Virus record (IMG/VR): IMGVR_UViG_3300050821_006235
Location: 22,078 to 86,077 of that record
Strand: one strand, 5' to 3'
DNA: 64,000 nt
DNA from: a virus
Part shown: piece after piece, positions 1 to 64,000 of the stretch
Numbering within the stretch: the stretch's first letter is position 1
How the letters are laid out: the number at the start of each line of letters is the position of its first letter
The notes under the pieces: model-generated
Database searches by the model: none
Seen by the model: the letters and a program-made list of their open reading frames with translations, nothing else
What the model was told of the DNA's origin: nothing
Position numbers and translations under genes: made by a program

Positions 1-9
1 CGCTCGACC

Positions 10-201
10 GTGACTTACGTTACCCACGGCATCCCCGCTGGCAACAGCGCGGTCCCATCACAGTCCGCCAAGACGCTGATGCACTGCGGCAAGCCGCTCC
101 TCGGCGCCGCAACCCGCTGGTGCGGCACATGCGGCCACGTCGTCCTCGCCGCCGACGTCTCCCACGACTTCGTACCCGTCGCCGCTGGCGGTGCCCGGTG
201 A
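10..201 (+). CDS. Small hypothetical protein with CxxC motif
   Basis: GTG start; stop overlaps next start (GTGA). Confidence 0.5.
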   Translation: MTYVTHGIPAGNSAVPSQSAKTLMHCGKPLLGAATRWCGTCGHVVLAADVSHDFVPVAAGGAR

Positions 202-632
202 GCTTCGAGAAGATCACCCTCCACGTCGCGGTCTGCGACAACTGCGGCCCGGACTGGTGGGACGACGGCCAGACCGAAGCGCCACCCTCCTTCAGCAACC
301 CCTTCGAAGCCCGCGCGACCCTCACCAGCGACTTCGAGTGGCGCATCACCCGGCAGATCGACGGCCGGTTCCGCATGCTGTGCGGCCCCTGCGCCGCCCG
401 TGAGGACTGCGACACCTACGGCCACCTGTGGAAGGCCGCAGACATCGACCCCACCGTCCCAAGCCCGCCGCGCGCCGCCCCGATCGAGATGTGCCGCAGG
501 TGCGGGAAGGTCCGCCGTGAGGACACCCCGCCGATCGACCACCCCGAGTCGATGACGGCCCTCCTCGGCGACGAGCAGGAGAACTGGCTCGCCCTGGTGG
601 ACGAGACCCTCTTTCCCAAGGAGGCGGCATGA
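198..632 (+). CDS. Cys-rich putative Zn-binding hypothetical protein
   Basis: GTGA-coupled start VSFEKI; CDNC, CGPC and CRRC motifs. Confidence 0.7.
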   Translation: MSFEKITLHVAVCDNCGPDWWDDGQTEAPPSFSNPFEARATLTSDFEWRITRQIDGRFRMLCGPCAAREDCDTYGHLWKAADIDPTVPSPPRAAPIEMCRRCGKVRREDTPPIDHPESMTALLGDEQENWLALVDETLFPKEAA

Positions 633-1297
633 CCGCCCGGCAGGGTGGAGTCTGCCTGCACTGCGGCAACACAACCGAACGCCCCATCAGGCGCGGACTC
701 TGCGACAACTGTTACAAACACTCCCGCAAGCCCGAGAACCGGGATGCGTTCGATGCTGCCTACCCGATCATCAAGAAGCCTTCGGCCGCGCCCTCTCGCT
801 TCTTTACAGCCCAAGGACTCGACCTCTCGTCCGCTGATGACAGGTTCAGAAGCCGCTTCTGGGCCAAGACCGATCGGTCGGGCGCGTGCTGGGTCTGGAC
901 CAAGCACTGCACGCCCCAGGGCTACGGACAATTCACAGTGAGCAGGGGCTCCTTCAGAGGCGCCCACTCCGTGAGCTACGCCCTCACTCATGGGATCGTC
1001 CCGGTCGGCATGCACGTCTGCCACACCTGCGACAACCCGCCATGCGTGCGGCCCGATCACCTGTTCCTGGGAACCGCCAAGGACAACTCGGACGACATGT
1101 GGTCTAAGGGGCGTCAGGGAACGCGTCACCCCGGCATTGAGCGAGCCAACGCTCGCCTGACCGACGACGACGTCCGCGCGATCCGGGCCGTGTCGCCCTA
1201 CTTCGGCCGCACAACTGATCTGGCACGCCAGTACGGCGTCTCCGACACCACCATCCGAAAGATCCTCAGGCGCGAGAAGTGGAGGCACGTCGCATGA
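629..1297 (+). CDS. HNH homing endonuclease with C-terminal HTH
   Basis: CWVWT..GYGQF..AHSVSY..VCHTCDNPPCVRPDHLFLGTAKDN motif. Confidence 0.9.
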   Translation: MTARQGGVCLHCGNTTERPIRRGLCDNCYKHSRKPENRDAFDAAYPIIKKPSAAPSRFFTAQGLDLSSADDRFRSRFWAKTDRSGACWVWTKHCTPQGYGQFTVSRGSFRGAHSVSYALTHGIVPVGMHVCHTCDNPPCVRPDHLFLGTAKDNSDDMWSKGRQGTRHPGIERANARLTDDDVRAIRAVSPYFGRTTDLARQYGVSDTTIRKILRREKWRHVA

Positions 1298-1551
1298 GCG
1301 AGCACTGGTCTGAACGGGCCCTTTGCGCCGAGGTTGGCGGTGACCTCTTCTTCCCGGAGAAGGGCGGCTCGACGTTCGAGGCGAAGAAGGTCTGCAAGGC
1401 GTGCGACGTCCGCGAGGAATGCCTTCAGGACGCGCTCGCCCGCGACGACCGCTACGGGATTTACGGCGGCCTTTCCGAGCGGCAGCGGCGGAGGCTCACC
1501 CGTGGGCGGGTGGCCGCAGCCACGAAGACCGGACTGGCGGAGGCGTCATGA
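1294..1551 (+). CDS. whiB: WhiB-family Fe-S transcription factor
   Basis: C..DLFFPEKG..AKKVCKACDVREECL..GIYGGLSERQRR; ATGA overlap. Confidence 0.93.
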   Translation: MSEHWSERALCAEVGGDLFFPEKGGSTFEAKKVCKACDVREECLQDALARDDRYGIYGGLSERQRRRLTRGRVAAATKTGLAEAS

Positions 1552-2774
1552 AGTTCATCTGGCGCACGACCCCCGACACCGGCGTCGTCGCCGCGGTGGC
1601 ACGGCAAACCACCGCCGCAGCCGACCTCGCCAGCATCGACGGCCAGGACCGGCTCGCCGACCCGCGAACCAACCCCGCCGTGCGCGGGCACGCCGACCAG
1701 CTCCGCGACACCCAGCACCGGCGCGCCCTGGACGCCGACCACGAACGGTTGCTGCGCCGGCACCGCGTCGCCGACACCCGCGCCCAGCACGCCGAGCGCG
1801 CTCTCCAGGCACTCCAGGCCGCCCGTGAGGCGTCGTCGGCAGCCCGGTCGGTCCTCGCCCTCGATCAGGGCCGCACCCGGTTCATGGGTGTCGCTCTGAC
1901 CGCGTCCCTGGCGCTGTCGGCAGGGTCCGCGATGGGTGTCGCCGCTCTCGCCGAGCGACTCGGTGCGCCCGGCCAGGTCGGGTACATCGCCGAGGTCGGC
2001 CTGACCGGTCTCACCACCACTGTGATCCTGTACCGGTCGCATCTCGCCCAGCACGGCGGACGTCTGACCGGCTGGAAGGCGTGCGTTCTGTGGCTGCTCA
2101 TGGTCGGCCCGCTGGTCTCTTCGATGGTCGCGAACGCGTTCGGGACGGGGCCGGTCGGGGTGGCCTGCTCGGTGGGTGCGGCGGCGTTCTCGCTCCTGTC
2201 GTACGTGATCGCCGACGCGAGCGCGGAAGCGCTCCGGGTTCAGGCGGCGCTGGTGTCGGGAGCGGACGAACTGGAGCTGCGTGAGATCGCGACCGGCGAC
2301 GAGTTGTTCACCGCGCGGGCCGAACTGGGCATCGAACCGAACCTCGTTCAGTCCGGTCTGTCGGACCGGTCCGCCGAGGCGGTCCAGGCCGGTCCGGAAA
2401 TCCAGACCGAGACCGGACTCCCGGACCGGTCTGCGGACCCGGACCGCGAGCCGGTCCCGGACCGGTCCGAGACGGCGGAACCAGGCCGCAATGGGGACCG
2501 GACCGAGACCGGACCGAAGACCCGGACCCAGACCGCCAAGAAGACCGCACCGAAGAAGCAGACCCGGACCGGACCCAAGACCCGGACCGACGTGCTCCTC
2601 GTCAGGGCCCGTGCCCTCGACGAGGCCCACCTCGAAGACACCGGCCGGCACATCTCCGCGGACAACCTGCGGGCCAAGCTCCACATCGGCAAGACGGCCG
2701 CCCTGGAGCTGGTCCGGCAGGTCCGCTTCACGCCGATCGACGACGAAACGACCGCCGAGGAGGCGACCGGATGA
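1548..2774 (+). CDS. Membrane protein resembling actinomycete plasmid spread (Spd) proteins; about 4 TM segments, low-complexity linker, C-terminal HTH-like region
   Basis: Hydrophobic segments, repeat-rich linker, ISADNLRAKLHIGKTAALEL end; lies in operon with TraB. Confidence 0.6.
   Translation: MKFIWRTTPDTGVVAAVARQTTAAADLASIDGQDRLADPRTNPAVRGHADQLRDTQHRRALDADHERLLRRHRVADTRAQHAERALQALQAAREASSAARSVLALDQGRTRFMGVALTASLALSAGSAMGVAALAERLGAPGQVGYIAEVGLTGLTTTVILYRSHLAQHGGRLTGWKACVLWLLMVGPLVSSMVANAFGTGPVGVACSVGAAAFSLLSYVIADASAEALRVQAALVSGADELELREIATGDELFTARAELGIEPNLVQSGLSDRSAEAVQAGPEIQTETGLPDRSADPDREPVPDRSETAEPGRNGDRTETGPKTRTQTAKKTAPKKQTRTGPKTRTDVLLVRARALDEAHLEDTGRHISADNLRAKLHIGKTAALELVRQVRFTPIDDETTAEEATG
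2362..2590 (+). repeat. GGACC-rich repeat tract with four exact GACCCGGA octamers (clt/TRS-like)
   Basis: GACCCGGA at 2436, 2519, 2561 and 2579 plus many GGACCG variants. Confidence 0.6.
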
Positions 2775-3007
2775 CCACCACCGAGACCACCACGTCGGGC
2801 GCGGCCAACACCGCACCCGGCAGCGCGAGGACCGGACGGTCCTGGAAGGTCCCCGCAATGCTCGGCTTCGCCGCCGCATGGTTGCTGGCGTTCGCCGGTC
2901 GCCTGGCCGATGCCCCGCCGATCGTCGGCTGGGTGGTCATCGGCCTGGCCGTGGCTGCGCTGGTCGCGGTCCGGGCGGTTGCCGCACGTCGCAGAGGTGC
3001 GAAGTGA
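2771..3007 (+). CDS. Small 2-TM membrane protein (transfer region)
   Basis: ATGA coupling, two hydrophobic helices. Confidence 0.7.
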   Translation: MTTTETTTSGAANTAPGSARTGRSWKVPAMLGFAAAWLLAFAGRLADAPPIVGWVVIGLAVAALVAVRAVAARRRGAK

Positions 3008-3231
3008 GCGCCGCCGCCGAGCAGCACGCCAAACGGGAGCGCCACACCCTGAGCAGGGCGCGGAAGGCCCGCACGCCGTTGCAGAAGACCGCGCCGTGGT
3101 TCGACGCGTGGCGGCGCCGGGTCTCCGAACTGCCACCGGAGGCGGCGGACGCGGAAGCGGTCGCATTGACCGCGCATCTGAAGGCAGCCATCGAGCGGCT
3201 CAAGCCACAAGACGGGGGTGACGGATCGTGA
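3004..3231 (+). CDS. Hypothetical protein
   Basis: GTGA-coupled at both ends. Confidence 0.65.
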   Translation: MSAAAEQHAKRERHTLSRARKARTPLQKTAPWFDAWRRRVSELPPEAADAEAVALTAHLKAAIERLKPQDGGDGS

Positions 3232-3710
3232 CCGGTACGGCCGAAATGAATGGGCAATCGGGCAAAGGCATCGACCCGGTGCCCTTCGAGGATGCGGCCC
3301 ATCGCGACGCAGGCGCGCGCGCGGGCGACGCGCGCGCACGAGACGAGCAGATCGTAACAGACGGCGACGACGAACCGCCGCCACCCGCCGACCTGTTCGA
3401 CGTCGAAGCGCTCATCAACCTGTGGGCGGACCAGGCCAAAGCCACCTCCGCCCGCATCTGGGCATGGTTCAGCGGCGACCGCGGAGTAGGCCGGGAGCAC
3501 CCCGGCTCGCCCGTGGACCTCTTCACCTACTGGTGGCGTGCACCCATGGCCGGCAGCTCGCAGGCATTGCGGTGGGTGCAGCGCATTGACGCGCTGATGG
3601 TCGCCGCCCCGGGTGTCGCTGGTTTCACCGCGTTCCGCTGGCTGTGGGAGCGCCCCCTACGCCGCTACCTGTTCATCCTGCTCGCGTTCATCACCTGGAG
3701 GTACTCGTGA
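3228..3710 (+). CDS. Membrane protein (transfer region)
   Basis: Coupled ORF with hydrophobic C-terminus. Confidence 0.7.
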   Translation: MTGTAEMNGQSGKGIDPVPFEDAAHRDAGARAGDARARDEQIVTDGDDEPPPPADLFDVEALINLWADQAKATSARIWAWFSGDRGVGREHPGSPVDLFTYWWRAPMAGSSQALRWVQRIDALMVAAPGVAGFTAFRWLWERPLRRYLFILLAFITWRYS

Positions 3711-4168
3711 CCACGTTGGCCGCCCCGTACAGCGTGGGTGTCCCGCAGCATTACACCGCCATCTCGATCTCAGCGGCCGTGGTCGCCCTGGTGCTGGTGC
3801 TGCTGCTCCAGTGGCGTCCGCTGGGCCGGTTGAGCTTCCTCGTCCCGTACCTGTGCATAGTCGCCGGGCTCGGTTTCGCCGCCGCGTTCCTGCGGTCGTG
3901 GGCGCACAGCTTGGCCGGGCTGGGCCGTACGACGATCCCGTACGTCGGTGTGGCGGTGCCGATCGTCGTTGCCGTGGTCCTGCTGTTCATCGTCCTGTAC
4001 GACCTGTGGCCGGGTCATCCGACGAACCGGACGACGGCTCTGGCGGCGACGTTGCTGCCCGCGTTCGGCCCGGAGATCGGCGGGTTCATCGGCTACGCCC
4101 TGGCTACCGCCCTGTCGTGGCTGGCGGTCACCGGGGCTGCCCTCATCGCCACAACGTTCGGAGTCTGA
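3707..4168 (+). CDS. Multi-TM membrane protein (Spd/Tra-like)
   Basis: GTGA start VTTLAAP; about 4 TM helices. Confidence 0.7.
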   Translation: MTTLAAPYSVGVPQHYTAISISAAVVALVLVLLLQWRPLGRLSFLVPYLCIVAGLGFAAAFLRSWAHSLAGLGRTTIPYVGVAVPIVVAVVLLFIVLYDLWPGHPTNRTTALAATLLPAFGPEIGGFIGYALATALSWLAVTGAALIATTFGV

Positions 4169-4170
4169 CC

Positions 4171-5013
4171 ATGGAACTGCTGACCTTGTGCTTCGTCCTG
4201 GCGTGGACGATGCGGCACTGGTGGGACGGCCGCAAGAACGACTACCGGTCCCCGGACGGCGACTACCGGCAGCGGGTGCGGGGTGCTTCCCAGCGGCACG
4301 CCGGGCAGCGGTTCGCCGCCGGTTGGGGCCTGTACCAGCTCCGCCACGGGTGGGGGCCGATGGCCGCCGACGTCCGTGACGGGTGGGACGGCGCCCATGC
4401 GGCGGCCGACCGGTGGCGAGGAGGCGAAGCCGACCGGCCGACCATCCGCGACGCGTGGCGGGGCGGGTGGGGCGGCGCCGCACGGCCTGAACCGGCCATC
4501 CCACAGCGTCCCGGCTCGCCCGGCCCCGCACCCGCACCCGCACCGATTCCCGTGCCGACCGCGCCCAACGTCCCGGTCAACCCGACCAGGACCACACCCG
4601 ACACCACAACCGGAGGAACCATGGCTGAAACCGCGACCGGCGAAGTCAACATCGGCGTCTACCGCCTGCACCTGCGTGTCGTCATCCGTGACGCCACACA
4701 GAGGATGGAAGACGCCGCCCGTCGTATCGCCGATGCCGACGCGGCGATCACCGCGCGGGGCGCCACCCACGACAGCCTGTCGGGCGCCGGGCTCGGCCCG
4801 CAGACCACCGGCGGTATGGCCGCCCTCATGGAGTACGCGCTCGAAGAGAGACGCGAGGCCGGGCAGGCGCAGGCGCGAGCCGAGGCGGAGCGGGCCACCG
4901 CCGAGGCCGAACTCGCCAACCTCGACGCCCAGGGCCACACCACCATCGAGGAAGCCGTCGGCGCGGCGTCCGCACCGGTGGCGACCGACACCACCTTCTA
5001 CCAGCGGGTCTGA
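4171..5013 (+). CDS. Putative transfer accessory protein (Trp-rich N-terminus, Pro linker, helical C-terminus)
   Basis: MELLTLCF start; immediately upstream of TraB; internal RBS and ATG at 4621. Confidence 0.6.
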   Translation: MELLTLCFVLAWTMRHWWDGRKNDYRSPDGDYRQRVRGASQRHAGQRFAAGWGLYQLRHGWGPMAADVRDGWDGAHAAADRWRGGEADRPTIRDAWRGGWGGAARPEPAIPQRPGSPGPAPAPAPIPVPTAPNVPVNPTRTTPDTTTGGTMAETATGEVNIGVYRLHLRVVIRDATQRMEDAARRIADADAAITARGATHDSLSGAGLGPQTTGGMAALMEYALEERREAGQAQARAEAERATAEAELANLDAQGHTTIEEAVGAASAPVATDTTFYQRV

Positions 5014-5020
5014 TCGCAAC

Positions 5021-5053
5021 GGCAGGTGCCCGGAAACGGTCCGGGCACCTGCC
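5021..5053 (+). terminator. Perfect 14-bp hairpin upstream of traB
   Basis: GGCAGGTGCCCGGA-aacgg-TCCGGGCACCTGCC. Confidence 0.6.
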
Positions 5054-5065
5054 CATGGAGGGGAG

Positions 5066-6997
5066 ATGAGCATGCAGCAGGCCGAGCAGGTACGGGCCGA
5101 ACTGCCGCGCACCCTTGCCCCGCCCATCGCGAGGTCGGCGAGGTCATCGAGGACGGCGAAGGCGGCGGGTCGTCACGGGTGGCGGCTCCGTAAGCAGATC
5201 TCCCCGCTCGCCGCCATGGTGGGTGTGTGGGTGGCCGGGTGCGTGCTCCGCTGGACGGGCCTGTCCTGGTGGATGGCACTCGCCGCTGGTGCCGCATGCA
5301 CCGCTCTGGGCGCGGCGGCGTCGGTGTGGCGGCTGAACCGGAAGATCGAGCGCGTCTACGCCGCGGCCGTGCTGATCGCCATCACCCTATGGGCGACCGC
5401 CGCAACCCGGTACGGGATCGGCCGGCCGATGCCCGCACTGCTCGCCGGTGGTGGGGGACTGCTGGCGTTGCCGTGGTGGTGGCATCACCGGCTGCGCGGC
5501 TCCGGCAAACACGACCCGGAGGTGCTGCCCGAGGACGCGGAGGAGGACCCGCGCATCGGCCAGTGGGCTGCCACCGTCGCACGTCCGGGCGGCCCGCTGA
5601 CCGATTCCCGCCTGGTCGAGTGTGAGGACATCCGCGGCGGGTGGGCCGGAACCATCGAGATGCTGCGCGGCAACACCGCCCGCGCCGTGATGGCCACCGC
5701 CGACATCGGCGCCGCGTTGAAGCTCAAGGCGGGGAGCATCGTCATCGAGCCGCCGCCCGAAGGCGAGTTGCACCTGGCGAAGATCCTGGTGCTGCCCGAC
5801 AACCCGCTCGCGAGGCGTGTGGACTGGACCGGCCCCACCATCGACGTTGAGTCCGGGGTGTCGGTGCTCGGCTGGTACGCGGACGGGGAACCGGTCCACT
5901 ACAGGCATTACCGGCCCGGCTCCGGCCCGATCCATGACCTGATTTCCGGGTGCACCGACTCGGGCAAGTCCCGCACCGTTGACCAGCTCCTCGCGGAGGA
6001 ACGCCAGTCCGGTGTGATCGTGTCGCACGTGATCGACCCGCAGGGCGGCCAGTCCCTGCCGGACTGGCAGGACAACGTCGATAGGTACGCCCGCAGCATC
6101 CAGGAGGCGGTCTTTCTGCTGATGCAGGCACGGGACCGCATGTACGCCCGCAACGCCTTCCTGGCGTCCGTGAAGTGGGTCGACGACAAGGGTCGCGGCC
6201 GGGTCGGCATCGGCCAGTTCACACCGTGCGACCCGCGCCACGGCCTGCCGATGCTGTCCATCACCATCGACGAAGCGCAGACCGTCCTCGCCGACGTGGC
6301 GTGCAAGGTGCTGGTCGAGGAGATGATCGGCATGTCCCGCAAGTGCGGGATCAAGTTCCGGCTCATCACCCAGGTCCCGCTGTTGCCGTCCCTCGGCAAC
6401 TCCATGGTGATCCGGGACGCGGTCGCGGCCGGGAACGTCATCGTGCTCAGAACGGCGAACAGGCTCACCGGGCAGGTCGCCCTGAACGGGACGCTCCCGG
6501 TGGACCCGTGCAGCCTGCCGAAGCAGTGGCCCGACGGATCCACCACCTCCGGGCTCGGATTCGTGTCCGCGCCGGGCGCCGACCGTGCGGCGACGATGCG
6601 CGTCGGGTACGTCGAGGACGTCTTCCACTGGGCGACCACCGGCGACCCGGCCGTCTTGGAGCCGTACACCGGGCCGCCAGCCCAGGGCGGCGACGGAGCG
6701 TCCCAGGAGACGCCACAGCCCACCGCCGTCCCCGACGACCCCGACCAGCAGCGGATCGGCGAAGACACCGTCCTGGCCTACCTCGCCGCGCACGCCGGCC
6801 AGGACATCGCCCGCGGCGAGATGTTCAACACCATTCAGGAGACCGTCGCGCCCGTACCCGCGTTGCGGACCCTGACCAAGGCCCTCACCGACCTCTCCGC
6901 ACCCGACGTCCGGCTGATCGAGCGGACCGGGCGCGGCATGTACAGGATCACCGACGCCGGCAGAGCAGAGCTGGAACGGCGCGGCGTCGCAGCCTGA
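5066..6997 (+). CDS. traB: FtsK/SpoIIIE-like conjugative DNA translocase (TraB type)
   Basis: N-terminal TM helices, Walker A GCTDSGKS, Walker B ITIDEAQ, C-terminal winged helix (IERTGRGMYRIT). Confidence 0.85.
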   Translation: MSMQQAEQVRAELPRTLAPPIARSARSSRTAKAAGRHGWRLRKQISPLAAMVGVWVAGCVLRWTGLSWWMALAAGAACTALGAAASVWRLNRKIERVYAAAVLIAITLWATAATRYGIGRPMPALLAGGGGLLALPWWWHHRLRGSGKHDPEVLPEDAEEDPRIGQWAATVARPGGPLTDSRLVECEDIRGGWAGTIEMLRGNTARAVMATADIGAALKLKAGSIVIEPPPEGELHLAKILVLPDNPLARRVDWTGPTIDVESGVSVLGWYADGEPVHYRHYRPGSGPIHDLISGCTDSGKSRTVDQLLAEERQSGVIVSHVIDPQGGQSLPDWQDNVDRYARSIQEAVFLLMQARDRMYARNAFLASVKWVDDKGRGRVGIGQFTPCDPRHGLPMLSITIDEAQTVLADVACKVLVEEMIGMSRKCGIKFRLITQVPLLPSLGNSMVIRDAVAAGNVIVLRTANRLTGQVALNGTLPVDPCSLPKQWPDGSTTSGLGFVSAPGADRAATMRVGYVEDVFHWATTGDPAVLEPYTGPPAQGGDGASQETPQPTAVPDDPDQQRIGEDTVLAYLAAHAGQDIARGEMFNTIQETVAPVPALRTLTKALTDLSAPDVRLIERTGRGMYRITDAGRAELERRGVAA

Positions 6998-7024
6998 CCC
7001 ACCACTACGAAAAGGACGGCCGTC

Positions 7025-7342
7025 ATGAACGAGATCGCCTACTCCACGAGCACCCCCGAGCCCGCACCCGCCGATGACCGGAAAGGCTGGGACGCCATGG
7101 ACCGGATGGCCCTGTGGACCTTCACCGCCGCCGACCAGCAGACGTTCAGCGACGTCGTACGGCGCCTCCCGGCCGGGATCCACTTCCGGGTGATCCGGTT
7201 CGCGTTGCAGGAACTCGTGGACGGCGGGCTCGTGACCCGCATGAGCGAGGTGGGTCCGTGGCAGATCACCGCTGAGGGTGCGTCTCTTCTCGCCGAGCGG
7301 CTGGCCGCCCAGAAGGCCGCCGCGATCCGTCAGGCGGCCTGA
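7025..7342 (+). CDS. Putative winged-helix protein
   Basis: ALQELVDGGLV..WQITAEG pattern; RBS present. Confidence 0.6.
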   Translation: MNEIAYSTSTPEPAPADDRKGWDAMDRMALWTFTAADQQTFSDVVRRLPAGIHFRVIRFALQELVDGGLVTRMSEVGPWQITAEGASLLAERLAAQKAAAIRQAA

Positions 7343-7344
7343 CC

Positions 7345-7644
7345 ATGGCGACCGAGCCCGCCGGATTCCGTCTGATGCACATGGACAAGCCGGCACATAA
7401 CTGGGGTGAACTGCGAGGCGTGTTCCCGACGCTTCAAGAGGCGATGGACGCCGCAGGCCACCCCGACCCGACCCACTGGGTGACGGCCACCGGAGCACCC
7501 GATCGGCTGTTCATCGACTGGATCCACTATGCCGACGACATCGAGGACCTCTACGGCATCATGCCGTGGTCGATCCACGCGCCTGGTGTCGCCGACCACT
7601 ACACAGACCTGCTCACCGCTGACGTCGTCGCCGAAAGGAATTGA
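7345..7644 (+). CDS. Hypothetical protein
   Basis: Tightly packed ORF, high GC3. Confidence 0.65.
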   Translation: MATEPAGFRLMHMDKPAHNWGELRGVFPTLQEAMDAAGHPDPTHWVTATGAPDRLFIDWIHYADDIEDLYGIMPWSIHAPGVADHYTDLLTADVVAERN

Positions 7645-7883
7645 CTATGCCCGACATCCCCGCCCTCGCTCGGTACGTCACGGTCGGCCGGGCGGCTGTA
7701 GAGGTCACAGCCGACGGTCCGGCCGTGACAGGGACGTGCGGCGGCTGTGGTGGCCTCAAGACCGCCCGCCTCCGCAGCGGGCCACCGCCGGGCGCATGGG
7801 ACGGCTTGGTCGCCACTCTCACGCTTTGGGCTCAGGCGCACGCTGAGGCGTGTCGTATCGCGCTTATGCCGGGCGGGGTCTGA
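7641..7883 (+). CDS. Small CxxC...HAxxC Zn-binding protein
   Basis: CGGC and AQAHAEAC motifs. Confidence 0.65.
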   Translation: MTMPDIPALARYVTVGRAAVEVTADGPAVTGTCGGCGGLKTARLRSGPPPGAWDGLVATLTLWAQAHAEACRIALMPGGV

Positions 7884-7890
7884 CGTGGTC

Positions 7891-8163
7891 ATGTTCCGGC
7901 GTCCCCGGCAGGAGTCCACTCTGCCGCCCGAGCCCGACCTGAGCCCGCCCGCCGACACGGTCGTCATGCGGTTCCTCACTCGGGGCGGCGCGACCGTTGT
8001 CGTCGTCGAGCGCGAGAGGCCGAAGTACGGGGAGCGTTTCGGTTGGGTGTGCCTCGGCTGCGAGACGATCGGGCCGTCCGCCGAGGAGGTCGCCGGGTAC
8101 GTCCGCGACCGCGCCAACCGGCATGCGGGCGAGTGCCGCGCAATGCCGCAGCCGGTGGCCTGA
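7891..8163 (+). CDS. Small CxxC...HAxxC protein typical of actinomycete plasmids/AICEs
   Basis: MRFLTRGGATV..WVCLGC..ANRHAGECRAMP. Confidence 0.65.
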   Translation: MFRRPRQESTLPPEPDLSPPADTVVMRFLTRGGATVVVVERERPKYGERFGWVCLGCETIGPSAEEVAGYVRDRANRHAGECRAMPQPVA

Positions 8164-8164
8164 C

Positions 8165-8368
8165 GTGGCGGCCCGCGATGTGGACCGCTACCCGCAGGTG
8201 CTCGACACCAGCACCGATGTGTGGCACCGGCGGCCGGACACCGATGGCGGGGGCGGCCCCAGCTACCCGACGGTGTGCGGCCGGACCGTCACCACACACA
8301 CGGTGGACGAGCCGGAAGGCGTGCCGGAAGGGTGGCAGACCCGCTGCCGGGAAGGGTGCTTCGCTTGA
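8165..8368 (+). CDS. Hypothetical protein
   Basis: Packed ORF, TTGA overlap with next gene. Confidence 0.5.
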   Translation: MAARDVDRYPQVLDTSTDVWHRRPDTDGGGGPSYPTVCGRTVTTHTVDEPEGVPEGWQTRCREGCFA

Positions 8369-8511
8369 CCACCCGGCAAGCCCTGTGGGCTGTCCTGGTC
8401 GCCGTGTTCGGGTACGGCCTGTGGGCTGTGGCCGGATGGCTTCAAGGGCTCACTGTGGCGGCTCTGGTCGCGATACTGGGCTACATGGTGGAGCGGGGGA
8501 GGACCCAGTGA
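8365..8511 (+). CDS. Small membrane protein
   Basis: Two hydrophobic helices, coupled at both ends. Confidence 0.55.
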   Translation: MTTRQALWAVLVAVFGYGLWAVAGWLQGLTVAALVAILGYMVERGRTQ

Positions 8512-8768
8512 ATGACCGGACCAAACGCGCTCTCGCCGACATCGACGACGTGATCACAGACTGGAACGGCAGCAGGGACTCGATGCGGTGGAGTCCGGGG
8601 CCGCCGGAGACTGGCGAGCGTTCCATCCTGAGCCAACGCCCGTCGCTCGTTGGGTCGGACGGGTCGGGCGCGTACACCGTGCGGGCCATGCTGCACACCG
8701 GGAGGGCGGCCACGTTCCGTACCGGCGTTTGGGCCAGCCACCAGGCGAGCGAAGGGACCACGCAGTGA
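8508..8768 (+). CDS. Hypothetical protein
   Basis: GTGA coupling. Confidence 0.55.
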   Translation: MNDRTKRALADIDDVITDWNGSRDSMRWSPGPPETGERSILSQRPSLVGSDGSGAYTVRAMLHTGRAATFRTGVWASHQASEGTTQ

Positions 8769-9124
8769 GTGACCCGAAGGCCCGGCTGGACGAGGATGAG
8801 CGAGTGGCCAGCGAGGCTGTCGCTGGCCCGTGGACGGCCAGCGGCGGCTACATCACCGGTGGCGAGCCACCCAACGACGGTGACTTCGGCGAAGTCCACA
8901 TCCTGCCGTACGCCCCCAACGAGTACGACCCCGACGAGAAGACCGCCGCCCACATCGCCCGCCACGACCCCGCCCGCGTCCTGGCGGATGTCGAGCGCAC
9001 CCGCCGGATCATCGCCGAGTGCGAGTACGTCATCCGAGACAGCGCCAACCGGGACACCGGAGACGGGGTCGGCTTGGCTGAGACCATTTTGGGGATCCTT
9101 GGCGACGAGGTGAGCGGACAGTGA
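8765..9124 (+). CDS. DUF6221-like phage protein
   Basis: ARLDEDE..A..GPW..AHIARHDPARVLADVE motif. Confidence 0.75.
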   Translation: MSDPKARLDEDERVASEAVAGPWTASGGYITGGEPPNDGDFGEVHILPYAPNEYDPDEKTAAHIARHDPARVLADVERTRRIIAECEYVIRDSANRDTGDGVGLAETILGILGDEVSGQ

Positions 9125-9339
9125 CCACCACGCTGACCGAGCCGGACCAGACCCGGCCGGACGCCGACGACGGCGACCTCGTGCACTTCTGGTGCTGCGA
9201 CCAGAACGTTGCGATGTGCGGAGCGGACATCAGCGACGAGCCGCTCGTCCCGGACGCCAGCGCAGAGGAGGTGTGCACGCTGTGCCGGATCGTCGATGAC
9301 AACCGGTGGGCGTGCCCGGTACCGGGATGCTCGCCCTAG
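9121..9339 (+). CDS. Small Cys-rich protein
   Basis: HFWCC..AMCG..CTLC..CP. Confidence 0.65.
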   Translation: MTTTLTEPDQTRPDADDGDLVHFWCCDQNVAMCGADISDEPLVPDASAEEVCTLCRIVDDNRWACPVPGCSP

Positions 9340-9366
9340 CTCCTCATAAGCCTCATTCTGTGGAGT
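9339..9366. other. dif-like tyrosine-recombinase core site (11-6-11)
   Basis: GCTCCTCATAA-GCCTCA-TTCTGTGGAGT; arms are 8/11 inverted; lies in AT-rich gap upstream of recombinase. Confidence 0.6.
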
Positions 9367-9595
9367 TAACGATCTTGTAGGGATTGGAAAATCCCGGAAA
9401 TTATGCGTCTGAGATGAGAGAATGAAGGCATGAGCAACGACACCGAGGTCCGTTCCGACAGCGAAGCCGAGATGCACCCTGACGACATGTGGGTCTTCCA
9501 GTGCGGCATCGAGGGATGCTCTCTGACGGGAATCCTGCACACCCACGAGCAAAGCTGATTGAAGCCATGGGCCACATCGACGGAGAGAAGCAGCC

Positions 9596-9910
9596 ATGAC
9601 GATCGACATCTCGGGTCTCGACAAGGGCGCCGTCCTGGCCGCCTTGTGGAACAACGCCGCCCTGCCACCGAACCACGCCGTAGTGCACCCCCGCACCCGC
9701 CCGATGACCGTTGACGAGGCCCACAAAGCCTTCATCGCCGAGGGCGGCCACGGCTTCGACTACTACCAGGACCGGATTTTGAAGTTCCACCTCGGAGCCG
9801 ACGAGTTCGACCCGCGGTGGTACGACCGCGACAACGGCCAAGGCCTCGCCGAGCGCGTCATCGAGCACCTGCGCGTCACCGGTTCCGTGGACAAACTCGC
9901 TGACGCATGA
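9596..9910 (+). CDS. Hypothetical phage protein
   Basis: IDISGLDKGAVLAALWN..FDYY..YDRDNGQGLA; RBS present. Confidence 0.75.
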   Translation: MTIDISGLDKGAVLAALWNNAALPPNHAVVHPRTRPMTVDEAHKAFIAEGGHGFDYYQDRILKFHLGADEFDPRWYDRDNGQGLAERVIEHLRVTGSVDKLADA

Positions 9911-10902
9911 CCGAGGTCGAACCGGCCGCCACTCCCCTACCGGCCCTCGCGGTCCACGAGCGCCCCGCCTTCGACCCGTACGAGGTGTACATCGCCTCCC
10001 TGGCCTCCCCCGAGTCCAAGCGGACCATGCGCGGCGCCCTCGACCGGATCGCCCGCATGCAGACCGGAGACCCCGACGCCACCGGAGCATGGCAGCCGTG
10101 GTGGCTGCTCCGCTACGAGCACACCACCCAGATCCGAGCCGACCTGATCGCCGCGGGCCACTCCCCCACCCACGTCAACAAGCACCTCATCGCTCTCCGC
10201 CGAGTGCTACGCGTGTGCTGGCGGATGCGCCTGATGTCGGCCGACGAGTACGAGCGGGCGCGCGACATCGAGAGCGTGACAGGCGAACGGCTCCTGGCCG
10301 GGCGGGACATCCATCGTGACGAGCTGGCCGCGATGCTCCGCGTCTGCGCCGAGACCGAGGGCGCAGCCGGCATCCGCGATGCAGCCATCATGGCGGTGCT
10401 GTTCTCCACCGGCCTGCGCCGGTCCGAGATCGCCGGGGCGCTGCTGGAGTGCTACAACCCCGGCGAACGCTCACTGAAGATCATCGGCAAGCGGAACAAA
10501 GAACGGGTCGTCTACGTCACGCCATCCGCCGTCGCAGTACTCGATCGGTGGCTGCACCTGCTCGACATTCGGCGCGGGCCGATGTTCCGGCCGATCCACA
10601 AGACCGGCGTTATCAGCAACGGCGCTATGACGCCCCGAGCGGTCGGCTACATCGTGGACCGAACCCGCCGAAAAGCAGGATTGCCGCTGCTGGCCACTCA
10701 CGACTTCCGCCGCACCTACACGGGCGATCTGCTGGACGCGGGCGTAGACCTGTCGACCGTTCAGAAGCTCCTAGGGCACGCCTCGCCGACGACCACCGCA
10801 CGGTACGACCGGCGCCCCGACCGCGCGCTGAGGGACGCCTCAGACCTGCTGAGCCTGCCATCTCCAGAGCCCCTTCGGGACGAGCCAAGGAGCGAGCTGT
10901 GA
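9907..10902 (+). CDS. Tyrosine recombinase (Xer/Cre-like resolvase or integrase)
   Basis: TGLRRSE, GKRNKER, HDFRRT, LGHASPTTTARY catalytic motifs. Confidence 0.92.
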   Translation: MTEVEPAATPLPALAVHERPAFDPYEVYIASLASPESKRTMRGALDRIARMQTGDPDATGAWQPWWLLRYEHTTQIRADLIAAGHSPTHVNKHLIALRRVLRVCWRMRLMSADEYERARDIESVTGERLLAGRDIHRDELAAMLRVCAETEGAAGIRDAAIMAVLFSTGLRRSEIAGALLECYNPGERSLKIIGKRNKERVVYVTPSAVAVLDRWLHLLDIRRGPMFRPIHKTGVISNGAMTPRAVGYIVDRTRRKAGLPLLATHDFRRTYTGDLLDAGVDLSTVQKLLGHASPTTTARYDRRPDRALRDASDLLSLPSPEPLRDEPRSEL

Positions 10903-11246
10903 GCGGCGAGATGGAACTGACAGGGACAGCCCTCCCCGCCATACGCCCCGCCACCTACCCGGAGGAGAAGTGGTACGCCGGGGATCTCGTCTTGGACGCC
11001 GCGGGCATCTTGTGGATCCGGTCGTCCGATCAGGGTGTCGCGGAGGGCTGGCCGTGGAGCTACACGGGCGGCTGGCACCCGTGCGACCTGCACGCCCCGG
11101 GCGGTGACCGGCCAGAGGAGGAGGCGGTGCGGCCTCTGACGCTGCTCGTGCGAGGCGGGAAGCCGGTACGGACCATCATCTACCGGCCAGGCCCGGACAG
11201 TGCCGAGATCGAAGCAGGGGACGAGCCACCCGGGGGCGAACCGTGA
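10899..11246 (+). CDS. Hypothetical protein
   Basis: GTGA-coupled. Confidence 0.55.
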   Translation: MSGEMELTGTALPAIRPATYPEEKWYAGDLVLDAAGILWIRSSDQGVAEGWPWSYTGGWHPCDLHAPGGDRPEEEAVRPLTLLVRGGKPVRTIIYRPGPDSAEIEAGDEPPGGEP

Positions 11247-11605
11247 GCGAGGACTTCGAGCCTCACCCGCGCGTCCACCGAGCGGTCCAGTTCACCTGCC
11301 ACGACCACGGCTGCGACGTTGGCTACAACGAAGCGCCCGAGCGGGAGATCGCCAGCGGCTTGCTGGAGGACGTCGGCGACTGGCACCGAGCCGTGGCAGG
11401 CCTCACCCGGGCTAGCGTTCCACCAGGCGTCGCGGAGGCTTTGGAGGTGCTTCACGAGGCGGCGTGTGGGTGGGTGGACTGGCTGGACCGGGCAAGCGGC
11501 AAGCAGGCGACTCAGCCGGGCAAGCCCTCCCCCAGGGCAGGATGGACCCGTGACCGACATCGACGACGTGATCGCGTTCTACCGGGCACGGTTGGACGAG
11601 GGTGA
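11243..11605 (+). CDS. Hypothetical protein
   Basis: GTGA-coupled start; 3' end overlaps next gene by 56 nt. Confidence 0.45.
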   Translation: MSEDFEPHPRVHRAVQFTCHDHGCDVGYNEAPEREIASGLLEDVGDWHRAVAGLTRASVPPGVAEALEVLHEAACGWVDWLDRASGKQATQPGKPSPRAGWTRDRHRRRDRVLPGTVGRG

Positions 11606-12152
11606 GCAATGGGCGCTGGCCGCATCCAAGCCGTACCGCTATGCGGACGGTAATCCGCCCGTACCGCCGCAGGGTGTTCGCTGGACGTGGGTGGTCGGGG
11701 AGAACTGGGAGCCCGTCACCCCCGACCCGGTGCTGGACGAGTTCGTGGCCGAGCCCGGCGAGAGTTGCAATCTCGCCACGGTGGAGAAGTGGCCCTCCGA
11801 CCGATGGGAAATGCGCAACGCCTACGCCAACTGCATCGTGGAGATGGACAGTGCCGCCGCTGGTCACATCGTCCGCCACGACCCAGCCCGGGTACTCAAG
11901 AAGGTCGCCGCAGGGCGTGCGCTCATCCGCCTGTACGAGCAGTCCCTTGAGATGGTCGCGATGTTCCAGGGTCACGGCATGGACGGCAAGGGCTACGAGA
12001 TCGCAGTCGAGTCGTACGCCAACGCGATCCGCCTGGAAGCTTCCGTCTGGGACGACCATGAGGACTGGGATCCGGCATGGCGGCGAGGGTGGATGGACGA
12101 GATCCTGTCTGCCGTTGAGCCACTCCCCCACCCTGAACGGAGCGAGACGTGA
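11550..12152 (+). CDS. DUF6221-like phage protein
   Basis: IAFYRARLDE..HIVRHDPARVL..WDDHEDWDPAW. Confidence 0.75.
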   Translation: MTDIDDVIAFYRARLDEGEQWALAASKPYRYADGNPPVPPQGVRWTWVVGENWEPVTPDPVLDEFVAEPGESCNLATVEKWPSDRWEMRNAYANCIVEMDSAAAGHIVRHDPARVLKKVAAGRALIRLYEQSLEMVAMFQGHGMDGKGYEIAVESYANAIRLEASVWDDHEDWDPAWRRGWMDEILSAVEPLPHPERSET

Positions 12153-12547
12153 GCCCAGACCTGTGGACGATCGGTGCCGACATCGGCCAGATGGTGACCG
12201 GCCTGTCGGTCGTCACCGCCACCTACGTGTGGACGCGCGGCCGGCTGAGCGACCGTCGTGAGCGGAAGGCGGCGATCAGGCAGCGCACGTGGGGCGGTTA
12301 CATCGACCAGAGCGGGATCAACACCTGGCTCGTGCAGCTCGCCGAGGAGCCTGACCGTCCCACCGGGCGGGTCGTCCTGGACGTGGTCGACGGCAAGGGC
12401 GAACCGAGCGTGAACGGTGCTCACAGCCTCCGGCAGCGGATCATCGGAGAAGGGATGCTCGGCAGGGTCCCCACGACCGAGGAGTATGAGTTGCTGGCTG
12501 CGTTGCAGAAGGAACGCGGGTACGGCAAGGGCTTCCCGGTCCGATGA
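12149..12547 (+). CDS. Hypothetical protein with N-terminal TM
   Basis: Coupled ORF. Confidence 0.6.
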   Translation: MSPDLWTIGADIGQMVTGLSVVTATYVWTRGRLSDRRERKAAIRQRTWGGYIDQSGINTWLVQLAEEPDRPTGRVVLDVVDGKGEPSVNGAHSLRQRIIGEGMLGRVPTTEEYELLAALQKERGYGKGFPVR

Positions 12548-12801
12548 CTCTCCCCTGCTTCTGCTGCGGCAAGGCTCTCGAATCCGTAGATCCGCTCGGC
12601 GATGACGACAACGAGCCGAGCGAGGCGACCACGTTCCGCACCGGCGGGCACTACGGGTCAGGCGCGTTCGACCCGATGGACGGCAGCATGCTCGAACTCA
12701 ACGTGTGCGACGACTGCCTGACCGGCGGGGCCGAGCGGGTTGTGCTGCTGCGGACGGTCCAGACCGTACAGACGACATCATCGGCGTGGATCCCGGACTG
12801 A
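12544..12801 (+). CDS. Small Zn-binding phage protein
   Basis: CFCC..GHYGSGAFDPMDG..NVCDDC. Confidence 0.7.
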   Translation: MTLPCFCCGKALESVDPLGDDDNEPSEATTFRTGGHYGSGAFDPMDGSMLELNVCDDCLTGGAERVVLLRTVQTVQTTSSAWIPD

Positions 12802-13157
12802 CCCCGCTTGCCCGTACGTGGGCGAAGGCGACTTCCCGCAGGTCACAGCGTCGGGCTGCTGAGCCCTTCCGAGGTGTTGCGGATCGTTCCGACCGCTATC
12901 CTGGGTCTCGTCCCGGTCGTCTGCTGGCGGCAACGTCAGCATCCGTGGCAGCGGCTCAAGCCGACCGGGTGTTGCTATCGGCCCCGTCCACGGGTCCCGC
13001 TCCTACGGGAGCACGTCCTACGGCCACTCCCCCGGGGGTGGCCGTAGCTGTCTCGCGGTGTCTACGGCTGTATAGGCAGTCTCGTCGTCTCCGGGCGGCA
13101 GGGTGCTGCTCTTCCCTGGGTCTGGCGCGGTCCGGCATGCGGTGTAATGATCGGCGG

Positions 13158-13949
13158 ATGTCACCCGACCATCCCCCGCCCAAAATCGACCTCGCGAACG
13201 CCTCACCGTCCCGCGTCTACAACGCCCTGCGAGGCGGGAGCGGACACTACCTCCCGGACCGGTCCGTCATCGCCGGGATCAAGGAGTTCGAGCCCGGAAT
13301 CGCGTTGCTCGCCGCCCGCAACCGGGCTTTCCTCGGCCGGGTGGTCCGCTACCTCACCGCGCAAGGTGTCACGCAGTTCCTGGACTTGGGGTGTGGTCTG
13401 CCCGAGCGCCCGAACGTCCACGAGATCGCCTGGGAAACCGAGCCGGCGGCCCGGGTCGTCTACATCGACAACGACCCGAACGTCTTGGCCAACGTGCACG
13501 CGCTCGTGTCCGGCGACCACCGAACCGCGTACCTGGAAGCGGATGTGCGCGACGTTGAGGCGATCTGGGCGTCGCCGCAGTTCGCGATCCTTGACCCCGA
13601 TCGGCCGATCGGGTTCCTGGCGTTCACCCTGCTGCATTTCCTGCACCCCGCCGACGACCCGGCCGGGGTCGTGGACTGGCTCGGCGAACACTCGGCCCCG
13701 GGCGGCTACTTGGCGCTGTCGCATCTCAGCCATGAGCTGCTCGACGCCGATGGGCGCGTCGAGGCGCAGGAGGTGTTCGACGCGGCCATCGCGGGCCTGA
13801 TCCACATCCGCACCCGCGACGAGATCGCCGCCCTGCTCGGGGACCGTGAGCTAGTTGAGCCTGGTCTCGTCCCCGTCGCCGCGTGGCGGCCGGACGAGCC
13901 TGCCGCCACTACCCGGCTGGTGAACTTCGGCGCGGTCGCCCACCTGTGA
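13158..13949 (+). CDS. Actinobacterial SAM-dependent methyltransferase (Methyltransf_19-like)
   Basis: SRVYNALRGG..NRAFLGRVVRYL..QFLDLGCGLP..NVHEIA..VVYIDNDP. Confidence 0.9.
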   Translation: MSPDHPPPKIDLANASPSRVYNALRGGSGHYLPDRSVIAGIKEFEPGIALLAARNRAFLGRVVRYLTAQGVTQFLDLGCGLPERPNVHEIAWETEPAARVVYIDNDPNVLANVHALVSGDHRTAYLEADVRDVEAIWASPQFAILDPDRPIGFLAFTLLHFLHPADDPAGVVDWLGEHSAPGGYLALSHLSHELLDADGRVEAQEVFDAAIAGLIHIRTRDEIAALLGDRELVEPGLVPVAAWRPDEPAATTRLVNFGAVAHL

Positions 13950-13950
13950 C

Positions 13951-14148
13951 CTACCCGTGGTGTCCGGCCTTAATGCCGGTCACCAGTGCGGCGAAACCGG
14001 GCCGGGACACGCTCAGCCACGGGGCGTCCGGGTGCTTGGAGTCCCGTACGGCGATGCGGCGGCCGTTCGAACCGGCCTGGACACACTGCCCTTCGGCGGT
14101 GCTGTGGGAGGACGTTAGCCACACGATGCTGTTCGGGATGGTATCCAC
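13951..14148 (-). CDS. DUF397 protein (BldB/Scr2-like)
   Basis: WLTSSHS..CVQA..AVRDSKHP. Confidence 0.85.
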   Translation of the reverse strand: MDTIPNSIVWLTSSHSTAEGQCVQAGSNGRRIAVRDSKHPDAPWLSVSRPGFAALVTGIKAGHHG

Positions 14149-15063
14149 CTAGTGGTCAGTGTCCAGCATCGCCTTGAGCTGCTTTTCGATCATATCGACC
14201 GTCTTGTCCTGCGGCAGCGCCGCACCCTTGAGCTGCTCAAAGGTACCTCGGAACACCGCCACCTCCGCGTCCTCCTCGATGAGCGCCTGCCCGGCCGGTG
14301 AGTCCACGTACACGACCTCCGGATCGAGGGGCTGTGCGAACGTCAGGTGGACGAACGAGCCGGGGATACCGGGATGCGCGCCAGCGGAGAACGGGATCAC
14401 CTGGAGGACCACGCTGGGGTGGGCGGCCGCGGCGAGGAGGTGCTGCAACTGCCCGCGCATGACCTGCGGGCCTCCCACGACGCGGTGAAGTACGGCCTCA
14501 TCGAAGATCGCCCACAGGCGTTTCAGAGGCTGGCCGGCGTTTGGCTGCTCGTCGTCGGCTGCGAGGAGGAGGCGCTGGCGGTACAGGCGCTGGCGGTGCA
14601 GGCGTATCTCAACGCGACTTTCCACCACGTCCGCGGCCAGGCCCGGGGCGACGCCTTGGATGGTGGCCCGCGCGTAATCCTCGGTTTGGAGGAGGCCGGG
14701 GACGACGGTCCCCTCGTAGGTGCGGACGACATCGGCTTCGTCTTCGAGGCCGATGTAGGTGGCGTGCCCGCTGGTCAGGGCTCCGGTGTAGGGCTGCCAC
14801 CAGCCGCGTTGGCGCGCCTCGCGGACGAGGGTGAGGATCGCGTCCCGCCTGTCTCCGCTGACGCCGTACAGGTCGAGGAGTTCGCAGACCATGGCCGCCT
14901 GGGGTTTGGTCGCCAGACGGTTTTCCAGGCGCAGCAGCTTCGGTTTGGACCAGCCGAGGGCTTTCGCCGCTTGGTCGGCGGTGCGGCCGTCCTGCTCGCG
15001 GAGTCGGCGGAGTTCGGCGGCGAGCCGGCGGAGCCGGACGGTTGGGCTTTGGCTGGCTGCCAT
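14149..15063 (-). CDS. Xre HTH-DUF5753 regulator (WhiJ/Scr1-like)
   Basis: RRLAAELRRLRE..RGWW..VPGLLQTEDYARA..DEAVLHRVVGG. Confidence 0.9.
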   Translation of the reverse strand: MAASQSPTVRLRRLAAELRRLREQDGRTADQAAKALGWSKPKLLRLENRLATKPQAAMVCELLDLYGVSGDRRDAILTLVREARQRGWWQPYTGALTSGHATYIGLEDEADVVRTYEGTVVPGLLQTEDYARATIQGVAPGLAADVVESRVEIRLHRQRLYRQRLLLAADDEQPNAGQPLKRLWAIFDEAVLHRVVGGPQVMRGQLQHLLAAAAHPSVVLQVIPFSAGAHPGIPGSFVHLTFAQPLDPEVVYVDSPAGQALIEEDAEVAVFRGTFEQLKGAALPQDKTVDMIEKQLKAMLDTDH

Positions 15064-15329
15064 AGTGGGGCTCCTGCTGGCCGGTCCGACCGTGGCCGGG
15101 TCCCGGGCGTATAGAACCCGGCAAAATCTGTACCTTGCAAATTTTAGCCCATGAGGGCATGCTGGTCGTCTCGCCGGTGGGGAGACCGACGAGACGATCG
15201 ACGACAGTCCCGCCGCCCCGGGTGGCCATCAACTGATTGGCCCGTTCCGCCACCCGGGCGGTGGAAACCAATGTAACCGCGCGGCAAACAGAACGCCATG
15301 GAAATGGGCGTGTTGTGCCGCACGTGTAT

Positions 15330-15755
15330 TCAATCCGTGACGTCGCCAGCCGTCAGCTTGATCTCATAGGCGTCCCGGATCCGTTCAGTACCATCCAGCC
15401 CCGTGATGACCACGACAGGTGCGCCTGCGGCCAACCCGAGACGCCGCCGTTCATCGGCTGTTGCGGGGCGGATGATGGCCTCTTCTCCCCGCTTGAGCTC
15501 TTCCACGACCCGCTCCCCCATCTCCCGCACTACGGCGCGTACGCCCTGCTCAGCAGCGATGAGGTGTTCTACGGCGAGAACGGTGAGCGCCTTGCGTACC
15601 GTGGCAACGCTCACCCGGTAGGTGTCGGCGAGGTCGGGCGCCGAACGCAGGCGGTCCCCCGGTTGATACTCCCCCGACACGATCCGCCTGCGGATGTCGT
15701 CCGCTACCTGGATGTACTTGGGCGCATAGAGCGTGGGGTCAACGGGCTCTGGCAT
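15330..15755 (-). CDS. GntR-family winged-helix regulator (Kor-like)
   Basis: YIQVADDIRRRIVSGEYQPGDRLRS..VSVATVRKAL. Confidence 0.85.
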   Translation of the reverse strand: MPEPVDPTLYAPKYIQVADDIRRRIVSGEYQPGDRLRSAPDLADTYRVSVATVRKALTVLAVEHLIAAEQGVRAVVREMGERVVEELKRGEEAIIRPATADERRRLGLAAGAPVVVITGLDGTERIRDAYEIKLTAGDVTD

Positions 15756-15972
15756 GCGGGAACTCTATGGACGCATCACTGCACGGTTTCATTGTGGTCG
15801 ATGCGCCAATGCGGCGATACAGCGATGTCCTATTGAGCTGGCCATATTCGGCCATGGATGTGGGTTCATTACGTCGGGGAGGCCAGAAGCACCTCTGCGG
15901 CCGGAGACGGATACCGGGGGGAACGCTTATCCTGAGGGCTCCGCGTCTCTTCACTGGCCTGGACTGGCGCGA

Positions 15973-16012
15973 CGAAGGCCCCCAGACCGTCCGCTGACGG
16001 TGGGGGCCTTCG
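15973..16012. terminator. Hairpin terminator
   Basis: CGAAGGCCCCC...GGGGGCCTTCG downstream of the DUF397 gene. Confidence 0.7.
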
Positions 16013-16021
16013 GTTTCGTGG

Positions 16022-16225
16022 TCAGGCGAGGTCGGACTTCAACCGGCCGGTGAACGACCGCCAGTGCGACGGGCTGAACACCAGCGCCGGGCCTTGCGGG
16101 TCGGTGCTGTCGCGAACCGCGACGATGCCCGGGAGGTTGCGGGCAACTTCAACGCAGGTGTCCGCATTGACGCTGCTGGTGGACTTGTGCCATTGGGCGC
16201 GCGAAAGATCATGCGGTGTGGTCAT
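16022..16225 (-). CDS. DUF397 protein
   Basis: WHKSTSS..CVEVA..VAVRDSTDPQGPALVF. Confidence 0.9.
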   Translation of the reverse strand: MTTPHDLSRAQWHKSTSSVNADTCVEVARNLPGIVAVRDSTDPQGPALVFSPSHWRSFTGRLKSDLA

Positions 16226-16237
16226 TGGCCTGGACCT

Positions 16238-17080
16238 TTACCTTTTGGCGGCGGCGTCGATCAGTGCCGCCGACTCCTGTGGGGTGAGCGCATCCTGCCG
16301 GAGTCGCTCCATCGCCACATTACAACGGGCCACCTGCTGAGGCCGTTCGAGGTACGTGGCCCCGTGGAAGCCCTCGTGGTACCCAACGTCTGGGTCGGCC
16401 GGCTCGGCGAACCGCAGCACGATCAGCCCTCCTTCGAGACCGGCGTGGGTGCCGATCGCCTTCGGCAGGATCTGGATCGTGACGTTGGGGCGTCTGGCGT
16501 CAGCCGCGAGCCGGTACAACTGGTCGCGCATGACATCAGCGCCGCCGATCGGCCGCTCCAGGACCGCCTCGTCCAGGACGACCCTCACGCGCGGCGGATC
16601 CTGTGCTCGGGTCAGGAGCGTCTGGCGCAGCATCCGCACCTTGAGCCACCGTTCGACCTCGTCGACATGGTCGGGTGCTGCGGCGGTGAAGATCTCGCGG
16701 GCGTAGTCCTGGGTTTGGAGCAGGCCGGGGATTACCTGAGGTGCCCAGCCGTCGATCTCGGAAGCTGCGTCTTCGAGCGGGATGTACGGGCCGTCGATGA
16801 GGTCGACGTAGTCGGTCCACCAGTTGCGGCGTTCCGCCTCACTGGCGAGGGCGAGGAGTTCGGCGCTTGCCGGGCTGTTGACGCCGTACAGGCCGAGCAT
16901 CAGGGCGACGTCTTCGACGCTGGCCTTGTTGCGGCAGGACTCGATGTGGCCGACCTTGGCGGTACTCCAGCCGAAGCTCGCAGCGGTGGCGGCCATGGTC
17001 AGACCGGCCGCTTCTCGGTACTCCCGCAGGCTGCGGGCGAGGCGGCGGGCTCTCACGCTCGGAATGTACGCGGGTGGCAT
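16238..17080 (-). CDS. Xre HTH-DUF5753 regulator (WhiJ/Scr1-like)
   Basis: RRLARSLREYRE..NWW..IPGLLQTQDYARE..LDEAVLERPIGG. Confidence 0.9.
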   Translation of the reverse strand: MPPAYIPSVRARRLARSLREYREAAGLTMAATAASFGWSTAKVGHIESCRNKASVEDVALMLGLYGVNSPASAELLALASEAERRNWWTDYVDLIDGPYIPLEDAASEIDGWAPQVIPGLLQTQDYAREIFTAAAPDHVDEVERWLKVRMLRQTLLTRAQDPPRVRVVLDEAVLERPIGGADVMRDQLYRLAADARRPNVTIQILPKAIGTHAGLEGGLIVLRFAEPADPDVGYHEGFHGATYLERPQQVARCNVAMERLRQDALTPQESAALIDAAAKR

Positions 17081-17236
17081 GGGGTCATCTTCGCTGACTC
17101 GGGGTGGCGCACGGTGGCGCGTGGCCACATCGTGCCAAGATTCTTTGTTGATTCTACTTGCCGACTGTAGAAGCTACAGCGCAGGATGCGGATACAGCGT
17201 GACTCCGATACGTACCGTACGCCTCAGGTGGCCAGC

Positions 17237-17689
17237 ATGAGCCCGGTTCAGCACCAAGCGGCGGAACATCTCGCCGAACCCGTCGCATGGGCGGACGCCC
17301 ACCACAGGTGGACCTTCTCCCGCACCGGCAAACGCGGTGATGTCGCCCACCGGGTTCAGCAATCCCGGTACGCGTTCAAGGGCTTCGCCGAGAAGCTGTT
17401 CGGCAACAGTGACCGCACCAGCGAACTGGAGCTAGCCGCCGAGGAGCTGTTCGTCAACGCTGCCGAGCACGGCGACGGACCCACCGTGACGGTGTCGTTC
17501 ATCGTCTGCGGGAACACCCTCCGCCTTGAAGTGCACGACGGTGGTACGGCTCCGATCGGCAAGCCGGACGGCGACGAGTTGGCGGAGACCGGGCGCGGCC
17601 AGTTCCTCGTCGACGCGTTCACCGATAGATGCGGCATCGACCAGAACCGGCGCGGTACGACCGCATGGTTCGAGGTGGATCCGTCATGA
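17237..17689 (+). CDS. HATPase_c anti-sigma-like ATP-binding protein (AbaA/RsbW type)
   Basis: EELFVNAAEHG..LEVHDGG..ETGRGQFLVD..WFEV; divergent from Xre gene. Confidence 0.85.
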   Translation: MSPVQHQAAEHLAEPVAWADAHHRWTFSRTGKRGDVAHRVQQSRYAFKGFAEKLFGNSDRTSELELAAEELFVNAAEHGDGPTVTVSFIVCGNTLRLEVHDGGTAPIGKPDGDELAETGRGQFLVDAFTDRCGIDQNRRGTTAWFEVDPS

Positions 17690-17996
17690 GTTCCCGCAGG
17701 GCAGGCAGGCACGCGCGTGTAGGTCCACGTCTCCGCGCCGCCGCCGTCCTCCGGGTGGGGGGAGGTCGCGAGCCGGGTTCCGATGCCCGTCGGCTCGCGG
17801 CCGGGTTGGTGGTGGCGGCCCCATGGTGGCCTGTTCCGCCGCTGCCACCAACCACACAACGTCACCCGCGAGCACCCGGGCGGCGGACAGGGCAGGTCTC
17901 TCCGTCGCCCCCGTTGGGGAGACCTGCCCGCGCAGACGAGGGCGCGGCGGAACCGTCGACCCGCCGTGCCCTCCCGGACAACCAGGAGGTGGAGTG

Positions 17997-18179
17997 ATGC
18001 AACCGCCCGAACCTGAGGACGTCGTCCCCGAGGAAGAGCCGGACGGCGACATGCAGGCCGAGAAGCCCGCACCCCGCACCTACCCGCGTGGCGGCTACTG
18101 GGACCAGGTCGACGAAGCCGCTCGGAGACCGGCAACCCCGCCGGTCGAGCCAGAGGAGACAGCAGATGAACAGCCCTGA
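17997..18179 (+). CDS. Small acidic Pro/Glu-rich protein
   Basis: RBS GGAGG upstream; high GC3. Confidence 0.45.
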   Translation: MQPPEPEDVVPEEEPDGDMQAEKPAPRTYPRGGYWDQVDEAARRPATPPVEPEETADEQP

Positions 18180-18372
18180 CCTGTCCGGCGCCGCCTGGCG
18201 CAAGAGCATCCGCAGCGCGTCCAACGAGGCGTGTGTGGGCGTCGCCCCGCTCACCGGCGCTGTGGGCGTCCGCGACCAGAAGGACCCGACCGGGCCCGCG
18301 CTCGTGTTCGGCGCCGACGCCTGGTCCCGGTTCGCCGGCGCGGCCCGGTCCGGCCGCTACGACCTGGCCTGA
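18166..18372 (+). CDS. DUF397 protein
   Basis: WRKSIRS..CVGVA..VGVRDQKDPTGPALVF. Confidence 0.88.
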   Translation: MNSPDLSGAAWRKSIRSASNEACVGVAPLTGAVGVRDQKDPTGPALVFGADAWSRFAGAARSGRYDLA

Positions 18373-18529
18373 CCGCCCCATGAACGCGCGACGGCGCGGG
18401 AGCCATCCCGTACATCCCCGTGGGGTTGGAACACCTCCCGTGCCGCCGCGCCACCCTTCGGGCCGGGCCCGAAGGTGCATCACCAAGCGCGGACCAGCCG
18501 CGCCGGAAGGCTTCTAGGAGGAAGCCGAG

Positions 18530-18967
18530 ATGACTACCCTGACCGAAAGGACGGCCCCGGCCGTCGCGAACCCGAGGGACCTGGTCTCCCCCGAGCTGTT
18601 CGGCAAGCTCGTCGACCGGGTCATGCGGGACGAGCAGGTCACGGAGGGCTACGCCGAGAGGGTGATCGACCAGACCCTCGTGTTCCTCATCGCGTGCGCC
18701 GGCAACGGGTCGGGGCTCAAGCTGTCCCCGTCCACTCCGGTGGACCCCGGCTGGCATGCGTTCGTCCTGCACACCGAGGACTACGCCGAATTCTGCCAGC
18801 GGGTCGCCGGGCGCTTCATCCACCACCGGCCCATCATGGACACCGACATCCGGTCCGGTGCGGCGCTGGAGCGCACCGTGATCGCAATGCACGCCACCGG
18901 GTACCCGGTGGATGCGGACCTGTGGTCCGGTGCGACGAGCTGCGGTTCCGGATGCGAGCCACGGTAG
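18530..18967 (+). CDS. Conserved hypothetical protein (glycine-rich-domain family-like)
   Basis: PSTPVDPGWHAFVLHTEDYAEFC..FIHHRP motif; strong RBS. Confidence 0.75.
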   Translation: MTTLTERTAPAVANPRDLVSPELFGKLVDRVMRDEQVTEGYAERVIDQTLVFLIACAGNGSGLKLSPSTPVDPGWHAFVLHTEDYAEFCQRVAGRFIHHRPIMDTDIRSGAALERTVIAMHATGYPVDADLWSGATSCGSGCEPR

Positions 18968-18992
18968 TCGCGGAAGGCTGAGAAAGGCCCTG

Positions 18993-19808
18993 ATGGCGCG
19001 TTGCGACTGGAGCGACCTGCCCGCCGATGTGCGGGAGGCCGTTCAGGAACACACTGGTGTGGTGAGCAGGGCTGTACCGGCGAAGACCGGGGAGCACTCC
19101 GATATCGCCGCCGCCCTGCACACACCCTCGGGACGCGTGTTCGTCAAAGGGGCACGCACATGCACCGAGGGACCTGACCTGTGGTCGCTGCGCCGCGAGG
19201 CACTGATCAACCCGCACGTCACGCAGTACGCCCCCCGGCTTCTGTGGGAAGTAGAGGCCGGGGGGTGGCTCATGCTCGGCTTCGAGTACGTCGAGGCCCG
19301 TCACGCTGACTACACCCCAGGATCAGCAGACCTCCCTGTCCTGGCAAAGATCGTGGACGCGTTCCAGTCCATGCCGTGCCCCGACGTGGTGACGAGGCGG
19401 GTGGAAACCCACTGGGCCGACTTCACCGACGACGTGTCACCGATGGCCGGGACGTCGATGCTGCATATGGATCTCAATCCCGCCAACCTGCTATTCACCT
19501 CAGACGACCGGGTCTACGTCATCGATTGGGGTTTCGCCCGCCGCGGTGCGGCCTGGGTGGAACTCGCGACCCTGATCCAGTGGTTGACCATCAACGGGCA
19601 CAGCCCCCAGCAGGCGGAGGAGTGGGTCGGTCAGTTCCCCGCTTGGCGTGCTGTGGTCCCGGCGGTGCTGGATCTCTTCGCCGACGCAAACGCCGCAAGG
19701 TGGCGGAGCCTGACCGCCGACGACCCCCCATCTTGGGCGGTGACCCTCGCGGAGCACACCCAGAGTTGGGCGGAATACCGGCAGCCGCGGCGCACAGGTC
19801 CGCCATGA
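18993..19808 (+). CDS. APH/choline-kinase-like phosphotransferase
   Basis: VFVKG, HMDLNPANLL and VIDWG motifs. Confidence 0.85.
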   Translation: MARCDWSDLPADVREAVQEHTGVVSRAVPAKTGEHSDIAAALHTPSGRVFVKGARTCTEGPDLWSLRREALINPHVTQYAPRLLWEVEAGGWLMLGFEYVEARHADYTPGSADLPVLAKIVDAFQSMPCPDVVTRRVETHWADFTDDVSPMAGTSMLHMDLNPANLLFTSDDRVYVIDWGFARRGAAWVELATLIQWLTINGHSPQQAEEWVGQFPAWRAVVPAVLDLFADANAARWRSLTADDPPSWAVTLAEHTQSWAEYRQPRRTGPP

Positions 19809-19867
19809 CCGCGAGGTGCGCGGCTTCGTAGTCGCCGGCTGACCCCCTGATCGGAAGGACCCCCCAC

Positions 19868-20344
19868 ATGAGCAACACAACGGCTGCGGCCCGCATGGCG
19901 GGCGTGGTCGCGGCGGCCATCCTGCTGCTGACCGGCGCCCAGAAGTGCGACACGACCACCAGCGGCGGAAGCGGTGGCGGCGGCAACGCTGGAACGTCGG
20001 GTGACTGCACGTTCCAGGAGGTACGCCCGCCGTCAACGTTCCCGGCGCCCGACGGATCCACCCTGTGGATCACCTCGGCGGTGATCGTGGCATGCGACCC
20101 GCCGCCGACCTCGCACCGGCTGGTGATGCAACTCCAGAAGTACTCGGGTGGCGCATGGGTCACGATCTGGATTGAACACCCGGACACGACCATCCCGGGT
20201 CCGGGCGGATACCGGTCTGTGATCGTCTACAACGCCTGCGACCCGGGACGGTGGCGGCTGAAGGTGCGGATCACCGGCAGCACCAAAGCCGGCACCCCGT
20301 ACCAGGTGAACCAAGTAACCACCACGTCACGGATTACGTGCTGA
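19868..20344 (+). CDS. Secreted or lipoprotein-like protein
   Basis: Signal-like hydrophobic N-terminus ending GAQKC, Gly linker, beta-rich Cys domain. Confidence 0.65.
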   Translation: MSNTTAAARMAGVVAAAILLLTGAQKCDTTTSGGSGGGGNAGTSGDCTFQEVRPPSTFPAPDGSTLWITSAVIVACDPPPTSHRLVMQLQKYSGGAWVTIWIEHPDTTIPGPGGYRSVIVYNACDPGRWRLKVRITGSTKAGTPYQVNQVTTTSRITC

Positions 20345-20353
20345 GATGGTGTC

Positions 20354-20659
20354 ATGACAGAGCGAGATGAGCCGGGCCTGCTCACGGCGGGACTCCGGTA
20401 CGGCGGCCCGTCGCGTCGCCGCTGGTGGCGCAGGCTACGCCGCCGCCGTCGAACGGAACCCCAGGCGTCCTGGATCCTCCAGCACTTCGACACCTCGGGC
20501 TGGACGCTGAGGCTCCGCAGCTCAACACCGGGAGATCTTGAGTTGCCCCTCGCGTTCACCAACCCGCTCCTGGCAGCCGATGACGCCACGGCGGCATACG
20601 AGTGGGCGCTGGCCGCGCTGCCCGCAAACGTCACGCACACCGTCGCTGTGGCCTCCTGA
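20354..20659 (+). CDS. Hypothetical protein
   Basis: Packed ORF, TGATG overlap. Confidence 0.55.
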   Translation: MTERDEPGLLTAGLRYGGPSRRRWWRRLRRRRRTEPQASWILQHFDTSGWTLRLRSSTPGDLELPLAFTNPLLAADDATAAYEWALAALPANVTHTVAVAS

Positions 20660-20868
20660 TGGCCCCGCCGCTGTGCACCAAGGAGGAGGCGTTCGAGAAC
20701 GCCGCGCGGGTCATGTCGGCCGCGTGGGCCGAGCTCGCCCGCAAGACCCCCGAACAGGCCGCAGAGGACGCCTACCGGCCCGGCGGGCCCTCGAAAGAGG
20801 AGATCGCGAACCGTATCCGCACGTGGCGCGCAGAGGCCCGTGCCCAGCGCGGTGCGACCGGAGACTGA
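20659..20868 (+). CDS. Hypothetical protein
   Basis: TPEQAAEDAYRPGGPS; coupled start. Confidence 0.6.
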   Translation: MAPPLCTKEEAFENAARVMSAAWAELARKTPEQAAEDAYRPGGPSKEEIANRIRTWRAEARAQRGATGD

Positions 20869-20926
20869 TCCGCGAACAGGCCCTCTGCGGTGCATCCCTT
20901 TGCCGGCCACCAGGTAGACCGGCCTT

Positions 20927-21130
20927 GTGGGTGCACGCTGGACGGTGCAGGGCAAGCCGGGCTGGGAGATCGAGGCGATCCGGCTGGACGGCCGCGACAC
21001 CATCCGGGTCCGGCATCACGGCGTGCTGGTCGCCTACTGCTCTTCCGGCGTGGAGCTGGAGCGGGTGCTCGGCCGGCACGGCATCACCCTCGCGGACCTG
21101 GTCGAGGTGCCCGAGCCGGACCGCGGCTAG
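20927..21130 (+). CDS. Hypothetical protein
   Basis: ORF with typical codon use. Confidence 0.55.
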   Translation: MGARWTVQGKPGWEIEAIRLDGRDTIRVRHHGVLVAYCSSGVELERVLGRHGITLADLVEVPEPDRG

Positions 21131-21528
21131 AGCTGGCTTGTGGACGGCGGCTCTACCGGCCCCGCCCGGTCGATCCCGATCGCGGTCCACTCCGCGACGG
21201 TGGCGGGGTCGAGGTCGTCGCCCGCGGCCTCCGCGCACAGCCTGGCCATGACCTCGTACCGGCTCCGCTCGTGCTCGCCGCGGGTTCCGAGCGCGAGCCC
21301 TGCCAGCAGGCCCGTTTGCTGGGACAGCAGGTCGGCGCGGAGCATCGTCCCGTCCGGGCTGGCCGCTTCCCGGATGGCCTCGATCGCGGTTGCTCGCTCC
21401 GTGCCGACAGGGTCGCCTTGGACCGGCTTGCCGTCTGGGCCGGGGACGACTGCGTAGCGGGAGGCGGTTCCGTGGATCCAGGCCAGCATGATCCCGTCGT
21501 GGGCGGGTGGGGTGCGTCGTACGGCCAT
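21127..21528 (-). CDS. Hypothetical protein, probably leaderless and LexA-controlled
   Basis: TAGCCT -10 six nt upstream of ATG, overlapping an SOS-like box. Confidence 0.65.
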   Translation of the reverse strand: MAVRRTPPAHDGIMLAWIHGTASRYAVVPGPDGKPVQGDPVGTERATAIEAIREAASPDGTMLRADLLSQQTGLLAGLALGTRGEHERSRYEVMARLCAEAAGDDLDPATVAEWTAIGIDRAGPVEPPSTSQL

Positions 21529-21538
21529 GGTCTCAGGC

Positions 21539-21554
21539 TAGAACAGGTGTACGA
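21539..21554. promoter_or_regulatory. LexA SOS-box-like site
   Basis: TAGAAC-AGGT-GTACGA versus actinobacterial TCGAAC-N4-GTTCGA (2 mismatches). Confidence 0.55.
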
Positions 21555-21638
21555 ACTGGGCGAGATGGGCGTTAGCGATCTATGCCCATTTCGTTCTCAC
21601 CCTTCCGCAGGAACCTTAAGGTCTGTAAGGTCTGACTC

Positions 21639-22043
21639 ATGAGCACACAACAGGTCGCCAACCCCCTTGGTCTCGAAGTCGTCTACGTGAGCGGCGTCGA
21701 AGCCCCCCACGACGCCCGCGAGGCCGACAAGCTCGCCGAGATCACCGCGAGCATGGAGGCTGGCGGCTGGGTCGGTGCCCCGATCGTCGCCTCCCGCGCG
21801 ATGTACGAGCGCGGCCAGGACCGCGCGTACACCGGCTCCCACCGCATCCAGGCGTGGCGGGACGCTGTCGGCGGCGAACTGCCCTGCGTCTTCATCGAGG
21901 ACATCGCCGAGACGGCCGGGCTTGACTGGGACGAGCTGATGGACGACCACCGAGGCGACGACTGGGACGCAGCCACCGCGGTCGCCTACGCCGTTCCCGC
22001 CGCTGTGCGCGAGGCGTACGGCATGGACATCGGTGGCGCGTGA
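21639..22043 (+). CDS. ParB/Srx N-terminal-like domain protein
   Basis: KLAEITASMEAGGWVGAPIV..YTGSHRIQA. Confidence 0.6.
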   Translation: MSTQQVANPLGLEVVYVSGVEAPHDAREADKLAEITASMEAGGWVGAPIVASRAMYERGQDRAYTGSHRIQAWRDAVGGELPCVFIEDIAETAGLDWDELMDDHRGDDWDAATAVAYAVPAAVREAYGMDIGGA

Positions 22044-22447
22044 TGGCCGAACACATCGGTATCGAAGAGGCCCGCAAGAACCTCGGCCCCCTCGTCAGCC
22101 GGGTCCAGTACTCCGGAGCCGAGATCATCCTGACCCGCAACAGCAAGCCCGCCGCCATGCTCGTCCCGATCCCCCAGGAGCCCGCCATGACCGACGCCCG
22201 ACGCTGGAAAGTCACCATCGAGTCGACTGGTTCCGAGCCCGTGTTCAGCAAGACGGTCAAAACCCTTCAGCACCCCGAGGAAGTGGGGCGCGGGCTGCTG
22301 CTCTGGTGGGTGAAGCAGAACGGCCCCAAGGATGGGCAAGGGCAGCCATACGCCGCTCAGGTTGACCCGCTCGGAAGCGGTGACGGCCGCTACGTGACCC
22401 TGTCCGACATCAAGGACGAGCTGAAGAGCCTCGGCCTGGAGCCCTGA
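22040..22447 (+). CDS. Phd/YefM-like DNA-binding domain fused to an unknown domain
   Basis: IGIEEARKNLGPLVSRV..IILTRNSKPAAMLVPI; internal RBS and ATG at 22187. Confidence 0.75.
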   Translation: MMAEHIGIEEARKNLGPLVSRVQYSGAEIILTRNSKPAAMLVPIPQEPAMTDARRWKVTIESTGSEPVFSKTVKTLQHPEEVGRGLLLWWVKQNGPKDGQGQPYAAQVDPLGSGDGRYVTLSDIKDELKSLGLEP

Positions 22448-22917
22448 CCCGCCCGCGACGAAACGCCCCCCCTGCGGTCCTCACCTACACCCAAGGAGCC
22501 AGCCATGACGAAGACCCGGACCAGCCCCCGCGAGACCGCCCGCCGCGCGATGCTGGACGCCACGGAGCCGCTGGGCGAGAACCCTGCGCGGCAGGCCGAC
22601 GCAACCACCGCCGCCGTCGGCGTCCTGCTCGGCATCGGAATCCAGAAGCGCGCCGACGGGCTCGGCCGGGACTCCGCCAGCGGGATCGTCGGGATCGTCG
22701 CCGGGGCGATCGAAGAGGCCATCGACGCGCACTCGCCGGACTTGGATGAGCGGTTGCGCCTGTCGGAGCAGGTGTGGGGCGCGCTGATCGTCCACGCCGA
22801 GCACACCTCCGGCGAGCACGGCGGGTGTACGGGTCCGTGCAGGCCGAGCGAGCACATCTGACCCCGCACGACGAAACGCCCCCTCGATCCTCTACACCCA
22901 AGGAGCCCGCCATGACG
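22445..22917 (+). repeat. Two about 60-bp intergenic direct repeats (22445-22510 and 22859-22917)
   Basis: TGACCC..CGACGAAACGCCCCC..TCCTC..CTACACCCAAGGAGCC(A/C)GCCATGACG in both. Confidence 0.8.
22505..22861 (+). CDS. Hypothetical protein
   Basis: AAGGAG RBS; flanked by repeats. Confidence 0.7.
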   Translation: MTKTRTSPRETARRAMLDATEPLGENPARQADATTAAVGVLLGIGIQKRADGLGRDSASGIVGIVAGAIEEAIDAHSPDLDERLRLSEQVWGALIVHAEHTSGEHGGCTGPCRPSEHI

Positions 22918-23301
22918 CTCTCTGATCGCGACATGCAGACCCTCGCCGACCTTTCCCGGAATGGGACCCGAACCGGGTCGAGCGCCGACTACGCCACACT
23001 CGTGGAAGCGGGCTACGCCAAGCCCCTGCCGCTCGGCAAGTACGAGATCACCAAGGCGGGCGCCGCTGCCGCGAGGGCGGCGGCCACACCCTCCTCTGCC
23101 TGGATCTTGGATGCGGACTGCTCCGAGGGGCTGCTGATGGACCTGGCCCGGCAGGCATCCGGTCGGGTTATCGACGCCAGCGGCGGTGAGGGCTATCAGT
23201 CCGGCGTCTGCGCACCCGGCGTGACCGCCCCCGACTGGATGGCGCAGGTCGCGACCATGCTGAAGGACCGCGAGATCGCGCACGATCTCCATCGGCGCTG
23301 A
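22912..23301 (+). CDS. Hypothetical protein with wHTH-like N-terminus
   Basis: AAGGAG RBS; LVEAGYA..YEITKAG. Confidence 0.7.
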   Translation: MTLSDRDMQTLADLSRNGTRTGSSADYATLVEAGYAKPLPLGKYEITKAGAAAARAAATPSSAWILDADCSEGLLMDLARQASGRVIDASGGEGYQSGVCAPGVTAPDWMAQVATMLKDREIAHDLHRR

Positions 23302-23317
23302 CCCCGGACACAACGAG

Positions 23318-23370
23318 AACGGCCCCGCATCCTCCCGATCCCGTAGGACCGGTAAGGATGCGGGGCCGTT
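23318..23370. terminator. 16-bp hairpin terminator
   Basis: AACGGCCCCGCATCCT...AGGATGCGGGGCCGTT. Confidence 0.8.
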
Positions 23371-23469
23371 TCGAATGGGCCGGCCGATGGCCTGACGCCC
23401 TGGTGGATCAAGTCTGTGTGCGGGAAGGCTACCGGCAGGGCGAACCGCAGCGGAAGCCCCGCAATACGA

Positions 23470-23508
23470 AACGCCCCACTCCCATCGTTGAGTGGGGAGT
23501 GGGGCGTT
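23470..23508. terminator. 14-bp hairpin terminator
   Basis: AACGCCCCACTCCC...GGGAGTGGGGCGTT. Confidence 0.75.
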
Positions 23509-24285
23509 CGGTGCTTCCGCCCGCTTACGTCCGCGCGAAGGAAGCAGCCACGCGGTCAGCAGGATCGGGCGCCCAGACGACGCTATTTCCCTAATGGCCT
23601 GTCCGGCGTCAACCACGGTACGTCGGCCCGTAGATACAGCGCTGGTCAGGAGGTTCGGTACGCCCCGGCAAAGCCTGGGAAGTTCCCCGGGGTGCGAGCT
23701 TTCACTTGTCGATCCGCTGCCGACGATAGCGGATCAGGCCGACAGAACGCAGCGAAACGCCCCGCTCCCCAGCCCGCGAGGGCCGAGAGAACGGGGCGGA
23801 TCTACCCTTGGCGGGACGCATCGACGATACGCCGGCACCGGGCGAGGCGGTAGAGGTCACGGGTCCGGCGTTCCGGCCCCGGAACGGATGAGGTCACGTG
23901 TGAAGGATGGGCTCATGGGGCGATCCTATGGCGACAGTTGAAGACATCGGCCGAGTTGTTGAAGGTCAGGGCCGGTTAGTTGGGGTCGAGCCCGCTATCG
24001 TTGGAGTCGTCGCGGGCAGTAGCTCGCGGAAGTCGTAGACCCGGTAGCCCTCCGGACGGTGGGTCGACCGGGTCTTGCGCTGTTCAGGCGTAGGCTCATC
24101 TCGCGGCAGGGCGCGCAAGCGGGTCGTCCGGAGGTGCACCAAACGACGGCGAACCGAACCGGGACCGAACGAGACGGCAGGTACCAGTTGAATCCAGTAG
24201 GGGCCGAAGTAGGCGACCCTGACCGCGATTAGTCGCCGCCGAGCGCCTACCTGCACGGCTCACCGGCAGGGACGAGCCGTACGGG

Positions 24286-24753
24286 TCAACGATTCTCGCT
24301 CTTACGGCGGTACCCCTGCGGTCCGGTGATGACAGGCTTGCGGCGAATGCGCCGCTCCACCAGCACCGAGTTGCGGGCGTCGATCTCCCGTACCTCCTCC
24401 GCAGTCAGGGGATGCCAGTCCGGGCATTCCTCGCCGCCGATACGCCGGAAGTACTTCCCGCACGTCGTGCACTCCTGCTGGTGGAAACACGTCCAGCCCG
24501 GCTCCCACTCGCGTTCGCGGGGACTCCAGGACGGCCGCCAACCGCACGCCGGCGTCTTCCCGCCCACGGGAGGAACGACCAGTACCGGGAGGTGCGGGCC
24601 GTGGGCGGGCTTGCAGTACGCCTTGTCCTTACGGCCTGGTGACCGTTTCGACGGGTCCCGCTCCTCGGCAACGACCACAGCGGAGCGTTCGGCCGACCGG
24701 GACGGCTCCGTCCCCCAGTCGAACTTGCGGCGGGAATGCCTGCCTTGACGCAT
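24286..24753 (-). CDS. Basic Cys/His-containing hypothetical protein
   Basis: CFHQQECTTCGK; ORF packed with neighbours. Confidence 0.55.
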   Translation of the reverse strand: MRQGRHSRRKFDWGTEPSRSAERSAVVVAEERDPSKRSPGRKDKAYCKPAHGPHLPVLVVPPVGGKTPACGWRPSWSPREREWEPGWTCFHQQECTTCGKYFRRIGGEECPDWHPLTAEEVREIDARNSVLVERRIRRKPVITGPQGYRRKSENR

Positions 24754-24763
24754 AGGGGCGACG

Positions 24764-25054
24764 CTACCGCCCGCAGGTCGGGCAGACGTGCTCGTTCGCA
24801 GCCTCCGGCGGCACCGAGTGCACCCGGCAGGAGAACGACGGCTGCCGCTCCGGCTGCGTGGCCTGATTGCCGTCCACCATCCAGCGGTAGGTGCATGAGC
24901 AGCCCTGCGGAAGCGTCCACGGAACCCCAGTCGCGGCAGCGGTCACGCCCGTTACCGTCGCCCCAACCGTGACGACGTTCGGAACCGGAGCCACTCCCAC
25001 TCCCACCCCTGGCGAGGCAATCGGGTACCACGGGTAGTTGTCATTGATCGGCAT
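24764..25054 (-). CDS. Small Zn-ribbon hypothetical protein
   Basis: RBS GGGAG; CSC, CRVH and CPTCGR motifs. Confidence 0.55.
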   Translation of the reverse strand: MPINDNYPWYPIASPGVGVGVAPVPNVVTVGATVTGVTAAATGVPWTLPQGCSCTYRWMVDGNQATQPERQPSFSCRVHSVPPEAANEHVCPTCGR

Positions 25055-25405
25055 GGGCTCCCCTTCAGTTCGCGCCGTACGCCTCGCATGCCAAGTCTGC
25101 CGCTTCACCGAGACGCTCGATCGCCTGCCGTTTGCGTTCACCCTCGGGCAGGACCGCCAGCCAGTGCAGGGCAAGCCCTCCCGCCCCATACCGCAATGCC
25201 CGCTGCCGGTCCGGCTCTCCGAGCGGGGACGCGAACATGGTCAGGACGTCGTCGAGCGCAGCGATCGGGAAGCCTTCCGGCGGGGGGTGGGCGGTACCCA
25301 GATTCTACCGGCGGGCTACGACAGGACGGGGCGGTCGGCACGTGAGCCGCTTACATTCGGCGGCACGGATTGCAAGTGGATCGCGATCGGGGTTACATCC
25401 GCAGG

Positions 25406-26308
25406 TCAGGACGCGTCGTAGCCGACCGTTGCCGCCCCGGTGTCCGCCCGTACCACCGACACACCATCCGTGGTCGCAGGGTCGGTGAAGTGCACGACCG
25501 CTTTCGTCGCGGCGGCGGTGTGCACCGAGACCGGACCCCAGCCCTTCGCGTCGTGGACCTGGACGTGCAGCGCGGCCGACGCGCCGGGCTCGGCGAGGAA
25601 CCCGATCGCGCCCTTGCACTGGCCCTTCGGCCACGAGATCGTGTCCTTGGCGTTTGCGCCGTCCTTGAGCTGTCCGTTCGGCATGTCGGTCTCCTGAGGA
25701 GTCGTCGGGGTTGGGGTCGGAGTGGGGGTCGGGGTGTGGCCGCCACCGAGGGCGAGCCACGCGGCCTTGTCGCCGTTGAACACGTCGACATCAACGCCGC
25801 CCGGTGAGCCGTACTGGTGCATCGCCCACGAAGTCCACGGGGCCGGCACGCGCGGGTGACCGGCAGGGCTGGACGGGTCGGCGATCCACAGCGGGTAGCC
25901 ACCGAGGCCCGCGCAGCGGCCTTCCTGGGCGAAGGACAGGAACGTGTAGACGACCGGCCTCACACCGGTCTTGGCCTGGACGTGCTTGCACCACGCCACC
26001 GCCCACGCCGCGTCATGCGACGGCGAGGATCCGGGCGTCTCGTGGTCAAGGACCAGCCAGTCGCCCGGCTTGAGCCCTGCGGCCGTCACGATGGACAGGA
26101 AGTGGTCGGCTTCGGCGACCGGGTCGTCGCCCGTGTGCGCGAAGTGGTACGCGCCGCGGAGCGTTCCCCGCTGGGCGAGGGTCTTCCACCGGGCCGCGAA
26201 CGGCGGATCGTTGTAGCCGAGACCCTCGGTCGCCTTCTCGATGCAGAAGTCACCGGCCGGGATGGAGCCCTGGTAGGCGCTGATGTCGGTGCCGCGAAGG
26301 AAGCTCAT
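25406..26308 (-). CDS. Endolysin, GH25 muramidase with PT linker
   Basis: DISAYQ..KATEG..GAYHF..LDHE..LWIA..HQY..VDVDVF. Confidence 0.92.
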   Translation of the reverse strand: MSFLRGTDISAYQGSIPAGDFCIEKATEGLGYNDPPFAARWKTLAQRGTLRGAYHFAHTGDDPVAEADHFLSIVTAAGLKPGDWLVLDHETPGSSPSHDAAWAVAWCKHVQAKTGVRPVVYTFLSFAQEGRCAGLGGYPLWIADPSSPAGHPRVPAPWTSWAMHQYGSPGGVDVDVFNGDKAAWLALGGGHTPTPTPTPTPTTPQETDMPNGQLKDGANAKDTISWPKGQCKGAIGFLAEPGASAALHVQVHDAKGWGPVSVHTAAATKAVVHFTDPATTDGVSVVRADTGAATVGYDAS

Positions 26309-26309
26309 C

Positions 26310-26540
26310 TCACGCCCCCGCGGCCTTGGTGACGTCCGCGACGATCGGCGCGGCGTCGTCGGCGATCTGCTCAACAGCGGGCGCGTCCTTCACCGCGACG
26401 CCTTCCAGCTTGCGGGTGTGGTCGGCCAGGGCGCGGAAGATGCGGGCGGCATCTGCGGCGAGGGTGTGCCCTTCGTCGGCCAGCCACTGCTCGGCGCGTG
26501 CCAGTGGGGACAGGTGGGAGGTGGGGGCGGGGTCGGTCAT
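26310..26540 (-). CDS. Hypothetical protein in lysis cassette
   Basis: Coupled ORF. Confidence 0.65.
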   Translation of the reverse strand: MTDPAPTSHLSPLARAEQWLADEGHTLAADAARIFRALADHTRKLEGVAVKDAPAVEQIADDAAPIVADVTKAAGA

Positions 26541-27082
26541 GACGTGGTCCTCTCGGGAGTTGGCGCGGCGACCGCGCCTGTGATGTGGGAGATGAGGTCG
26601 GCGAGTACCGCGTCCTGCGCCTGGAGAGCGGCGTCCTGGACGGCGAGGTGTGCTTGAAGCTCCACGGCCTCATGGAGGATCGCCTCAGCGTCGGCATACG
26701 TCGCCGCTGCGCGCTTGTCGGCCGCAGCGCCCTGGAGGTTCTGGCCGACAAGAATCGCCGGGAGCAGGACGAGCTGAATCCAGTTCGACGACGCCCAGTT
26801 CACGATCGTGGTCGGGTCGCCGGTGGCGAACGCCGCCTTAGCTGATGCCGACGCCAGCAGGTTGAAGAGGTAGAAGCAGTACATCGTCCCAACGACGCGG
26901 GTTATGAGCATCGCCACCCGCCCGTTGAACCGGGCTATGGCGTTGCCGTCCGGGTGCTGGTCGCCGATTTTGACCGGGCCGGCGTCGCTCCGTGCATGGG
27001 CGTGCGGGTGGCGGACGTAGGCGTACACCCTCTCGCCGAGACCCACCTGGCCGTCGTGGTCGAGGTCGCGGGCATCGTCCAC
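26537..27082 (-). CDS. DUF1003-like membrane protein, candidate holin
   Basis: VGTMYCFYLF..IQLVLLPAILVGQN; near endolysin. Confidence 0.7.
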   Translation of the reverse strand: MDDARDLDHDGQVGLGERVYAYVRHPHAHARSDAGPVKIGDQHPDGNAIARFNGRVAMLITRVVGTMYCFYLFNLLASASAKAAFATGDPTTIVNWASSNWIQLVLLPAILVGQNLQGAAADKRAAATYADAEAILHEAVELQAHLAVQDAALQAQDAVLADLISHITGAVAAPTPERTTS

Positions 27083-27190
27083 TACGCACCGCCCGGCTGC
27101 TGAGGTGCGACCGGTCCGCGAACGAGATCCCAGCCCGCCCGGAAATACTTCTGAGCCACCCACGCTGGGTATATCCGATACAATTCAGTC

Positions 27191-27769
27191 ATGCCCCTCA
27201 CCCTCTGCGAGCGCTGCGGAAAGCGCCGATCTCAAGGCCGGTTGTGCTATCGATGCAATGCGGTGCCAGACCCCGAGAACAACCCGCCGAAACAGTTCGG
27301 CTGCACGGGCTCCTGCGAGCGTTGCGGAAAAGAGAAGTGGATCGTTCGCGGCATCTGCCAGCACTGCGCCCGAGCCATACGCAGGGGAAACGCGCGACGC
27401 GGGAGCGAAGAGCACAAGGCGCGCATGCAGGAGATGGGCGAGCGGCAGCGGGGCGAAGGCAACCCCTCGTGGAAGGGTGGCCGCCATGTCGACAAGCATG
27501 GTTACGTGTGGATCCGCGTGACACCCGATGATGAGATTGCCAAGGCCATGATCAGGAGCAGTACAAGGCACTACGTGCAAGAGCACCGCCTACTCATCGC
27601 TCACCTGATAGGGCGCCCGCTGGAGAGCATGGAAACGGTCCATCACATCAACGGCGAAAAATCAGACAACCGGATCGAGAATCTGAAACTCTTTGCGTCA
27701 CAGAGCGAGCATCACAGGCACCTTCACCTGGAGGCCTGCCCGAACTGCGGATATGCACTTCGTCAGTGA
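27191..27769 (+). CDS. HNH endonuclease inserted antisense in lysis cassette
   Basis: NPSWKGG..YVQEHRL..ETVHHINGEKSDNRIENL; TACAAT -10 six nt upstream. Confidence 0.88.
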   Translation: MPLTLCERCGKRRSQGRLCYRCNAVPDPENNPPKQFGCTGSCERCGKEKWIVRGICQHCARAIRRGNARRGSEEHKARMQEMGERQRGEGNPSWKGGRHVDKHGYVWIRVTPDDEIAKAMIRSSTRHYVQEHRLLIAHLIGRPLESMETVHHINGEKSDNRIENLKLFASQSEHHRHLHLEACPNCGYALRQ

Positions 27770-28248
27770 TCCGGCGGCCCCTTAACGAGGTCCCACCCGG
27801 CTGCGAAATATTTCTGCGCGCACCACACCGGATAGGTGATCGCGTGGACGCCGTAGTACCCGGATCTGTGATGCGTGTCGCAGAGCACCAACATGTTGCC
27901 TTCGGAGTCCAGCCAGTCCCGCAGGTGCGCGTCGTCGGCCGCGCCGAGCTCCGGGAAGTCCGCGAGGATCGCGGCGGGGTCCACTGCGTTGACCAGCGCC
28001 CACTCAACGTGCCAGTGGTGCGTTTCCATCTGTGTCGCGCCGTGCGGGTTGCTGACAGGGTCGGCGAGGGTGGACTTGCGGACACCGCAGATCCAGCACG
28101 GTTCGTCCAGCTCGCCGATCAGGTGCTCGTGGACGCGCCGATACTCCGCGGACGCCTTACGCGCCTGATGCTCCGGGTACATCACTGATTCGGTGAGGCG
28201 CCGGGTGACCTCGTGGGCGGGGACGGGCTTGCCGACCTGGTCGGTCAT
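27763..28248 (-). CDS. HNH-like protein
   Basis: CWICG..ETHH..NMLVLCDTHH. Confidence 0.65.
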   Translation of the reverse strand: MTDQVGKPVPAHEVTRRLTESVMYPEHQARKASAEYRRVHEHLIGELDEPCWICGVRKSTLADPVSNPHGATQMETHHWHVEWALVNAVDPAAILADFPELGAADDAHLRDWLDSEGNMLVLCDTHHRSGYYGVHAITYPVWCAQKYFAAGWDLVKGPPDH

Positions 28249-28688
28249 CGGCGGGTGCCTCCGATCGTGGCGATGTGGGCGACCTGGACGGCGCCGCAGG
28301 GCAGCACACCAACGGGCAGGCGGACGGTGACGACCTGCGCCACCGGGCACCCGGCTGGGGGCGGGCTGGGGCTCGGGCGGGGATGCGGCGCCAGGGAAGG
28401 CGACGGGGCAGGCTGCGGATGTGTGATGCGGATGACCCGCTGCACCACCAGCGCACCCGGAGGGACACCACCAGACCGGGCGGGAGGGGCTGGGCTCGCA
28501 GACGCCGGCGCGGCCGTCGGCGACACGACCGGCTGAGCAGTGCGGCGCGATAGTGCACCCACCTGGTGGCGGAGGGAGTCACGTTCGTGGACGAGTCCGG
28601 CGATCGAAGAGGCGGCAAGGTACGCGCCTGCGACCGGGACCGCCGCTGCGGCGACGATCGCGACATCCCGCACCCACCTGGCCTTCAT
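28245..28688 (-). CDS. TM plus Pro-rich protein (lysis accessory?)
   Basis: N-terminal TM, coupled start. Confidence 0.6.
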   Translation of the reverse strand: MKARWVRDVAIVAAAAVPVAGAYLAASSIAGLVHERDSLRHQVGALSRRTAQPVVSPTAAPASASPAPPARSGGVPPGALVVQRVIRITHPQPAPSPSLAPHPRPSPSPPPAGCPVAQVVTVRLPVGVLPCGAVQVAHIATIGGTRR

Positions 28689-29041
28689 CAGTGGCCGCCC
28701 TTCAGCCATGCGCTGACAGCCGCGACAGCGAGCGCCGCCAGGAACGTCCCGATCGAGGTGAGGAGCGCCATCCGTGACGTCTGCCGCGCCGAATGCGCTT
28801 CGGTAGCGGCCCGTTCCCGGTCCGTCTCGCCCTGCTTCTCCAGGCGCGCGATCCGCTCAGACTGTGCGGTCTGCTCGGCGTGGTACACCTCGCGGAGCAC
28901 GTACTGCTGCATCTGCGCGATGAGTGTCTGGATCGCTGCGGAGTGCTGGGTTTGCATGTCCCGCAGGTCGGAGACCAGGTCTTTGTGGTTGCGTTCGATG
29001 AGTTGGTGCAACTCGCGGGGGCTTGGCTGCTCATCGCCCAC
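28688..29041 (-). CDS. Coiled-coil protein with C-terminal TM (holin-like)
   Basis: YVLREVYHAE..RIARLE; C-terminal TM; follows tail gene. Confidence 0.65.
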   Translation of the reverse strand: MGDEQPSPRELHQLIERNHKDLVSDLRDMQTQHSAAIQTLIAQMQQYVLREVYHAEQTAQSERIARLEKQGETDRERAATEAHSARQTSRMALLTSIGTFLAALAVAAVSAWLKGGH

Positions 29042-29095
29042 GGCACTCCCTAGCTTGAGGTCCAGTGGGCGGTGAGGGTGCGGTGATCGGTCGGG

Positions 29096-32026
29096 TCAGA
29101 CCGGGGCGGGTGCCAAGGTGAGGGTGGTCTGCCACACGTCCGGGGCGACGCCGTGCTTGATGTCGAGCACCACGCACGGAATGGTGATCGCCGGGGCACC
29201 GATGGGCCGCCGTTTGAACGTGACCAAGTCACCAACTTCTACCCCGAGCACGAACGTGAAGGTGTTACCCGTTTGGTCTTTCGCCGGGTCCAGCAAGACG
29301 GTGCTGACACGCTTACGCGGATTGGCGTACTGGGCCAGGTAGTAGTTCATCACGTTGGCGGTGTCGGCATCATCGGCGAAACTGACTGTTTTACCCAGCG
29401 TGCGCAGACCGTACTTGGCTATGGAGCTCTGGTTACTGACAGCAATTGAAGTCGTGGCTACAATTACATTTTGGTTGTAGGGACTGGAAGTCACACGTCC
29501 GCCGTTGTCGACCTGAACCCGGTTGTACAGATATGTGGGATCAAAGTCAATTTGGAGGCTTCCAGAATCCCCGACATAGGGAATCTCGCCCAGGTCTGGG
29601 CGATCTCCCAGTATCGCTTTGACCGTCTGGTTAAGGGCGTTGCTTCTGGTGCGAAATTGCAGTTGTCCAGCGGCGTCTGCGAACAGCTTGCCAGCGTTGA
29701 AATCCGCGATCTGAACGATCTGCTCAGCGACGGTGCTCTGGGTCAGCTCGAAACCGGCGTTGACAGCACCGACCCCGTTGATGATTCTTGTGCCTTTCCA
29801 CCCGGCTATAGCCAGCTTGCGGTCGATCACAAGGTTCTGAGGTGCAGCAGCGCCGCTAGGGAGGGCCATTTGCCCAACTATCATCGAGGTGAAAATATCG
29901 TACAACTCACCGACAGTAAGCATCCGTGGCATGATGGCAATGTGTGCGTGGACAGCGTTCCATGTGTGGCCGCCTGTGCCATAGGAATCGACCGTGCCAC
30001 CAATGTCGATCCGGTCAAAGTTGGTGACCAGGTTACAGGTACCTGAGTGGACCAATGCACCATTGAGGTAGAGATTGTACGTCGTCTGGTTGAACGTCAC
30101 GGCCCAGGTACCAAAGGCGGGGGGCATGGTAAAGGTAGTGCCGCTGCTGAGCGTATCGGTAACAAGGGTTCCGGTGACCTTGTCCCATTTGTTGATAGCG
30201 GGGTAACCGATGCCTCCGTTGACAATCTGCACCTCAAGTGTTCTGCCATGAAACCCTGGCCCCGTGGCGTTGCTTATCGCGAACACCGTAGGTCTTACGG
30301 TCGCATTCCACAGGTTTCCACTTGCACCGCCAGGGTCGAGGAGGTTATAAACCCCGCATATCGTGACGCCATTAGTGATGGACGGGAAAGTCGTGTCGTT
30401 GGCGACGAGCGCGAATCCGTGGTTCGTGTAGTCAGCTGCGGTCAGCCCGGTCTGGCTCCAGCCGGAACCTGGGTCCCCCAGAATGCTGGACGTACTGCCG
30501 AATGATGTAAAACCCTGAGTGGAGGCTCCGAATGTAGCACTCCCACTCCCGGCACCAGCTGCCGACATCTGTTGAGTGAGTACCTGTGTCCCGATTCCAG
30601 AGGAATTCTGGGCGACACTGTTCCCCGACGCGTCACTCAGTGTCCAGTACGAATGTGGGGCAGAACGGAGAATGACACCCTGAAGAGGTGTGTAGTCCTT
30701 AGACGTCAGGGTGGCGATCACGTCGATGCCGATGGCCGTGGAGTCACCCCAGTGAGGGTCGGTCCACACCTGCGGCCACCGTTCGATCCACCCGACACAG
30801 ACGGGATACTGCTTGCCCATCCACGTCGCGACGATCCGGAACGGCAAGTAGATGTCGATAGCGATACCGGCGTACTTGTCACCAGTAGCGGTAGACACCA
30901 GCGCATTACCGTTACCGTCTGCCCGGGTAAACGTCACGGTGCTCGTCCCGCCGACCGTGCTGATACCGGTCACCTGGAACACCGTGAATTCCTTCAGCGC
31001 ACCACCCGAGGTGGTCAGCTGGAAGTAGTCAGTGACAGTCATCGTCGCTGAGTCGGTGCTGGAGCACACGAACGTGCTGGTCGTGCCGTTCGCCGTAGCC
31101 GTACCGGCTCCGGCCGCGCGCGGCGACAGCGCCCCGTCGTCGTTTCGCAATCTCAGATCAGTCGGCGAGGACTGGACCGAGCCCAACTCGAACTGGATGC
31201 CGCGCTCGTGACCGAACTCAGTCAACCGGTTCGGGATCGACGTCCAGGTGATCATCGGCGGAGGCGTAGACAAGTTGTACCCGAGACCGAGCTGGAAATC
31301 GACCACAGGCCAGCTGGGGTTGGTCTGCGTCGGACCCACTCCGGTGACCCGGATAGAAACCGCGACACCCGCCCAGTTGGCAGCGGCTCCGAGGGTATAC
31401 GAGACAGTCTGAGCGGTAGCTGACTCCATCCATATGGCACTTGTGGTTATTTGAGGTGTGAATCCGTAGATCCCGTTGGCGAACGTCCAGCCCCCACTCG
31501 CAGTAACCGTCGCGTTGGCGACGTCCGTGGTCACCGCCGCCACCATCAGGCAATCCGCGCCACCTGCGGGTGTAGGCAGCGTCATCGAGAAACTCGTAGT
31601 GTTGTTAGCAGTAGCCACTGCCACGGCATCCACCGTGAGGTAACCGTTGGTCATACCGGCGATCTCAAAGATGCTCATGTAGACGGTGGCGGTGTCCGTC
31701 GAGAGAAATTGTTGGATGGCGCCGTACAGGCTCACATTGGGCCACCCGGTGTACACAATCTTCGGGCACGCCCATATCTGCGTGTGCAGAAAGGAGTTCG
31801 GGTGCTTCACGCTCGCCTGTGTCGTGGCGCTGTACAACAGCGTCCACATGTTTCGCGACCAGTCACCTACCGTCGCTGTCGGTGCGTCCGCGTTTATCGC
31901 ATGCCAGTGCAGTGAGACGATCACCCAGTTGCCGGTGGCCGGGGTGATGTTGATCTCGCAATCTACCGGAGCAGCATATCCATTGGCGGAATAGCCGTTC
32001 CAGGCGTGAGGCATCGAAAGCGCCAT
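29096..32026 (-). CDS. Large minor tail/baseplate protein with LamG-like region
   Basis: Directly downstream of tape measure; LRNDDGALSP, YWTLSD and GKLFADAAGQLQF motifs. Confidence 0.8.
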   Translation of the reverse strand: MALSMPHAWNGYSANGYAAPVDCEINITPATGNWVIVSLHWHAINADAPTATVGDWSRNMWTLLYSATTQASVKHPNSFLHTQIWACPKIVYTGWPNVSLYGAIQQFLSTDTATVYMSIFEIAGMTNGYLTVDAVAVATANNTTSFSMTLPTPAGGADCLMVAAVTTDVANATVTASGGWTFANGIYGFTPQITTSAIWMESATAQTVSYTLGAAANWAGVAVSIRVTGVGPTQTNPSWPVVDFQLGLGYNLSTPPPMITWTSIPNRLTEFGHERGIQFELGSVQSSPTDLRLRNDDGALSPRAAGAGTATANGTTSTFVCSSTDSATMTVTDYFQLTTSGGALKEFTVFQVTGISTVGGTSTVTFTRADGNGNALVSTATGDKYAGIAIDIYLPFRIVATWMGKQYPVCVGWIERWPQVWTDPHWGDSTAIGIDVIATLTSKDYTPLQGVILRSAPHSYWTLSDASGNSVAQNSSGIGTQVLTQQMSAAGAGSGSATFGASTQGFTSFGSTSSILGDPGSGWSQTGLTAADYTNHGFALVANDTTFPSITNGVTICGVYNLLDPGGASGNLWNATVRPTVFAISNATGPGFHGRTLEVQIVNGGIGYPAINKWDKVTGTLVTDTLSSGTTFTMPPAFGTWAVTFNQTTYNLYLNGALVHSGTCNLVTNFDRIDIGGTVDSYGTGGHTWNAVHAHIAIMPRMLTVGELYDIFTSMIVGQMALPSGAAAPQNLVIDRKLAIAGWKGTRIINGVGAVNAGFELTQSTVAEQIVQIADFNAGKLFADAAGQLQFRTRSNALNQTVKAILGDRPDLGEIPYVGDSGSLQIDFDPTYLYNRVQVDNGGRVTSSPYNQNVIVATTSIAVSNQSSIAKYGLRTLGKTVSFADDADTANVMNYYLAQYANPRKRVSTVLLDPAKDQTGNTFTFVLGVEVGDLVTFKRRPIGAPAITIPCVVLDIKHGVAPDVWQTTLTLAPAPV

Positions 32027-35000
32027 CAGCGACCGACCGGGAGCGAGTAGCGGTTGTTGGAGTTGCGCAAGTTCATTCGCAACACCGCCTCTTGGATGCC
32101 GCGTTCGAGGTCGCGTTGCGCGAGCACGCTGCCTTGGTTGTGGACGTGGACGACGACGACCGTGTTTCCGCCACCACCGCCACCGCTTGCCCGTGTGACG
32201 GGTGTGGTGGTGAACGCGTCAACCCCGGTACCGCCGCCGGGTGAGGTGATGTTCGCGATCATCTCCCTGGACAGGACGTACTCGCCGCCGTGCAGAATCG
32301 CCGCAATCGGAGCACCGTCTTGCCCGGGGACGGGGCCGCCCTCAGCGAACCCCAGCATGTGCGTGATGCTGCTGACGCCGCCCGTCACGCCGTTGATCAT
32401 GTGGCCGATGCCGCCGAAGATCGACGAGATCTTGTCCCCGACCCACTGGGCGGCTTTCACGAGGTCATTGAAGATGGTGTGGATGAAATCCCAGGTACCG
32501 GAGATCGCCGAGCCGATCCCGTCGAACGCCGGTTTGATCGCGTTCTTCCACAGCCAGGAGAAGACCGCACCGACCGCGTGCGCGGCCGGTTCAACAATGG
32601 TGTGCCACCACCACATGATGATGCCGGCGAGCATGCGGTAGCCGCCGACGATCCAATCGAACGCCGGTTTGATCGCGTTGTTCCACAACCACATGGCGAC
32701 CGCGCCGACAAATTTCGATGCGGTCACGATCGCGTCGAACGTCGGCTTGATCACGGAGTGGTACGCCCACGACACGATCGCGCCGATGCCCTTGAAAGCG
32801 GGTTCGATGAGCTGGCGGTACGCCGTCACAATGACCGCGCCGAGCAGCTTCATGACCGCCAGCCACAGGTTGAACAGCGGCTTGACGAAGTTCCAGCACC
32901 AGGTCGCCGCTGCGGCAATGCCGTGCCACACGGCTTCAATTGCGTGCCACAACCACATGGCCACAGCGACGACCGCGTGCCAGGCGGCCATGATCCCGCG
33001 CCAGACGGCCTCCATCGCGTGCCACAACCACATGGCACCCGCGGAGATGCCGTGCCACACGGCTTCCATCGCATGCCAGAGCCACAGTGCCCCGGCGACG
33101 ATGCCGCGCCAGACGGCCTCCATGGCGTGCCACAACCAGATTCCGCCTGCGGCGAGGGCGTGCCAGGTCGCGATCATCGCGTCCCGGAAACCCTTGAAAT
33201 GGTTCCAGGCGTACATGACCCCGACCACGAGCAACGCCACCCCCGCGATGATCGCGAGAATGGGCCACGTGGCCGCGATGGTCGCAGCAGCGGCGCTGAT
33301 CATAGAAATGGTGTACGCCGCTACGGCCGCGACGAGGACGACACCTACAGCTATCGCCAGCGCCTTGACCACACCCTCGTGCTTGGACATCCAGTTCATC
33401 GCCGTCATGAGCGGGGGGATCAGCACGTTCCCGACGGTGATCGCCACAGCGTGGAATGCCGACTTGAGCTGGTCGATCTTGAAAGACAGGGTCTGCTGTA
33501 CATCGGCGAAGCCCTTGACCGCCGTGCCGCCCTTGTTCCATGCCGCGCTTGTGGCGGCAATGTTCGCCGTCGTCTCTGGCAGGTTCCCGTTGAGCAACTG
33601 CATTGCCGCGCGGTAGGCGTTAGTACTGCCCAACATCTTGGTCATGGCGGTGGCATAGGATTGTGTGATCGGCGAGCCGGACTTCAACAGATCAGAGAAC
33701 CCGGACGCGCGCTTCTGCATGGTGGCCCACTGCAACCCCAGGTTGGAGGAGACCGGCCCCAGGGCCTTGGCCGCCTTGGCGTAATCCGCCCAGGTTATCG
33801 AGCCACTCTTGACCTCAGAGGCCAACTTCTGAATGTCGGGGGGCAACGCTTTGAAAGCAACATTGGCGTCGTTGGCAGCCGTCTTCGACTTGTTGAGCGT
33901 GTCGACCAGGATGTAACCGCCCTTGGTGTGGGACGCAATGGCGGCTGTCAGCATGGAGAAGGTCCCCATGAGGCCGTTCTTACCCAGGTCGTGTTCCAGG
34001 ACCGTGGAGGACAACCCGAGCCGGTCCATCTCCTTAACGGCCTGGAGGTTGTGAATGGACATACCCCGGATCACAGCCGTGAGGTCATCCACCGCGCCGT
34101 GTGCCGTCGCACCGTGCTGAGTCAGGGTTGCCATGGCGCCAGACAGTTCACCAAAAGTGATTCCGGCCTTTTGGGCGATAGGCGAAACTGTCCCGATGGC
34201 GGCGGCGAAGTCCGCCATGGTCATCTTGCCGCGCCCAACCGCAACGGTCATGGTGTTCATAACCCGGGCGGCCTCGGCGGGCTGGACGTTAAAGTCCCGC
34301 ATCACCGTGGTGAGTGCGTTGGTCACATCGGCGAGCGGGGCCTGCTCGGCGCGGGCACCTTGCGCCGCGACCTTGAGAACATTCAACCCGTCCGCGCCGT
34401 GATACGCGCCCTTGGCAATCCCGTACCCGGACGACTCGACCATGTACATACCGGCGGTCAATTGCGTGGTCGCCGTGCCCGTGTCCACGGACATCTTGAG
34501 GATCTCGTCCGACGCGGTCTTGAGATTGCCGGTGAGCTTGCCGCCGATAACGGAGCCGGTCTCCCCCGCCGACGTCCCGAGCTTGACGATCTGGGATTGG
34601 TATTTCGCGGCGGAGTCCACGCCGTACACGGCGAAGGCGGCGGCACCGATCAGGGTGTCCTTGCCCAGCTTGTTAATAGCACTGCCGACCTTGCCCAGTG
34701 CCGCCGACTGACGACCAGCAGCCGCTTCCGCCCCGGAAGCCTTGGAAACGGCTGTGGTCTGCTCGGCGGCCAGCAGCCGCTCCGCGACGGCCGTTTTGCC
34801 CATTGTGTCCCCGAGGACCCGTTGGGCGTCGGCCGACGCCAGGGACGCGTCCTTCACGAGGTTCTGCTGGACGGCGAGGTCCGCGGCCATCTCGGCTTCC
34901 AGCTTGGCGGCGTCGGCCGCCATCTTCTCGGCGTCCCCGAGCGCCGTCTGAGCGGCGGCAGCGGCGCCCGCATCAACACCGGCCCCGCCGATCGCCGCAC

Positions 35001-35169
35001 CACCAGAGGCCGCGGCGAGAGACGCCTCCATGCCCTTGGACTGGGCGGCTACGGCGTCGATCGTGGCTGCGAGACGCTCCAACGCGGCGATCTCAAGGTC
35101 GATCCCGGCGACCGCACCGGCGGAGTCCACGAGGAACTGCTGCGTAGCCGGCGGCAAGAGTTCCGCCAT
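32026..35169 (-). CDS. Tail tape measure protein
   Basis: 1047 aa, Ala-rich, TP901-like core, 11-aa Trp repeats, FAEGGPV..LHGGEYVL. Confidence 0.92.
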   Translation of the reverse strand: MAELLPPATQQFLVDSAGAVAGIDLEIAALERLAATIDAVAAQSKGMEASLAAASGGAAIGGAGVDAGAAAAAQTALGDAEKMAADAAKLEAEMAADLAVQQNLVKDASLASADAQRVLGDTMGKTAVAERLLAAEQTTAVSKASGAEAAAGRQSAALGKVGSAINKLGKDTLIGAAAFAVYGVDSAAKYQSQIVKLGTSAGETGSVIGGKLTGNLKTASDEILKMSVDTGTATTQLTAGMYMVESSGYGIAKGAYHGADGLNVLKVAAQGARAEQAPLADVTNALTTVMRDFNVQPAEAARVMNTMTVAVGRGKMTMADFAAAIGTVSPIAQKAGITFGELSGAMATLTQHGATAHGAVDDLTAVIRGMSIHNLQAVKEMDRLGLSSTVLEHDLGKNGLMGTFSMLTAAIASHTKGGYILVDTLNKSKTAANDANVAFKALPPDIQKLASEVKSGSITWADYAKAAKALGPVSSNLGLQWATMQKRASGFSDLLKSGSPITQSYATAMTKMLGSTNAYRAAMQLLNGNLPETTANIAATSAAWNKGGTAVKGFADVQQTLSFKIDQLKSAFHAVAITVGNVLIPPLMTAMNWMSKHEGVVKALAIAVGVVLVAAVAAYTISMISAAAATIAATWPILAIIAGVALLVVGVMYAWNHFKGFRDAMIATWHALAAGGIWLWHAMEAVWRGIVAGALWLWHAMEAVWHGISAGAMWLWHAMEAVWRGIMAAWHAVVAVAMWLWHAIEAVWHGIAAAATWCWNFVKPLFNLWLAVMKLLGAVIVTAYRQLIEPAFKGIGAIVSWAYHSVIKPTFDAIVTASKFVGAVAMWLWNNAIKPAFDWIVGGYRMLAGIIMWWWHTIVEPAAHAVGAVFSWLWKNAIKPAFDGIGSAISGTWDFIHTIFNDLVKAAQWVGDKISSIFGGIGHMINGVTGGVSSITHMLGFAEGGPVPGQDGAPIAAILHGGEYVLSREMIANITSPGGGTGVDAFTTTPVTRASGGGGGGNTVVVVHVHNQGSVLAQRDLERGIQEAVLRMNLRNSNNRYSLPVGR

Positions 35170-35244
35170 GGCGCACCCCCGCCCCGTGAGAATCTGTCAG
35201 CGGATCGGCGTACCGTTCACGCGGCGCAGGCCGATACTCCGGGC

Positions 35245-35727
35245 ATGGAAGCAAAAGGGCGCAACGGGCAGATCGACTTCGATGGCCAGTGGGTCACCAT
35301 CACCCGGCGCGGTTTCGTCGCCAGGGCGACCGTGGGTAAGGGCGACAAACGAATCCACGTGTCGTCGCTCGGCGCGGTCGGCTGGAAACCGGCCGGGCCG
35401 ATCGTGAACGGGTTCATCACGTTCTCGGTGCCGGGCAGCACCGCGGTCCGGTCCCGGTCCGGAAACCGAACCAACCAGCATGTCCGTGACGAGAACTCGG
35501 TGCTGTTCACCTGGCAGCAGCGGAAGGCGTTCGAGGACATCCGGGCCGCCATCGAGCAGGCGCTGCACGCCTCCCGGACCGGGCAGGCAGCGCCAGCCCC
35601 GCCGCCGCCCGTTGCGCCGGCCGACGCGCGCGCCCAGTTGCAGCAGCTCCAGGGGCTGCACGCGCAAGGGCTGATCAGCGACGCCGAGTACCAGGCGAAG
35701 CGTGCCGAGGTGCTGCGCCGCATCTGA
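35245..35727 (+). CDS. DUF4429-like plus SHOCT protein (moron)
   Basis: GQIDFDGQWVTITR..ENSVLF..GLISDAEYQAKRAEVL; GATACT -10 six nt upstream. Confidence 0.8.
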   Translation: MEAKGRNGQIDFDGQWVTITRRGFVARATVGKGDKRIHVSSLGAVGWKPAGPIVNGFITFSVPGSTAVRSRSGNRTNQHVRDENSVLFTWQQRKAFEDIRAAIEQALHASRTGQAAPAPPPPVAPADARAQLQQLQGLHAQGLISDAEYQAKRAEVLRRI

Positions 35728-35730
35728 CGG

Positions 35731-36171
35731 TCAGATGCCGAGCGCAGCGGTCCACGCCTTCGCGGCCACAGCGGTGAGCGTTCCGGACGACGCGAGTTTC
35801 TCCGTCGCAGGCCGCAGGTACGGTCTGGCCGGGAGGACGGAACCCCGCCCGGCCGTGCCTCCGAGCTCCTGGATCCGCGCGTAGATGACGGTGCCGCCGA
35901 CCGTCGCCAAATACCGTGCCGGCCCTGCTGAGATGGCCGGGGTCGCGACGATGGAACGGCGCAACGTCCCCGTGACGAGCGATGGAGGATCGCCGGGCCG
36001 TGACGGTGTGGGTGTACCCGCCGGGTGGGAGGTGCGGGTCAGCTCCAGTTGGGTGGCTTTGAGTGCGGTCAGCGACATGGCGGTGACCGCCGCACGCGGA
36101 GCCACCGTTGCGGCGCGGGCACGGATCACCTTCAGCCGTGCGACGACATCGACGGCGGCGTTCGCGGACAT
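35731..36171 (-). CDS. HK97 gp10-like tail completion protein
   Basis: TGTLRRSI..YARIQELGG..PARPYLRPA. Confidence 0.8.
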   Translation of the reverse strand: MSANAAVDVVARLKVIRARAATVAPRAAVTAMSLTALKATQLELTRTSHPAGTPTPSRPGDPPSLVTGTLRRSIVATPAISAGPARYLATVGGTVIYARIQELGGTAGRGSVLPARPYLRPATEKLASSGTLTAVAAKAWTAALGI

Positions 36172-36174
36172 CGC

Positions 36175-36788
36175 TCACCACCCTCCGTTGAAGCGTGGCC
36201 CGTCCTGCTCGGTCTGCTTAGACGACTGCGCGGCTTTGCGTTTCTCCTCGGCCACGTAGTCGTGTGCGGCGGCCAAACCGGGAGCCCACCGGACGAATTC
36301 GAGCGGTTGCTCATCGACCACGGTCGGCGGCATGTTCCACCGCTCAGCGAAGGACAGGTACCAGGCCGTCTCGGTGACTTCGTCTACAGGGATGTCTCCG
36401 AGGTAGGCGGCGTCTCCGCTGAGGATCCATCGGACGAGCCTGCCGCGCTCGTCTTCGACGATTTTCCCGACTTCTCGATCTTTTCGATGAGCGGTTCGAT
36501 CGCCTCCAGCATCGGGTCGAGGTAGTCGAGGTCGAGCCGTTCCAGCACCGGCTCGGCGATGTCGGGGGGTTCGGCGAGGGGGATCGGGTAGTCGGTGAGC
36601 GACCAGGAGGTGATGAGGCGGCGCAGGACGGCGTACCGCTGGCACTCCTGGAGGTCCCCGGCGATCTCCTGGAAACCTCCCTCGGTGTTGACCTTGAACT
36701 TGATGGCGCCCTTGAAGGCCTTCCGGTCGCCACCCTTGACGTTTTCCCGAAGTTCGGCCCAATCGCCGTTGGGAAGCGTTACGCGCAC
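36175..36788 (-). CDS. Tail assembly chaperone G/GT pair (short form 36384-36788; long form via -1 frameshift)
   Basis: Slippery G GGA AAA at 36468-36462; -1 frame open to 36175. Confidence 0.8.
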
Positions 36789-36800
36789 AAGCGCCTACTT

Positions 36801-38033
36801 TCAGTAAGAAGGTACGGAGTTCACGACAGTGATCTTGCAGGGGGAGAACGAGCCGGAGTTGCCCACGTTGGTCGTGTTGGCCATGAGCTTCGCTGTGGTG
36901 TCGTAGCCGAACGTCTCCTTGCCGTCGTTCAACTTGCTGGTGTCGTACGCCGTGACCTGCGCGTCCACCGTGATGCTGGTGCTGTTGGGCCCGGTCGCGA
37001 TGAACTGGGTTTGCGGCTGGGTGTTGTTCAGCAGGTTCAACAACGGCGTCTCCGACGGTGCCGACTCGAACGTCAGCTTCAGGCTGGCCGCGAACCCTCC
37101 CCTGGCGATCACGTACGGGTTCTGGACGCCTTGCACCGTCCACACCGGCGCGATCTTGCGGGCCAAGGTGATCGCCCAGTCGCTCACGTACAGCACCTTC
37201 GTGCCGCCACTCGCCGGACCTCCGATACCGACCGCACCGTTCCAGCCCGCCTGCGCGGGCTGCGTCGACGCCGTGAACACCGGGGTCGTCGCGGCGATCG
37301 ACGACAGCCACCCCTGCCCCTTGGCCTGCCAGGTGAGGAACTGCTGGGCGTTCGCGGTCAGGACCACTTCCGACACGCACGCGGACGCGTACTGCCGGGC
37401 GAACGTGCTTGCGGGCATGCCGGAGATGTCCGTCAGGGTGTGGGTCGGCGGTTGCGCACCGTTCGCGGCACTGTTCAAGAGGCTGAACACGTGCGTGTAG
37501 TTGCCGTTGCCCGCGACCGTGTTGGTCACCGCGACCCCGGTCAGGTGGGTCAGGCGGATCGGTGTTGCCGCCGTCAACGTGATCGTGTTCGTTGCGACAC
37601 TGAGAACCTGCACGATCTCGGCGTTCGAACCGGTATCCACCTGGATCCACTGGTTCGCGGCGAACCCTGTCCCGGCGACCACCGGGACCGTGAACGTACC
37701 GATCGCGAGAGGGCTGGACAGCGTCGAGTTCGGGGTCGTCGCGACACCGGTCGACGTGTAGTCGCCCAGGCAGTTGAGCAAGAAGTGACCGAGCGTGTCC
37801 GCGTATACCGGCCCCTGAATGTCCCAGTCGGTGACGTAGGTGCCAGCCGTGTAGCCGAACTCTTCGGCCATGGACTGACGCCACGACTTATCAATCAGCG
37901 GATTAATCTTGTCTTCGACCGTGAACTTCTCGGCCGGGACACCGATCGTCGGCATCACCGGGGTGCCGACCGCCCCGGCCGCCTCCTTGCCGAGGGCGAT
38001 ACCTCTGCGTGTTACTGGGAAGACAGCGACCAT
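36801..38033 (-). CDS. Major tail tube protein
   Basis: Position before chaperone; GIALGKE..YTHVF; beta-rich. Confidence 0.8.
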   Translation of the reverse strand: MVAVFPVTRRGIALGKEAAGAVGTPVMPTIGVPAEKFTVEDKINPLIDKSWRQSMAEEFGYTAGTYVTDWDIQGPVYADTLGHFLLNCLGDYTSTGVATTPNSTLSSPLAIGTFTVPVVAGTGFAANQWIQVDTGSNAEIVQVLSVATNTITLTAATPIRLTHLTGVAVTNTVAGNGNYTHVFSLLNSAANGAQPPTHTLTDISGMPASTFARQYASACVSEVVLTANAQQFLTWQAKGQGWLSSIAATTPVFTASTQPAQAGWNGAVGIGGPASGGTKVLYVSDWAITLARKIAPVWTVQGVQNPYVIARGGFAASLKLTFESAPSETPLLNLLNNTQPQTQFIATGPNSTSITVDAQVTAYDTSKLNDGKETFGYDTTAKLMANTTNVGNSGSFSPCKITVVNSVPSY

Positions 38034-38299
38034 CAGACAGTCACCGCCTTCGAAGCCTTAGCGGCCTTCTCGATGACCGGCGTGGGCGGTGTCTCGGCGC
38101 TGGCCGGGATCCATGACCCGTCGCCCGGAATGTCCGGCAACGGCTCACCGCCGTGGTCGGCTCCCCCGGCCTTACGGATCTGCACGGGGTCCATGCCGGG
38201 GACGCCGATCAGGGTGGTGGTGGTGCCGTCCGGGGCGACCGCGAGGTACGCGGAGTAGATCCGCTCCTCGGCCTCGGTGTACGCGTAAAGGTCCTGCAC
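38033..38299 (-). CDS. Small structural/hypothetical protein
   Basis: TGATG overlap, RBS GAGG. Confidence 0.6.
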   Translation of the reverse strand: MQDLYAYTEAEERIYSAYLAVAPDGTTTTLIGVPGMDPVQIRKAGGADHGGEPLPDIPGDGSWIPASAETPPTPVIEKAAKASKAVTV

Positions 38300-38411
38300 A
38301 CGGCCTCTTTCTGCCGCGCGAAGGCGACCGGTCGGAACTGCACGAGAAAGGCGCCCATGCGGCGCCGGGCATGCGAAAGGCCCGCACCTCAGCGCGGGCC
38401 GGGAAGAGGCT

Positions 38412-38915
38412 CTAGGCCTGGATCAGTTCCAGGAATGGCACGATGATCAGGGCGTCAAAACGCTGCCACCTCTGGTCGGAGACGGTCGCGACACCGAGCG
38501 CCTGCCACGACATGTCCTCACCGACACCCACCAGGTTGCAGACGAGCCCCGAGTTCGGGTCGACGACCGTCGCCGGGTCCGGGGACGTCCGCAGCTTGTT
38601 CATGACCGCGTCGACCACGGACGGGAACGCGTCCGCGAGGTACGGGTCGTCGGAGGAGTTGAACCAGGTCAAGAACACGTCCATGTCCGGGCGGACTTCT
38701 TTCCACCCGGCCGCAGTCCCCGGCCCTGTGTTACGCGGCATCGTCTGCCGGCGTTCGTGACCGGCGTTCGGCCAGATGTAGCAGGCGGGTTGCGGGCCTT
38801 CGTTCGGGTCCGGGGGGGCGATGAACGCCTCCAACGGGCCGACGTTCGCGGGCCCGGGGACGATGAGCCCGTTGAGTTGCTGGTGAATCCAGTTCTGCAC
38901 GGTGACCAGAGGCAT
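38412..38915 (-). CDS. Putative tail terminator/neck protein
   Basis: Synteny between adaptor and tail tube. Confidence 0.6.
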   Translation of the reverse strand: MPLVTVQNWIHQQLNGLIVPGPANVGPLEAFIAPPDPNEGPQPACYIWPNAGHERRQTMPRNTGPGTAAGWKEVRPDMDVFLTWFNSSDDPYLADAFPSVVDAVMNKLRTSPDPATVVDPNSGLVCNLVGVGEDMSWQALGVATVSDQRWQRFDALIIVPFLELIQA

Positions 38916-38918
38916 CGG

Positions 38919-39866
38919 TCACCACTTCCGCTGGAACGGATTCAGCATGAGTTCGGCCTCTGAGGCGAGTTCCTCCGGCGCCTTGCTGCCCGCCGATGAT
39001 CCGCCACCGGTCGAATGGATCGTGGTGGACGTCGCACCCCTCGTCAGAGCCTGAGACCCGGCGAACAAAGCGGTCGCCCACCGGATCTGCGCGGGCATCG
39101 TCGTCACCATCACCCCGGCGTTGTGCGGGTAGCCGAGCGGCGCCGACAGGGTGAGGGTGCCGGGACCCGACACCACGGACGCGGCCGTCACCGTCACGGC
39201 CTCCTGAAGGCCACCGTCGTACACCACCCCGACCGCGCCCGGTTGCCCGACCGCGACGGGGGCCCACCCGGTGCAGTCATCCACCGCCAAGGTGGTCGCG
39301 CCAGAGGCGGCCTGCGCGGTCAAAGACGTGTGCGGCCACCCGTTGGTGTACGACACCTGGATGCGGTACCCGTTGCGCCCTTCACGCCACGACACCCAGT
39401 TCGGGGCGATCAGGATGGCCTGCCCGCCCTCCCCCGAATCGGCCGGCGAGCTGGTGCCGAACATGCCGATGACGGGGATCGCGGGCTCGTATTGGCCGGG
39501 CGTGACGGTGGTCCAGGCGCGGGGGAAGCTCCGCGCCGGGGACACCTGCACGGACGTGACCTGTAGGACCGGGCCGCGCCGCAGCACACACGTCGTGACC
39601 TTGGTGTGGGTGTCGACACCGACCCTGGCACCGCCGGGGCCGGTCAACGACTCGGTGTTGAGGGTTGCCCGCAAAGGCTGGTTGCAGTACCCGTCGATCA
39701 GGCCGGACGCCTTCTGGCAGATGTCGACCAGGACGGCGTTCAGGTCCTGCGGCGAGGAACCCGTACGCGGAACCAGCGAAGACCAACTTACGCCGATCGG
39801 TTCACGAATCAGCAGATCAGGCGTGAGGTAAGGGGTCCCGGGACCCATCACTGTCGGGGATGGCAT
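38919..39866 (-). CDS. Head-tail adaptor with inserted beta domain
   Basis: ASGLIDGYCNQ..SYTNGW..PAQIRWA. Confidence 0.7.
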   Translation of the reverse strand: MPSPTVMGPGTPYLTPDLLIREPIGVSWSSLVPRTGSSPQDLNAVLVDICQKASGLIDGYCNQPLRATLNTESLTGPGGARVGVDTHTKVTTCVLRRGPVLQVTSVQVSPARSFPRAWTTVTPGQYEPAIPVIGMFGTSSPADSGEGGQAILIAPNWVSWREGRNGYRIQVSYTNGWPHTSLTAQAASGATTLAVDDCTGWAPVAVGQPGAVGVVYDGGLQEAVTVTAASVVSGPGTLTLSAPLGYPHNAGVMVTTMPAQIRWATALFAGSQALTRGATSTTIHSTGGGSSAGSKAPEELASEAELMLNPFQRKW

Positions 39867-39898
39867 TGGGCATCACCCCCTCGTCTGACGGTTCCTGG

Positions 39899-40093
39899 TC
39901 ACCGCACCGTCATCACGGTGATCTTGTTGGTGCGCGCGCACTTTCGGCACAGATGCCGTTCACCGTCCGGATCCCATGCGGCGTGCCTGCCGCACAGGGC
40001 CGTCTGGCACAGGTCGCAGGATCCGACCAGAGCGACCGGTCCGCCACCGCGGCGAACTCCCCCGCACCGCCCGCAGGCGTGGCCGCGTTTCAT
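39899..40093 (-). CDS. Small Zn-finger protein
   Basis: CGRC, CDLC, CGRH and CRKC motifs; ATGA overlap. Confidence 0.5.
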   Translation of the reverse strand: MKRGHACGRCGGVRRGGGPVALVGSCDLCQTALCGRHAAWDPDGERHLCRKCARTNKITVMTVR

Positions 40094-40422
40094 CCCGCAG
40101 GGTCGGCCTTCGCGGACCGCTTGGTGGTCGCCCGCTTCGCGACCTGGGGGTCGGGCGGGGTGACGGCCTGCGCGGCGTTCACGAGCTGCTGCACAGCGTC
40201 CATCAGCGTCGCCGGGTCACGGCGCCGCTCCATCTCCTCCGCCATCAGCCGGGCCTGCCGTTCGATGTCGGTCTCCCACAGCGGCTTACCGCGGAAGTGG
40301 AAGGAGTACAGCTTGTTGCTGAGTTCGTCGGGGAAGTCGAAGCCGCCCTGCTCGTCGGCGTCGAAGTGTCCGTACTCGGGGTCATCGACCCCGCTCGCGT
40401 CCGAGCGCGTATACAGGCGCAT
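40090..40422 (-). CDS. Hypothetical head-region protein
   Basis: RBS, high GC3. Confidence 0.65.
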   Translation of the reverse strand: MRLYTRSDASGVDDPEYGHFDADEQGGFDFPDELSNKLYSFHFRGKPLWETDIERQARLMAEEMERRRDPATLMDAVQQLVNAAQAVTPPDPQVAKRATTKRSAKADPAG

Positions 40423-40506
40423 GCCTGCTCTCCCTGGGTGAGGGTTGGGGGGAATGTGAAAGGCCGAGAGCGGGATGCTCTCGGCCTTCGGGGTGGGGCT
40501 TTTCGG

Positions 40507-41487
40507 TCAGCGGCGGACCTTGCGGAGCGCCAGGTTCTGAGAACGGGTCAGGGCTTGCAGGTGGGCCGGGTTGACGCAGCGACGGACGTGACAGGTGTGA
40601 TGCACGTCTAGGCCCACGGGCAGCGGCCCGGAAGCCAACTCGTAGGAATAACGGTGAGCCTGGACCTGAACCCCGGTGTAGGCCGTGAACTGGCCATAGC
40701 CCGTCCCAGGATTGACCGCCGCAGTCCACAGCCAGCAAGAGTCGGTCTTGTCGACCTTCTCCCAGAACCGCTGCTCGGGCGTCCGCTGCCTCGGTCGCTC
40801 GACGCTCGGATCTCTGAGCCACTTGCGATAACACGGACGGCAGAGCGTTCGCTTGAAGAGGGGCCGATCGCCACTGCACTCGGTGCAGTGGGTCGGCTTC
40901 TCGATTTTCGGCTTCACCGGAACGACCTCGGGGGCGTACCCCCAGAAGGCGCCCTGATTGCCGCGCCGGATGTTCTCGCGCGGCGTTACGGGCTCCAGGT
41001 GCTCCGGCCTGACGCAACTGCGCCGACGGCACAGGTGGTCGAGGTGGAGACCCTTCGATATCAGACCCACCAAGTACTGGTAGGCGATCCGATGAACGAG
41101 TTGCGTCCCTTTGCCGCCGAATACACCGTAGCCGGTGACCGGGTGCTTGCATCCGGTCCAAACCCAGCAGGGGCCCAGTGACTGGCGCTCCTCGGGGAGG
41201 GGGCCGTCCTTGTCGACTTGCGCCCAGAAGCGTCGAGCGCGCGGGTCAGTGACCTCGCCGTGCTTCTCGACTCGGCGCACGTGCATCTCGCACATGCCGC
41301 GCCGCTTCGGGGTCCGGTCACATTCCTCAACCGAACACCTCTCGCCCTGCTCGGCGTAGCGGCGCGTCTCATGTAGGGGGTCGCCGTATGTCCGCCAGCG
41401 TGCGTAATGCGTCGAGCACCAGCCGCGTCCGAAGGCGTGCTTACCGCAGTCGGCAATCGAGCAGTCCACATCTGAGTTGACCGTCAC
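40507..41487 (-). CDS. Double-HNH homing endonuclease
   Basis: Two CWxWT..GYG..HR..HxC..CVxPxHL units. Confidence 0.9.
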   Translation of the reverse strand: MTVNSDVDCSIADCGKHAFGRGWCSTHYARWRTYGDPLHETRRYAEQGERCSVEECDRTPKRRGMCEMHVRRVEKHGEVTDPRARRFWAQVDKDGPLPEERQSLGPCWVWTGCKHPVTGYGVFGGKGTQLVHRIAYQYLVGLISKGLHLDHLCRRRSCVRPEHLEPVTPRENIRRGNQGAFWGYAPEVVPVKPKIEKPTHCTECSGDRPLFKRTLCRPCYRKWLRDPSVERPRQRTPEQRFWEKVDKTDSCWLWTAAVNPGTGYGQFTAYTGVQVQAHRYSYELASGPLPVGLDVHHTCHVRRCVNPAHLQALTRSQNLALRKVRR

Positions 41488-41495
41488 TCATGGCT

Positions 41496-41530
41496 CCTTT
41501 GTTGGAGTGGAGAGCCCACTCCAACAAAGG
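41496..41530 (-). promoter_or_regulatory. 15-bp hairpin sequestering the HNH gene RBS
   Basis: CCTTTGTTGGAGTGG-N5-CCACTCCAACAAAGG; AAAGG of the RBS is in the stem. Confidence 0.75.
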
Positions 41531-41580
41531 TACCACAGAACAGCGGGTCGCATGCAGCCAAAACAGCGTAATGCTCCTGC

Positions 41581-43080
41581 TCAGCCCACGTTTTGAAGAA
41601 CCGCCATGGCAACCGGGGCCTTATTCACGAAGGCGCCCATTGACTTAATTTCGAATTCACGACGCGGGCCGCCGCCGGAGGTGTTGGCGATGCGGTTGAT
41701 GCCGTAGTCGAACTGGGCGGTGTCACGCAGCGACCGGTACTCCAGCACGCTGGAGATGTTCGCCTGCGGGAACGGAACCCGGTCGGTGCGGGCCGCGATG
41801 GTGCCCGGGGGCAGCGACACGTGCACCTCGATGGGGACGGTCACACCACCCGCGGGCGCGTTCACGATCTCGCCGACCCGGCCACCAGCGACCACGCTGA
41901 TACGGCCGGAAGCGTCGGTGTTCAGGAACGTCGTCGCGCTGGATCCGCCCAGGATCAGGTTCGCGATCTCCTGCGCCTGCACGGCGTTGACCATGATGGC
42001 GGTCGGGGAACACTTCACTTGCTGCCACAGCGGCAGGAACAGCAGGTTCTCGATCTCCGCGACGGACCCGCCGGACAGGGTCAGTGTCGCGCCGTCGAGG
42101 CTGTTGTTGATCGACGGGTTGGCGGTGCCGGTGCCGGGCTGCACCCACTGGCCGACCCCGTTGTAGTCGCCCGCCAGGGACGCGAGGAACCCGTCGTAGT
42201 CGGCCGCGTTGGCGGACCCGTTGTCGGCGGCGGTGTTGATGGTCGGGACCGTGCTACCGGCGCCCTTCCAGACCGTGGTCAGGTCCGGGACGGCGGTGCC
42301 GGACGGCAGCGCGTTGTTGGAGCCAATGACGCTGGTCATGGTGACCGTGTTGGCCGTGGTGGTCGTGTAGTAGTACCAGGTGGTGCCGTTCGCGGACTGG
42401 AACCAGTCGTAGCAGACGGCGCCGCGCACGGACGCGACGGTCGCCTGGACGGAGTTGGTGGTCCCGGCGCCGGATGCGCCGCTGTTGCTGTTGCCCTGGG
42501 AGTTCCCGGACCCGTAGTAGTAGCCCGAGCCCGTTCTGGCGGCGACACCCACGTACACGGTGGTGGTGGCGGGGATGGTGCCGCCGGTGGTCTTCTGCGT
42601 CAGTGTCGGCGCGGCCGGGCGGGCCAGCGCGAACGACTGGGCGCCGACGAGCTTACGGTCGTCGCCGATCAGGACCTGGTTGAGGGTCTGGAACGTCGCG
42701 GTCGCGTACGGGTCGTCGTACCCGGTCGCCAGGTCGTAGGCGTCCTGGGTGACCATCCCGGCCAGGCCGGTGCCCTTGTACGCGGCCTGGAAGTCCTGCT
42801 CGTTGAACACGACCTCGTTCGCGGCGAAGTCGAACGGGATCGACGGGTCGGGCTGCGCGTTCGTCGTGTTCATGATCGCCCGCCAGACGGCGTACTTGTT
42901 ACCGTCGGGGCTCTTGGTGCGGGCGACGTGGTCACGGAACGGCGTGACCACCGGAACCAGAGTGACCAGCGGCGACAGGTCGTAGCTGACGATGCCGGTT
43001 GCGGTGGTGATGCCGGTGGTCTGCGCCTTGGTGATCGCGGCGAGCGTCTCCTTGGTGACGTCGTCGAGGGTGTTGCTCAC
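41581..43080 (-). CDS. Major capsid protein
   Basis: About 500 aa after scaffold, GGAGG RBS, very high GC3. Confidence 0.8.
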   Translation of the reverse strand: MSNTLDDVTKETLAAITKAQTTGITTATGIVSYDLSPLVTLVPVVTPFRDHVARTKSPDGNKYAVWRAIMNTTNAQPDPSIPFDFAANEVVFNEQDFQAAYKGTGLAGMVTQDAYDLATGYDDPYATATFQTLNQVLIGDDRKLVGAQSFALARPAAPTLTQKTTGGTIPATTTVYVGVAARTGSGYYYGSGNSQGNSNSGASGAGTTNSVQATVASVRGAVCYDWFQSANGTTWYYYTTTTANTVTMTSVIGSNNALPSGTAVPDLTTVWKGAGSTVPTINTAADNGSANAADYDGFLASLAGDYNGVGQWVQPGTGTANPSINNSLDGATLTLSGGSVAEIENLLFLPLWQQVKCSPTAIMVNAVQAQEIANLILGGSSATTFLNTDASGRISVVAGGRVGEIVNAPAGGVTVPIEVHVSLPPGTIAARTDRVPFPQANISSVLEYRSLRDTAQFDYGINRIANTSGGGPRREFEIKSMGAFVNKAPVAMAVLQNVG

Positions 43081-43152
43081 GGATGCCTCCTGGGCATGCA
43101 AAAGCCCCCGGGCGTGGACCGCTCTCGGGGGCGTGAAGGGCTGGGGCTGGGC

Positions 43153-44757
43153 CTACTGCGGCGTGGGCCGCTGGCGGATCTCCTGGAGCATGGCGATGGC
43201 CCCGGTCTGCATCTCGTTGGCGATGCGGTTCTGCTCGTGTGCGTCGACGGCGCCGTACAGGCCCTTCTTCATCTGCTGGGCCTGGGCCGCGTCGACGCCG
43301 ACCGGTACGCCGGCGTTCTGGCCGCGCAGCATGCTGGGCGGCGGGACGGCTCCGTTGGTGAACACCTTCGGGGTAGCGGGCTGCTCTTCCAGCGCCTTGA
43401 CCAGGCCCCTCAGCTTCTCGACCTCCTCCGCCAGTTGAGCGTGGTCGGCCGCCTGCTTGGCGATGACCTGCTCCTGTGTGGCGGTGTAGTCGGCGAGTGC
43501 TGCTGTGGCCGCGTCCTTGGCGATGCTCTTGAGGACTGCATCCGGAACGGTGATGTCGGTGTCGGTCTTGTCGGTGGTGCTCTTGGTGACGTCGTCGGGT
43601 ACGGCGTCGGCGGGGGTGCCGACCTCGGCCGCCGGGGCGGGGGTGAGGTCGGAAGCGTCGGGGGCGGCGTCGGCCGCCGGGGTGTCCGCGCCGTCGTCAG
43701 GGTCGGCGGCCGGGTCGGCCTCGCTGTTGGAGACCGGGGTGACGTCGGCAGGATCGACGATGCCGATCAGGCGCCCCTTCTGGTCGTAGACCACCGTCAT
43801 CGGGGTCTTCTCCCCGTCGGCCTTGGCGATGGGCTCGGGCTTGGCGGTGCCCATCTTGGGCTGCTCGCCTGCGTCGGTGATGGTGTCCTCGACGAGGGTG
43901 GGCTTGGGCATGTCGGTCTCCGTTTCCTTGGCGACCGACTGGCCGTCCTCGGGGGCTGTGGGGGCTTGCGGCAGGGACGCGAGGACCTTCTGGAGCGACT
44001 CGACGGCGCCTCGGATCGCCATCTCGTTCGCGGTGGACAGCACCCGCCCGGCCTTCCGGATCTGCCCGAACGCCTCGATTGTGTCGAGCGGTGCGGTGTC
44101 GAACGCGGCGAGGGTTTTACCGACGGCCATCATGTCGGCGGCCATGTCGGCTTCGGCCTGCTCGGCGACAGCGAACGGGGCCAGCACGCTGATGGCGTAG
44201 TCGATGGCGCAGCACGCGTCATCGAGGTCCATGGAGTTGTCGATGGCGTCCTCGTCGCCGCTGGCCGCTTCGAGCATTTCCCGCTGGGCGAGCATGTCGA
44301 TGGCGCCCTTCGCGCGGGCGAGGATGCTCGTCCATTTGCGGGCGGTGGCGGCGTCGATGGCCTCCCACGCCGGGGAGCCGGGGTCAGACGGGCTGCCGGG
44401 GGCTTCGTCGTCGTCGGGTGCGGCGAGCGGCAGGGTGGGGTCCATGCCGTCCGGACTGTCGTCGAGGTCCAAGTCCTTGACCACCTCGGCAGGTTCGGCG
44501 GCCGGACGTGAGGCCTCGTGGATCAGCTTGGCGATCGCGCCGGGTGAGCCCGTCATCGTCACCGTCTCCCTACTGTCGGTTTCTGGTTCGGATTTGGCGA
44601 TCAGGTCACGGACGAAGGCGGCATCCAACAGGCCGGCCGAGCCGTCCTCGCGCTTGGCGATCAGGAACCGCATGCCGTTCGCCGCCCTGTCGACCAGATC
44701 CACGCGGGTGATGTCGGCGTCCACCAACTCGGTGAACTCGTCGTCGTCGTCGTTCAC
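43153..44757 (-). CDS. Capsid scaffold protein with protease-like N-terminal motif
   Basis: Acidic, coiled-coil C-terminus; RVDLVDRAAN. Confidence 0.7.
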   Translation of the reverse strand: MNDDDDEFTELVDADITRVDLVDRAANGMRFLIAKREDGSAGLLDAAFVRDLIAKSEPETDSRETVTMTGSPGAIAKLIHEASRPAAEPAEVVKDLDLDDSPDGMDPTLPLAAPDDDEAPGSPSDPGSPAWEAIDAATARKWTSILARAKGAIDMLAQREMLEAASGDEDAIDNSMDLDDACCAIDYAISVLAPFAVAEQAEADMAADMMAVGKTLAAFDTAPLDTIEAFGQIRKAGRVLSTANEMAIRGAVESLQKVLASLPQAPTAPEDGQSVAKETETDMPKPTLVEDTITDAGEQPKMGTAKPEPIAKADGEKTPMTVVYDQKGRLIGIVDPADVTPVSNSEADPAADPDDGADTPAADAAPDASDLTPAPAAEVGTPADAVPDDVTKSTTDKTDTDITVPDAVLKSIAKDAATAALADYTATQEQVIAKQAADHAQLAEEVEKLRGLVKALEEQPATPKVFTNGAVPPPSMLRGQNAGVPVGVDAAQAQQMKKGLYGAVDAHEQNRIANEMQTGAIAMLQEIRQRPTPQ

Positions 44758-45347
44758 GCGGCACTCCTCCGCTTCGCGGTTCCCTGCGGCGACATCCCGG
44801 TGATGAGCCCGCGTTTGTACAGATCCCAGGCGATCGGGTCGCAGATCCCACCAACGAGCCAGTCGCCCGCCTTGATCACCGTGTCCTCGTCAACGACCCA
44901 GTCCGGGCCGCGATAGATGTAGCTCTCGGTAACCGTGAAGTGGCCAACGGTGTCGTCCGGCCCGTGGAACAGGCCGACCTGCGCCCCGTTGGGAAGGAAA
45001 CTCCATGCCGCTTTCTCCAACTCGGCAGCGGAGAAGGCATCACGTCCACCGTCAGCACCCCGCTTGATCTTCGGATCGCGCCCGACCTGATAGGCCACCG
45101 ACAACAGGTAGCGCTGCGCCGCCGCGACCTTGCCGAGCATCCGTACCGGGCCGTCCGTCATCCGGCCGGGGATGTCAACGCCGGGTGCTGCCTGGACGTG
45201 AACGTCGTGGTCCAGCCACATGCCGCAGACACAGTTTCCGGAGCCTGACTGGACGTCGCGGGCGTACACGTGCGACTGGGTGTACTGGTCCGGGAACGGG
45301 CCGATGGAGCCTTCCCAGCCGGGGACGCTGTTGCCGTCCACGCGCAC
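44754..45347 (-). CDS. XkdF-like prohead serine protease
   Basis: ELEKAAWSF..VGLFH..ESYIY..GDWLVG..ITGMSPQG. Confidence 0.8.
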   Translation of the reverse strand: MRVDGNSVPGWEGSIGPFPDQYTQSHVYARDVQSGSGNCVCGMWLDHDVHVQAAPGVDIPGRMTDGPVRMLGKVAAAQRYLLSVAYQVGRDPKIKRGADGGRDAFSAAELEKAAWSFLPNGAQVGLFHGPDDTVGHFTVTESYIYRGPDWVVDEDTVIKAGDWLVGGICDPIAWDLYKRGLITGMSPQGTAKRRSAA

Positions 45348-45378
45348 CCCTCCTTCCGGGGTGAAAGTGGATGCGGGA

Positions 45379-48300
45379 TCAGAACCCGCCGAGGATGTCT
45401 TGAAGGTCGGACACGGACGGCAGGCTCACTCCGCCGATGTCGTCTGGGACCAGACTGCATCGGCACCGGGGGTGCAAAGGGGGTGCGTCGACCCGGCCGG
45501 TGAACGCCTCGCCGAGCGGAATGGGCGAGTCCGCCGCGCACGCGTCACAGCCCGGACACACCCTGGTGTCGGACGCTGTCAACCAACTCACAGTCCCGAC
45601 ACCGGCCTGCTGGTAGTTCGCCAGCGCTGCCTGGGACATGGCCCGGGAGATCTCCGTGATGGCGATCATGTCGGCGCTGGCCGCAGTGACACCGAGAGCT
45701 TCGATGTCGGCGGCCAGGCTGTCCGACGATGCGCCGTCCGCGAGCGCCTGCTCCAGGAGCGACGCCAGGTCGTCCATGCGGGTGCCGGTGATGCCCTGGA
45801 TGGCGGTGATGCCGTAGTGGTCGAGCCAGTCCTGAAGGGACTGCTGGTCGTACACGATCAGCGCCGGGTCGATCACCGTGGTGGGCGGGTCACCTTCACT
45901 CTTGACGACACGGCCGTACCGCGCCCAGTCGACGCCGGTCCCTTGCAGGACCGCCTGAGCGGAAGCGGTGCCGACCGCCCACCCCGCTGTCCACAGCGGT
46001 GTGAGGACCGCGCGCAGCCCGTCGCCGATCTGATCGGCCAGGCCGGGTTGGGTCTGCTGGAGCCACGCCTTCGCCGGCTGGGTGGGGCGTGCCGTGTCCG
46101 ACCAGGCGGCGGAGATCGGGTTGGCTACGCCGGACAGGACGCCGACGACTGCTTGCCGGATGCGCGGAGCCCAGGCGGCGGCGAGTTGCTCGTCCACATC
46201 CCAGCCGGGCCAGTGGGTTGAGCCCCCGTCAGAGGCCCGGCCTTTTGGGCGGGTGTCGCCGGCCTTCACAACCTGCGGCGTGCCGAGCGCATCCATCACC
46301 AGGTCGATCGAGTCGAGCAACTCCTGCCGTACCGCCGGATTGCCGGGCAGTTGCGCCGGATCCCAGAAGGCGATGGCCTCGATTGAGTCGCCGTCGGGAT
46401 CGTCTGGATTCGAGACCTGGTCGCGGCCCACCAGGGGCACGCAGTCCTCGGACGGGACGGTCCACACGATGCCCTGGTAGACACCGTCTGGGCTGGTCCA
46501 GGTGCCGGTCTGCTCGCCTGGCGGCGGGATACACCCGGTCTCCTCGGCGAACTCTCTCCAAGCGCCCTGAAGCGGGGTCTCCTCGCCTTCGAGGTGCCCG
46601 CCGGGAACCTCCCACGTCCCGGCAGCCGGGTCGGTGTCGTCGAGCGCGCGCTGAAGCATCAGGACCCGGCCAGTGTCGGCCGCCCGGACAGCGAGCCCTG
46701 CAACAGCTACCTGCCCTGCCTCCTTGCGGACCGCGAGACGGCCCGCGTCGTTGAGGCGGTGGCCCTTGACCGGGTCGACCGCGTGGAACTGGAAGTCGCG
46801 CCACTTGCCGGCGCGGCGGCGACGCCCCCGGTGGTTCCGGAAGTTCTTCATCTCCCGCTTGGCGAGTTCGGCGCGCTGCTCCTCGTCCTCGTCGTCCTTG
46901 TGGCCGACCAGGTCGTAGCCGACGATCCCCGTCGCGGTGGTGATCCCTGCGGTGGCTGCGGCTTCCTTGACCGCCGGTTGCTGCATGTCGCCCACAGCCT
47001 GCGGGTCGTCAGCGGCAGACGGTCCGTAGATCTGCTCGGCGAGCGGCGGTGACACCAGCGGCGGTACCGGCACAACACCCTCGATCGCCCGGAACGCGTC
47101 GTGTGAGACGGGTGCGTCCAGTGCGGGCGCGGCCGTCTGATGGTCGACCGGCCCCGCCACGGCGTCCAGCGCCGACAGCGGGATCGGCCCACCCCTCGTC
47201 GTGAAGATGAAACGCGGAACAGGGCGACCACCCGGCTCGGTGAGCCCGAACCGCATCTCCCGCACCTCGGACACCGACACGACCCCGGCCTTGACGTACA
47301 GGTCGTCGGCCTGGGCGATGGCGAGCCGGTCGGCCTGCTCCTCGCCGAGGTCGAACGCGAACCGCAACGGCAGGCCAAGGTCGTACTGCAAGAAGTCGGT
47401 CAGCACATCCTGGACGTGCTTGATCAGCGGCAGGTCACCGACACGGTGCTGAACGTCGGCCTGGCTCTCGCCGCTCGACCTGTTCACGTTCTCGGTGAAG
47501 CCCAGGTCAGCGGGCACCACGTGGTACGCGGCAGCGGTCTTGCGCATCAGGAACAAGCTGAAGTGGTCGGAGAAGTCCTTCTCGTTGTTCCACGCAAGCG
47601 AGGAGCCGCCCGGCATCCACTTGATCTGGGATTTCACCGCTTGGTCGCCGAGCATGAAAGCGTCCCAATACGACTGGAACTGCTCGATCTGGTTCGGCGT
47701 CCACGTCTCCGGGGCGCTCGCGAACGCGGCCGGGATGTTGCCCTCGGTGAAGCGTTGCAGGAAGTAGCTCTGGAACCGCAGGTCGGTGTTGGCGTTAAGG
47801 AGGATGCTTTCCAACGGCGCCCGCCCGTACGGGGAGGACGCCGTCTTCCGGAACGGCGAGTAGATCAGGTCGCTGCGCGTCATCCAGTTCCACGGCAGCC
47901 CCTGCACGTACTGGACGTACGCCTCAGCGGGTTCCGCCGGCGGATTACCCCAGTAGTCGAGCAGCGGGGCGATCATCGTGCCGTCGACGACACGCAAACC
48001 GATCGCCCGGCCGCCACGGTTACGCAACCGGTACAACGTTCCGGCGTCGTAAGCGAGGATGTGGTACAGCCATTCGCCGAGCCACACACCGAACGGGGTG
48101 TCACGGTCGGGCTTCTTCAGGGCTGCCATGCCGATCGTGATGGCGTCGGTGACGTCACCGGTGGAGCCGTCTTCGGCGATGAGCGACCAGTCGAGGGACC
48201 GGATGGAGTCGATCCGGTGCCAAATGCACATCTGGGCGACGTCGTACGCCTCGACCAACCCGCGAAGGGTGTCGAACGAGACGCGCTCGTGGGACCTGGG

Positions 48301-48513
48301 CCGGGCGGCAATGTTGTACCCGGCAACGAACTCGTGGCTGCGGGGCGTGCGGTTGAACCCGTCGTACGGCCCGATCGGTTCGCCGGGTGAGAACGGGCGG
48401 CTGGGGGTCATCCCGGCGGCTTCTTCGCCTGCACGCATTCCTGCGGGCTCCGCGTTGCCGAACACCTTCGCGAAGCGGGTGAGGTTGGCGGCGAAGCGGG
48501 AGCGGACACCCAT
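45379..48513 (-). CDS. Portal-NUDIX-MuF (minor head) fusion protein
   Basis: Portal N-terminus (YGRAPLE, HVVPADLGF, SEVREMRFGL); NUDIX box GGHLEGEETPLQGAWREFAEETG; MuF IAITEISRA..PPLHPRCRC. Confidence 0.88.
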   Translation of the reverse strand: MGVRSRFAANLTRFAKVFGNAEPAGMRAGEEAAGMTPSRPFSPGEPIGPYDGFNRTPRSHEFVAGYNIAARPRSHERVSFDTLRGLVEAYDVAQMCIWHRIDSIRSLDWSLIAEDGSTGDVTDAITIGMAALKKPDRDTPFGVWLGEWLYHILAYDAGTLYRLRNRGGRAIGLRVVDGTMIAPLLDYWGNPPAEPAEAYVQYVQGLPWNWMTRSDLIYSPFRKTASSPYGRAPLESILLNANTDLRFQSYFLQRFTEGNIPAAFASAPETWTPNQIEQFQSYWDAFMLGDQAVKSQIKWMPGGSSLAWNNEKDFSDHFSLFLMRKTAAAYHVVPADLGFTENVNRSSGESQADVQHRVGDLPLIKHVQDVLTDFLQYDLGLPLRFAFDLGEEQADRLAIAQADDLYVKAGVVSVSEVREMRFGLTEPGGRPVPRFIFTTRGGPIPLSALDAVAGPVDHQTAAPALDAPVSHDAFRAIEGVVPVPPLVSPPLAEQIYGPSAADDPQAVGDMQQPAVKEAAATAGITTATGIVGYDLVGHKDDEDEEQRAELAKREMKNFRNHRGRRRRAGKWRDFQFHAVDPVKGHRLNDAGRLAVRKEAGQVAVAGLAVRAADTGRVLMLQRALDDTDPAAGTWEVPGGHLEGEETPLQGAWREFAEETGCIPPPGEQTGTWTSPDGVYQGIVWTVPSEDCVPLVGRDQVSNPDDPDGDSIEAIAFWDPAQLPGNPAVRQELLDSIDLVMDALGTPQVVKAGDTRPKGRASDGGSTHWPGWDVDEQLAAAWAPRIRQAVVGVLSGVANPISAAWSDTARPTQPAKAWLQQTQPGLADQIGDGLRAVLTPLWTAGWAVGTASAQAVLQGTGVDWARYGRVVKSEGDPPTTVIDPALIVYDQQSLQDWLDHYGITAIQGITGTRMDDLASLLEQALADGASSDSLAADIEALGVTAASADMIAITEISRAMSQAALANYQQAGVGTVSWLTASDTRVCPGCDACAADSPIPLGEAFTGRVDAPPLHPRCRCSLVPDDIGGVSLPSVSDLQDILGGF

Positions 48514-48527
48514 ACGGGCAGGCCCCC

Positions 48528-49934
48528 TTAACGTTGCTGCTGCCGGTAGGCGGCGTCTCTGGCTCGTTTACGTACGGCGGCAGGGTCTTCGGGTTCGGCC
48601 GGACTGGTCGTCTCGGGCTCGGCTGCTTCCGTTGCGGCCGGTTCGCTCGCCGCGGCGACCTGCTCGGCTTTGCGGCGGGCGTAGTCAATCCACGCCTGCG
48701 CGTTGAAGTCGTCGGTCAGCTCCGTCACGGCCCACACCAATGCGTCGAGGCGGTCCGGGCTCGTGCCGTCCTGAGGCGTCCACTGCGTCATCTGGTCTTC
48801 GAGCTTCGGCAACGCCCCGACGTGGTGGACGCGGTGCTGCTCGTACAGTGCGGCGACAGGTTCGGCGCGCTGTACCTTTCCGCGCGACGCGGTGATGACC
48901 TTCACGGGGGCGTTCGCGTCGACCTGCCGGATCGTGGACTCGACCATGTCCCCGCCGTAGTTCCTCTCGGCGATGATCCGGTCCGCTGAGAACTCGTGGT
49001 AGGCGCCGACTGCCCGCGATGCCCACCCGTGCGGGGACAGGCTGCACGAGCGGTCCGCAAGGACGTACAGGCCACCGTCCACACCGACACCCACCACGAC
49101 GATGCCCTGCTCGTCGTTGTTCGGGCCCGACCCGCCAGACGGGTCGACCGCCACGACGATGCGGCGCATGTCCGGTGCTTCGGTGACCCGGTTCTCGTCG
49201 AGGAGGGTGATCGTCCACAGTGCGCCCTCGACGTCGTCGAGGAGTTCTCCGAGGAGCTCCTGACGGCCGATCCTCGTACCTTCGTAGGTGGCGAGGACTT
49301 CGTCACGGAAGGAGGGCGCAAGGTTGGCCAGGTTGTCGTACGTGGTCCCGCGCGTCACAACCGTCGTAGGGCGGGAGAGGACCGTACGGACGAGAGCGTT
49401 GGGCTTCGGCGTCGTGGTGAACAGGCATCGGGGCGACGTGCCGAGCCGGAGCCCCAAGAGCAGGTTGTTCCATGCGGTGTCGAGCGCGTCGCCCTTACGC
49501 GCATCGGTCCACGCGGCGGGTTCGTCGCACCACGCGAAGTGATGCTGTGGTCCGCGGAGTTGCGCCGGGACTTCAGCGGAGTAGGTGTGTGCCGTGGATC
49601 CGTTCGGCCATGTCAGCCGCCGCTTCGTCGACTGGTAGACGGGTTGGTGGTCGCCAGCGACCGCGAGGATCCCCGACTCGCCCTCGATCATGACGTCGCG
49701 CACATCCGCCGGAGTACGGCCGACCAGCGCAATCCGTACGCCCGGGTTCTGTGTCGCCTGCTCGTGCACCCACTCGGCAGCACTGCGCGTTTTTCCAGAT
49801 CCGCGCCCGGCTATGTAAGACCAGACGAGCCACTCCCCAGGCGGTGGCAACTGCTCGGGCCGGGCGATCTTCCGCCACTCCGGGGGCCGTACGATCTCGA
49901 AGTCGCGGGCCGCGTACTCCCAGATGGCGGTCAC
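48528..49934 (-). CDS. terL: Terminase large subunit
   Basis: AGRGSGKT, LRGPQHHFAWCDE, TTTP, VAVDPS and SPDRLDALVWA motifs. Confidence 0.95.
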   Translation of the reverse strand: MTAIWEYAARDFEIVRPPEWRKIARPEQLPPPGEWLVWSYIAGRGSGKTRSAAEWVHEQATQNPGVRIALVGRTPADVRDVMIEGESGILAVAGDHQPVYQSTKRRLTWPNGSTAHTYSAEVPAQLRGPQHHFAWCDEPAAWTDARKGDALDTAWNNLLLGLRLGTSPRCLFTTTPKPNALVRTVLSRPTTVVTRGTTYDNLANLAPSFRDEVLATYEGTRIGRQELLGELLDDVEGALWTITLLDENRVTEAPDMRRIVVAVDPSGGSGPNNDEQGIVVVGVGVDGGLYVLADRSCSLSPHGWASRAVGAYHEFSADRIIAERNYGGDMVESTIRQVDANAPVKVITASRGKVQRAEPVAALYEQHRVHHVGALPKLEDQMTQWTPQDGTSPDRLDALVWAVTELTDDFNAQAWIDYARRKAEQVAAASEPAATEAAEPETTSPAEPEDPAAVRKRARDAAYRQQQR

Positions 49935-49944
49935 GCCGCCTCCC

Positions 49945-50532
49945 CTATCCGGCGAGGGCGCGCAGGTGCCGGGGGACGATCTCAGGGATGCGGGCCTGCT
50001 GCTCTGCGCTCAGGTCAAGGTCGGTGAGGATCGCCCGGATGACCTGCGCGACGAGGGCGCCCTGCTGCTCGGCGAGCCGGACACGGCGTTCCTCGATCCC
50101 GGCGCGGATCGCTTCGGAACAGACCTTGACGAGGTGGGTGCGTTCCTGCTGGTACAGCTTGAGCCAGATGCTGGGGGCGGCCTCTTCGGTCTCTCCCCAG
50201 TCCTCGCCGCCGGTCTTACGCCGCGTCTTGCCCCACACGAGCGGGTGCTCGCCAGAACCGGGATCCGTTTCAAGGTTCTCGATCTCCCGGACACGGTCAC
50301 GCAGCCACGCGACGTGCCCGGCGGTCCACTGGACTTCGTCGAGGAGTGCTTCGGTGGCGGTCGTCTCGACCTTACGGCCGTAGGTTTCGACGAGGTCGCG
50401 GGCACGGCTCTCGGCGATGACACTCACGGCCTTCTTGCCGAGGTGCATGCGGCACTTGTCGGAGCCTGTTACGGATGGCCCTTTGCAGGGCTGCCCGTCC
50501 TTACGGTTCGAGGTACACGTGGGGGGTTGCAT
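49945..50532 (-). CDS. terS: Terminase small subunit (putative)
   Basis: C..RKDGQPC..CRMHLG N-terminus; directly upstream of terL. Confidence 0.75.
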   Translation of the reverse strand: MQPPTCTSNRKDGQPCKGPSVTGSDKCRMHLGKKAVSVIAESRARDLVETYGRKVETTATEALLDEVQWTAGHVAWLRDRVREIENLETDPGSGEHPLVWGKTRRKTGGEDWGETEEAAPSIWLKLYQQERTHLVKVCSEAIRAGIEERRVRLAEQQGALVAQVIRAILTDLDLSAEQQARIPEIVPRHLRALAG

Positions 50533-50565
50533 GGGGTCACCCCAAATCAGGGGGTTGCATGGGGT
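50522..50565. repeat. 16-bp direct repeat at terS start
   Basis: GGGGGTTGCATGGGGT at 50522 and 50550. Confidence 0.75.
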
Positions 50566-50610
50566 TCGGGGCGGAGCGGCGTTCCAAGGGAGTCAGGGCA
50601 GGCCGGGAGA

Positions 50611-50745
50611 TCACAGGTGCAGTGCCGGGTGCGTGGACGCCACCCACAGCAGCAGACCGGCGGCGAGGAGAGCCAGCGGCCAGGCGCGTTGGATCGCGGA
50701 CCAAATAGCGGAGGCGAGCAGCAGGACGAGGGCGAGCAGCAACAT
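50611..50745 (-). CDS. 44-aa 2-TM membrane peptide
   Basis: AAGGAG RBS; MLLLALVLLLASAIWSAIQRAWPLALLAAGLLLW. Confidence 0.6.
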   Translation of the reverse strand: MLLLALVLLLASAIWSAIQRAWPLALLAAGLLLWVASTHPALHL

Positions 50746-50842
50746 CACTTCTCCTTCGTGGGTCACTCAGCGTGAGGATGAAGCGAGGCCGAGCGTGGCG
50801 ACCGCCGTTACCCGCCGGTGAGCGACCGTGAATCCGCGCAGG

Positions 50843-51130
50843 TCAGAGCCCCGGGTTCCAGCGCCGCCGTATGAGGGTCTGGCGCTGTACGGCGTCGTAG
50901 AGGTCCCGTTCGGACCACACCTTGCCGGAGATGCCGGAGATCGTGACCGTGACACTCCCCGCGCCGGTCGGGGCTGCGCAGCTCACCCAGTTCCGGAGCG
51001 TGTCGCGGTTGATGCCGAGCTGGTCGGCGATTCGCGGGATGACACCGCGCCGCTGGCCTGCCGACTTGGCTTCGTCGACCAAACGGAGAGCCTGCGCTTT
51101 CAGGTCGGGTGTGTACTTCCGCGCAGCCAC
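50843..51130 (-). CDS. IS3 OrfA-like HTH protein (no transposase core)
   Basis: RKYTPDLKAQALRLV..IADQLGINRDTLRNWV. Confidence 0.65.
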   Translation of the reverse strand: MAARKYTPDLKAQALRLVDEAKSAGQRRGVIPRIADQLGINRDTLRNWVSCAAPTGAGSVTVTISGISGKVWSERDLYDAVQRQTLIRRRWNPGL

Positions 51131-51348
51131 GGCCACCACTCCTGTCGGCTGGATGCGGCCCGCTGCTGCATCTTCGCGGGCACACCCGGGTAGATCTTCC
51201 AACCGGCCGGAACCGCTTCGGCGAAGGGCTGACGGTGGCGGGCGAAGGCCTCGCCGACCCGTGACGGCTCACCCCACGGGCGAGGCTCGCGATAGTCCGC
51301 CTCGATCGCGTCGAGGATGTCGTCGTACGCCGCAGGAGGGAAGGTCAT
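51100..51348 (-). CDS. Hypothetical protein
   Basis: ATGA coupling. Confidence 0.5.
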   Translation of the reverse strand: MTFPPAAYDDILDAIEADYREPRPWGEPSRVGEAFARHRQPFAEAVPAGWKIYPGVPAKMQQRAASSRQEWWPWLRGSTHPT

Positions 51349-51632
51349 CGAATCACCGCCGCTTCAACGGCCGCCCTCGCCGCTTCGATCGTCCACGCCG
51401 ACACCTCAGCGAAGAAATGCGGAGGTCCCGGTTCGTCAGCCGCGCCGGGCAGCTTCATCACGGCGTTCTCGGCGTTCATGTCGGGTACCGGGGTGTATCG
51501 GGCGGTGATCCAAAGGTTGTGATGGACGAGCAGGTCGCCATCCTCGTAGACCTCTCTCACCGTCCCGGACATGACCATGCCCCGCGCCCGAACCAGGACC
51601 CGATCCCCGGGCCGGAACTCGCTACCGCTCAC
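51345..51632 (-). CDS. Hypothetical protein
   Basis: FRPGDRVLV SH3-like start. Confidence 0.55.
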   Translation of the reverse strand: MSGSEFRPGDRVLVRARGMVMSGTVREVYEDGDLLVHHNLWITARYTPVPDMNAENAVMKLPGAADEPGPPHFFAEVSAWTIEAARAAVEAAVIR

Positions 51633-51742
51633 TCGGTACCGGCCAGGGTCTGGGCGAGCCCGGCGACAACGTCCGTGAGGAGTGCCCGGTACCCGCCAAG
51701 ACGGCCGACGATGTGGCGCATGGTCACCTCACCTATGAAGGA

Positions 51743-51856
51743 TGGTGCGGGACGCGGCCGGATTCGAACCGGGCGAGGGTTGCCGACAGAGCCTTACGGC
51801 TCCCGCCCAGCGGGTCGCGATCCCGCTGCAATAGGCCGCTCTGCCACACGTCCCGC
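51743..51856 (-). tRNA. Atypical tRNA-like RNA, 114 nt, apparent anticodon CGC (Ala) on class II body
   Basis: TGGCAGAGCGGCCTATTGC D-arm, GCGGG/CCCGC anticodon stem, GGTTCGAATCC T-loop, 10-bp acceptor stem, encoded CCA. Confidence 0.75.
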
Positions 51857-51888
51857 ACGCGTCGTCAGCTTAGCGTGGGTACCTGCGG

Positions 51889-52200
51889 TCAGGGCTTCGT
51901 CGCGGGCGCCGGAGCGGGCACGGCCGGTACGAGCGCGGCCACGGCGTTCGCGGCCGTACCCAGGTCCGCTGCGGCGGAGGTGAGCCCGGACAGGTCCAGC
52001 GGCGCGGGGGTCTTCGCGGCGAGCGCGGCGGAGATGCCCGCCACGGCGGTGTTGAGGGTTGAGGTGCTGGCGGCGATGCTGGCGACGGCCGCCGCGATCT
52101 CTTCTTGCTGCGTCATGATGATCCCCTGGTTGTGAAGGACTTCGGTGAGGGTCTCGGCGATGTCGTCGAGGCGGTCGTTCGAGGATCTGCGGCCGAACAT
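51889..52200 (-). CDS. Ala-rich hypothetical protein
   Basis: GGAGG RBS. Confidence 0.7.
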   Translation of the reverse strand: MFGRRSSNDRLDDIAETLTEVLHNQGIIMTQQEEIAAAVASIAASTSTLNTAVAGISAALAAKTPAPLDLSGLTSAAADLGTAANAVAALVPAVPAPAPATKP

Positions 52201-52212
52201 GCGGTCCTCCGC

Positions 52213-52815
52213 TCAGCGCCTGCGTTTCCGCGCCTTCGGGGCGGCGATCACCCGGGGCATAGACATGACGTTCGGGCTGGTCGCCCGGTCCGTCCACTGG
52301 GTGCCGTGGCGGGACAGGTGCAGACGTCTGCGCAGGGTTTGCGGTGCGCCCGTCCGCAGATGCAGCCGCCGGTTGATGGTCTTGGGTCTGCCGGTGCGAA
52401 GCCGGTAGAACGACTCGCGTCTCAGCAGGTGGTGCTGTGAGCGCCTCATGCTCCGGTGAGCGGAGCGAAGGGCGTGGAACCGCCGCGACCTGGTCATGTG
52501 CCGGTTGCCCAGGTGGTGGTGTCGGCGGGCGTGCGGGCCGGTGTGGACACGCCGCCTGCGGTGATGCAGCGAGTGCCGGTGTGTGGTGTGGTGCCTGCGG
52601 CGGTGGTGTGCGCTGCGCCGCCTGTGGCCATGGCCTCGCCGGTGCGGGTGTGAAGCCCAGTACTTCTTGAGCGCGTCGCTGATCTTCTTGCGGGTCGCCG
52701 CCGACATCGGGTGGCCCTTGTGCGGGTGATGCCTGCCCGTCCGCGAGTGCGAGTGCGAACTGTGGTGCGTGGAACGGCGGCGGTGGGTGCTGTGACGCCG
52801 AGGACCCCACGTCAT
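52213..52815 (-). CDS. His/Arg-rich very basic protein with NUMOD3-like motif
   Basis: KGHPMSAATRKKIS; fills gap between neighbours; G-rich RBS. Confidence 0.65.
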   Translation of the reverse strand: MTWGPRRHSTHRRRSTHHSSHSHSRTGRHHPHKGHPMSAATRKKISDALKKYWASHPHRRGHGHRRRSAHHRRRHHTTHRHSLHHRRRRVHTGPHARRHHHLGNRHMTRSRRFHALRSAHRSMRRSQHHLLRRESFYRLRTGRPKTINRRLHLRTGAPQTLRRRLHLSRHGTQWTDRATSPNVMSMPRVIAAPKARKRRR

Positions 52816-52830
52816 GCCACCACCCCCGCA

Positions 52831-53169
52831 CTACTCGATCGTCAGGGTGCCAACGCCACCGGGCGGAATGAAGATCTCCGGGTTGTCGATCACCATCACC
52901 CAGATCGCCCACACACCCACGGCTACGACGAACCCTCCCGAGCCTGGCCCGACAAGGCACTGCGCCATGTACTCCGGGCCTGGGTTCGTTGTCCACGACC
53001 CGAGCTGCCAGTCCGACGCCGCCGGTTTCACGTTCGGCGCGATGAACGCCATCTTCACCACATCGGCGGTCGGGTTGTAGTTCGGCGAACCGTTGAGAAT
53101 GGCGCTGATCGGCACCTGCACCTGAAGGGTCGCCAACGAGGACATCACGATGTTGACGAGTTGGGCCAT
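52831..53169 (-). CDS. Putative virion protein (Ig/BppU-like beta domain)
   Basis: CLVGPG..GVWAIWVMVIDNPE; TGATG coupling. Confidence 0.65.
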   Translation of the reverse strand: MAQLVNIVMSSLATLQVQVPISAILNGSPNYNPTADVVKMAFIAPNVKPAASDWQLGSWTTNPGPEYMAQCLVGPGSGGFVVAVGVWAIWVMVIDNPEIFIPPGGVGTLTIE

Positions 53170-54809
53170 CAGTCGTCCTTCCAGCGGCCTCGCGGTGGGC
53201 CGGCACGCCACCGGGACGGGATCAGGTACGCGAACCAGCGCGTGCGCGGGGTCAGCGCCCGCCAGCGGGTACGGGGCGGGGCAGCGAACCAGCGGGTCCG
53301 GACGACCCCGGCTGTGAACACCAGGGTCCGGCGGATGAGAGTGCTGGTCTGCGCCGCAACGGCGGTCAGGGTGGCGAGCCGGGGCAAACCGACCTTGCGC
53401 ACCGCAGATGCCGCCAAGGACGTCGCGGCGGCGAAGGTCTTGGACACGCCCTTGGTCACTGACGCTGACGCCGTCAGTGCGGCGGTGATCGTGAGGCGCA
53501 CCACCGGGACGCGTACCGCCACAGCGGCGGCGGACGTCACGACCGCTGCGATGGTCTTGGACGCCGACCTGGCGTGCGAGGCGGCCAACGTTGCGACCGC
53601 CGTGATCGTGCGGGCGCACCGCCGTACCACTACCGGGGCGGCCGTGATGGTCGCCGGGATCGTGCGGGCTGCCTGCCGGGTAAGGGCAGGTGCCGCCGTC
53701 ACCGTTGCGAGGATAGTCCGCACGAACACGCGGGACAGGGACGCCGCCGCCGAGCCGGTGACGCTGGCGGTGACCTGCCTGGCCGCCTGCTTCACGGCCG
53801 CTGCGCCGGTCGTGACGGACGCGACCACGGACTTGGCGACCTGCTTGACCGGCGCCGCCGACGCCGACAAGGCGGCAGCCAGCAGGCGGGAGGTTTGGCG
53901 GCTCGTCACAGCGGACGCGGTGATGGCGGCGAGGATCGTGAGGGGCCTCTGCCTGCCCGCCACGGCCAGCGCGGTGACGTTCGCCGCGATGGTGCGGGCT
54001 GCCTGCTTGAGATGCGTCGCGGATGCCGAGACCGTCGCGGTTACCGTCCGGGCCGCCTGCCGGGAGACCGTAACCGTCACCGAGCAGGTGGCGGCGATGG
54101 TCTTGGACGCCGACTTGGTGACCGTAGCGGTGGCCGTCAGCGCGGGCTGGATGGTCTTGCCGGTCTGGCGGGACAACACCGCACCCACGGTCAGTACGAC
54201 CGCGAAGGGCTTACCTGCCTGCCTGGCGAGAACCGGCACAGCGGTCACCGCCGCCGCCACAGCCTTGGACGCCTGCCGGGACACGGCGGTCGAAGCCGTC
54301 GTGGCGGTGGCGATGACCTTGCCCGGCTGCTTCGTGACAGCCGGCGTAGCGGTGACCGTCGCGGTGACCGGCTTACCGGACCGCCTCACCGCGGAGGCGG
54401 AGACAGTCACCACCACAGCGATCGCCTTCGCGACGGCCTTCACAGCGACCGGAGACATCTGGACCGAGACCGTGATGGCCTTGGCGGTCTGCCGGGACAA
54501 CGCGAGCCCTGCGGTGGCGATCGCCGTGAAGGTCTTCCCGCAACTGCGGGAGACGACGACGAGCACGGTGAGCGCCGCCGCGAAGGCCTTGCCGACGCCG
54601 CGGCTCACCGAACCGGCGGCCGTCACGACGGCCGTCATGGTCTTGGCGCCCTGCTTGGTCGTGGCCGCAGACGTGGTCACAGCGGCGGCGGCGGTCTTAC
54701 TGGCTTGGCTCGCGGTGCCCGGAGTGGCCGTCACCGACGCCGACACCGTCGTGGCGGTGGTGTTGGCGGAGAGCGGGAACACGGTGCTGTTGGGGATCAG
54801 GCCCGTCAC
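53169..54809 (-). CDS. Ala/Thr/Val-rich protein of about 21-aa repeats (fibre-like)
   Basis: Repeated ATVTAxPxLxRQAxKTI units. Confidence 0.75.
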   Translation of the reverse strand: MTGLIPNSTVFPLSANTTATTVSASVTATPGTASQASKTAAAAVTTSAATTKQGAKTMTAVVTAAGSVSRGVGKAFAAALTVLVVVSRSCGKTFTAIATAGLALSRQTAKAITVSVQMSPVAVKAVAKAIAVVVTVSASAVRRSGKPVTATVTATPAVTKQPGKVIATATTASTAVSRQASKAVAAAVTAVPVLARQAGKPFAVVLTVGAVLSRQTGKTIQPALTATATVTKSASKTIAATCSVTVTVSRQAARTVTATVSASATHLKQAARTIAANVTALAVAGRQRPLTILAAITASAVTSRQTSRLLAAALSASAAPVKQVAKSVVASVTTGAAAVKQAARQVTASVTGSAAASLSRVFVRTILATVTAAPALTRQAARTIPATITAAPVVVRRCARTITAVATLAASHARSASKTIAAVVTSAAAVAVRVPVVRLTITAALTASASVTKGVSKTFAAATSLAASAVRKVGLPRLATLTAVAAQTSTLIRRTLVFTAGVVRTRWFAAPPRTRWRALTPRTRWFAYLIPSRWRAGPPRGRWKDD

Positions 54810-54847
54810 GGACGCCCCCCGTCCCGGACGACGTCAAGCGGGAGGGG

Positions 54848-55519
54848 TCAGCTCTGGACCTGCACCCGCCACGAGTAGACGATCGAATCCCCGGTAGAGA
54901 GCGTCACCACCCCATGGTCGGCATGGGCGAAGAGTGACCCTGCGGTGGTCCCGAAGGTGCCCGTTCCGGGAGGGTTGCCCAAGGTCACGATGTCGCCGAC
55001 AGCGATCGTGGCGATAGCCGTCGTACCGTTCTGTGCCCGCACCACCGTCAGCGCCGCGGTGCCGGAACCGGCGGTGACCTGCATGACCTCGGTGCGGATC
55101 TGGATGTAGGAGCCGTTGCCCGGCGAGAACGCGGTACCCGTGTTGAGGGTCGTCGCGGACAGCGAACCCACAACACCCGCCGCAGCGACCGTGTTCGTCG
55201 TCGGCTTGGTCGTCAGCTCGCTGAGGAACGTTTCCACGACCGTGCGTGCACCCGTCGCGACGATCGTTCCGACGACCTGGTAGGTGTCGTTCGTGGTGGC
55301 CGTGGTGACCAGCGAGGATGTGGTGACGCCAGAGCCGATACGGCTCTCTGGCCCCTCATTGAAGGGCGCGACATCGGTCTGGTTCGCAGTGAAGGGACCA
55401 CCGGCGGGCGGGGTGACCCCCCAGCCCATGCAGAACGGCTCCGTCGTGGCCGCCGGGGTGCCCTTCAACCGGAAGGCAAGAAGCTCCCGCCCTTTGAACG
55501 TGACAACGGATGCGGGCAT
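54848..55519 (-). CDS. Putative virion fibre/decoration protein
   Basis: VVTFKGRELLA..GDSIVYSWRV with inserted EVMQVT..TVVRAQNGT domain. Confidence 0.7.
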   Translation of the reverse strand: MPASVVTFKGRELLAFRLKGTPAATTEPFCMGWGVTPPAGGPFTANQTDVAPFNEGPESRIGSGVTTSSLVTTATTNDTYQVVGTIVATGARTVVETFLSELTTKPTTNTVAAAGVVGSLSATTLNTGTAFSPGNGSYIQIRTEVMQVTAGSGTAALTVVRAQNGTTAIATIAVGDIVTLGNPPGTGTFGTTAGSLFAHADHGVVTLSTGDSIVYSWRVQVQS

Positions 55520-55714
55520 TTATCGCTCACCCTTCCAAACCTTGAAGTGCCGAACCCACCAGCGCTTGAACGGGTTGCGGTGCCAGTACGCGATGGATCC
55601 CAACTCTTCGACGCGGCCATCAGCGCGGATCACCGTCGCGAACACCTCGGTGCGGACGACGCCCTTGGCGTTTTGCTGCATGCCTCGCTCCAAGTCGTGG
55701 GTTTGAGCCCGCAC
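55520..55714 (-). CDS. Small hypothetical protein
   Basis: VIRADGRVEELG; adjacent to next start. Confidence 0.6.
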   Translation of the reverse strand: MRAQTHDLERGMQQNAKGVVRTEVFATVIRADGRVEELGSIAYWHRNPFKRWWVRHFKVWKGER

Positions 55715-55785
55715 GGCCGTGGGGGGCGTGACGGGTAGCCGGGGAGTCGGGAGCCGGTCGTGACGGCAGTGGCGCCCGAGTCCCC

Positions 55786-56460
55786 CTATGTTGTAGCCGC
55801 CATGTAGTAGAACTTGGCGTTTCCAGACACGTTGGTGGGAGTGGCTGCCGTGTGCGGGAACCCCGGGGGAGTTGTCTGAGCGGTGTCCGATGACCCGAAC
55901 GCCGGTGTATCGGCCATGAACGGGTTAATGGTGCCGAAGGCACTCGACAGGGCGGGCATGGTCGACGCCGCGATCATGATCCCCAGGAAATGAGTGCCCG
56001 CATAGGTCGTGGTAAACGTGGTACTCGCGCCGCTGGCGATCGTCGCGATAGCCCAGGAGAACTTGGTATTGACGGCGATGGCACCGCTCGTGGCGTCCGC
56101 TGTCACGGCGAGCTGGTTATAGGACGAGTCGTACAGTCCCGCCCACTGGTGCGTCATGGTAACGCCCGCCGTGTTCGCGGTTCCAAAAACGATATGACCC
56201 ACGACAAAGCCGCTGGGAAGCCAGACAGGTACAAGAGCGAGCACTCCGGAAACGGGGGCAGACGATGCCCCAGCAGCCCAGCGCGGGATGCTGGAATAGA
56301 TACCAGGAGTAGACACAACCGGATTGGATCCGATTGGCTGTTCCAGTCCCGAGGAGTTCAGGATGTAGAGACCGTCGCCAGCCTTGACGTAGACCTTGTT
56401 GTAGCCGGTCAATGGGGCGGCGGGGGTCGCGATCTGCGGGCTCATGTCGTCCTGTAGCAC
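55786..56460 (-). CDS. Putative fibre-tip/receptor-binding protein (lower GC)
   Basis: KVYVKAGDGLYILNSSG; beta-sandwich-like C-terminus. Confidence 0.65.
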   Translation of the reverse strand: MLQDDMSPQIATPAAPLTGYNKVYVKAGDGLYILNSSGLEQPIGSNPVVSTPGIYSSIPRWAAGASSAPVSGVLALVPVWLPSGFVVGHIVFGTANTAGVTMTHQWAGLYDSSYNQLAVTADATSGAIAVNTKFSWAIATIASGASTTFTTTYAGTHFLGIMIAASTMPALSSAFGTINPFMADTPAFGSSDTAQTTPPGFPHTAATPTNVSGNAKFYYMAATT

Positions 56461-56472
56461 CAGCGCCCCCGA

Positions 56473-58782
56473 TCAGATCGTGATCATGCTGATCTTCGGG
56501 ACGTTCGAGGCGACCGTCGCGCCCGACGGGAACACCGACGGCAGTCCCGTCGTGCCTTGGCCGGTCAGCATCCACGCCATCGGTGAGGTGTTGACCGACT
56601 GGTCGGCGACGTTGACGAACGGCATCACGTTGGTGCGGTCCGGGCCGACCATGCTCTCCAGCACCACACCCGACCCGGTCGTGACCGTCTCATACACCAC
56701 CCACCACAAGCCCGGGTCGAGGACCATGTACAGGCCTGTCTGGTGGTGGTCCCCGATCGTCGTCCCCGTGGGGAACGCGCCGCCGGAGGTGGCCTCGGTG
56801 TACAGGCATTGCGGGTACCCGGACCATTTCACGTCGTCGTAGATGCCCCACCGCACCGTCGCCTGCGTCGTCGCAGCTTGGGCGAGACGCAGCCCCATCC
56901 ACGCGTAGATCTCGCGGCCCTCGGTCACCAGGTACGGCATCGCGTACATGGTGCCCACAGCGGGGATCGCCAGGGTGGAGTGCGCGCTGCCTTCGGGGGT
57001 GTACCACTGGAACGTGCCGCGAGGTTTCCGCTGCGCGCCCGCCGCTGGGTAGGAGTTCGACAGGGCGACGGCGGGGAAACCGGTGACCGGCGGTACCAAT
57101 GTCTGGAGCGCGTTGTAGAACGCCTGCGCGCAGTATGCGTTGCCGAGCTCGTGCGGGTGCAACCCGTCGCTGCTGAACAGCGCAGGGTTCTTGTTCAGCG
57201 CCGAGTTCAGGTCGGCGAACTGCACCATCCCGTCGAACTCGGCCAGCACGCTCGCGTTTCCCGCGTTGAACGCGGCCACGTCCGGGTCACCGATCACATT
57301 GCTGTACCCGGCGTACCCGTTCGGGAGGATGCGCGGCACGTTCGCGACGATCACCGGGGGCGGGTTGTCGGCCTCCAAACCCCAGCAGTCGAAGCGGACC
57401 GTGCCGCCCGCGTCGATCGCCGTGACCGTGCACACGATCGTCTGCCCGGCGTTCGCCGAGGTGAGGCCGGTGATGCGCTTCACGACCGGGACGTGCGTGC
57501 CCGCGCCGGACGGGACCGCATTGGAGGTGACGATCGTGCCCGTCACCCCGGCGGTACCCGACAGGGTGACCGTGCCGCCCAGCACGCCGGCGTTTGCCAC
57601 GAACTGGAGGTAGATCGTCTCGCCCGTGAAGTCCGCCGGGATCGTCAGGGTGATCGTCGCGCCCGTGGTGCTGGTCGCGTCATGCAAAGTCGAGCCGGAG
57701 GAGAAGTCGGAGGTGCCGGTGGTGGTGGTGAACCCGGCCCCGTAGGACGGCTGCCCGATGCCGGTCCCGGGAGCGTAGTTGTCCTCCCAGATGATCGACG
57801 CCCGGCAGCGGGTGATGCACGCCCGCAACGCCTGCTGGTAAGCGGCCTGAATCTGCGCCTGCGTGGATCCGGGCAGGCCGCCGATGTCGTTGATGCCGAA
57901 CACCAGCAGGTACGCGCCACCATCCGCCGTGTACGGGTACCCGTGCACGTTCTGACCGGTGGCGGGGGTGCGGGGTATCTCCTGCATGACCCGGGCCCAG
58001 CCGCCGTTCGCACGCCCGTCCACGATCAGCTTCGACCCGGACACGGCGAAGTTCCGCCACGCGTCATGGGAGACACCCATGAACCGGCGGAACAGGCTGT
58101 CTATGCGGCCCGACTCCCACCACACGGCGGGAGCCTGCTTCATGTAGGAGTGGCCGAAGATCTGCCACGAGTCCGGTACCGGCACTCCAGGGCTGATCCC
58201 CAGCGTCCCGCCCATCACCGGGGAGGTGTGTGTGTGCGGCGGCAGGCCCGTCTCGTACCCGGAGCCGTTCCAGATCCACCGCTGCCCGGTGTCCTGCGCT
58301 TTGACCTCCTGGCCGACGTACTGGCCGAGCGGGAGCGCCGTCGACGGTGCGAACAGCAGGCTCGACTCACCGTGCGCGAGCGGCCCGCCCTGCACATGCG
58401 CCCACAGCGCGTTGAAGTCGGCCGCGGACACCCCATGGTCGACGGTCGCGCCAGGAGCCTGCGCCTGCTGCTGGGTGCCGTCCTGGCCGCGCGCCACATT
58501 CAACACGTTGACGCCGCCGGACGACAACGCGAACACGACCTCCTGGGAGCCCGCACCCCAGTTCAGCAGAAGCTTGAACGGGAAGGTTTGCGGCAGCAGA
58601 GCCGCGCTGGCGACGGTGATCTGCGAACCGTTGTCCGCGACGACCGTCGTACGGTGCGTCGTCGAGGAGTAGTAGCCGGGCACCGTAGGCGGCGGGTCCA
58701 CGGTGATGACCTGCGGGACCGCCCGGGTCAGCGGCTGCGTGAACGACGGGACAGCGGCCGGGGTGCTGGCGACACTGACCAC
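56473..58782 (-). CDS. Fibre/spike protein with SGNH/GDSL esterase domain
   Basis: IFGHSY (block I), VSGS, FGINDI (block III), DGLHP (block V). Confidence 0.8.
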   Translation of the reverse strand: MVSVASTPAAVPSFTQPLTRAVPQVITVDPPPTVPGYYSSTTHRTTVVADNGSQITVASAALLPQTFPFKLLLNWGAGSQEVVFALSSGGVNVLNVARGQDGTQQQAQAPGATVDHGVSAADFNALWAHVQGGPLAHGESSLLFAPSTALPLGQYVGQEVKAQDTGQRWIWNGSGYETGLPPHTHTSPVMGGTLGISPGVPVPDSWQIFGHSYMKQAPAVWWESGRIDSLFRRFMGVSHDAWRNFAVSGSKLIVDGRANGGWARVMQEIPRTPATGQNVHGYPYTADGGAYLLVFGINDIGGLPGSTQAQIQAAYQQALRACITRCRASIIWEDNYAPGTGIGQPSYGAGFTTTTGTSDFSSGSTLHDATSTTGATITLTIPADFTGETIYLQFVANAGVLGGTVTLSGTAGVTGTIVTSNAVPSGAGTHVPVVKRITGLTSANAGQTIVCTVTAIDAGGTVRFDCWGLEADNPPPVIVANVPRILPNGYAGYSNVIGDPDVAAFNAGNASVLAEFDGMVQFADLNSALNKNPALFSSDGLHPHELGNAYCAQAFYNALQTLVPPVTGFPAVALSNSYPAAGAQRKPRGTFQWYTPEGSAHSTLAIPAVGTMYAMPYLVTEGREIYAWMGLRLAQAATTQATVRWGIYDDVKWSGYPQCLYTEATSGGAFPTGTTIGDHHQTGLYMVLDPGLWWVVYETVTTGSGVVLESMVGPDRTNVMPFVNVADQSVNTSPMAWMLTGQGTTGLPSVFPSGATVASNVPKISMITI

Positions 58783-58786
58783 TGCG

Positions 58787-59257
58787 TTAGCCGCCCATGC
58801 CCTCGAACACGATCGTCCCGCTGCACGCGGTGTTCGCCGCGGTGATCGTGGTCCCGGAGGTGACCGTCACACCCAGCCGGGTCGACACGTCCATCTCCGG
58901 CTCCCGCGCATACGGCCACACGCAGTACACCAAACCGCCGTTGATCGGGATCTTCCACCGGCGCAGCACCGCGCCGGCAACGGGTTCGACCGTGAAGTTC
59001 GTCTGCCCGGTCGTCCCCGCGGCGAGGGTGGTGACGTTGTCGATGCTGACCGTGCCGGCGGACGCCGTGCCCGCCGTCGTCTGCCGCTGCAAGATGACCT
59101 CAACGGGTGAGTCCGTGGTCGTCGTGTCAGTCGTCGACACCGACAGTTCGATGATCCGCACCTGCGCTGTGGACGGGGTCACCAACTGCACCATCGTCTT
59201 CGAGGTGGACGCCGCGGCCAGCAGCAGACCAGACCACGACACGCTGTACCTGGCCAT
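58787..59257 (-). CDS. Putative virion structural protein
   Basis: Thr/Ser/Val-rich beta protein, first gene of block; GGAG RBS. Confidence 0.65.
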   Translation of the reverse strand: MARYSVSWSGLLLAAASTSKTMVQLVTPSTAQVRIIELSVSTTDTTTTDSPVEVILQRQTTAGTASAGTVSIDNVTTLAAGTTGQTNFTVEPVAGAVLRRWKIPINGGLVYCVWPYAREPEMDVSTRLGVTVTSGTTITAANTACSGTIVFEGMGG

Positions 59258-59500
59258 AGGGGACTCCCCGATTCAGTTGTGGAGGGGACGCGGCCGGAGG
59301 GTGCGGCGTGCGTCGTCGGGTTCGGGGCGCGGCGCGGTCACAGGACGGGCGGAGGGGTGCCGCGTCTGCGCAGGTGGCATGTGAGCGACCTGCGGTTTCA
59401 CGGGAGGGGTCCGCGGTACGGTCGGCCGCGCCCCTCGCGTGCGGGGCCGAACCGTACCGGGCGTTCTCCCGCACCGTGGACGAGGCGGGAGAGTCTTGGG

Positions 59501-59746
59501 TCAGGCCGCGCGGCGGGCGCGTTCGCGGGTCTTGAACTCCGCCTTCGCGACGTCCAGCCGCCAGTAGCGGGGCCAGCCGCGCTCGTCACGGATCTCCGTG
59601 CCGCCCTTGGTGGCCACGTTGAGGTGCCCGCGAGCGACCCACTGGCGGATGACGGTCGGCTTCACGTCGGCGAGCTTCGCAGCCTGCGCAGTGGTGAGGA
59701 GGTCGTTGCGGAACTCGTCGAGGGTCTCGTAGTAGTCAAGGTCCAC
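59501..59746 (-). CDS. MerR/Xis-like HTH protein
   Basis: LLTTAQAAKLADVKPTVIRQWVARGHL. Confidence 0.8.
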   Translation of the reverse strand: MDLDYYETLDEFRNDLLTTAQAAKLADVKPTVIRQWVARGHLNVATKGGTEIRDERGWPRYWRLDVAKAEFKTRERARRAA

Positions 59747-59768
59747 GAAACACCCCCAGACATGCGGA

Positions 59769-59849
59769 ATGCCCCCGACCGGCTATCCGGGTCGGGGGCA
59801 CAAATGTACTTCTGGCACGGACTGTACCGCGTCACACAGGCTGTCACAA
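59769..59849 (-). promoter_or_regulatory. Putative late promoter followed by hairpin
   Basis: TTGTGA-17 nt-TACAGT (59849-59821), then TGCCCCCGACC..GGTCGGGGGCA stem. Confidence 0.55.
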
Positions 59850-59857
59850 CCAGCAGG

Positions 59858-60157
59858 TCAAGCGGGCTTGCGCGTGTTGCCTTGCGTCGGTCGGCCGAAG
59901 TCTTCCGGCGTCACCGGCGAAGGGTCGGAGCAGCTTCCGTCTCCGTCGCGTCGCCCGTATGTCCAGCAGTGCCCAAACGGTAGGTCGTCGTACGGCAGCC
60001 CGCAGCCGGGGCAGGTCCAGTCCGGGTCTCGTTCGTGGCCGCCCGCCTTGCCTGCCGCGTAGAGCAGAGCTTCCATCTCGGGGTCGGGTGTCGGGGCGTC
60101 GCGGATCTGGCGTTGCGGGGGCAGGCCGAACGCTGGCGAGCCGGGGTGGAAGGTCAT
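59858..60157 (-). CDS. Hypothetical protein
   Basis: TAATG overlap; CPGC motif. Confidence 0.55.
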   Translation of the reverse strand: MTFHPGSPAFGLPPQRQIRDAPTPDPEMEALLYAAGKAGGHERDPDWTCPGCGLPYDDLPFGHCWTYGRRDGDGSCSDPSPVTPEDFGRPTQGNTRKPA

Positions 60158-60600
60158 TAGTCGGGCCATTCTGCGAGGTAGAAGTCCCCGTACGGCGGGA
60201 ACAGCTCCGCGACTGCTGGTGTGCACCCGCTCGGACGGTCGTTGTGCGGCTGCTTGGTGAGCCTGTAGATCACCGTCTGGTTCTCACCTTCCTGGTTCTC
60301 GCCTTCGAGCCGCAGCAGGTCCCCCTCGATGCGGCCGAACCGCGGCTGATCGTCACGACGCCTCCCGCAAAGCCTCGACGGGAGTAGCGTGATGTCCTTA
60401 ACGGCGTCGGCGCTGAGGAGTATGTACGGGTCGGCGTTGAGGATGCTGACACGCCCCTCACGGTCCCAGAAATAGGAGAACCGGCCATCGTGCGCTCGCG
60501 CTTCGTGGCCATCCAGACAGCACGCGGTGCAGTCCCAGGTGACCTCGCCCGTGCGGCGGTAGAGGTCATCCTTGGCTGTCGGCTGCCAGGTCCCGATCAT
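60157..60600 (-). CDS. Hypothetical protein
   Basis: ATGA coupling. Confidence 0.6.
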   Translation of the reverse strand: MIGTWQPTAKDDLYRRTGEVTWDCTACCLDGHEARAHDGRFSYFWDREGRVSILNADPYILLSADAVKDITLLPSRLCGRRRDDQPRFGRIEGDLLRLEGENQEGENQTVIYRLTKQPHNDRPSGCTPAVAELFPPYGDFYLAEWPD

Positions 60601-60815
60601 GGCTCGATCCGCCAGTCGAGCTCGATGCCCTCTTGAATCATGGTCGCCGCCCACATCACATCGTCTCGGTGGATCTCTACTGGTGGGTTGAGCTTCACGT
60701 ACTGGCCGTTCAACCGGTTGAGGACCTGTGCGATGTGAGGGAACTCCGGCAGGACGAGGGGGAAGTCCCGGCCGTACAGGCCCCATCCGCCAATGCCGAC
60801 CTCGCCGTCGCTCAT
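60597..60815 (-). CDS. Hypothetical protein
   Basis: ATGA coupling. Confidence 0.6.
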   Translation of the reverse strand: MSDGEVGIGGWGLYGRDFPLVLPEFPHIAQVLNRLNGQYVKLNPPVEIHRDDVMWAATMIQEGIELDWRIEP

Positions 60816-61279
60816 GGGGTCCATCCTCCCGCCACCTCGGTGTACCCGGCGAGATCCCGGAACCGGTACCCCCAGGCGAGCACGTGGACCATCTCGCGGG
60901 CGAGCCGACTTGCGATCGGGACGGTGATGAAGTGGCCGGTCTCGTCCCGGTCACCCCAGTCGGCGTTGATCACCCGTTCACAGCGGGCGAGGATGGCCAG
61001 GTCCGCCTCACAGCGGGCGATCACGTCGCGGGGGTCGTGGCGGGCGATGTGCTCGTGCTGGTTGCGGCCGTCCTCCGCAAAGGCGATCACGGCCACCTCG
61101 GGCACGTCGGCGTCGGTCTCCCCGATGAGGCGCGCGTGCTCTTCGATCGTCGGCCAGCGTCCTCCTCGCGTCGGCCCGACACGCCACTCTGCGGCCTGAT
61201 ATCCGCCACAGGTGACCAGCTGTGCGCCGGTCTTGTCGCGCTCGATCGTCGCGCGCAGCCAGTCCACCAGTTCGATCAC
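60812..61279 (-). CDS. DUF6221-like phage protein
   Basis: LVDWLRATIERD..HIARHDPRDVIARCEA. Confidence 0.75.
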   Translation of the reverse strand: MIELVDWLRATIERDKTGAQLVTCGGYQAAEWRVGPTRGGRWPTIEEHARLIGETDADVPEVAVIAFAEDGRNQHEHIARHDPRDVIARCEADLAILARCERVINADWGDRDETGHFITVPIASRLAREMVHVLAWGYRFRDLAGYTEVAGGWTP

Positions 61280-61647
61280 GGCTCCCAGTCCTCCGCAAGG
61301 TCGGCGTACCCGTCAGGGTCGCGGTGCCGGTAGATCCTCGCCAGCCGCTTCAGCGGCGTGCAAGGGCGATCCGGGGTGTGGTAGTCGCCCCAGTCGCACC
61401 GGTGGGTACGGTCGTGGCGCGCAAGTTCAGCGAGCTGGTATTCGCAGTCTGCGATGATCTGGCGCGGCTGGTTCTCCACGATGTGCTCGCCGTCCGCTCT
61501 CTCGTACACCCAGTCGACGATCTGATCGACCGGGTGCCCGTTGGTGATGCTGCCGCCGTCAAGGTCCCACTCGCCTTGTGTCGCCTTCTCGGCTCTCGCC
61601 TTCCTGGCCTCAATCAGCGGGCGCAACCACTCCGCCAAGGTGATCAT
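61276..61647 (-). CDS. DUF6221-like phage protein
   Basis: LAEWLR..ATQGEW..EHIVENQPRQIIADCE..LARIYRHR. Confidence 0.65.
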   Translation of the reverse strand: MITLAEWLRPLIEARKARAEKATQGEWDLDGGSITNGHPVDQIVDWVYERADGEHIVENQPRQIIADCEYQLAELARHDRTHRCDWGDYHTPDRPCTPLKRLARIYRHRDPDGYADLAEDWEP

Positions 61648-61856
61648 TCGGTGCACGCCCTTCGTACCGCGTCGGCCAGCTCTTGCGCCGCTTCCGGTGT
61701 GATCATCAGCCGGGCGGTCGTTGGCGTCTTCGCCACGGACATCGGCCCCGGATCGTCGTCGTAGATCGTCAGGACCGCCACACCAGACGTGAGCACCTCG
61801 ACCGTGACGCGGTTGCCGACGTTGTCGAAGAACTCCCACACCTCCAGGTCACTCAC
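61644..61856 (-). CDS. Hypothetical protein
   Basis: Coupled ORF. Confidence 0.6.
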   Translation of the reverse strand: MSDLEVWEFFDNVGNRVTVEVLTSGVAVLTIYDDDPGPMSVAKTPTTARLMITPEAAQELADAVRRACTE

Positions 61857-62227
61857 GGCTTCCTCCGCTCCCCGTCCTCAGGCCAGTAGGCGGCGATCAG
61901 TTCCGGGCCGGGCAGCCGCGCGTCCCCCAGGCGCAAGAGGTCCCTCGCGTTGCCGGGCTCCAAGATCTGCCCCTGCTCGGAGAGCCGCCCGCGTTGACGC
62001 CGTACGTAGCGCCTACCGCTCTCCGTGATCCGCTCTTCCCAGCCCGCACCTCCGGGAAGGAAGTCTCCACGGGCTCGGGCAGCGGCCAGCTCGTCGGCCA
62101 TGCCGTGCCCGTACCGGCAGTCGATGTCCTGGCAGGCGTGATCGTCACCGTGCGGCCAGTAGAAAAGCGGTGTCCCGTGGATAGGGCACACGCATTCCTC
62201 GTCGCATCGGTGCTGCCGCTCAGGCAC
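61853..62227 (-). CDS. Cys-rich hypothetical protein
   Basis: CVCPIHGTPL..HACQDIDC. Confidence 0.6.
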   Translation of the reverse strand: MPERQHRCDEECVCPIHGTPLFYWPHGDDHACQDIDCRYGHGMADELAAARARGDFLPGGAGWEERITESGRRYVRRQRGRLSEQGQILEPGNARDLLRLGDARLPGPELIAAYWPEDGERRKP

Positions 62228-62681
62228 CGTCGCCGTCCTTTCCTTCGCGCTCCCAGTTCACGAGCGGTTCGAAGCGCAGGATTGCCTTCGCTAGATCGCT
62301 CGCCTCACGCCACGACAGGGCACGGCGAGGCAGCCGCAGGATCTGGACAGCGAACTTCCCGGCAGGGGCGGGCGTCTCGGGTGGATCCTCGGCATCATCC
62401 CTTGGGGCACGCTCCTCGACGCCGACCGAGATGAAGCCGCCGCCGTCCAATCCGACCGCCGTGGATGCCGCGTACGCCAGACCACCGCGCGGGTCGGACC
62501 AGTGCCCGTACTGAGGATGCTCAAGGCACCACGCGAGGATCAGGCTGTCGATGGAGTGGCGCGGGTTGAGATCCCGCTGCCTGTGCAGCCAATGCACCAG
62601 GTAGTCGAAGGTCGTCAAGGCCTCAACGGGACCGTCGGGTCCGGGCTGCACATTCCACTGCCGTTCGGGCTGCTCAGGCAT
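62220..62681 (-). CDS. Hypothetical protein
   Basis: Packed ORF. Confidence 0.55.
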   Translation of the reverse strand: MPEQPERQWNVQPGPDGPVEALTTFDYLVHWLHRQRDLNPRHSIDSLILAWCLEHPQYGHWSDPRGGLAYAASTAVGLDGGGFISVGVEERAPRDDAEDPPETPAPAGKFAVQILRLPRRALSWREASDLAKAILRFEPLVNWEREGKDGDGA

Positions 62682-62937
62682 CGTCGCCACCGGCCAGCGC
62701 CTCATCCCAGGAATACGAGCAGCGGGTGCACTCGCGGTGCAGGCGCTCGTTGGGCTGGTAGCCAACGAACACCAGATCCGATCCGTGCAGGCACCGACCG
62801 TGCGCGAGGTACTTGGTTGTCGCCCCCAGATTCCCGCACTTGATGCAGCGGGGCTCATCGCCGGAGAACGGCGGCAGCTCCACCCGCTTGCGTTCTTCGC
62901 GGCCCAGAGCAGTCGGCAACGGCGGGGCTTCCGGCAT
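62674..62937 (-). CDS. Small Zn-ribbon protein
   Basis: CIKCG..ERLHRECTRCSYSWDE. Confidence 0.65.
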   Translation of the reverse strand: MPEAPPLPTALGREERKRVELPPFSGDEPRCIKCGNLGATTKYLAHGRCLHGSDLVFVGYQPNERLHRECTRCSYSWDEALAGGDDA

Positions 62938-62969
62938 GGCCTCCAGGTTCAGGCCGTTGCGGCGGCGTC

Positions 62970-63119
62970 TCAACGCACCCTCGCCCACAGGTCGAAGAGG
63001 ACCGCCGCGGCGATCACGGCCAAGGAGAGGGCAATCCTCCACACCAACCGCCACCTCAACGCCCGTAGAGCGTCGGTCCTACGCTCCTCCGCACTGCGCT
63101 TGCTGTCGTCATCCGTCAT
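62970..63119 (-). CDS. Small TM protein
   Basis: ATGA coupling; one hydrophobic helix. Confidence 0.5.
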   Translation of the reverse strand: MTDDDSKRSAEERRTDALRALRWRLVWRIALSLAVIAAAVLFDLWARVR

Positions 63120-63952
63120 GACGCCGCCTTCCGGGTCTTGGCCTGCTGCCGCCTCGCGACCTCAGCCATCAGCAACCCATACCGCTCGTTCGTGTACGTC
63201 TCCCCGCACTCCCCGCACTCCGCCTCATCCGCCAACCCCGCTCCCCCATCCCAGCGGCGGACCGCCTTGACCCCGCACGACCAGCACGGCACCGGGAGAT
63301 CCTGGTGCTTGGGTGTGAGCCCCAGCAGGTGCCGGATCTTGCGGTGCACTGTGAGGATCTCCAGGCCGAACTCCGCCCCGGACAAGTCCAGCATCACCTC
63401 GGCGTAGTCCGCTGCCGGCCGCACCCACCCAATCGTCCCGGGCGGAAGATCGGCGGCCTGCGAGATCGGGATGTACCGCATCATCGGCTCGGGTTCGAGG
63501 GCCAGCGCCGCATCCAGGTGCGCGGACAGGGTCGCGACCATGCGCGACAACGGCACCCCGGCGTCCATCCGCCGCGACGAGACGCGACGCCCCGGCTCCG
63601 ACAGGTTCGCTACAGCCCGCACCCGGTCATCCCAACTGGCCACCAGGTGGATGATCTCGACCATGAGGGCGTCGACACCGAGGTTCGGCGGGACGCTGTG
63701 GTCCCGGCTCCCGCTGACCTTGTCGTGCCCTCCAGAGCCCTTCTCCGCCAGCCTCAGGTACAACTCCACATACGCCTCAGGCAGCCACCCCAGGCACGTG
63801 GCGATGTGCGCCCGGTCGGCGGCGCAGAACGTGCGCGGGCCGAGCAACGGGTTCTTGCCGGCGTCCCGGCTCGCGCACCGTTCGCCGCGGGCGCACGGCC
63901 GTTGCCCGTCCCCGTCCGCATCGGCCGGCGCGCTGTGGATCCAATAGGCCAT
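63116..63952 (-). CDS. Phage Zn-finger protein, candidate late-gene regulator
   Basis: N-terminal Cys cluster, KVSGSRD..PP, C-terminal CWSC..CGEC; upstream of late operon. Confidence 0.65.
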   Translation of the reverse strand: MAYWIHSAPADADGDGQRPCARGERCASRDAGKNPLLGPRTFCAADRAHIATCLGWLPEAYVELYLRLAEKGSGGHDKVSGSRDHSVPPNLGVDALMVEIIHLVASWDDRVRAVANLSEPGRRVSSRRMDAGVPLSRMVATLSAHLDAALALEPEPMMRYIPISQAADLPPGTIGWVRPAADYAEVMLDLSGAEFGLEILTVHRKIRHLLGLTPKHQDLPVPCWSCGVKAVRRWDGGAGLADEAECGECGETYTNERYGLLMAEVARRQQAKTRKAAS

Positions 63953-64000
63953 CAGTATCTCCCCCGTTCTCGGACGTCAGCCCGCGCTGTGGTTGGTTCG

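Follow-up and report, generated by a model that had tools for sequence, protein, structure and literature searches.

To our knowledge, the loading of protein rather than DNA into phage heads is known in detail for a few models only (T4, P22 and P1), and how a portal of 12-fold symmetry fits into a 5-fold vertex of the shell is, as far as we know, still under study. In encapsulins, whose shell has the HK97 fold, short peptides on the enzyme cargo attach it to the inside of the shell; most of these peptides are found at the C-terminus, and they are not known to copy the arm of the shell protein. Cleavage of portal proteins by the phage's own head protease occurs in Mu, lambda, P2 and T5, and the prohead protease of T4 recognizes L/I-x-E sites. 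The T4 internal proteins bear a capsid targeting sequence (CTS), a short conserved peptide found on unrelated head-internal proteins, which is tied to a prohead-protease site and delivers anti-host enzymes to the head interior (PMC3012670, available part). On the internal proteins and Alt, the CTS forms the N-terminus of the precursor, is removed by gp21 and targets the scaffold core, and it is no copy of the capsid protein as far as the available part of that source describes it.

Three further systems bear comparison. In the polyvalent proteins (Iyer, Burroughs, Anand, de Souza and Aravind 2017, PMC5512222), portal and MuF domains share one polypeptide with an enzyme domain (NUDIX, 2H phosphoesterase), the genes lie within the head module, and the products are believed to be packaged and then injected; the available text of that paper makes no mention of a capsid-shared peptide or of a Lys cut-site pattern. 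In phage 80alpha, head proteins that are not homologous to one another share a cleavage site with one conserved sequence beside it, the capsid protein being one of them (PMC5744158, available part). This 80alpha motif is an N-terminal peptide that is cleaved off between Phe and Ala by the host cysteine protease Prp and that copies ribosomal protein L27. In HK97, according to the available text of PMC10275583, gp5 is cleaved by the gp4 protease at K103/S104, directly before the N-arm, and so loses a 103-residue scaffold domain; the same text does not mention a copy of the N-arm on another HK97 protein.

The locus analyzed here lies in a 64-kb stretch of DNA from a soil phage, called the window below. 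An earlier note on this DNA had placed two copies of a peptide at the right coordinates; the genes, however, are on the minus strand, as are all the head genes of Table 1, and the plus-strand translation gives unrelated letters. Transcriptional order runs from the terminase large subunit through a portal fusion, a protease and a scaffold-like protein to the capsid (Table 1). Pfam resolves the fusion into Phage_portal (residues 93–420), NUDIX (603–722) and Phage_Mu_F (916–1021), and its PHROG matches are portal, minor head protein and NUDIX. As in the polyvalent proteins, portal, MuF and enzyme are thus joined in one polypeptide, and they lie in a terminase-portal head module. The protease gene belongs to the S78 group and carries both His and Ser: His128 and Ser186, invariant in 48 aligned relatives, would be the catalytic pair, and on these residues the enzyme looks active.

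Table 1. Features of the head module, in coordinates of the 64-kb window.
Feature	Position	Strand	Remarks
Terminase large subunit	48528-49934	-	followed by the fusion gene
Portal-NUDIX-MuF fusion gene, 1044 aa	45379..48513	-	Pfam and PHROG
Disordered linker (predicted), residues 461-547	46873..47133	-	AlphaFold2 model m6a4693590f83, pLDDT <50
Candidate cut site before portal copy, residues 514-516, Lys516	46966..46974	-	Lys in 34/34 relatives
Portal-linker copy of the 13-residue motif	46909..46947	-	fusion residues 523-535
Further conserved hydrophobic-x-Lys, Lys552	46858..46860	-	28/34 aligned rows
Further conserved hydrophobic-x-Lys, Lys597, just ahead of NUDIX	46723..46725	-	34/34 rows
Further conserved hydrophobic-x-Lys, Lys750, between NUDIX and MuF	46264..46266	-	21/24 rows having a residue there
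XkdF-type (Peptidase_S78_2) head maturation protease	44754..45347	-	Pfam PF14550, E 4.3e-10, residues 98-193
Scaffold-like protein, 534 aa, rich in hydrophobic-x-Lys	43153..44757	-	17/26 Lys fit the pattern
Major capsid protein, HK97 fold	41581..43101	-	phrog_13692; annotated phage homologues; Foldseek
Candidate cut site before capsid copy, I-T-K, Lys18 (499-aa numbering)	43027..43035	-	Lys in 46/46 capsids
Capsid copy of the motif	42976..43014	-	residues 30-42 of 506-aa ORF = 23-35 of 499-aa form

The capsid ORF opens with TTG and encodes 506 residues, its database homologues having 499 residues. A homologue 41% identical to it is annotated as major capsid protein in the Arthrobacter phages Sonali and Mufasa8. 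The AlphaFold model (pLDDT 75) matched the capsids of SU10, Pa223, HK97 and D3 with Foldseek at a probability of 1.00, encapsulin shells being also among the fold matches, and a sequence search of solved structures with the capsid returned 0 matches. The module resembles that of HK97, as the available text describes it, in its HK97-fold capsid, its S78-type protease gene and a Lys at the junction before a flexible N-arm. It differs in that at most 18–25 residues would be removed from the capsid instead of 103, the scaffold being a separate protein. An identity of the element with pZL12, which we take to be a Streptomyces plasmid-phage, was considered and dropped: the capsid had a single match in the plasmid collection, weak and partial, on a Herbaspirillum plasmid.

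The two copies of the 13-residue peptide are the only ones in the six frames of the window. They agree at 12 of 13 residues, as the earlier note had reported, and at 34 of 39 bases; four of the base differences are silent and one is a Gly/Ser exchange, and the DNA on either side of one copy is unlike that of the other. Pfam bears out the location given for the portal copy, in the linker between the end of the portal domain (residue 420) and the start of NUDIX (603), and the Lys that had been noticed shortly ahead of each copy is present and invariant in relatives. Twelve identities is also the best score of any 13-residue window between the fusion and the capsid protein. When both proteins were shuffled 200 times, the best identity was 6 in 48 cases, 7 in 142, 8 in nine and 9 in one. 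A position matrix was then built from 72 distinct copies, including the window's own two. These two scored 45.8 and 44.7 bits, as against 8.0 bits for the next ORF match and at most 10.9 bits in 20 shuffles, so that the matrix scan found no third, degenerate copy in the scaffold, the protease or the rest of the window. A weak likeness of the scaffold N-terminus to the motif in L036, noticed by eye, did not hold up.

The consensus of the motif is G-I-x3-T-G-x2-[SG]-Y-D-L. It was present in all 45 capsids of a first set and, in its strict form, in 65 of 67 sources, Sonali and L062 having variant forms; G23, G29, D34 and L35 were invariant in 46 aligned capsids. On the portal side, the strict motif was found in 47 of 59 distinct linkers and a degenerate one in three more, from related Streptomycetaceae phages and prophages; Kitasatospora and Streptomyces strains are among the hosts of this clade. 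In the portal copy, D534 and L535 were invariant among 34 aligned relatives, and G523, T525, T528 and G529 nearly so. Both genes preserve the core positions over dozens of loci whose capsids are 44–90% identical, while neighboring linker columns vary. On the evidence of these alignments, the 13-mer is a conserved short linear motif that opens the capsid N-arm and is repeated behind the portal domain.

The conservation proposed for the portal motif holds for most linkers and stops short of the whole group. The portal copy is absent from the close relatives L080 and L081, from L036/L061 and from all distant lineages (L043, L092, L093, L096, Sonali and Mufasa8), which retain the capsid copy and whose portal, protease, scaffold and capsid genes are the same. 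The phages can thus do without the tag, which is not essential for portal assembly.

The co-variation of the two copies, on which the proposal of a capsid mimic had been made to depend, was not seen. Portal and capsid copies from the same locus shared on average 8.21 of 13 residues against 8.13 for shuffled pairs, a value reached in 36% of 20,000 shuffles; with the window left out, own pairs gave 8.04 and shuffled pairs 8.07. At other loci the identity between portal and capsid copies is 6–10 of 13. The near-identity in the window is thus the extreme of a shared consensus and not a rule. This lack of co-variation counts against both copies fitting one rapidly changing socket, in which case the variable positions should co-vary to some extent. 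Of the idea of a conserved capsid-N-arm mimic on a cleaved piece, what stands is the conservation at the protein level, the disorder and the invariant Lys; the matched evolution of the two copies does not. That the window's 12/13 is an outlier might also be taken to mean that the resemblance is a functionless by-product, arising from chance, from the low-complexity composition of a peptide rich in Gly, Thr and Ile, or from recent DNA copying or gene conversion between the genes. This explanation is contradicted by the same core being conserved at dozens of loci in portal and capsid genes alike; moreover, no shuffle exceeds 9/13, and with five of 39 bases different and unrelated flanks the two copies are not a recent duplication. 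We regard it as very improbable.

A hydrophobic-x-Lys sequence precedes both copies. In the portals, position -2 from the Lys is V, I, L or M in 33 of 34 aligned relatives and +1 is Asp or Glu in 32 of 34. The capsid site is still more uniform, with Ile or Val at -2 and Ala at +1 in 46 of 46 sequences. The window's own Lys516 has Ala at -2 and Val at -1, and this Ala counts against its fit to the pattern. The same sequence fills the scaffold: 17 of its 26 Lys have V, I, L, M or F at -2, compared with 5.7 +/- 2.0 in shuffled sequences (z 5.6). The enrichment is restricted to offset -2 and to Lys, with none for Arg, Glu or Asp, and among the 27 long ORFs of the window the scaffold alone has z >2. 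All 43 distinct scaffold homologues had z of at least 3.4 (630 of 989 Lys fitting), and the cultured phages behave alike (Sonali, 12 of 20 Lys, z 5.2; Mufasa8, 11 of 19, z 5.3). Because scaffolds are digested by proteases of this kind, we take hydrophobic-x-Lys to be the sequence at which the neighboring XkdF/HK97-type head protease probably cuts. The enrichment could instead reflect a structural repeat of the scaffold, against which the offset and residue controls argue. Our literature search, which did not reach subscription journals and supplements, found nothing on the cut specificity of XkdF-type proteases.

These sites bear on another explanation of the 13-mer, namely that it serves as an exosite of the protease, marking two precise cuts (capsid maturation and release of the portal appendage) or stopping further trimming, and has no docking role. 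The motif always adjoins an invariant Lys site, the protease gene is adjacent and active-looking, and a precedent exists in the cleavage-site sequence shared by the 80alpha capsid, its scaffold and ribosomal protein L27 and cut by Prp (PMC5744158, available part). However, the scaffold has 17 hydrophobic-x-Lys sites and zero 13-mers, and the distance from Lys to motif, always 4 in capsids, is 4–13 in portals, which is awkward for a single active-site geometry. The 13-mer would on these two grounds be unneeded for cutting and kept for some other reason. In addition, the capsid motif is retained where the portals have none. We consider an exosite role rather unlikely.

The 80alpha system itself differs from this locus in several respects. 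The motif lies after the candidate site and not before it, the protease is phage-encoded and of the Ser/His type, and the second bearer is a portal polyprotein; no Phe-Ala is found at the edges of either copy, where the conserved flanking residue is Lys. The arrangement also departs from the T4 CTS. There is no extreme N-terminal peptide to be removed by a protease: the portal copy is internal (residues 523–535 of 1044), the candidate cut site lies before it and the peptide probably stays on the product. Moreover, the site is of a Lys type and the peptide equals the capsid's own N-arm.

Taken together, these observations suggest that a copy of the capsid arm placed after a likely cut site acts as an address label inside the phage head. 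According to this reading, to which we give a probability of about 0.45, both proteins are cut at Lys and then begin with the same arm peptide, which binds a common prohead partner. The portal domain would bring the polyprotein into the prohead, where the protease would make one cut in the capsid, after Lys18, and at least one in the polyprotein, after Lys516, with Lys552, Lys597 and Lys750 as possible further sites. The mature capsid and the piece freed from the portal would then share a starting arm peptide and bind the same partner, which may be a socket on the neighboring shell subunit or the scaffold; the protease is equally possible. As a result, the enzyme cargo, or an uncut portal tail, would be held at the inner face of the head. 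Cutting, binding and the identity of the partner are all inferred here. One simple version, in which the tag carries the cargo, would be undone by cleavage at the sites of Lys552 and Lys597, which could part the tag from NUDIX and MuF.

In the predicted structures, each copy lies within a disordered region. Residues 1–43 of the capsid have pLDDT <50, and the low-confidence linker of the fusion contains the candidate cut site, the motif, which is modeled as coil, and an acidic run; among 40 copies, the 20 residues C-terminal of the portal motif include 5–13 acidic ones (mean 7.9). The tag precedes different enzyme modules, NUDIX in the window and a 2'-5' RNA ligase/2H domain in L022. Co-folding of capsid residues 44–499, protease residues 73–197 and, as partner, portal linker residues 505–560 gave no verdict (score 0.00, obtained without controls), which speaks neither for nor against binding.

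A long disordered linker could reach the shell even uncut. The portal copy might therefore act before or without cleavage, the C-terminal tail of the portal binding scaffold (or shell) as the capsid N-terminus does and so recruiting scaffold and helping to nucleate the head or to bridge the 12-fold/5-fold mismatch. Contact with the portal is made in HK97 by the N-terminal scaffold domain of the capsid, and in both P22 and T7 the density of the scaffold is found close to the N-arm (PMC10275583, available part). Yet the copy is not required for portal incorporation, as shown by the lineages listed above that have lost or lack it, and conserved Lys sites stand on both sides of it. Such a pre-cleavage role appears distinctly unlikely to us.

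Split genes, in which the motif would open a stand-alone cargo protein or end a stand-alone portal, were also sought, without a genuine case coming to light. Among shorter proteins the one match was a 148-aa fragment. An exhaustive search with residues 505–600 gave 61 matches, which include proteins of about 540 aa that carry the motif close to their N-terminus. One of these candidates, P0125, begins at the first bases of the 4175-base contig L067 and is a truncated gene call. A stop codon just ahead of the motif in L065 was likewise discarded as an artefact, that contig being full of frameshifts and its capsid gene also broken, over three frames.

The reading as an address label can be carried further. 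Pieces cut from twelve portal-bound polyproteins might use the N-arm as a portable label to plug the arm sockets that the missing pentamer leaves empty around the portal vertex, parking NUDIX/2H enzymes by the exit channel and stitching the 12-fold portal into the 5-fold hole; we hold this extension to be unlikely. A copy of a capsid N-arm on a portal or cargo protein was not found described in our literature search, from which subscription journals and supplements were out of reach, and since that search returned no such description we call the arrangement apparently undescribed. The cut-site part of the proposal, hydrophobic-x-Lys as the site of XkdF-type proteases, is testable on the cultured phages Sonali and Mufasa8. 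If the address-label reading is true, the peptide might be used to load foreign proteins into HK97-type shells, and one simple and testable rule would describe how a large group of actinobacterial phages and prophages load their heads.

The 13-residue peptide occurs twice in the window, once in the linker of the portal-NUDIX-MuF fusion and once in the N-terminal arm of the capsid protein. As the earlier note had reported, the two copies are nearly exact, with 12 of 13 residues identical. At the DNA level 34 of 39 bases agree, the differences being four synonymous codon changes and one Gly/Ser change. Because both genes lie on the minus strand, the plus-strand translations of the two stretches are unrelated. 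The flanking DNA of the copies is dissimilar on both sides, and the five base differences indicate that the match is not a recent copy. When the fusion was compared with the capsid protein, the top 13-residue window contained 12 identities, against at most 9 in 200 shuffles. A search of six frames and a position matrix run across all ORFs of the window both revealed no third copy.

Features of the head-gene module (nucleotide positions refer to the window)
Feature	Position	Strand	Remark
Large terminase			gene upstream of fusion
Fusion ORF, 1044 aa	45379-48513	(-)	
Conserved hydrophobic-x-Lys, fusion residue 16	48466-48468		26/27 rows
Phage_portal	fusion residues 93-420	(-)	Pfam
13-mer, portal copy	fusion residues 523-535	(-)	
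NUDIX	fusion residues 603-722	(-)	Pfam
Phage_Mu_F	fusion residues 916-1021	(-)	Pfam
XkdF-type Peptidase_S78_2 protease, 197 aa	44754-45347	(-)	first gene downstream of fusion
Scaffold, 534 aa	43153-44757	(-)	between protease and capsid genes
Capsid ORF, 506 aa	41581-43101	(-)	TTG start
13-mer, capsid copy	capsid residues 30-42	(-)	
326-aa protein, two HNH_3 endonuclease domains	40507-41487	(-)	directly downstream of capsid gene

The window is drawn from an 86-kb IMG/VR virus record, and its relatives are contigs of ~85-100 kb and prophages of Streptomyces, Kitasatospora, Streptacidiphilus, Catenulispora and others. The capsid protein, whose database homologues are 499 aa long, matches no Pfam family but is a member of phrog_13692. 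Sonali and Mufasa8, two Arthrobacter phages, have annotated major capsid proteins with which it shares 41% identity. The AlphaFold model of the window protein (pLDDT 75) resembles the HK97-fold capsids of SU10, Pa223, HK97 and D3. The name scaffold is based on gene position and a weak PHROG match. Residues 10-38 of the scaffold align to positions 4-32 of PHROG 3017 ("head maturation protease"), and the separate protease ORF aligns to positions 63-155 of that profile. The scaffold gene, which overlaps the protease gene by 4 bases, thus seems to carry what is usually the beginning of a protease-scaffold fusion, downstream of the protease gene. Most relatives match only residues ~73-193 of the protease, in ORFs of ~125 aa, and the match extends further upstream in five loci (L045, L047, L023, L026 and L035); the first ~70 residues may belong to a lineage-specific extension or stem from a start called too far upstream.

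Related loci were retrieved (42 + 22 + 40) and the motif was followed in both proteins. Every capsid carries it, at a constant position (45/45), and the strict pattern was found in 65 of 67 sources, Sonali and L062 having variant forms; T12, K18, A19, G23, G29, D34 and L35 are invariant among the N-terminal positions of 46 aligned capsids. The portal-linker set was restricted to ORFs with both the portal-end and the post-linker anchor (73 ORFs, 59 distinct linkers). The strict motif is present in 47 of these linkers and a degenerate one in three (L050, L057, L062); one further linker (L065) is a frameshift artefact, and eight are devoid of the motif, namely the distant Sonali, Mufasa8, L043, L092, L093 and L096 and the close relatives L080 and L081. 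The portal motif is likewise absent from L036 and L061, which carry a different cargo. In L043 (1851-5933), L092 and L093 the portal-NUDIX linker without the 13-mer spans ~300 residues and contains an extra domain, to which no Pfam family could be assigned. Across 34 aligned fusions the invariant positions are K516, D534 and L535; G523, T525, T528 and G529 come close to invariance, and the adjoining linker columns are variable. Both proteins have in common the core G-I-x3-T-G-x2-[SG]-Y-D-L, which starts preferentially with G-I-T in portals and mostly with G-I-L in capsids. The shared 13-mer is a solid observation, and it is conserved.

The earlier note had regarded the portal copy as a capsid-targeting mimic of the capsid arm and had suggested a check for co-variation. 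In a set of 24 distinct portal/capsid pairs, portal copies were no nearer to their own capsid copy than to others: own-pair identity was 8.21, compared with 8.13 +/- 0.16 in shuffled pairs, and 36% of 20,000 shuffles reached the own-pair value (8.04 versus 8.07 when the window pair was excluded). The 12/13 match in the window is therefore the extreme of a common consensus.

A Lys ahead of each copy, also pointed out in the earlier note, is conserved in all capsids (46/46) and portals (34/34). In capsids it is always preceded two residues before by I or V (46/46) and followed by Ala; in portals V, I, L or M stands two before in 33/34, the window being the exception, and D or E follows in 32/34. 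The same hydrophobic-x-Lys pattern is enriched in the window scaffold, where 17 of 26 Lys have V, I, L, M or F two before (shuffles 5.7 +/- 2.0). This excess is confined to that offset (z 5.6; seven other offsets -1.4 to 1.1), and the same test at Arg, Glu and Asp of this protein gave none. Among 27 long window ORFs with high third-position G+C, the scaffold alone was enriched (z 5.7), followed by the fusion (1.9). All 43 distinct scaffold homologues were enriched (z 3.4-6.9, median 5.4; 630 of 989 Lys fit), as was the gene after the protease in Sonali (12/20 Lys, z 5.2) and Mufasa8 (11/19, z 5.3); no enrichment was observed in the capsid and terminase genes of these two phages. The HK97 capsid protein is cut at K103/S104, immediately ahead of its N-arm (PMC10275583). 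Together with the scaffold enrichment and the conserved Lys before both copies, this precedent makes hydrophobic-x-Lys a probable cut site of the XkdF/HK97-type head protease, a well-supported proposal. Other conserved sites of this type lie at fusion residues 552 (28/34), 597 (34/34) and 750 (21/24). The one at residue 16 could be a point at which the same protease trims the N-terminus of the portal.

The spacing from Lys to motif is always 4 in capsids but 4-13 in portals, and the position matrix found no 13-mer in the scaffold despite its many Lys sites. The 13-mer is thus dispensable for cutting, and it is unlikely to occupy protease subsites. The 13-mer may instead serve as a protease exosite; the precedent is a cleavage motif that the capsid and scaffold proteins of 80alpha have in common (PMC5744158). 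After cutting, the new N-terminus of both the mature capsid protein and the portal-derived piece would have the 13-mer as its first structured element. Predicted structures give pLDDT <50 for capsid residues 1-43 and fusion residues 461-547, with the portal motif modelled as coil before a helix at 541-568, and 5-13 of the 20 residues after the portal copy are acidic. Such predicted disorder with an acidic run is typical of a short linear motif read by another protein. The simplest reading, a plausible one, is a putative common prohead partner, either the scaffold or the site that an adjacent subunit offers to the capsid arm, in line with the core of the earlier note's idea. Against this common partner, the copies do not co-vary and the portal copy is lost from some close relatives. 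Cuts at Lys552, 597 and 750 could also separate the tag from NUDIX and MuF, and its action would then have to precede cutting or be that of a free peptide.

The enzyme behind the tag varies, being NUDIX in the window and a 2'-5' RNA ligase/2H domain in L022. This 2H phosphoesterase replaces NUDIX between portal and MuF in L022 (376-4692), L036 (806-3952) and proteins P0130 and P0177, so the enzyme module that follows the linker can be swapped; the tag is present in L022 and absent from L036. In L031 and L038 the NUDIX frame stops within the domain and restarts ~320 bases on, which may reflect an insertion or a frameshift. The L022 portal has a ~400-residue insertion between query residues 243 and 241 of its two matching pieces, and in P0134 an unrelated N-terminal part precedes the second half of the portal; both look like intein or homing-endonuclease insertions.

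Fusions of portal, enzyme and MuF are already known, as are head proteins cut by a protease and peptides that target capsids; the searchable literature yielded no description of a portal polyprotein that carries a copy of the capsid N-arm behind a cut site. In its logic the tag resembles the T4 capsid targeting sequence (PMC3012670). A docking role for the 13-mer is plausible though putative, and a tag placed before swappable enzymes fits the "polyvalent protein" picture of injected effectors fused to portal or MuF (PMC5512222).

What the first reader, a model, noticed from the sequence alone, without database searches (positions are those of the whole stretch)
51743..51856. Non-canonical tRNA-like RNA: 10-bp acceptor stem, oversized variable arm, Ala anticodon on a Ser/Leu-type body
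Seen: GCGGGACGTG pairs with CGCGTCCCGC before A-CCA; class II D-arm; loop ATCGCGA (anticodon CGC, unusual A32); about 35-nt variable region with a GAGCC-GTAA-GGCTC hairpin; T-stem of 4 bp plus a bulged pair; no G3:U70 Ala determinant. Pairing is retained throughout, which argues against simple decay. Inference: a mis-decoding allo-tRNA-like molecule, an anticodon-nuclease decoy, or a structural RNA in the late transcript.
Basis: partly seen in the sequence, partly recalled or inferred. Interest (0 to 1): 0.72.

Follow-up and report, generated by a model that had tools for sequence, protein, structure and literature searches.

The report
Odd serine-type phage tRNA, alanine anticodon
A soil phage carries a conserved gene for a misshapen serine-type transfer RNA that bears an alanine anticodon, so it may read alanine codons in an unorthodox way or act as a tRNA look-alike.

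Summary
On the minus strand, 51856..51743, lies a 114-nt tRNA-shaped gene. It has a 10-bp terminal helix (12 bp with flanking bases) before ACCA, a serine-type class II D arm and a 5-bp/7-nt anticodon arm (U33, CGC). The variable region is about 36 nt and the T stem has one bulged C. There is no G3:U70.

ARAGORN and whole-window Rfam scans miss it. Rfam's tRNA model passes on the short stretch (34.4 bits, cut-off 29), using an inner 7/5 register.

It is not decay. A contig from another soil-metagenome study carries the same 120-nt unit in a different gene context. All 8 differences sit in or beside the anticodon arm and preserve 5 bp, a 7-nt loop, U33 and CGC. Homology ends exactly at ACCA in two foreign contexts.

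No other copy was found in IMG/VR, GenBank phages or plasmids, or 401 genomes of a Streptomyces family.

Best reading (0.45): a working, probably serine-charged GCG decoder whose anticodon arm evolves fast. Main rival (0.3): a non-decoding tRNA mimic. It is not an allo-tRNA by definition.

No expression data exist. The scan noted similar class II tRNA-likes with "wrong" anticodons on other DNA, but never this sequence.

The parts
51743..51856 (-).
   Evidence: Sequence read. Rfam tRNA model scores 34.4 bits over 51853..51749. My model R1 scores 55.8 bits over 51858..51743.
51743..51862 (-). 120-nt unit conserved as a block in a contig of another metagenome study, with different DNA on both sides
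   Evidence: record 23 of run X4 aligns to 51743-51862 with 6 substitutions and 2 indels. It has 132 other letters in place of 354 upstream and an unrelated loose end below 51743.
51847..51856 (-). 5' strand of the terminal (acceptor) helix, idx 1-10. The inner 7 nt (51847-51853) form the acceptor in Rfam's register.
51747..51756 (-). 3' strand of the terminal helix, idx 101-110
51743..51746 (-). ACCA directly after the 10-bp helix. Homology to the foreign contigs stops exactly at its last A.
   Evidence: In one search, tables 7 and 8, the loose ends of X3 and X4 both begin at 51743.
51828..51844 (-). D arm: 3-bp stem GCA/UGC and 11-nt loop GAGCGGCCUAU (A14, G15, G18 G19, A21, C11:G24)
   Evidence: It is closest to the tRNA-Ser(UGA/CGA) D arms of a Streptomyces genome.
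51810..51826 (-). Anticodon arm: 5-bp stem and 7-nt loop AUCGCGA. The anticodon CGC lies at 51819..51817.
   Evidence: In the X4 variant it is rebuilt as ACGGG-GUCGCAC-CUCGU, keeping U33 and CGC.
51775..51809 (-). Oversized variable region. A hairpin at 51807..51785 has up to 9 bp, one bulged G and a GUAA loop. A roughly 10-nt unpaired linker, GGCAACCCUC, follows at 51784..51775.
   Evidence: Constrained fold. Rfam treats the region as a 33-nt insertion.
51757..51774 (-). T arm: loop UUCGAAU and a 5-bp stem with bulged C86 (position 51a). The alternative is 4 bp plus a C.C mismatch.
   Evidence: Alignment. The two forms have equal energies.
51889..52200 (-). Upstream gene (103 aa, Ala-rich, no family match). 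Its stop codon lies 32 nt before the element.
   Evidence: GC3 frame plot, ORF list, Pfam none.
51629..51721 (-). Downstream 30-codon ORF. Its ATG lies 21 nt after ACCA behind AGGUGAGG, and its stop overlaps the GTG start of the 95-aa ORF 51345-51632.
   Evidence: Read. ORF list.
52213..52815 (-). His/Arg-rich 200-aa gene whose homologue stays next to the element in the X4 contig. Its three database relatives carry a NUMOD3 DNA-binding motif.
   Evidence: X4 record 23 also covers 52217-52394.

Best explanation
This is a real phage gene for a non-canonical, serine-type class II tRNA that carries the alanine anticodon CGC.

It has no promoter or terminator of its own. It is therefore made as part of the late transcript, between the fibre-type genes and the terminase genes, and must be cut out by the host's tRNA-processing enzymes.

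It keeps every nucleotide that builds the tRNA elbow. In the 7/5 register, with one bulged C in the T stem, it has the normal 12-bp acceptor/T branch. The extra 3-5 bp are then leader-trailer pairing.

It lacks G3:U70, so AlaRS should ignore it. It has a serine-type D arm, C11:G24, a GGA-type acceptor start and a long extra arm. SerRS is therefore the most likely charging enzyme, since it does not read the anticodon.

It would then read GCG codons, which are abundant in this 68% GC genome, and insert serine.

The likely payoff is a GCG decoder built unlike the host's tRNA-Ala(CGC). Such a decoder could stay usable when host tRNAs are attacked or limiting. The fast, structure-preserving turnover of its anticodon arm fits such a conflict.

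Shown: the fold, the tRNA-model match, conservation as a unit, the compensatory changes, and the absence of G3:U70.
Inferred: processing, charging by SerRS, use on the ribosome, and the benefit to the phage.
For: 1. Rfam RF00005 scores 34.4 bits against a cut-off of 29, E = 4e-6, full length 1-71. The alignment shows U8, A14, G15, G18 G19, A21, G53-C61, UUCGAAU, and C48 opposite G15.

2. The element fills a 167-nt gap between same-strand genes. No sigma-70-type promoter or intrinsic terminator was found in 51300-52900.

3., X4 record 23 (another study and sample):
- It holds the whole unit 51743-51862.
- It has 0 differences in idx 1-29 and idx 49-114.
- It has 8 differences in idx 30-48.
- G31-C47 becomes A-U, a change on both sides of the pair.
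- A one-base deletion in the loop and a one-base insertion in the 3' stem strand together keep a 5-bp stem and a 7-nt loop.
- U33 and CGC are kept. Position 37 stays a purine (G to A).
- The 26:44 pair changes from A:U to G:A.

4. Chance estimates:
- 8 events falling within 19 or fewer of 120 nt: about 5e-6.
- No change in 101 nt at the divergence of the flanking genes (9-14%): 7e-5 to 4e-7.

5. In both X3 and X4 the similarity stops exactly at the last A of ACCA, and the downstream genes differ.

6. The D arm matches serine-type tRNAs of a Streptomyces genome (UG-CCC-GAGCGGCCUAA-GGG-A), not leucine-type.

7. That genome's tRNA-Ala(CGC) has G3:U70 and the loop UUCGCAU, so the phage loop differs at positions 32, 37 and 38. 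Phage tRNAs with altered anticodon loops have been proposed to escape host anticodon nucleases (PMC10264068; abstract and passages read).

8. Other serine-like class II tRNAs occur with non-serine anticodons or 31-36-nt extra arms, and four of them pass Rfam's tRNA model:
- L057: two tRNAs with CCG. L014: UCC.
- L158 and L163: UAC. L162: CUU. L159: UAG.

9. A published abstract states that hairpin aptamers grafted onto allo-tRNA-based amber suppressor tRNAs leave them translationally active (PMC7590224; abstract start only).
Against: - No RNA evidence of any kind. No holder run is on record as RNA.
- Only one full-length homologue was seen, and only as a table of differences. The body's identity could reflect recent transfer rather than purifying selection.
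- ARAGORN rejects the element.
- The predicted minimum-energy fold (-58.8 kcal/mol) is not the cloverleaf (-44.7, or -52.6 when constrained). It pairs the D-arm strand GGCAGAGC with GCUCUGUC of the extra arm.
- The extra region is far longer than in the host-type serine tRNAs seen (16-19 nt) and has a 10-nt unpaired linker.
- The T stem needs a bulge.
- In the 7/5 register the discriminator is C, whereas all five serine tRNAs seen in the Streptomyces genome have G.
- G73 requires an 8-bp acceptor, giving a 13-layer branch as in tRNA-Sec. A review (PMC7609411; passages read) says that feature weakens EF-Tu binding.
- The register ending in the encoded ACCA gives a 14-15-layer branch, which no known elongator has.
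- A32 and G37 next to C36 are unusual; this is from my general knowledge.
- Serine at alanine codons would also damage the phage's own late proteins.
- GCG codons of terL, portal and the 195-aa gene align with Ala in relatives in 69% of 217 cases, and with Ser in 7.4%. For the other three Ala codons Ser is 3.2%. Fisher p = 0.03, but the counts are not independent. There is therefore no sign of recoding.
Confidence: 0.45

Rival explanations
1. It is a non-decoding tRNA mimic. The mature RNA keeps the long 10-12-bp terminal helix and the encoded ACCA end. It is recognised by tRNA-binding proteins such as processing enzymes, the CCA enzyme, a synthetase, a nuclease or another defence protein. It works as a sponge, decoy or regulator rather than on the ribosome.
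For: - The helix is 10 bp before ACCA and 12 bp with the flanking GU/AC.
- Similarity in two foreign contexts ends exactly at ACCA, as expected if CCA is the functional 3' end.
- Other tRNA-likes with the same D arm have long terminal helices:
  - L063 has a 13-bp stem followed by UCCA and no normal anticodon arm.
  - A 130-nt family occurs in 24 of 201 genomes of a Streptomyces family. Its terminal stem is 13 bp with changes on both sides of pairs, and its 11-bp arm ends in a GAGGU-type loop that cannot decode.
- A phage relative (L075, TerL 81% identical) carries YrlA-like permuted tRNA mimics upstream of its terminase genes. They score 32.7 and 23.5 bits, below the cut-off of 69.
- A 14-15-layer branch would not fit the translation machinery (established knowledge; tRNA-Sec discussion in PMC7609411).
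Against: - The anticodon arm keeps exactly the decoding geometry (5 bp, 7 nt, U33, CGC, purine 37) through compensating changes. A scaffold RNA does not need that.
- A decoy for a nuclease aimed at tRNA-Ala(CGC) should copy that tRNA's loop. Instead the loop differs from the Streptomyces example at positions 32, 37 and 38, and differs between the two phage variants.
- Leader-trailer pairing also occurs beside ordinary-looking tRNAs such as L057, so a long helix in the DNA does not prove a long helix in the mature RNA.
- Model R1, built from the Streptomyces-family RNAs, scores ordinary serine-like tRNAs as high as this element or higher (50-68 bits against 55.8). It therefore does not show kinship.
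- No Ro60/TROVE gene was found in this phage or in four relatives (0 of 5).
Confidence: 0.3
2. It is a cis-acting signal in the late transcript. The tRNA-shaped fold draws RNase P and other tRNA-processing enzymes, which cut the polycistronic RNA between the fibre-type genes and the terminase genes. This sets different stabilities or translation for the two halves. The excised RNA has no role of its own.
For: - It sits inside an operon-like run of same-strand genes with no promoter or terminator nearby.
- The next start codon is 21 nt behind it.
- The linker CCCUC could pair with the Shine-Dalgarno sequence that follows it. This is read from the sequence and is speculative.
Against: - A cutting signal needs the acceptor/T domain only. 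It does not need a preserved anticodon loop, an anticodon, or a 26:44 pair.
- The unit keeps its sequence while both neighbouring genes change. This argues that the RNA itself, not its position, is what is kept.
Confidence: 0.1
3. It is a relic or recombination module. Either it is a captured serine tRNA gene that drifted and is no longer used, or its 3' 66 nt serve as an attachment or recombination site, as tRNA 3' halves often do.
For: - ARAGORN rejects it.
- It has an odd extra arm, a bulged T stem and an unusual loop.
- X3 record 18 carries only the 3' 66 nt (idx 49-114, 0 differences). Another 408 letters stand where the 5' half and spacer should be. That block, from the anticodon arm to the CCA end, is the part integrases classically use (general knowledge).
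- The element lies at a mosaic boundary: both flanks differ between contigs.
- TerL relatives lack it: nhmmer found no hit in 80 loci, and only fragments of 30 nt or less were found in 5 whole records.
Against: - All stems are intact.
- There are no changes in 101 nt, while neighbouring coding DNA differs by 9-14%.
- The changes that do occur are compensatory.
- I saw no integrase beside it (PHROGs on 10 neighbouring ORFs; Pfam on the 6 window ORFs scanned), and it lies in the structural gene block.
- The X3 piece could not be read, so its meaning is open.
Confidence: 0.1

Closest known systems
Bacterial class II tRNA-Ser (Rfam RF00005)
   Same: - The D arm is UG-NNN-GAGCGGCCNAN-NNN-R with C11:G24.
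- The acceptor starts with GGA in the 7/5 register.
- It has a long extra arm, a canonical T loop and the elbow nucleotides.
- It passes Rfam's tRNA cut-off.
   Different: - The anticodon is CGC (Ala), not a Ser anticodon.
- The extra region is about 36 nt with a 10-nt linker, against 16-19 nt in the Streptomyces examples.
- The T stem has a bulged C.
- The discriminator is C in the 7/5 register, where the five serine tRNAs seen have G.
- The terminal helix continues 3-5 bp beyond the acceptor.
- The loop has A32 and G37.
allo-tRNA (Mukai et al., NAR 2017, PMC5389517; abstract and passages read)
   Same: - Both are serine-identity-type tRNAs with a long extra arm that carry non-serine anticodons.
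- Both are found in soil bacteria and some phages.
- Both are proposed missense suppressors or regulatory RNAs.
- Both are missed by standard tRNA finders.
   Different: - allo-tRNAs are defined by an 8/4 or 9/3 split of a 12-bp branch and a tRNA-Sec-like D arm (long stem, tetraloop).
- This element has a 3-bp D stem with an 11-nt loop.
- No register here gives 8/4 or 9/3 without a mismatch or bulge.
- Its extra region is larger.
Bacterial tRNA-Sec and its variants with a bulge at 51a (PMC5389517; review PMC7609411)
   Same: - With G109 as discriminator the branch is 8 + 5 = 13 layers, as in bacterial tRNA-Sec.
- The T-stem bulge falls at position 51a. The paper describes that position for actinobacterial tRNA-Sec forms.
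- Both have a long extra arm and serine-type charging logic.
   Different: - The anticodon is CGC, not UCA.
- The D arm is not the 6-bp/4-nt type.
- Rfam's tRNA-Sec model gives no match at E up to 10.
- I did not look for a selenocysteine system.
Phage tRNAs with anticodon-loop changes proposed to resist host anticodon nucleases (van den Berg et al., eLife 2023, PMC10264068; passages read)
   Same: The anticodon is kept while loop positions next to it differ from the host-type tRNA and between phage variants.
   Different: - Those are otherwise ordinary tRNAs with cognate identity.
- Here the whole body belongs to another amino-acid class.
- No nuclease target is known for tRNA-Ala(CGC) in this host group.
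YrlA / bacterial Y RNA-like tRNA mimics (Rfam RF02553)
   Same: - Both are tRNA-elbow mimics on a long terminal stem.
- A related phage (L075) has sub-threshold YrlA-like modules in the region upstream of its terminase genes.
   Different: - YrlA modules are circularly permuted (T arm, closed acceptor hairpin, D arm) and have no anticodon arm.
- This element has the normal order and a full anticodon arm.
- It gives no YrlA match at E up to 10.
- There is no Ro60/TROVE gene in the phage.
Deliberately mistranslating tRNAs of Streptomyces and Kitasatospora (tRNA-ProX/ProA type).
   Same: Both are actinomycete-world tRNAs in which the anticodon and the charging identity disagree.
   Different: - Those are class I proline-type tRNAs with a dedicated synthetase.
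- No synthetase gene was seen among the ORFs I scanned next to this element.

Membership tests
tRNA (Rfam RF00005) | Covariance-model score at or above the curated gathering score (29 bits) | tested here: met
   34.4 bits, E = 4e-6, model positions 1-71, on window 51735-51865. The same model gave no match when the whole window or 401 nt was scanned.
tRNA (ARAGORN definition) | Detected as a tRNA at default thresholds | tested here: not met
   0 genes in the window and 0 in the 86,077-nt record. Lowered thresholds gave hundreds of calls (noise). I did not check whether the element was among them.
Canonical elongator tRNA | 12-bp acceptor/T branch (7 + 5) | tested here: inconclusive
   It is possible with the inner 7 bp and a 5-bp T stem with bulged C86. 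The helix continues to 10-12 bp, and the mature ends are unknown.
Canonical elongator tRNA | 5-bp anticodon stem, 7-nt loop, U33, purine 37 | tested here: met
   Present here and kept in the X4 variant through compensating changes.
Canonical elongator tRNA | Elbow and core nucleotides (U8, A14, G15:C48, G18 G19, A21, U54-A58, G53-C61) | tested here: met
   All are present in the Rfam alignment.
tRNA-Ala | G3:U70 wobble pair in the acceptor stem | tested here: not met
   The third pair is A-U in the 7-bp register and G-C in the 8-bp and 10-bp registers. The only wobble is U9-G102, in the wrong orientation and place. The Streptomyces tRNA-Ala(CGC) does have G3:U70.
tRNA-Ser (identity set recalled for bacterial SerRS) | Long extra arm; C11:G24; G2:C71; G73 | tested here: inconclusive
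   The long arm and C11:G24 are present. G2:C71 holds in the 7-bp register. G73 holds only in the 8-bp register, and the 7-bp register has C73. Charging was not tested.
allo-tRNA | 8/4 or 9/3 composition of a 12-bp branch | tested here: not met
   The registers available are 7/5 with a bulge, 8/5 with a bulge, 10/4 with a mismatch, or 10/5 with a bulge.
allo-tRNA | tRNA-Sec-like D arm (long stem, tetraloop) | tested here: not met
   The D stem is 3 bp (4 with G13.U22) and the loop is 11 nt. The definition is taken from PMC5389517.
tRNA-Sec | UCA anticodon and a match to RF01852 | tested here: not met
   The anticodon is CGC. No RF01852 match appears in the table at E up to 10.
YrlA (RF02553) | Permuted order (T arm, acceptor hairpin, D arm) and a model match | tested here: not met
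   The cloverleaf order is normal. No match at E up to 10.
130-nt tRNA-like RNAs of a Streptomyces family (alignment A1, unnamed) | 13-bp covarying terminal stem; 11-bp middle arm with a GAGGU-type loop | tested here: inconclusive
   The element shares the D arm, the TGC...GCA extension next to the inner stem, and a 12-bp helix. Its middle arm, however, is an ordinary 5-bp/7-nt anticodon arm. Model R1 gives 55.8 bits but scores ordinary serine-like tRNAs equally.

The most novel reading that the evidence does not exclude
The element is a working 'identity-swapped' phage tRNA. It has a serine-charged body and reads the very common alanine codon GCG.

Because it lacks G3:U70, it would also escape the cell's Ser-tRNA-Ala proofreading. 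Its anticodon arm is being reshaped in an arms race with a host factor that targets anticodon loops.

It would be one member of a wider, undescribed set of serine-like tRNA-shaped RNAs with giant extra arms and long, covarying terminal helices. That set is scattered through soil phages and about one in eight genomes sampled from a Streptomyces family.
Probability: 0.25. Interest if true: 0.85.

Novelty: new variant of a known kind. Interest (0 to 1): 0.6.

Why it matters
If this RNA is charged with serine and used on the ribosome, a phage would be deliberately blurring the meaning of one of its host's commonest codons. Alternatively, it would be supplying a decoder that host defences cannot recognise. 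Either case adds a natural example to the small set of tRNAs whose anticodon and identity disagree.

If it is instead a non-decoding mimic, it belongs with the Streptomyces-family RNAs seen here and points to a tRNA-shaped RNA class with no known function.

In practical terms, standard annotation (ARAGORN, and Rfam at genome scale) misses it. Such genes are therefore probably under-counted in phage and soil genomes.

The anticodon arm changes fast around a fixed anticodon while the rest of the RNA does not change at all. This pattern gives a concrete, testable hypothesis about conflict over tRNAs in actinomycete phages.

Tried and rejected
Detection
- ARAGORN at default settings found nothing in the window or in the whole 86-kb record.
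- Relaxed thresholds produced hundreds to more than a thousand calls, which I treated as noise and did not mine.
- Rfam at gathering threshold on 64 kb and at E up to 10 on 401 nt found nothing. Only the 131-nt scan found the tRNA match.

Homologues by neighbourhood
- TerL relatives in IMG/VR: 97 candidates, 80 kept.
- nhmmer with the element found nothing in those 80 loci.
- tblastn of seven neighbouring proteins was run on all 80 loci, but I printed only the first 20 (L072-L091). In those, only TerL and the 195-aa protein matched.
- ARAGORN on 12 of the 80 loci found one ordinary tRNA-Thr.
- A DNA search of 5 whole related records gave only fragments of 30 nt or less.

Homologues by pattern
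- IMG/VR with a D-loop plus T-loop pattern gave 70 loci, none a homologue.
- Three further IMG/VR patterns (extra-arm hairpin plus T arm; T arm plus 3' strand; D loop plus UCGC plus T loop) gave 0 hits each.
- The one metagenome scan gave 1 hit and the one genome scan gave 5 hits. All are other tRNA-likes.
- Not found: 0 of 401 genomes of the family of G006 at E up to 1e-5; GenBank phages; plasmids.
- The element's own record may be left out of these collections by design.

Expression
- No RNA holder listed.

Other ideas tested
- Private recoding of GCG: not supported.
- Antisense partner to the anticodon arm: 5 matches with up to 3 mismatches against 2.26 expected. The only exact match is the element itself.
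- Own promoter or terminator: none.
- Ro60/TROVE partner: 0 of 5 records.
- Kinship to the Streptomyces-family RNAs by covariance model: not discriminating.
- Neighbouring proteins: no Pfam or PHROG family for the 103-aa, 95-aa and 200-aa genes.

Literature
- Searches for allo-tRNA; phage / long variable arm / mistranslation; phage-encoded tRNA / variable arm; Streptomyces / tRNA-like; and actinobacteriophage / variable arm found no description of such an element.
- Supplementary files of papers were not opened. The supplementary tRNA lists of PMC5389517 could hold similar sequences.
Full report
WHAT IS THERE

The element lies on the minus strand of the window, 51856..51743. I number it idx 1-114, with window position = 51857 - idx.
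- Terminal helix: idx 1-10 (GCGGGACGUG) pair with idx 101-110 (CGCGUCCCGC). One pair is a U-G wobble. ACCA follows.
- The GU just upstream can pair with the AC of ACCA, giving 12 bp.
- Then come U, G, and a 3-bp D stem (GCA/UGC) around the loop GAGCGGCCUAU.
- A follows, then a 5-bp anticodon stem with the loop AUCGCGA (U33, CGC).
- The extra region is about 36 nt.
- The T arm has the loop UUCGAAU.

IS IT MORE THAN CHANCE?
- Folding energy alone is unremarkable for 72% GC RNA: z = -1.67, and 11 of 200 shuffles fold as well.
- The predicted minimum-energy fold is not the cloverleaf. It pairs GGCAGAGC of the D arm with GCUCUGUC of the extra arm: -58.8 kcal/mol, against -44.7 for the plain cloverleaf and -52.6 for a fold with the four arms enforced.
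- The tRNA-specific pattern is significant. Rfam's tRNA model gives 34.4 bits (cut-off 29), E = 4e-6, full length, when 131 nt are scanned.
- The same library found nothing in the whole window or in 401 nt. I attribute this to its speed filters.
- ARAGORN finds no tRNA in the window or in the whole 86-kb record.

REGISTERS
- Rfam's alignment uses the inner 7 bp (GGACGUG/CGCGUCC, idx 4-10 and 101-107).
- Its T stem has five pairs with C86 bulged (position 51a). C82 then sits opposite G15. All elbow nucleotides are present.
- In that register the branch is the normal 12 bp. The discriminator is C108, and the outer 3-5 bp are leader-trailer pairing.
- With G109 as discriminator, as in serine tRNAs, the acceptor has 8 bp and the branch 13 layers, as in bacterial tRNA-Sec.
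- With A111 followed by the encoded CCA, the branch has 14-15 layers.
- The sequence cannot decide between these registers.
- The extra region folds best as a 9-bp hairpin with one bulged G and a GUAA loop (idx 50-72). A roughly 10-nt unpaired linker, GGCAACCCUC, follows.

CONTEXT
- The window is part of an 86-kb IMG/VR virus record, about 68% GC, estimated 82% complete.
- A GC3 frame plot shows minus-strand genes on both sides.
- A 103-aa gene stops 32 nt before the element. A 30-codon ORF starts 21 nt after ACCA and is coupled to a 95-aa ORF.
- Further downstream lie a 195-aa protein (PHROG 3678), the large terminase, and a portal-NUDIX-MuF fusion.
- No sigma-70-type promoter or intrinsic terminator was found in 51300-52900.
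- The RNA must therefore be cut out of a longer late transcript.
- There is no other tRNA in the record.

CONSERVATION
- The stretch 51200-52400 is held whole by one soil-metagenome run, the probable source. It is held in part by runs of two other studies. None is an RNA run.
- I laid their contigs on the stretch.
- X4 record 23 (1032 nt) holds 51743-51862 with six substitutions and two indels.
- All eight differences lie in idx 30-48: A30>G, G31>A, A36>G, loss of G41, a U inserted between C44 and C45, C47>U, and U48>A.
- Read together, they turn GCGGG-AUCGCGA-CCCGC into ACGGG-GUCGCAC-CUCGU.
- One pair changes on both sides (G-C to A-U). One pair becomes G.U.
- The loss in the loop and the gain in the stem keep 5 bp and 7 nt.
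- U33 and CGC stay. Position 37 stays a purine. The 26:44 pair goes from A:U to G:A.
- idx 1-29 and idx 49-114 are identical.
- Neighbouring coding DNA differs by 16 of 178 and 34 of 250 positions.
- By simulation, eight events within 19 or fewer of 120 nt has probability about 5e-6.
- No change in 101 nt at 9-14% divergence has probability 7e-5 to 4e-7.
- Upstream, that contig has 132 other letters in place of 354. The 103-aa gene is missing, and the contig then continues with a homologue of the 200-aa gene.
- Downstream, similarity stops exactly at the last A of ACCA.
- X3 record 18 (761 nt) matches idx 49-114 without any difference and also stops at that A, with yet another downstream sequence. 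Upstream it has 408 letters where 68 are expected. I could not read them.
- The unit is therefore kept as a block while its surroundings change, and its 3' edge is the CCA end.
- Caveats: this is one full homologue, seen only as a difference table from contigs. X3 and X4 come from one sample.

SEARCHES ELSEWHERE
- No copy was found in 80 loci around TerL relatives or in five whole related records.
- None was found in IMG/VR by four patterns.
- None was found in GenBank phages or plasmids, or in 401 genomes of the family of a Streptomyces genome.
The contigs of three distant relatives of the 200-aa protein could therefore not be fetched. Those relatives carry a NUMOD3 DNA-binding motif.

RELATED ODDITIES FOUND ON THE WAY
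The same D arm occurs in other serine-like class II tRNAs or tRNA-likes.
- L057 has two tRNAs with CCG. L014 has one with UCC.
- L158 and L163 have the loop CCUACAC. L162 has CUU. L159 has UAG with a 31-nt extra arm.
- Those last four pass Rfam's tRNA model at 49-51 bits but are missed by ARAGORN.
- L034 has GAG with a 34-nt extra arm. L063 has a 13-bp terminal stem followed by UCCA and no normal anticodon arm.
- A 130-nt RNA occurs in 24 of 201 genomes sampled from the family of G006.
  - It has a 13-bp terminal stem, an 11-bp middle arm with a GAGGU-type loop, a long extra arm and a T arm.
  - Of 37 predicted pairs, 19 show changes on both sides.
  - Its flanks are mostly unrelated: 16 and 11 of 276 locus pairs share a tblastx hit.
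  - The neighbours are housekeeping genes of many kinds.
  - Rfam's tRNA model gives it 27.4 bits, below the cut-off.
- A model built from that family scores the phage element 55.8 bits. It also scores ordinary serine-like tRNAs at 50-68 bits, so it shows shared tRNA-Ser features, not membership.
- A TerL relative (L075) has, 4 kb upstream of its TerL gene, tandem permuted tRNA-like modules. They give sub-threshold YrlA matches of 32.7 and 23.5 bits (cut-off 69) and a tRNA match of 29.0 bits.
- No Ro60/TROVE gene is found in this phage or in four relatives.

IDENTITY
Comparison was with the tRNAs of one Streptomyces genome, G006. It is not known to be the host.
- The D arm matches tRNA-Ser(UGA/CGA). 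It does not match tRNA-Leu.
- All five serine tRNAs there have G73 and extra arms of 16-19 nt.
- That genome's tRNA-Ala(CGC) has G3:U70 and the loop UUCGCAU.
- The phage element has no G3:U70 in any register. Its loop differs from the host-type loop at positions 32, 37 and 38, and so does the variant's.
- GCG codons in three conserved phage genes align with Ala in relatives about as often as other Ala codons do. Ala: 69% of 217 for GCG, against 73.5-81.6% for the others. Ser: 7.4% against 3.2%. Fisher p = 0.03 on non-independent counts.
- GCG therefore means alanine in this phage's genes.

HOW IT MOST LIKELY WORKS
My best reading, at 0.45, is a processed and working tRNA.
- It is probably charged by SerRS. 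That enzyme ignores the anticodon and reads the long arm and acceptor. This is established knowledge, summarised in PMC7609411.
- It would read GCG.
- The changes in the anticodon arm are structure-preserving and anticodon-preserving. A decoder under pressure from something that recognises anticodon loops would show this pattern. That idea is in print for ordinary phage tRNAs (PMC10264068).

The main rival, at 0.3, is a non-decoding mimic that keeps the long helix and the encoded CCA.
- It draws support from the exact CCA boundary and from the long-stem RNAs described above.
- It does not explain why the decoding geometry is kept.

A pure processing signal and a relic or att-type module get 0.1 each.

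COMPARISON AND NOVELTY
- The element passes the Rfam tRNA test.
- It fails the tests that define tRNA-Ala, allo-tRNA, tRNA-Sec and YrlA.
- It works most like an allo-tRNA: a serine-type body with a foreign anticodon. It is built differently.
- I rate it a new variant of a known kind.
- My literature searches found no description of it. Supplements were not opened.

LIMITS
- There are no RNA data.
- There is one homologue.
- The host is unknown.
- The mature ends are unknown.
- Charging and decoding are inferred only.

Noticed in passing
L160:6604-6736 (Streptomyces sp.), L161, and loci L172-L196: A roughly 130-nt tRNA-shaped RNA family occurs in 24 of 201 genomes sampled from one Streptomyces family. 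It has a 13-bp terminal stem with changes on both sides of pairs, a serine-type D arm, an 11-bp middle arm whose loop always holds a GAGGU-like (Shine-Dalgarno-like) motif, a long extra arm and a T arm. Of 37 predicted pairs, 19 show compensatory changes. The flanks and neighbouring genes are unrelated between genomes. Rfam's tRNA model scores it 27.4 bits, below the cut-off, and no other Rfam family reaches its gathering score in the scans run.
   Followed up: partly
L075:1927-2154: A complete 98-kb relative (TerL 81% identical) carries tandem circularly permuted tRNA-like modules (T arm, closed acceptor hairpin, D arm) about 4 kb upstream of its TerL gene. They give sub-threshold YrlA matches (32.7 and 23.5 bits, cut-off 69) and a tRNA match of 29.0 bits. 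ARAGORN sees nothing. There is no Ro60/TROVE gene in that record.
   Followed up: partly
L057:7308-7396 and 8185-8278; L014:1400-1495: Viral contigs carry well-formed serine-like class II tRNAs (G73, long extra arm) with non-serine anticodons. L057 has two with CCG (Arg). L014 has one with UCC (Gly). ARAGORN names them Arg and Gly.
   Followed up: no
L158:125-229, L163:6168-6272, L162:7613-7716, L159:4117-4216, L034:1024-1127: These class II tRNAs have 31-36-nt extra arms. ARAGORN misses them, and Rfam's tRNA model scores four of them at 49-51 bits. L158 and L163 share the loop CCUACAC (C at position 33, UAC). L162 has CUU with A73 and CCA. L159 (Catenulispora) has UAG. L034 has GAG.
   Followed up: no
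L063:7588-7710; L005, L010 and L042; L050; L045: These viral tRNA-likes have the same D arm and T arm but no regular anticodon arm. L063 has a 13-bp terminal stem followed by UCCA. L005, L010 and L042 are three contigs with the same 120-nt element.
   Followed up: no
window 50522-50537 and 50550-50565: Two exact 16-nt direct repeats (GGGGGTTGCATGGGGT on the plus strand) lie 28 nt apart. One spans the start of the 195-aa (PHROG 3678) gene and the other lies just upstream of it, ahead of the large terminase. They could be a regulatory or packaging-related site.
   Followed up: no
window 52213-52815 (-): The 200-aa His/Arg-rich protein has only three database relatives (E up to 0.001), each with a NUMOD3 DNA-binding motif. 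Its homologue stays next to the tRNA-like unit in the foreign contig, while the 103-aa gene between them is absent there.
   Followed up: partly
L078:4702-7149 and L079:1314-3662: In two relatives the TerL match is split into two pieces about 0.9 kb apart. This may mean an intein, an intron or an inserted gene within the large terminase gene.
   Followed up: no
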